Part shown: positions 1 through 20,000 of the stretch, one piece after another
How the letters are laid out: every line of letters begins with the position of its first letter
Numbering within the stretch: position 1 is the first letter of the stretch
Origin: Chiloscyllium plagiosum
Lineage: Eukaryota
Direction of reading: 5' to 3'
Length of the DNA stretch: 20,000 nt
Assembly (NCBI RefSeq): GCF_004010195.1
Contig: NC_057752.1
Location: 7,131,047-7,151,046 of the forward strand
Program-made: the position numbers and the translations under genes
The notes under the pieces: model-generated
Told to the model about the DNA's origin: nothing
The model's input: only the letters and a program-made list of their open reading frames with translations
Databases searched by the model: none

Positions 1-470
1 CTCAGGTTAGATGTTAACAATGGTGATAGCTAGACAATATGTTGAAGGTGTTAGCCCCCTGTGTTCTCTGTCTATGCCATGATGTTTAGATTGATTCTAA
101 TCTAAAAAGTGAGATAACGGAGTTTTACATTAATTCATGCAGTTTTTGAGCAAAGTACAATGTAACCCTGCAAGTACAAATTCACCCCACAAAATATATT
201 TGCGCATGTGGGTCTTTGTCTGTGTGTCTGTCTGGGTTGGGGGGGGTCGTGAGTGTGAGAAAGTGTATGTGTGTGTGTGTAGTAAGTGTTGAGTGTCTTA
301 AATCTGTGACGGGGTGCATGTGTGAGTGTGTGTGTCTGTAAGGGTGTGTGTGGGTGTCTGTGTGCGCATCTGTGTGTCCTTGTGTGTGTGTATAGGAGTG
401 TCTGTGTGTATGTGAGAGTGTGTGTGTGTAGGGGTGTCTGTGTATGGGTGTATAGTGCAATGGTGGTCAC
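1..470 (-). mobile_element. Penelope-like element 3' region (inverted segment) with (CA)n-rich tract
   Basis: 56-470 is colinear with 6936-7337, and 1-72 is the reverse complement of 7363-7434. It abuts hammerhead-bearing PLE terminal repeats at 476-873 and is truncated by the window start. Confidence 0.75.
205..452. repeat. Degenerate (TG)n/(CA)n low-complexity tract
   Basis: Interrupted TG dinucleotide run; source of the His/Thr and Val/Cys pseudo-ORFs. Confidence 0.9.
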
Positions 471-475
471 ATCAG

Positions 476-873
476 TTCAGTTTTATCACACTCTAAATTT
501 TTGCTATAAATTCTGTGTGTTAGGATTGAGCCCTCCACTATCACCTGATGAAGGAGCAAAGCTCCAAAAGCTACTGTGCTTCCAATTAAACCTGTTGGAC
601 TATAACTTGGTGTTGTGTGATTTTTAACTTTGTACACTCCAGTCCACGACCGGCATCTCCAAATCATTCTAAAAGATGAGAGACTTAACAAATAATCCAG
701 GTCTTTTTCAATATATCATTTCAGTTGCATCACACAGTAAACTTTCACTATAAATTCTGTGTCTTATGATATTATACTCCACAACCACCTGAAGAAGTAG
801 CGCTCCGAAAGCTAATGCTTCCAAATAAACCTGTTGAACTGTAACCTGGCGTTGTGTAATTTTTAACTTTGTA
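476..873 (+). mobile_element. Two diverged direct copies of a PLE terminal repeat (pLTR-like), each with a decayed hammerhead motif
   Basis: ~476-634 and ~720-873 align (ttcagtt..ctataaattctgtgt..cacctga(t/a)gaag..taaacctgttg..tttttaactttgta). CTGATGA is at 545 and CTGAAGA at 789. Confidence 0.75.
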
Positions 874-1044
874 GTAAACAAGGGAATGAGATTAATTGGA
901 CATCGTTTTCAGAGACTTAGGACAGGGAGGATGGTCAAAATGCTCTCCTATATCTGAATCCTTCTATCAACTGATTACATATTTCGTACCTCTGAATAAC
1001 AACAGCAGATACTGCACATAGCAACATGTTTACAATTTAAGGAG

Positions 1045-1300
1045 ACTCCGGGACCCGCCTAAACGGACAAATTCAGCTGACCCGGAAATGGCGTATTTAA
1101 TAATTTTGGATACACTTTTAATCTATTTGAAAATTATTATAAATGTATAATATGCCTAGCCCTTCTGTAATATATTTAGATCGAAATAAATTGTCAAAAG
1201 AAAAGAATGCTGCAAAACTAATTGCTGTAACCCGGAAGTCTTTGTGTATCGCCTCGGTTAAGTTTGGGGCCTGGAACAAGCGATAAGAAGCGGGAGCTTA
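1045..1300 (+). promoter_or_regulatory. Likely MCRS1 core promoter/TSS region with ETS (GABPA/ELK-type) and YY1-like motifs
   Basis: Local CpG clusters in otherwise CpG-poor DNA. CCGGAA at 1082-1087 overlaps AAATGGCG at 1086-1093; CCGGAAGT at 1232-1239; TATAAAT at 1138-1144; splice donor at 1317. Confidence 0.65.
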
Positions 1301-1306
1301 GTGTAA

Positions 1307-1316
1307 ATGAATAAAG
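1307..1316 (+). CDS. mcrs1: MCRS1 candidate exon 1 coding end (M-N-K + 1 nt), or uORF start
   Basis: ATG AAT AAA G|gtatga is a phase-1 donor resembling the human MCRS1 start MDK|D. It splices in frame to 8652. Confidence 0.55.
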
Positions 1317-1599
1317 GTATGAGGTTCTCGGGAAAATAGATATATGTGTTTTTTTTTGTAAAGGGGCTAATGTCTAGTGTTCATTTTTTTTCTATGCCAA
1401 AGTGAGTGGTTATGATGGAAATAAATAACACGCTTCAGGCTGCGGATCTGCTTGAACCTCTAGTTGTCTTTGAGCAACTTTCAGGGTCAGTGTCTGTATT
1501 AAACAGACAACGATGAACGTTGTGTGTTTTACTTTCCAATTTCAGCTCTTTTTTCCATTCCGCAAAATTGCTGCACCATACTCAAATTTTAAGGCTTAG

Positions 1600-2555
1600 C
1601 CATTACTGATTTTAGATGTGGGAATCAAATATAATATTACTAAATTTGCAAATGACTAAACTAGGTGCACGTACGACTTGTGAATGCAAAGATGTTTCAA
1701 GGGGATCAAGAGAGGTAGAGCGGGCGGATTTGGGGATTGTAATATAGAGTAATGAGGTTACCCATTTTGGTAGGAGCAATAGAAACACCGATCCTTTCTT
1801 AAATGTTGAACTTCAAAAGGACTTGGGTGCTTTCTTTCATGTGTCACTGAAAGATACTATGAAGGTACATCAAGTGATTTAAGAAGGTGGATGGTATATA
1901 TTTTTAAGCAACTCTTTCAGATATATTATGATGCAGGTGGCGCAGGTGGCGTTTGAACCCAGGTCTTTTGGCCTAGACGTGGGGGATACTACACCTATAT
2001 CAAATGAGCACCCTGGAAGGCAAATGGCATATTGGCTTTTATTGTAAGAGGGTTTAGTATAGAAATAAAGATGTCTTACAGTAATTATATAGAGTCTTTA
2101 TGAAATCACGCATGAAGTTTTGTGTGCAGTTTTAATCTTGCCTAAGGAAAGATATACTTGCCATGGAGGGAGTACAGTGAAGTATTGCTAGACTGATTCT
2201 TGAGATGTAGGAGTTGTCCTATGATGATGAACTAAATGGGCTGAGCCTATATTCTGTGGTCTTCAGAAGAGTGGGAGATGATCACATTGAAATGTCAATA
2301 TTTTTTCAGGGTTTGACACCATCGATACAAGAAAGAAAATTTTCTCTGAATGAGGAATTGAGATGAAGAGGAATTTCTTCACTCAGAATTGTGAATTCTC
2401 AAGCCCAGAGAGCTGTGGGGGCTCAGTTATTGAGTATGCTAAAGACTTGGATTGATAGATTTCGACATATTTACAAACGTCAAGGGACATTGAAGTAGGA
2501 TATCAGTTGTCATCTCATTGAAGAGCTGAATAGCCTACTCTACTTCCTATGTCCT
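1600..2555 (+). mobile_element. Decayed CR1-type LINE 3' fragment (RT C-terminal part to 3' UTR), interrupted by a SINE
   Basis: ~1613-1667 reads like LDVGIKYNITKFAND-KLG (CR1 ISKFADDTKLG motif). Later gaggaatttcttcactcaga (RNFFTQ) and a 3' end gctgaatagcctactc..cctatg. Confidence 0.8.
1900..2014 (-). mobile_element. Short tRNA-derived SINE inserted in the CR1
   Basis: Minus strand has a B-box-like cctgggttcaaacgccacc. Flanked by a diverged possible TSD gaaggtggatggtatat (1883-1899) / gaaggcaaatggcatat (2016-2032). Confidence 0.55.
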
Positions 2556-4251
2556 CTGCTCTTTGTTCTTGAACTGTGGTCCTTTTTTATGTAAGCATCA
2601 ATTATGTTTCCTAATGTTTTACCTTTAACCAGATTCTTAAATTAACAGATCAGAGTCTTCCTACACTTTCTGTACACCACAATCCAGCCCTTATAAAAGT
2701 CACAAATCTGTCATGATAACTGTCATGGAGGAATTATCTTTTGTTGTTTTTCTCCAAATCTTTGGTTATTGAAACAGTTGACTAAACCATCTTCCTCCAA
2801 CATCTTTTTGTTGTCCAGCTTGGTAGTCTGTCAGGTTTTGTCCCTAACCATTTGATTGAAGCCAAAGCATCTGACATTCCCTTCTCGTCTTGATGCTGTT
2901 CCCTCCCGATTCCAGAAATGATTTATCTTTGGTCTTTATCTTAGTGGGGTCCATATGGAGACTGACATGCTTCCAGGTGTACCTCTCCTTTACCCCTTTT
3001 GACCCCTCATGTTGTCATGTTGCTTGTTTGAATTGGGTGAGCTGCAGTTTCTTCAGCTAAACATCAAAACTGAATGATAATCTTAAACCGAGGTACTAAA
3101 GTCTTATTGTGAACCTTGAGCCTCCTCAGAGGCAAGTCAGAGAGTACTTCTGGTGCTAGGGGAGCCAAGGCCAGCTATGGCACCTTTTGGTTTTTTTTTG
3201 ATGGGGGGGTTGTGGTGAGGGGAGAGATATAAAGAACTGAGTAATTCCTTGCTGTTAATGAGCAGAATAAACAGCAACAGAATGAAAGGTTTGTTATGTT
3301 TTAAAATCGCTTTTATTCACAGTTTAGTTACCCATACCATTGTGTGTGAAATTTGCAAATGAATGTCTCGTTCTTGCAAAATAACATTTTCACATGACCC
3401 AGCAGCACTAATTGAAGCAATACATCATCCAAGCAAAAGGGGGATCAAATCTGATCAAACACCTCCGAAGAACTGCTGTAAATTTGTGTTGGTAACTTAG
3501 TGCTACTAAGATCAACCTTTTCACATAGAATCGTATAACATTTATAAATAGACCATTTGACCCAACAGCGTTTATGTTTTATACAATGCATCGTCCTTGT
3601 TAGTTTTCAACAAATTTAGCCTTAGCCATAGCCATTTGCATTGACTCAGTGGCAGATTTAAAAAAAATGGGTAACCCTGTCAACCAAACTTGTGGGAGCA
3701 AAATAAATTTCCCCTGGATTTTATTTTCTTGGGAATTTTGAGCCTTTCCCATTTGTGAAAGAACGATTGCACTCAGCTACCTCGAGCAAATTGCTCCTTC
3801 TGTAAGAAAAGGCCAAGGGCTAGTGATTCCATGTCTGATTGAGGGGGGAGGAAAAAGGTTACTGTTGCAGAACTGACCCAGTGAAGCTGGAGGAAGCATG
3901 CTTGTGTGACAGTGAACAGGTCGAGGTTAAGACTTCAAAAGTTAATTACTTTCACTTAGGTTAGAAAGGTGCAGTACAGTTCTAGAGTCAAAGGTCAGAG
4001 TCTTGTGCACATAGGTCTTGAGTGCGAGACTTCCAAAAAAAAGCTGCACGTTGTTTATAGTTTATACTGCAATATAATTTTGCTCCCTTGCAAAACCTAA
4101 ACAATTCTGGAGAATTATGCCTTTTAACGAACCAGTGTAATTAACACCATCAATAAAATCTCTTCCTGTTAACTTCTGTGATCTGCAGTTTTATAACTTG
4201 AATGATTTAATCTGTTCCTGGCCAGTTCTAAATTATTTTTAATAAATTTGT

Positions 4252-4467
4252 TTAGAGGGTGGTACGTGTATGGAATGAGTTGCCAGAGGATGTGGTGGAG
4301 GCTGGTACAATTGCAACATTTAAGAGGCATTTGGATGGGTATATGAATAGGAAGGGTTTGGAGGGATATGGGCCGGGTGCTGGCAGGTCGGACTAGATTG
4401 GGTTGGGATATATGGACGGGTTGGACTGAAGGGTCTTTTTCCATGCTGTACATCTCTATGACTCTAT
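4252..4467 (+). mobile_element. CR1-type LINE 3' end
   Basis: Translates RVVRVWNELPEDVVEAGTIATFKRHLDGYMNRKGLEGYGP (CR1 ORF2 C-terminus); ends in a ctctatgactctat tail. Confidence 0.9.
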
Positions 4468-4637
4468 ATATACTTTTTCAATATTGTTGAAAATAGGGCC
4501 TTTGGCCATGCTGTCCCATTTAAAAGTGCTCTGTAGGATGGTAAAAATACATGTATTCAGCTCCTTCTCACTAAATTTTGCACAGTGCAGAACAACAGTT
4601 AACAATATATCTTCAGCTGTTTGTGACTGGTACCTCT

Positions 4638-4852
4638 AGTAAACGTAAAATCACCGCAGTCCCGGAGGATCATCAAGCTGTTCTCTTCTTAGAGAAAGAC
4701 AACTAGTGACGGTTTAACCTGAGGGTCACCATGCCTTATGTGAGGGGAGAGGTTGAGAAGGAGAGTCCTTCGTGGTGACATTAGCTGGTGTGAGACTTGA
4801 ATCCGTATTATTGGCATCACTCTGCATTGCCAATCAGCTGCCCAACCATCTG
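4638..4852 (-). mobile_element. tRNA-derived SINE (family not determined)
   Basis: Minus strand has a tRNA-like head with degenerate B box (ggattcaagtctc), body ctcccctc..ggtgaccctcaggttaaacc and tail gggactgcggtgattttac. Confidence 0.6.
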
Positions 4853-5026
4853 TAGTATAGCTGAAACATAAAATACAAGTCAGAAGTATAAATTATTGTG
4901 TAAAATTGAGGTTATTTTAGTCAGGTATTTGTAGAGCTCAGAAGTTGAGCCTGACTGAACTCAAAATCGAAGGGAAGCAAGCTTAACTGCTGGAGAATTG
5001 ATACCAGTTTTAAATTTGTTTTCCAG

Positions 5027-5170
5027 ATCTACAAACTTTTGATCAATGAGATACCATTGCATGGAAAGCCTCGTACAGTGACTTTGCTAGTATCACGTTG
5101 CCACGGATGATGAGCAATTCTACCTTGATTGGTCAGAATAGCTCTCTGGAAGGAAGAAATTTAGATAAAG
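5027..5170 (+). CDS. mcrs1: MCRS1 candidate exon 2 (144 nt); coding from ATG 5107: MMSNSTLIGQNSSLEGRNLDK
   Basis: Acceptor tttgttttccag|, donor AAG|gtattg. Ends GAT AAA G (DK + phase 1) like human MDK|D and is in frame with exon 8652. In-frame TGA at 5047-5049 lies upstream of the ATGs. Confidence 0.6.
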
Positions 5171-5677
5171 GTATTGTATTCTCTGGAGCTTGGTGCTTAT
5201 TTTAAAAAAAAGTTTGCTCAAGTTGCTTCTGGTTCTTTTGTCAATCATCTGAAATTTATGTCCTCTGGTTACCAATGCTTCTATTACGTATTTATTCAAA
5301 CAAAGCTGTTTGTGATTTTGAACACCTTGATCAAGTCTGCTGTAAGGAGAGCGACCCCACCTTTTGCAGTCTTTCCAAACAGTTAAGGTCCCTCTGTTCT
5401 GTTATAATTTCAGTAAATCTCTTCTGTGCCCTTTCTAAAGCTTAGAGATGTGCATCTCTTTCCCCATCTTCAGAACCGCAGTGTTTGCATGTGTAGGTGT
5501 AATAATAGTGGATTCGTGAAAGAGGAATTTAACAAATGAGGTAATCAAGTGACAATCTGAACTGTGAGTTTTCACAGTTGTGTGCTGTTGAAGAATAACA
5601 AATAAGTTTCTGTGTGCATTGTGGAAGATTGTGATTTCTCCCCCTCTCCTGTATTTTAGTTGCATGAATCTCAAAAG

Positions 5678-6010
5678 CTTTTTTATTCATTAATGGGATG
5701 TGGGCATCGAAGGCTAGGCTTGCATTTATTGCCCATCCCGAGTTGCCCTGGATAAGGCACTTGGGCTGCCTCCTTGAACCGCTGCAGTCTCACAGTGCTA
5801 TTAGGAAGGAAGTTCGGGACAGTGACAGTGAAGGAATGACATTATAGTTCCAAGGCAGGATGGTGAGAGGCTTGGAAGGGAACTTGCAGGTGGTGGTGTT
5901 TTCACGTATCTGCTACCTTCTCCTTTTAGATGGTAGAGGTCGTGGGTTTTAAAGATGCTGTCAAAGGAGGCTTGCTGAGCTGTTACAGTGCATCTTGTAG
6001 ACAGCACACA
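5678..6010 (-). mobile_element. LINE 3' end (CR1/L2-group family), minus strand
   Basis: Reverse complement matches 7740-8050 (tctacaagatgcactg; actgcagcggttcaaggaggcagc) and ends aatgaataaaaaa. Confidence 0.75.
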
Positions 6011-6084
6011 TTTTAGACTAAGCCTGAATTTTATCTGGGTCTTGTGACATTTGGACACGAACTGCTTTGATATCTGAAGAGTTA

Positions 6085-6452
6085 CAAATTCCCTCCATTA
6101 TAAGGTCAGAAACAGGGATGTTTGCAAAATGTTCAGCACCATTTGCAGAATACTTGATACTGAAGCAGCTTGTGTCCATGCACAGCCAGACCTGGAAGAG
6201 ATCCAGGGTTAGCTTATAAGTGGCAAGTAATATTTGCACCATGGAAGTGCTGGGCAATGACCATATCCAAAAAGAAAATATCTAACCAGTGCCATTCCTG
6301 GATCTTCCACTTTAACATCCTGGGAATTACCATCGCTCAGAGACTGAACTGGCCCAAGCATATCAATACTATGGCTGCAAATGCAGGTTGGAGGCTCAGA
6401 ATTGAGAGAGGAATAACTGATCTTCTGACTCCCCAAGGTCTGTTGATCGTCT
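6085..6452 (+). mobile_element. LINE RT fragment, 5' part of an element that resumes at ~7655
   Basis: Frameshifted PSIIRSETGMFA..MFSTI (FADD region), then AYKWQVIFAPWKC..ILGITIAQRLNWPKHIN typical of LINE RT C-terminal regions. Confidence 0.75.
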
Positions 6453-6552
6453 ACACTCTAGAATTTAGAAGCTTAAGGGGTGATCTGATTGAAGTCTTCA
6501 AGATATTAACAGGAAAAGACAGGGTAGATTAAGATAAACTATTTCCTCTGGT
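6451..6552 (+). mobile_element. CR1 ORF2 fragment
   Basis: YTLEFRSLRGDLIEVFKILTGKDRVD*DKLFPL, homologous to the 19706-19993 minus-strand ORF (YTLEFRRLRGDLIETYKI). Confidence 0.85.
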
Positions 6553-6587
6553 TGAAAATGTGTTGCTGGAAAAGCGCAGCAGGTCAG

Positions 6588-6625
6588 GAATCCTGAAGAC
6601 GGGCTTTTGCCCGAAACGTCGATTC
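6588..6625 (+). ncRNA. Minimal type-I hammerhead ribozyme motif, copy 1
   Basis: GAAUC-CUGAAGA-c-GGGC-uuuu-GCCC-GAAA-C-GUC-GAUUC: conserved core, stem II, stem I 6588-6592/6621-6625, predicted cleavage after C6620. Confidence 0.75.
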
Positions 6626-6808
6626 TCCTGTTCCTTGGATGCTGCCTGACCTGCTGTGCTTTTCCAGCAACACATTTTCAGCTCTGATCTCCAGCATCTG
6701 CAGTCCTCACTTTCTCCTCAAAGATTAGATCTGTTGCAGTGTTCCTTAACGCAAGTTCAAAGAACAACACTTCATTTTCCATCTTCTCCTGCTGAACACT
6801 CTCTGCTC

Positions 6809-6844
6809 ATTCCTGAAGAAGGGCCTGTGCCCGAAACGTCGAAT
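6809..6844 (+). ncRNA. Minimal type-I hammerhead ribozyme motif, copy 2
   Basis: AUUC-CUGAAGA-a-GGGC-cugu-GCCC-GAAA-C-GUC-GAAU: stem I 6809-6812/6841-6844, predicted cleavage after C6840. Confidence 0.75.
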
Positions 6845-6935
6845 CTCCTGTTCCCTGGATGCTGCCTGACCTGCTGTGCTGTTCCAGCAATAAAGTTTCA
6901 ACTTTGATCTCCAGCATCTGCAGACCTCACTTTCT

Positions 6936-7650
6936 CCCTGTGTTCTCTGTCTATGACCTGGTGTTGAGATTGATTCTAATCTAAAAAGTGAGATAACAGA
7001 GTTTTACATAAATTCATGCAGCTTTTGAGCTCAGAGTTCTACATGAATGTATGCAGTTTTTGAGCGAAGTGCAATGTAACCCTGAAAGTACAAATTCACC
7101 CCACAAAATATGTGTGTGCATGTGGGTCTTTGTGTGTGTGTGTGTCTGTCTGGGGTGGGGGTTGAGAGTGTGAGAAAGTGTGTGTGTATGTGTGTAGTGA
7201 GTGCAGAGTGTCTTAAGTCTGTGAGGGGGTGCATGTGGGAGTGTGTGTGTGTCTATAAGGGTGTGTGTGCACGTCTGTGTGTACCTGTGTCCGTGTGTGT
7301 GTGTGTAGGAATATCTGTGTGTGCAATGGTGATCACCATTGCAATGTGACATGAACCCATGTGACAGAGAACACAGGGGGCTAACACCTTCAACATATTG
7401 TCTAGCTATCACCATTGTTAACAGCTAACTCGAGAATGCAACTTTTTAAAAAAAAGAGTTTTGTGATTTACACATGAAAGAAGTGAAACTATCACTGTAC
7501 TCTAACAGATGAAAGGCTTAACAGACAATCAATTTTTCAATGTATAATTTCAGTTACATCACACTGCAGATTTTTGCTATAAATACGATTGAGCCCTCCA
7601 CAATCACCTGATGAAGGACTATAACCTGGTGTTGTATGATTTTTAACTTA
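6936..7650. mobile_element. 5'-truncated Penelope-like element with internal inversion (6936-7358 minus; 7363-7650 plus)
   Basis: Same family as 1-873. 7344-7358 minus encodes GFMSH, which resembles the C-terminal end of PLE GIY-YIG ORFs (recalled, not searched). The plus part ends in the pLTR with CTGATGA at 7608. Confidence 0.75.
7090..7323. repeat. Degenerate (TG)n tract within the PLE
   Basis: Interrupted TG run homologous to 205-452. Confidence 0.85.
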
Positions 7651-7654
7651 GTTC

Positions 7655-8058
7655 ACAGCAGCCTGCTTGTTTCACATAATCATCCACCAAAATCCACGTT
7701 CACTCCCTCAACTAAATGCACAGAGGCAGCCATTTTTATCATCTACAAGGTGCACTGCGGCAACTTATAAGGCTCTTTCAAAAGTATCTTCCAAACCATC
7801 ATCTCTACTTTCTAGAAGGACAAATCATATACATGAAAACACCACCGAGTTCCCTTCTAAGCCATGTATCTGACTTCGGACTGTATTGCTTTTCCCTCAC
7901 CGTTATTGGGTAAAATTCTGGAACTCTATAACAGCACTGTAGGTGTTTCTACGTCTCCTAGACTGCAGCATTTCAAGAAGGTGGCTCACCATTATCTTCT
8001 TGAAGGTAATTGGAAATGGACGCTTAAATACCCCATGTCCCGTGAATAAAGTTTTTAA
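7655..8058 (+). mobile_element. LINE 3' end (continuation of 6085-6452)
   Basis: Homologous to the reverse complement of 5678-6010; terminates in gtgaataaa. Confidence 0.7.
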
Positions 8059-8651
8059 AAAATCCATTCTGACCTCCTTTCTCAAACAATGTAACCCATC
8101 AGTCACTCCCAGATTCAGTCTTTGCTGTGTGCTGCAATAGCTTTTTGGCTTGGGTCTTAGTAGAGGTGCTGGAAGAGGTACTTCTTGGCTAGAGGAAGGA
8201 AACACTGTCAGGATTTGTATTTGTGATCCCTGCTGCTGGAAGATGGTAAAAATGTGATTGAGGTTGATTGTAATTTTTTGGGTCCCATGCATCCTGTCAT
8301 CAAGTTGTATGTCGCCCCTTGCTGTCCCAAATAAAGGCCACTTGGGGGCGAAGCGACAGTGGGTATGTAATATCTATTGATTTATACCCGAGCACTCAGG
8401 AGATGATGCAAGAAAGATGTGAGAAAATGCATTTCTTGTGAAGGAAAGGGTAAAATTACTTCAGTTAATAGGCTTGCTAGTTATCAATCAGTGTAGACAG
8501 TGTGTACTTTAGGGCGATATTACAAGTCAGGTAGAGTCACAGCATTAAAGTGAGTAAGTCAATCTTGCTGCTTATATGTTAGATCACATGGATGGTAAAA
8601 CTCATCTGTTTTTACATGAAATAATAAGCAATGCTCTTTTTCTTTATGAAG

Positions 8652-8802
8652 CTGATCAGCAGTGTACATTGGGTACTATTGGGACAAGGCTTATGTCGAC
8701 AGGGTCTGTGGGGAGATCTGATGGGGCCCAGTCCCCCTCGGCACAGAAACGCACCGCAACTCAAGCTTTCAGCCTACTTCCCAAACGCAGAAGCTCATCC
8801 AG
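8652..8802 (+). CDS. mcrs1: MCRS1 coding exon (phase 1-2): (A)DQQCTLGTIGTRLMSTGSVGRSDGAQSPSAQKRTATQAFSLLPKRRSSS(R)
   Basis: Matches the human MCRS1 segment ..QKRASSQALGTIPKRRSSSR. Acceptor ctctttttctttatgaag|, donor AG|gtaatg. Confidence 0.88.
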
Positions 8803-10959
8803 GTAATGCAGGGGTGGAAATGCTGTCTCTTCAGCTCGCCTACAGCCTTTTATTTACATGTCATTTATATGACAGTGCCACTTCTACTTGAAATGGTTCT
8901 CTGCAATATTCATCACCTGTCCCACTCGATATTCTGAATTTTATTTATGGTGTGGGGTGGAGCTCTGAGTGCTGGCACTGGCAAAAGCAAAGCAAGATTA
9001 TAAATGCTCATTCGTTTCCAAATGGCAGTCAGATGTTTGACAGTGGCTCATGGTGGTAGTGGTGGCCATTTATCTTTGTTGTTGGTTGCACCTTACCTCC
9101 CAAAGACAGGGAGTTGAAGACAGCTTGGAAGAAGATGTTCTGCATCTAGTGAGGTGTATAGGTGAGCTAGTATACACCACAGTATTGCCGACAAAAACAG
9201 AGCATTTGTTATTTAAGACCTTTTTCACAGTATAACTGGACTATCAAATAAGGATCTGTGATATTCAAGTGATTCTGCATGGATAGACCACTTTGATACA
9301 GGGCGGACTGAACAGAGCCTGCATGCTGTAAACAGTAACTATACTGGGGGATTTAACTTGAGAATTTGTCAAGTGTTTCAAACTCTCAGAAGCTCTGACC
9401 ACCCCTCCATTTTGAAATCATGTTGCTTGGTGTTCCTTCTTTCCATCACCTGTATTTTCATACACATTTGGCTGAGTAAACTGAGTTGAGGAAATGATTT
9501 CAGAATTACTTTTTGACTGATTTTCTACTGTTTGGATCTCCCCTTGTTGAGTGACGTCCTTCCATGTTCCTCTGATTGTTGTTCACAAGCTTTCCAAAAC
9601 TGCTTGTTAGGTGGGAAAGGAAGGAGTCATCTCTCTTTCTTTCTCTCCAGTTGTTTCTTTCGCTGGTGCTGGTCAATTCTCTGACAGTGGCAACTGCCAA
9701 CACACAGTTCAAGCCTTCTGGTGGACTGTGCCACACTACTTTATTTAACTCCAATTTAAATGATGCTTTCATTGACCTGTCATAAAGTTTGTGATTCTTT
9801 AAAGTTCATCTTAAGTAAAGAGATAAATTGTAATGGTGATCGTATTAATGGGCCATGTGCAAATTGTTGAGGGAATGCAGATGTCATGCATTTAAGACCT
9901 GGATTTTAGGATTCATATTGTTTAACAGGATGAGGAGTGCCACTGATGAGTAGCCATATTAGATGCTTTGCGGCTAGTTTTTGTACTAGTACATGTGTGT
10001 GTGTTTTCAAATTACTCCTAATTTATTTTGCTAATCTCCTGTCTGCTGAACATGGTGTTAGCACCCCTTTGGGACTTTGCTTAAGCAAATGTTGTTTGTG
10101 GATGTGACTGTTGGATTCCTTGACCCATAAAGGGCATCACAACAAAGCCTGATCCTGTTTGAACTTGCTGACCATGTATCCAGCAAAAGTCAAATGACAG
10201 AAATGTGAAGTGAGTGCATTTTCCAAGTGCTAATTATTGCCTTGGGTATAAAGCTGTGTGGGTTAGTGGCTATTTGTGTGTAGTGGAGGTTTATCTTTCG
10301 AGGCCCAAGAAGCAATGGTGGTGGTGTAGCACGGTAAAGTTTCAACATTGTGAGGAGTTTATTTGACAAAAAGTCATCTTCCCTGCAAAGACAGAGATGT
10401 CTGTGCCACGCATTGAAGCATATTATTGTTTTGGCATTCCTGTGTTTGGACATAGAATGGTGAGGAAGGCTGGTGAATGAACAACATGAATGTTCCGTTC
10501 CCAGTTCCACTGTTCTTGAGAGTTTGTTTAGTACAGTTTGTAATGACTGCAATGTGAGCAGTTTTGTGCTGTAGATTGACCCTCTTGGGGTTGGGATGAG
10601 ACTACCTCAAATGCAAACATGTTGCACTCCAGCATTGGCACCATGTGCTTTGTGTCATCCTCCTTACCCTCAAATATTTTGATGTTTCCATCTTAACAAA
10701 GAGAACCTTCACTCCATCAATTTGGATTGGATTTAAACTCAAATCTGAGTTCAAGTGATTGGTCAAGATCACAGTGTTATTGAGATCTCCAGGCCTAAAT
10801 TTTAAGTTGGGAGCAATTTCTTTCTTTAGCAATAGTTCAGATTTTAATCTCTGCATCTGGAACAGTCAGGGTACGCTTCCTATTCTTACTTAACCATGTT
10901 GTTCTGTCATTTTCTTTTGCACCACTGACTGACCATTCTTACATTGTTCCATTTTCCAG

Positions 10960-11098
10960 ATCCATAAAACGCAAGAAGTTTGATGATGAGCTAGTTGAGA
11001 GCAGCCTCGCTAAATCTTCCACTCGGGCAAAGGGTCCAACAGGGATGGAACCTGGGCGATACTCTGGCAGTGAACCATCATCCAATGAGAAGAGAAAA
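10960..11098 (+). CDS. mcrs1: MCRS1 coding exon (phase 2-0): SIKRKKFDDELVESSLAKSSTRAKGPTGMEPGRYSGSEPSSNEKRK
   Basis: IKRKKFDDELVESSLAKSSTRAKG is the MCRS1 signature; ttttccag| and |gtatat sites. Confidence 0.97.
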
Positions 11099-11127
11099 GT
11101 ATATAACTATACAAGAAAACAAAACTC

Positions 11128-11272
11128 AACAAAATGCTGGAAATACACAGTAGATCCATCAGCATTTGAGAAAACAAAGGGTAGATTAATGGTTGGCCAG
11201 ATCCTTTTTATTGACCTGTCCCTTTTCTTTGTCAGAAGCTGATGAACTGCTATGTGCTTCCATTTCCAGCTT
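11128..11272. repeat. Decayed hairpin-like relative of the 6553-6937 repeat
   Basis: aaatgctggaaatacacagtagatccatcagc ... gctgatgaactgctatgtgcttccatttccagc form imperfect inverted arms; no intact ribozyme core. Confidence 0.5.
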
Positions 11273-11789
11273 AATTGGTTCTTAGTTGGGTTTTCACCAT
11301 CAGCAGTGTTTTCCTTTTTTCTATCTGTGCTCTTTAGGCAGTTAGTTAATGGGTTAATGTTTTCTAAATTTACTGAGTGGTTCATTTCCCACATACACCT
11401 CACTGCTTGGTTAAGCAGAGTCCCTATGACATAAGAGGAGGCTGTTCAGCCCAGGACCTCTTGTTCAAGCAACCTGGTCAGTCCCAATTCCACACCTCTG
11501 CAACGTTGGAAGCTTTGCTTACTGTGAGTTATTTTCATTGGGACCTGTTCAGCTCCAAATAGTGTGATGCATTGAGTAAATGCTGAATAGTGCACTGCTG
11601 CATGTGCTGTCTAGCAGTGGAATTCGGGTGTGATGCAAGGCAAAGATGCACTTGGACTGGGAACAGTCATAAACTGCCTGACCTTATTCCCAAAGTTTGG
11701 CATTGTCTTGAATCCTTCAGTGGTGATACTGCCTTGTGTCATTTTCCAATCTATTTTTTGAAGCCTCTGATTTGTAGCTCCATGCTGCA

Positions 11790-11941
11790 ATTCCCGGTAC
11801 TTGCTGATTGTATCAAGGATCACGCTCTAACTGATGAATCAAAGGAGGCTGGCACTGAAAATTTGTTCCTTGTAGATGGTGGACAGGCATTGGCGAGTCG
11901 GGAGGTGAGTTACATGCCTCATTTCCCAGCCTCTGATCTGC
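11790..11941 (-). mobile_element. LINE fragment, same family as 6085-6452
   Basis: Reverse complement cagaggctgggaaat..gtaactcacctcccgactcgccaatgcctgtccaccatctacaagg parallels 6390-6452. Confidence 0.6.
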
Positions 11942-11959
11942 CAGTTTGAATTGTGATTT

Positions 11960-12025
11960 ATTTTCACTCTTTTGGATGTTGGCTGACCTGCTCAATATTT
12001 CCAGCATTTTTCTATGTTTTATTGC
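11960..12025 (+). repeat. Decayed fragment of the PLE-derived short repeat
   Basis: ggatgttggctgacctgctcaatatttccagca resembles ggatgctgcctgacctgctgtgcttttccagca (6637-6669). Confidence 0.65.
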
Positions 12026-12260
12026 AACTTGTATTGATTTGAGTTTCGTTTTTAACTTCTTGTGTATCTTTTCCTTATTCACTGAAAGATGATGTATTCT
12101 CTGAATTTTATCACAAAATCCACGTGTAGAAGAAAACTTTAAGCTTGTAACTAAATTGTTTGTTCCCCAATGGGTTGGTAAAGCACTGGTTGTAGCAATA
12201 TCCTATCCAGGCCATGTGTTTGGTTAATGTTTTAATATCGCTCTATGATTCTTCTAGCAG

Positions 12261-12404
12261 ATATCAAAATCTACTACAGTGCCATCAGCTCCCAGTAGCA
12301 TTGCCAAGAGGTTGAAGAAAAGCAAGCAGCCACTTCAAGTCACAAAAGATCTTGGACGATGGAAACCAACAGATGACTTGCTGTTAATAAATGCAGTCTT
12401 GCAG
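12261..12404 (+). CDS. mcrs1: MCRS1 coding exon (phase 0-0): ISKSTTVPSAPSSIAKRLKKSKQPLQVTKDLGRWKPTDDLLLINAVLQ
   Basis: KKSKQPLQVTKDLGRWKP.DDLLLINAVLQ marks the start of the MCRS_N domain; tagcag| acceptor, CAG|gtaaag donor. Confidence 0.97.
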
Positions 12405-12589
12405 GTAAAGTAGAGGTAGTGAGGACACATTTCACAAATATGGGATTGAAATAGCTTTTATCCTTGTATCCTACATAATGGATGTCTGTATTCTCAGAAA
12501 TTTGGAACATTGTATCAGCTTATTTACTTGTCTCGTCCCATGCTTCATCTTCTGAATGTAATCAGGACCTAATTAATCTCAAAACACAA

Positions 12590-12690
12590 GCAAAATGCTG
12601 TGGATCTTGAGAATGGAAAGGAAAAATACAATATCCTGGAAATACTCCAGTAGTACTGGCAGCATCTGAAGGGGAAAAGAAAGTTAATGA
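12590..12690 (-). repeat. Decayed fragment of the PLE-derived short repeat, minus orientation
   Basis: cctggaaatactccagtagtactggcagcatctg resembles gctggaaa..cagcaggtcaggcagcatc. Confidence 0.5.
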
Positions 12691-14953
12691 CCTTTTGTCA
12701 AAAACCTTCCCTCATGGGAAGCGTATATTCTCTCCGATCTACTTAAGTTCTATCATTTAAGTCATTTGAAACCTGGAAATAAACTTTAATTTTATCTCAT
12801 CTTTACTTTATCCCATGTTTTATTTTTTTCTACACTGTCTCCCCTTTCTGCTCATGCTACTTGAACTGGTTTCTGAGATGATGGCTTCCAATTTAAGTGC
12901 ATTTGTGTGTATTTTTTTCCAAACCCTTTTCAGCTTCAGGCCTGTTGCTAAGTTGCCTTCTAATCTGCAAAAGTGATTTGCTGGGCCGACGTACTAGTCT
13001 TAAAAGTAATTTGCTTTTAAGATCTTGTGATAATGTGATTGTGATGTACCGTGTATGATTTATACATATGGCAAACGTTTTATTAACCGGCACCTATGGG
13101 ACTAGAAGTATGCCGTTTGGTGAAATATTCCGGTTGATCAAGGAGTCCACATGAACAATGTAAAAACATAAGTAATAGAAACATAATGCAAGGGGTATGC
13201 AGATCACTTTATTTACAGCATTAATCTCTTAAATAGTAATGCAAATTTTGCTTAAATAAAACTTATCAGAAGAGAGCCTTCTCACTTGTCACCCTCAGCT
13301 GACTACTTGGATATTGCGGGGATTGCAATAACAAAGTAAACATCTGGTATTTGAGGTATATATAACGTGTGCCGGTTTATTGAGAGTGTTCATAAGGTGC
13401 AGGTTAAAACAAAGTTTGCTGCATTTTAATATCATTTATTTGGAGGTTTTGGATTTTTGAATTTTGAGTTCATGGCATATGGGTTTTCTGTGTCTGAAGG
13501 GGTTTAATGATTAACTTATAAGTATTCTTGTAGCCATAGTGATGTCTTTTAAAAATCAGTCTGAGAATGTGCTTTTTGGAGGCTTATTGGGATTTGATTA
13601 TGTTGGGAGAGTTTACAATGTAGTGCATTAAGCTTTCAGAAGCAGAATTCTGTTTTGGGCATACGGGAAACACCTAATACTTGGAAAGCAGCTTTATGTT
13701 TCAGTTTGGAACAGTTCTGCAGGGCTCTGAGCAGAAGCTGAATGTGTAAAGCAGTTGCTCCTGAGAAAGAGAGAAGATAGTTTAGAATTGTTAAAAGTAG
13801 GTTATTGATACATCTTTGTGTATATAAGGCAAACTGGATCCAGAAAAGCAGAAAGTATTCTTTGGTATTTCAGCCCATGGCTTTCAACCACTCAACTCAT
13901 TTGTAGTACCTGATTCTTGTCACTAGGAAGCGCTACAGTGCGATAACAAAGTGATGAGAGACAGTCAGATAGGGAATGTACATTAGTTTTTCAAAAAAGT
14001 AGTGAATTAAGAGGAAAACTCAACCTTTGTACCAAAAATGATCTTTTACAAAATTTCAAATGGATCAGAACACAGGAATGAACATGAGCCACTTTGCACG
14101 TGACCTAAAGTGTGTAATAATTTGTAGTGTTGTGAAGATGTGACTGATATTCCTAATCTGTGCCTAATGTTTGGGCCTGATTCAGTTGTGCACTGTATGC
14201 TTTCTGTTTAGTTCAGGATTTTCTGCAGTGAGTGGATTGAAATGTGTTTAAACAGAAAGTATATTTTGTTATGTCCATATATTAAAGTGTGGTAATTTAA
14301 TGGAAATTGTAGATTGTGGGTAATGCATATGATATAAATTGGAATTAAACCTTCTTTCTACTTCTTACAACTTACTGACTCAGTCTTGAATCAACTCATC
14401 ACTTTTCCCTTTATTTTAAAAAAAACACATTAATTTAAAAAAACATTAATTTATTGCTTGAGATAAGGAGAAGATCCAGTTGCCTATTTTTGCTCAGTGA
14501 TGCCTGATCTCTGCTGGAAGATGTGCATGTGAGATGGTTGAGGAGAGAATCTGTCTCTGCTGGGATACATTTGAATAGTGCTAACATGACTTGGGCTGTA
14601 CACAGTGAGCAACTATTTGGGGTGAGGTTCTGGACTGTTAGTTCCCCTCTTTTGCTGTGTCCCAGCACAGTTTTGGAAAGAAGGGATAAAGATTGTCGGA
14701 GGGGTGGGGAGGTTGGTGAGCGTGAAAGAGTGTGGAGAAGAACCTGTGTGATGGTAACTGCCTTGTGCAGCTGGAATGGTAATGTTCTGCAGCTGAAAAC
14801 CTGCTGGATCATTCTATGCTGCTGTTTAGAGCATGTTTTATTTAGTAACCAATAATATTAGCATCTTGCCCACCAGTGGGCATCCGTATATTAAAATTTA
14901 CAGTGAATGTTTCCATTCTTTCTGTGGGCTGATGTTGTATTTTTGAACTACAG

Positions 14954-15063
14954 ACAAATGACTTGACTGCAGTGCACCTTGGAGTGAAGTTCAGTTGTCG
15001 TTTCACATTACGGGAGATCCGGGAGCGGTGGTATGCACTGTTGTATGACCCTGTTATATCGAA
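14954..15063 (+). CDS. mcrs1: MCRS1 coding exon (phase 0-2): TNDLTAVHLGVKFSCRFTLREIRERWYALLYDPVIS(K)
   Basis: Near-identical to human TNDLTSVHLGVKFSCRFTLREVQERWYALLYDPVISK; cag| and |gtaagt. Confidence 0.98.
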
Positions 15064-15476
15064 GTAAGTAAAGTGACTACAAAATGAAAAGCTGCTGAGC
15101 TGCATTTAAGACTAACAATAATCTATTACATCTGCTCTGTTTTTCTCTCTAATGAATCTGAATGTTCTACTTATCAATGTGTACATTCGTGCTAAGAAAT
15201 AGAATGTTTTTCACTTTGTGTATGTAAAACAGTTTGTGAATTTAAAATCATTGCAGCTGTGGAAGACAATCCGTTGTCAAGTGAATGGACCAGTAATTTG
15301 AAACATGATTGTACAGTTCAGATGTAAGCAAATTGCTCAAAGGTTTGCTCACTGTCAAGAGTCTGTGGATTCACAACTGTTTCATAACTTTTTCCTCCCT
15401 GTTTATATCTTGTGTAAGTCTGAACCTTGAAAGCTCATGTGAACCTGAATCTGTTAATGGCTGCTTGCTCTTTCAG

Positions 15477-15585
15477 ATTGGCTTGTCAGGCGATGAGACA
15501 GCTTCACCCTGAAGCAATTGCAGCAATTCAGGCCAAAGCTCTTTATAGCAAGGCAGAGGAGCAACAGTTGGCAAAGATTGGATCG
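15477..15585 (+). CDS. mcrs1: MCRS1 coding exon (phase 2-0): LACQAMRQLHPEAIAAIQAKALYSKAEEQQLAKIGS
   Basis: Matches human LACQAMRQLHPEAIAAIQSKALFSKAEEQLLSKVGS; tttcag| and |gtaatg. Confidence 0.98.
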
Positions 15586-16187
15586 GTAATGAATGCAGTA
15601 TTTTCCACAGGGTTAAAACACAGTATAAATTATCTTTCCTTTTAGAACTGGACATTGGCATGGTGGCAAGGTGTGGGGAAGAGAGCAGGTTGTTAAAAGC
15701 AATTTATTATTTTGAGGATCAAATTGATTGTAGCCAAAGACTTGAAGTGGATTATATTTTATACAGAATAATGCACACAATGAACCGAGTCCCAAATGTC
15801 TTGAAGGATCCTGATTAAATTCCAGCTCTCAGTTCAGCATGGCAACTATTGGAACAGTGCCCATAATAGGGGTAAAGTCTTCCAGGATTTGTGTTCTGAT
15901 TGCTTTTGGAACATTCTTATGGGAAAGTATTGAATGGGGTTAAAGTTATGATGCTCTTAATGTTCAAAGAACCTGGTAGCATTGCCTCTGGTCAGACAGC
16001 CATGGAGAATGGCCATCGGAGTATAGCACTGGAGAGCTGCTCATACTTGGTCGCGGTTTTCTCCAGCAAATCTTAAATGTCTTCAAAAGAGGGAAGAAAA
16101 TGTATCCATTGATTAAAATATTTTAATGTGACCTTCTAATATCAGTAAATGTATAATAAAACATTTTTAACAAAATCATACAAGCAA

Positions 16188-16790
16188 GGAAATTAAGAGC
16201 AGGAGTAGGTCACTCAGTCCTTGAGCCTGCTCCGCCATTCAGTGAGGTCATGGCTGATCTGAGTATTTAGTGTTCCTGTATATCTCTAAAAAGCTTTCAC
16301 CCCCTTGCTTATCAAGAATCTATCTATCTCTGCCTTAAAAATTCAGTGACTCTGCTAGGGGAGAAGAGTTCCAAAGATTCCAGAGCCTTTGAGAAAAAAA
16401 ATCTCCCTAACTCTGTCTTAAATGGACCCCAAATTTGCAAACAGTGACCCTCAGGTCGAGATAATGACATGAGGAAACAATGTTTCCACGTACATCCTGT
16501 CAAGACTCCTCAGGATCTTGTATATTTCAATCAAGTCACTTTTTAAAAAAAATCTCCAGTGAATACAAGCCTAGTATGTCCAGCCTTTCCTTGTAAGACA
16601 AAACCCACTTGTTCCAGATATTAGTTTAGTAAACCATTTCTGAACTGTTTCCAGCGCATTTACATCCTTCTTAAATAAGGTGACCAATACTGTGCACATT
16701 ATTCCAGACCCGGTCTCACCAGTGTCCTGTACAACTGAAGCATGACTTTTGTACTTTCATATATAATAGCCCTTCCAATAAGCGATAATG
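16188..16790 (-). mobile_element. Decayed CR1-type LINE 3' fragment
   Basis: gcaggagtaggtcactcagtccttgagcctgc..ggtcatggctgatc is homologous to 19593-19655, followed by ORF2-derived sequence. Confidence 0.85.
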
Positions 16791-17018
16791 TTGGCTTTCT
16801 TAAACTGACCGATCCAAACCTATCTGACTGTACTCAATTTAAGTTCACTTGGATTTGGAATTTCATCGTAGCTGGTCCCTAACTAAATTGAGCACATTCT
16901 TTTCAATTTGGAAGAGGGAGGTTTTACATGTCTTTGCTTGGATATCTCGACCTTCTAACAGAGCAGGGCTGACAGAACCACCTGCTATTGTTTACTTTTT
17001 TTTCTGTTCTCTCCATAG

Positions 17019-17157
17019 ACTAGTCAACCCACACTGGACACCTTTCAGGAGTTACTGAACAAACATCCAAATGTTTTCTATCAGTCTCGCACTGCTAAAT
17101 CTCTGCAGGTTCATTGGCAGCTGATGAAACAATACTATCTCTTAGAAGATCAAACAG
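17019..17157 (+). CDS. mcrs1: MCRS1 coding exon (phase 0-1): TSQPTLDTFQELLNKHPNVFYQSRTAKSLQVHWQLMKQYYLLEDQT
   Basis: Matches human TSQPTLETFQDLL..HWQLMKQYYLLEDQT; long polypyrimidine tract + tag|, donor G|gtaaaa. Confidence 0.98.
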
Positions 17158-17402
17158 GTAAAAGCATGCTGGCTTTGTGGCTGATGAGCAGAGAGTAGAC
17201 ATTCATCCAATGCTTTCCCCATACCCTAGGAAGTTTCTTCAACCTCTGAATGTGCTGGTGAGGGCCACGTTTGTTTTTGGTGCTCATACGTTCGAGGTTG
17301 GGGTGGTACAAGTGGCTGTGGAAGATGCAGGCACCTATCATCATGCAAGGTGGCCATGCAGTGTCGACTTATTAATTTGACATCTGCTAAATGTTAAAAT
17401 AT

Positions 17403-17905
17403 TAGGAACTTAGGAGTAGCCTATTAAGTCCCTCGAGCCTGTTCCATGTTCAATGAGATCATGGCTGATCTATGGCCTAACTTCATATGGTCTTTCACCC
17501 ATATCCCTTAATACCTTTGCTTAATAAAACATTATCTATTTGAGATTTAAAAATAACAACTGATCCAGGATCCACTGCCATTTGTGGAAGAGAGTTCTGA
17601 ACCTTTACCATCCTTTGTGTTTAGCAATGCTTCCTAACATCTCTCCTAAACGGTCTGGCCCTAATTTTCAGACTATGCCCCCCCCATCGTTCTAGAGTCC
17701 CCAGTTAGTGGAAATGGTTTATCTTTATTCACCCTGCCATTTCCTGTTAATATCTTGAAGACTTTGATTAGATCACGCCTTAACCTTCTAAACTCTAGTA
17801 AAAACAGGCCTTATTTGTATAACCTCTCCTCATAACTCCTGAAGTCTAGGTATCAACTTGTAAACTACATTGTACTCAAAGCCAATATATTCTTCTGAAG
17901 GTGTG
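17403..17905 (-). mobile_element. CR1-type LINE 3' fragment
   Basis: aggagtagcc..ctcgagcctgttcc..tcatggctgatc 3' UTR; cctaaacggtct, gatcac..taaccttctaaactc parallel 19835-19981. Confidence 0.85.
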
Positions 17906-18459
17906 AATTTCTCCACCCAGGCTGGACGGCAGTTCACTAACATTTGACTTAAAGCGATGTCCTCCCACTTAGTTTTAAAGAAAAAAAACTGCTGATGTTT
18001 GTTGGCCAAATTCACTTTGGGAAATGTTGGCAGGCATGAGGTACATCTGAATAATACATTGCATGAAGTACCAGTAAGTGTCCAGCATCTGTTGCTGAGT
18101 GAGAGTCTGACTCTTTAGGAGAGAGAAAGATTACATTTTATCATTTAGTAATGATACAACAAAGTAGGAAGCCGCATCCTAATTACAACATGTTCTGGTC
18201 TGTTCGGTTAAAGAAGGTTATAGGAATGCTTATCGAAACAATATTCGACCTCTCCCGTGCTTCACATCTCTGTTTCTGAGCATTACTTCAATCACACACT
18301 ATGCATCTGTATTCTTTAGAATCTGGTTTTGCCTTTATGAAACATTTTTGGATGTTGTTATGCTAAAGGCTTTATATAAATGAGCTTTTCTGCTGTCGAT
18401 TTAATGTGCTGTGGTGATTTTACTCCGTTTTCCTTACTGGTTCTTCACTTACTTGCTAG

Positions 18460-18535
18460 TCCAACCGTTACCGAAGGGAGATCAAGTTCTGAATTTTTCT
18501 GATGCGGAAGACATGATTGATGACAGCAAACTCAA
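18460..18535 (+). CDS. mcrs1: MCRS1 coding exon (phase 1-2): (V)QPLPKGDQVLNFSDAEDMIDDSKL(K); last exon in the window
   Basis: Matches human VQPLPKGDQVLNFSDAEDLIDDSKLK; tag| and |gtaagt. Confidence 0.97.
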
Positions 18536-18844
18536 GTAAGTGTTAAAAGTTTTGTTTACATTGGGAAATGAATGTAATTCTCTCTCCACCTCTTTATATT
18601 CGTGTCAAAGTGATCGCTTATTTCTGAAGTAGTAAAATAACAGAGGTGTGATATTCACCTTGTACTTCTGGAACCTGGGTTTGAATTCAGCATAGACGTC
18701 AATTGAACTGTTTTTGTTTATTGGGTGTGTAGCAGCTTGATATGGAGTGATTAGGAACAACATCACATAAAAAAGCATGTTTAAACTGGTGAATCTTAGT
18801 TACGTGAATGCTTTCTTTTTTCAAGTTTTCATTTATTTTCCTAG

Positions 18845-19572
18845 GTTAGAGGGAACATCACTATATGTGACCGTTCTATTCTTCATTAAGATGGTGAATG
18901 ACTTAGTTGATTCTGAGACTAGGGTCCTGATTATAAATAAAGGAAACTGCAATGGTCTGATAAGTTGGAGAATGTTACTTAAAAGGATGACTATGGTTAG
19001 GCAATGGCAAACATTTTAAAGGTGCATCGAGGAACGACAAAAATTAGCTATTCTTGTCTGGCACAAAAATGAAACAGGAAAGATGGCCTGAGCATGGCTA
19101 ACAAGGGAAATTCGTGTTGGTGTTGAATCTAAAGAAGGGACATACAAATTGGAGAAAACCAGCAAACCCGAGAATGGGAAGCAGTTTAGATTTCAGCAAA
19201 GAAGGACAGCGAGATTAACTGCCTCAATGTAAGCTTGCAGGGAGCATACAAAAGCTTCAATTGGTACGTGAAGAGAAAAAACTTCGTGAAGGCAAATGTC
19301 AGAAACGGTAAGTTTTATAATGGGAAACAAAGAGATGGAAGACCAGTTAACTGCAAAGGACGAGACAAGTAACATCCCAAAAATGTTGGGTAGCACAGGG
19401 TCCAGTGAGAGAGAGAGAAACTGAAGGTAATCAGTATTAGTAAGGAAATGGTGCTGGGGAAACTGGTGGGATTAGAGACCGATAAATCCCCAGGGGTCCA
19501 TAGTCTTTGTCCCAGAGTACTTCAGGAAGTGGCCCTAGAAATTGTGGATGTATTGGTGGGCAACTTTCAATA
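18845..19572 (+). mobile_element. Decayed CR1 ORF2 internal fragment (endonuclease-RT linker)
   Basis: 19481-19570 reads DKSPGVHSLCPRVLQEVALEIVDVLVGNFQ (CR1 KSPGPDG..PRVLKE motif); upstream frameshifts and deletions. Confidence 0.8.
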
Positions 19573-19573
19573 T

Positions 19574-20000
19574 TAGACAATAGACAATAGGTGCAGGAGT
19601 AGGCCATTCAGCCCTTCGAGCCTGCACCACCATTCAATATGGTCATGGTTGATCATTCCTAATCAGTATCCTGTTCCTGCCTGATCTCCATAACCCTTGA
19701 TTCCACTATCTTTTGGGAGCTCTATCCAACTCTTTCTTAAATGAATCCAGAGACTGGGCGTCCACTGCCCTCTGGGGCAGAGCATTCCACACAGCCACCA
19801 CTCTCTGGGTGAAGAAGTTTCTCCTTATCTCTGTCCTAAATGGTCTACCCCGTATTTTTAAGCAGATAACTCTGGTTCGGCACTCACCCATCAGCGGAAA
19901 CATGTTTCCTGCCTCCAGAGTGTCCAATCCTTTAATAATCTTATATGTCTCAATCAGATCCCCTCTCAGTCTTCTAAACTCAAGGGTATACAAGCCCAGT
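19574..20000 (-). mobile_element. Relatively intact CR1 3' end, running off the window
   Basis: Open 95-aa ORF2 C-terminus YTLEFRRLRGDLIETYKIIKG..RRNFFTQRVVAVWNALP..FKKELD; 3' UTR with short (TAGACAA)2 tail at 19574-19587. Confidence 0.93.

Follow-up and report, generated by a model that had tools for sequence, protein, structure and literature searches.

The window analyzed here is a stretch of 20,000 nucleotides of DNA from Chiloscyllium plagiosum, and it contains exons of MCRS1 (Table 1). A Pfam scan of exon translations gave MCRS_N above its curated cut-off in three of the seven stretches scanned, with a weaker match in a fourth. The Chiloscyllium MCRS1 protein was 100% identical over exon 8652-8802, and tblastn with that protein placed plus-strand coding exons there and at 5107-5170. 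Both hammerhead motifs described below therefore lie in sense orientation within intron 5171-8651, in agreement with a first-pass annotation of this DNA that had named MCRS1 as the host gene. Its label of "intron 2" needs a further exon upstream, near 1230-1315. Two minor features of the gene were also observed. The MCRS1 isoform X1 (P0001) contains a 47-residue insert, absent in P0003-P0005, that maps to about 11761-11904 and is possibly an exonized repeat or a prediction artifact. At 1306-1316, an ATG and two codons precede a GT donor in phase with exon 8652, a possible alternative MCRS1 start, and two CCGGAA motifs are found upstream of this candidate ATG, near 1081 and 1231.

Table 1. Coordinates of features in the MCRS1 intron and its flanking exons
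Feature	Position	Strand	Basis or remark
MCRS1 coding exon, start of annotated shark protein	5107..5170	+	tblastn of P0001, P0005; GT donor at 5171
Multi-copy repeat fragment ending where the inverted arm begins	6458..6549	+	86% inverted match to 17707-17798
Inverted partial copy of element	6551..6591	-	38-nt arm complementary to 6645-6682, ends in TCAGGAAT (6584-6591)
Copy 1, ~127-nt end-piece of very high-copy family; subfamily abundant in organisms A and B	6592..6718	+	
Minimal hammerhead 1	6593..6620	+	descriptor, fold; predicted cut after C6620; extra base C6600
Spacer, likely host DNA	6719..6771	.	single-copy-level depth for 6743-6771; no second match in window
Bin with element-derived sequence upstream of copy 2, 5' edge approximate	6772..6808	+	depth contrast X2/X14
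Copy 2, end-piece of subfamily much deeper in organism A than B	6809..6937	+	
Minimal hammerhead 2	6813..6840	+	descriptor, fold; predicted cut after C6840
Second repeat family adjoining copy 2, inverted then direct part	6936..7656	.	matches to 1-470, 470-873; depth 10^5
Following MCRS1 coding exon	8652..8802	+	protein identity, tblastn, splice signals

The two motifs have the form CUGAAGA-N-GGGC-N4-GCCC-GAAA-C-GUC, at 6593-6620 and 6813-6840 of the plus strand with a spacing of 220 nt. Re-reading of the sequence confirmed both cores where they had first been reported, each with a 4-bp stem II and an ACGU palindrome. C17 is C6620 in copy 1 and C6840 in copy 2, and cleavage is predicted after each. 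A strict minimal-hammerhead descriptor, run over both strands of the 20 kb, matched exactly twice, at these two cores; 500 dinucleotide shuffles gave a mean of 0.01 matches and a maximum of 1, with two motifs in none of the 500. In sequence, the motifs fit the minimal hammerheads of Penelope-like elements (PLEs). Both copies have the CUGANGA and GAAA boxes, 16.1 U, H17, an extra base between 9 and 10.1 (C6600 and A6820), and a G10.1-C11.1 pair (G6601-C6612 and G6821-C6832); the helix III loop is absent, and ACGU forms the palindromic 15.2-16.2 segment. Cervera and De la Pena (2014, PMC4209133), who defined the minimal hammerhead and the dimer concept and counted thousands of copies, mainly solo ones, in the genomes of fish, coelacanth, and Xenopus, describe the same missing loop, palindromic 15.1-16.1 segment, extra base at 9/10.1, and G10.1-C11.1 pair, along with a 4-bp helix I, very many dispersed solo copies, and some close pairs on opposite strands, all of which are seen here. 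The shark motifs differ from the Schistosoma families of that study in having a stem II of 4 rather than 7 to 8 bp. Sharks are not among the examples in the available parts of that paper. Our literature search, limited in scope, found no publication on this shark family. The Rfam hammerhead models, which the first-pass annotation had put forward as a check, returned no hammerhead, either among five matches up to E=10 on 6540-6950 or among three matches up to E=1 on the window. Rfam hammerhead models expect longer helices, and this miss consequently says little.

The repeated sequence is considerably shorter than the distance between the motifs. Copies 1 and 2 resemble each other over 127 nt (6591-6717 versus 6811-6937, 115/127 identical, 91%). 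At the 220-nt offset, the 93 nt upstream of copy 1 and the spacer are identical at 21/93 and 23/93 positions, respectively, which is chance level, and Tandem Repeats Finder did not call the hammerhead pair. We aligned 6250-7090 at 88% likeness against four runs, X2 (organism A, DNA by guess), X14 (relative B), X21, and X15; contigs were assigned to the better-fitting copy, and summed contig depth is not a copy number, such that contrasts alone are used. In X2, 105,256 contigs matched, giving a summed depth of 10^6 to 10^7 over both copies versus 22.6 at 6743-6771, the latter similar to the 17 to 47 found in six flank bins across 6279-6452. The same spacer bin had a depth of 87.7 in X14. This single-copy depth indicates that no mobile 220-nt unit includes the spacer. 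The tandem, retrozyme-like unit of 220 nt proposed in the first-pass annotation is not supported by these data: only 127 of the 220 nt are repeated, identity elsewhere is at chance, no tandem repeat was called, and part of the spacer is single copy. There is thus no head-to-tail repeat of at least two consecutive units that each carry a complete hammerhead, and the hammerhead-to-hammerhead unit is not a multicopy family, with 6743-6771 at flank-level depth at 88% likeness.

The family to which the hammerheads belong is, by contrast with the spacer, dispersed and very large. Loose ends behind 6717 and 6718 were present in at least 641 and at least 1157 contigs, with an agreement of 0.35 in the onward sequence, as expected of an element that terminates at this point next to a wide variety of flanking sequences. 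At other genomic sites, contigs place an element end directly on the next head, with joints of 6718 to 6809/6810 and of 6713 to 6808 (7 and 5 contigs in X2, 7 and 4 in X14, and 1 in X15). These joints show true head-to-tail dimers of about 128 to 130 nt at low depth, and they are better retrozyme candidates than the MCRS1 locus. The fragment at 6458-6549, putatively LINE-like, had a summed depth of 5x10^3 to 1.7x10^4 in X2.

Copies 1 and 2 have different depth profiles in the two organisms. The A/B depth ratio was 12.4 for copy-2-type and 0.82 for copy-1-type sequence, and in the bin at 6772-6808 it reached 152 (2.1x10^5 in X2 versus 1.4x10^3 in X14). At position 6704, the copy-2 letter made up 12% of the depth in A and 0.14% in B. 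The letters that distinguish copy 2 are common to a summed depth of about 10^6, with two variants among the rows listed for 6844-6937. Position 6600 is A in 99% of the depth and C in copy 1, so C6600 is a private change of that copy; core position 7 is U in 54% of the depth in A and 70% in B. From the contrasting profiles we infer two subfamilies and two insertions as the simplest reading. The possibility that the copies were independent insertions, raised as a caveat in the first-pass annotation, is now the likely one, given the different species profiles and the single-copy part of the spacer. If 20,000 to 500,000 copies and a genome of 3 to 4 Gb are assumed, random placement by itself would be expected to put about 10 to 9,000 pairs on the same strand at a distance of no more than 220 nt.

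Immediately upstream of copy 1 is an inverted partial copy of the element. Its arm at 6551-6588 pairs with 6645-6682 at all 38 positions (-71.5 kcal/mol), after which three bases complete the reverse complement of the element head; the stretch TCAGGAAT at 6584-6591 is that reverse complement in the form found in copy 2. The mirror image is short of about 53 nt between two TCAGG matches, a gap that probably arose at insertion or by later deletion between those matches. The arm 6551-6591 thus gives the locus a 5'-truncated copy with an adjacent inverted copy, as is found for PLE termini. The junction also bears on stem I, which in the monomer is AAUC/GAUU in copy 1, where inclusion of one G-U pair lengthens it to 6 bp, and AUUC/GAAU, with 4 bp, in copy 2. 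The 315 X21 reads with a loose end ahead of 6591 terminate in CTCAT, like copy 2, which indicates that the 5' stem I strand of the family is AUUC. The suspicion that the 5' strand of copy 1 derives from the inversion junction was therefore well founded, both in the arm and in the family strand. The stem I pair reported as A-U in copy 1 and U-A in copy 2 is correct as sequence; as compensation it fails, because the AAUC strand was made by the junction, and covariation between the copies is ruled out.

These observations match what is known of PLE insertions, which are regularly 5' truncated, arranged in partial tandems, and accompanied by an inverted copy next to them (Craig et al. 2021, PMC8557442), and which tend to occur beside earlier copies (PMC6765202). 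The locus shares with the endonuclease-bearing PLE insertions of the former study a strong 5' truncation, the adjacent inverted 5'-truncated copy, and clustering. It departs from them, as far as they are described in the available text, in that nothing but the last 130 to 165 nt remains of the element, about 53 nt are absent from the inverted partner, and the direct copies are separated by single-copy DNA rather than fused as in partial tandems. On the strength of motif and architecture, the very abundant repeat likely represents PLE termini. The locus very probably consists of two separate, inert insertions of hammerhead-bearing end-pieces of this repeat. An autonomous PLE reverse transcriptase/endonuclease would have copied only the last 130 to 165 nt of its own RNA. 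Integration of copy 1 would have brought along an inverted 5' partner, as is usual, and this partner would have lost the sequence between the TCAGG matches either during integration or through a deletion afterwards. Copy 2, from a subfamily expanded in the lineage of organism A, would have inserted some 60 nt downstream, with a third element inserting at its end. During transcription, the nascent copy 1 would be captured by the 38-bp arm, so that only a monomer lacking helix III remained, and a heterodimer would require one mismatch in each of the two stems I. Both end-pieces are predicted to escape cleavage and to be removed together with the MCRS1 intron by splicing.

In another scenario, one integration event would have produced the arm, copy 1, spacer, and copy 2 together, through template switching of the reverse transcriptase from the RNA of one subfamily to that of another and the capture of about 60 nt of unrelated DNA or RNA. 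Such a composite insertion is unlikely, and its product would likewise be inert. PLEs typically insert in complex tandem and inverted arrangements (PMC8557442), and contigs elsewhere do join an element end straight to another head (6718 to 6809/6810). Searches for target-site duplications of at least 6 nt found none around copy 1, copy 2, or both together, and for copy 2 with its neighboring element they gave two 6-nt matches only. The lack of separate duplications speaks for one event, but the whole unit is without a flanking duplication as well. The private C6600, and a copy-1 type present in both species against a copy-2 type concentrated in A, fit two ages better and favor the reading of two separate insertions.

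The first-pass annotation had suggested that the MCRS1 transcript supplies both motifs in cis and could be cleaved to free a 220-nt RNA. In this model, a double hammerhead forms through ACGU and cuts after C6620 and C6840, and ligation then closes the freed RNA into a circle. It is distinctly improbable. Both cores are intact, the ACGU palindromes of the two copies are mutually complementary, and 220 nt falls inside the 170-to-400-nt range of metazoan retrozyme RNAs (PMC7229834). However, in the double-hammerhead geometry, which we derived by reasoning, helix III forms between the copies and each stem I is built from the 5' strand of one copy and the 3' strand of the other. The strands thus swap partners, which produces an A6590·A6843 mismatch at the C6840 site and a U6623·U6810 mismatch at the C6620 site. 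The in-register helix energies of the swapped stems I are -1.1 and +1.4 kcal/mol versus -5.0 and -0.4 kcal/mol for the matched pairs, and at junction B only 2 bp plus 1 are left. The arm pairs with copy 1 at P=0.999, and does so likewise in a transcript that stops at 6720 and thus still lacks copy 2. The dimer fold, when imposed, costs 30.8 kcal/mol with the arm and 17.1 kcal/mol without it, so that the arm adds about 14; nearest-neighbor folding ignores the tertiary energy of the core and proteins, and only this difference is meaningful. The predicted dimer fraction of about 10^-12, even without the arm, means little as an absolute value under such a model. The dimer fold is nested and compatible with an arm that pairs with copy 2 instead, at -57.8 versus -71.5 kcal/mol, but the arm favors copy 1 by about 14 kcal/mol. 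In addition, the spacer is single copy, so the unit has not spread, and minimal hammerheads, which do not cleave as monomers and cleave weakly as dimers or trimers (PMC4209133), are weak even as matched dimers (PMC4209133; bioRxiv 10.64898/2026.07.22.740005). By these models, copy 1 would be locked in the 38-bp hairpin ahead of the synthesis of copy 2, and the two motifs are not expected to assemble into an active ribozyme.

Slightly less probable still is that chance insertions from two subfamilies built a cis double hammerhead that works because the arm is shifted to copy 2 with the help of the PLE protein or an RNA chaperone. Activation of such a ribozyme by a PLE protein has a precedent, in that an Anolis PLE hammerhead cleaved only when the protein of the element was added (PMC11167929). 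That hammerhead was dispensable for insertion in vitro, and it left no read ends at the cut site. If the chaperoned dimer did form, the MCRS1 pre-mRNA would be cut twice to give a chimeric 220-nt circle with about 60 nt of host intron, a retrozyme at birth, and MCRS1 output could drop in cells with an active element. A local tandem duplication, in which one insertion was doubled and the two halves then diverged and which would explain the shared strand, the short distance, and the 91% identity, is the least probable reading of all and is largely refuted by the missing homology upstream of copy 1 at the 220-nt offset and by the distinguishing letters of copy 2, which are so widespread in other contigs that they are not post-duplication mutations.

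RNA reads came from two runs, X21 (poly(A), single-cell, sampled at about 2%) and X15 (RNA by guess). In X21, 3354 reads aligned, and 96% of these continued into unlike sequence. Depth was 0 at 6743-6771 in both runs, and no pile-up of read ends was seen anywhere in either; the poly(A) library is of a kind that would miss circles and most cut ends. A 22-nt pattern of the motif had 0 loci in metagenomes and 0 in viral contigs. The 26 loci of a 20-nt pattern (17 metagenomic and 9 prokaryotic) were rejected as chance, all of them matching over 20 to 27 nt only.

The comparison with non-LTR retrozymes puts the locus in context. These are tandem repeats expressed as 170-to-400-nt linear and circular RNAs (PMC7229834); they have been linked to PLE termini and are present in one chondrichthyan genome, and in Xenopus 42 to 44% of retrozyme copies are intronic and 1 of 9 dimers was cleaved (bioRxiv 10.64898/2026.07.22.740005). 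The available parts of PMC6155905 and PMC7761336 concur on this background. The MCRS1 pair resembles retrozymes (PMC7229834; Li, Clavereau and Pollet 2026 preprint) in having two type I hammerheads in the same direction, 220 nt apart, in its relation to PLEs, and in an intronic location, which is common among them. Unlike retrozymes, it is not a head-to-tail repeat (127/220 nt), its spacer is in part single copy, its copies probably come from different subfamilies, and its motif is minimal instead of canonical. The locus has the sequence features that define PLE-type minimal hammerheads and lacks both the consecutive repeat and the multicopy unit of non-LTR retrozymes, and we regard it as ordinary debris of PLE insertion. 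As best explained, it adds a pair to the very large dispersed population of PLE-type hammerhead stubs and matters little in itself. It does offer a screening rule: before a retrozyme is called, a candidate pair should be checked for pairing in its swapped stems I, for the number of copies in which its spacer occurs, and for the subfamily to which either copy belongs. Were cleavage and circles to be shown here, the locus would be a direct test of whether PLE termini give rise to retrozymes, through juxtaposition rather than local amplification.

A second hammerhead-like family, with an AGCU palindrome, is also present in the window. Its cores at 545-575 and 789-815 are on the same strand, 244 nt apart; the first is without the G of GAAA, and the second has a broken stem II. 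A third core, at 7606, is broken and without stem II, and ends the repeat at 6936-7656. In this family (6936-7656, 1-470), an inverted part adjoins a direct part, and a short stretch is duplicated where the two meet. Pfam gave no match in its minus-strand open frame at about 7014-7424, a few residues of which may resemble the end of a PLE endonuclease frame. Older stretches at 11135-11165, 11972-12006, and about 12600-12690 share the central block of the element without a hammerhead core. Finally, the insertion cluster in the intron is bracketed by an old inverted repeat pair, 5869-6001 and 7742-7863 (71% identity; also 5762-5790 and 7960-7988), which together with the 38-bp hairpin could be a substrate for A-to-I editing.
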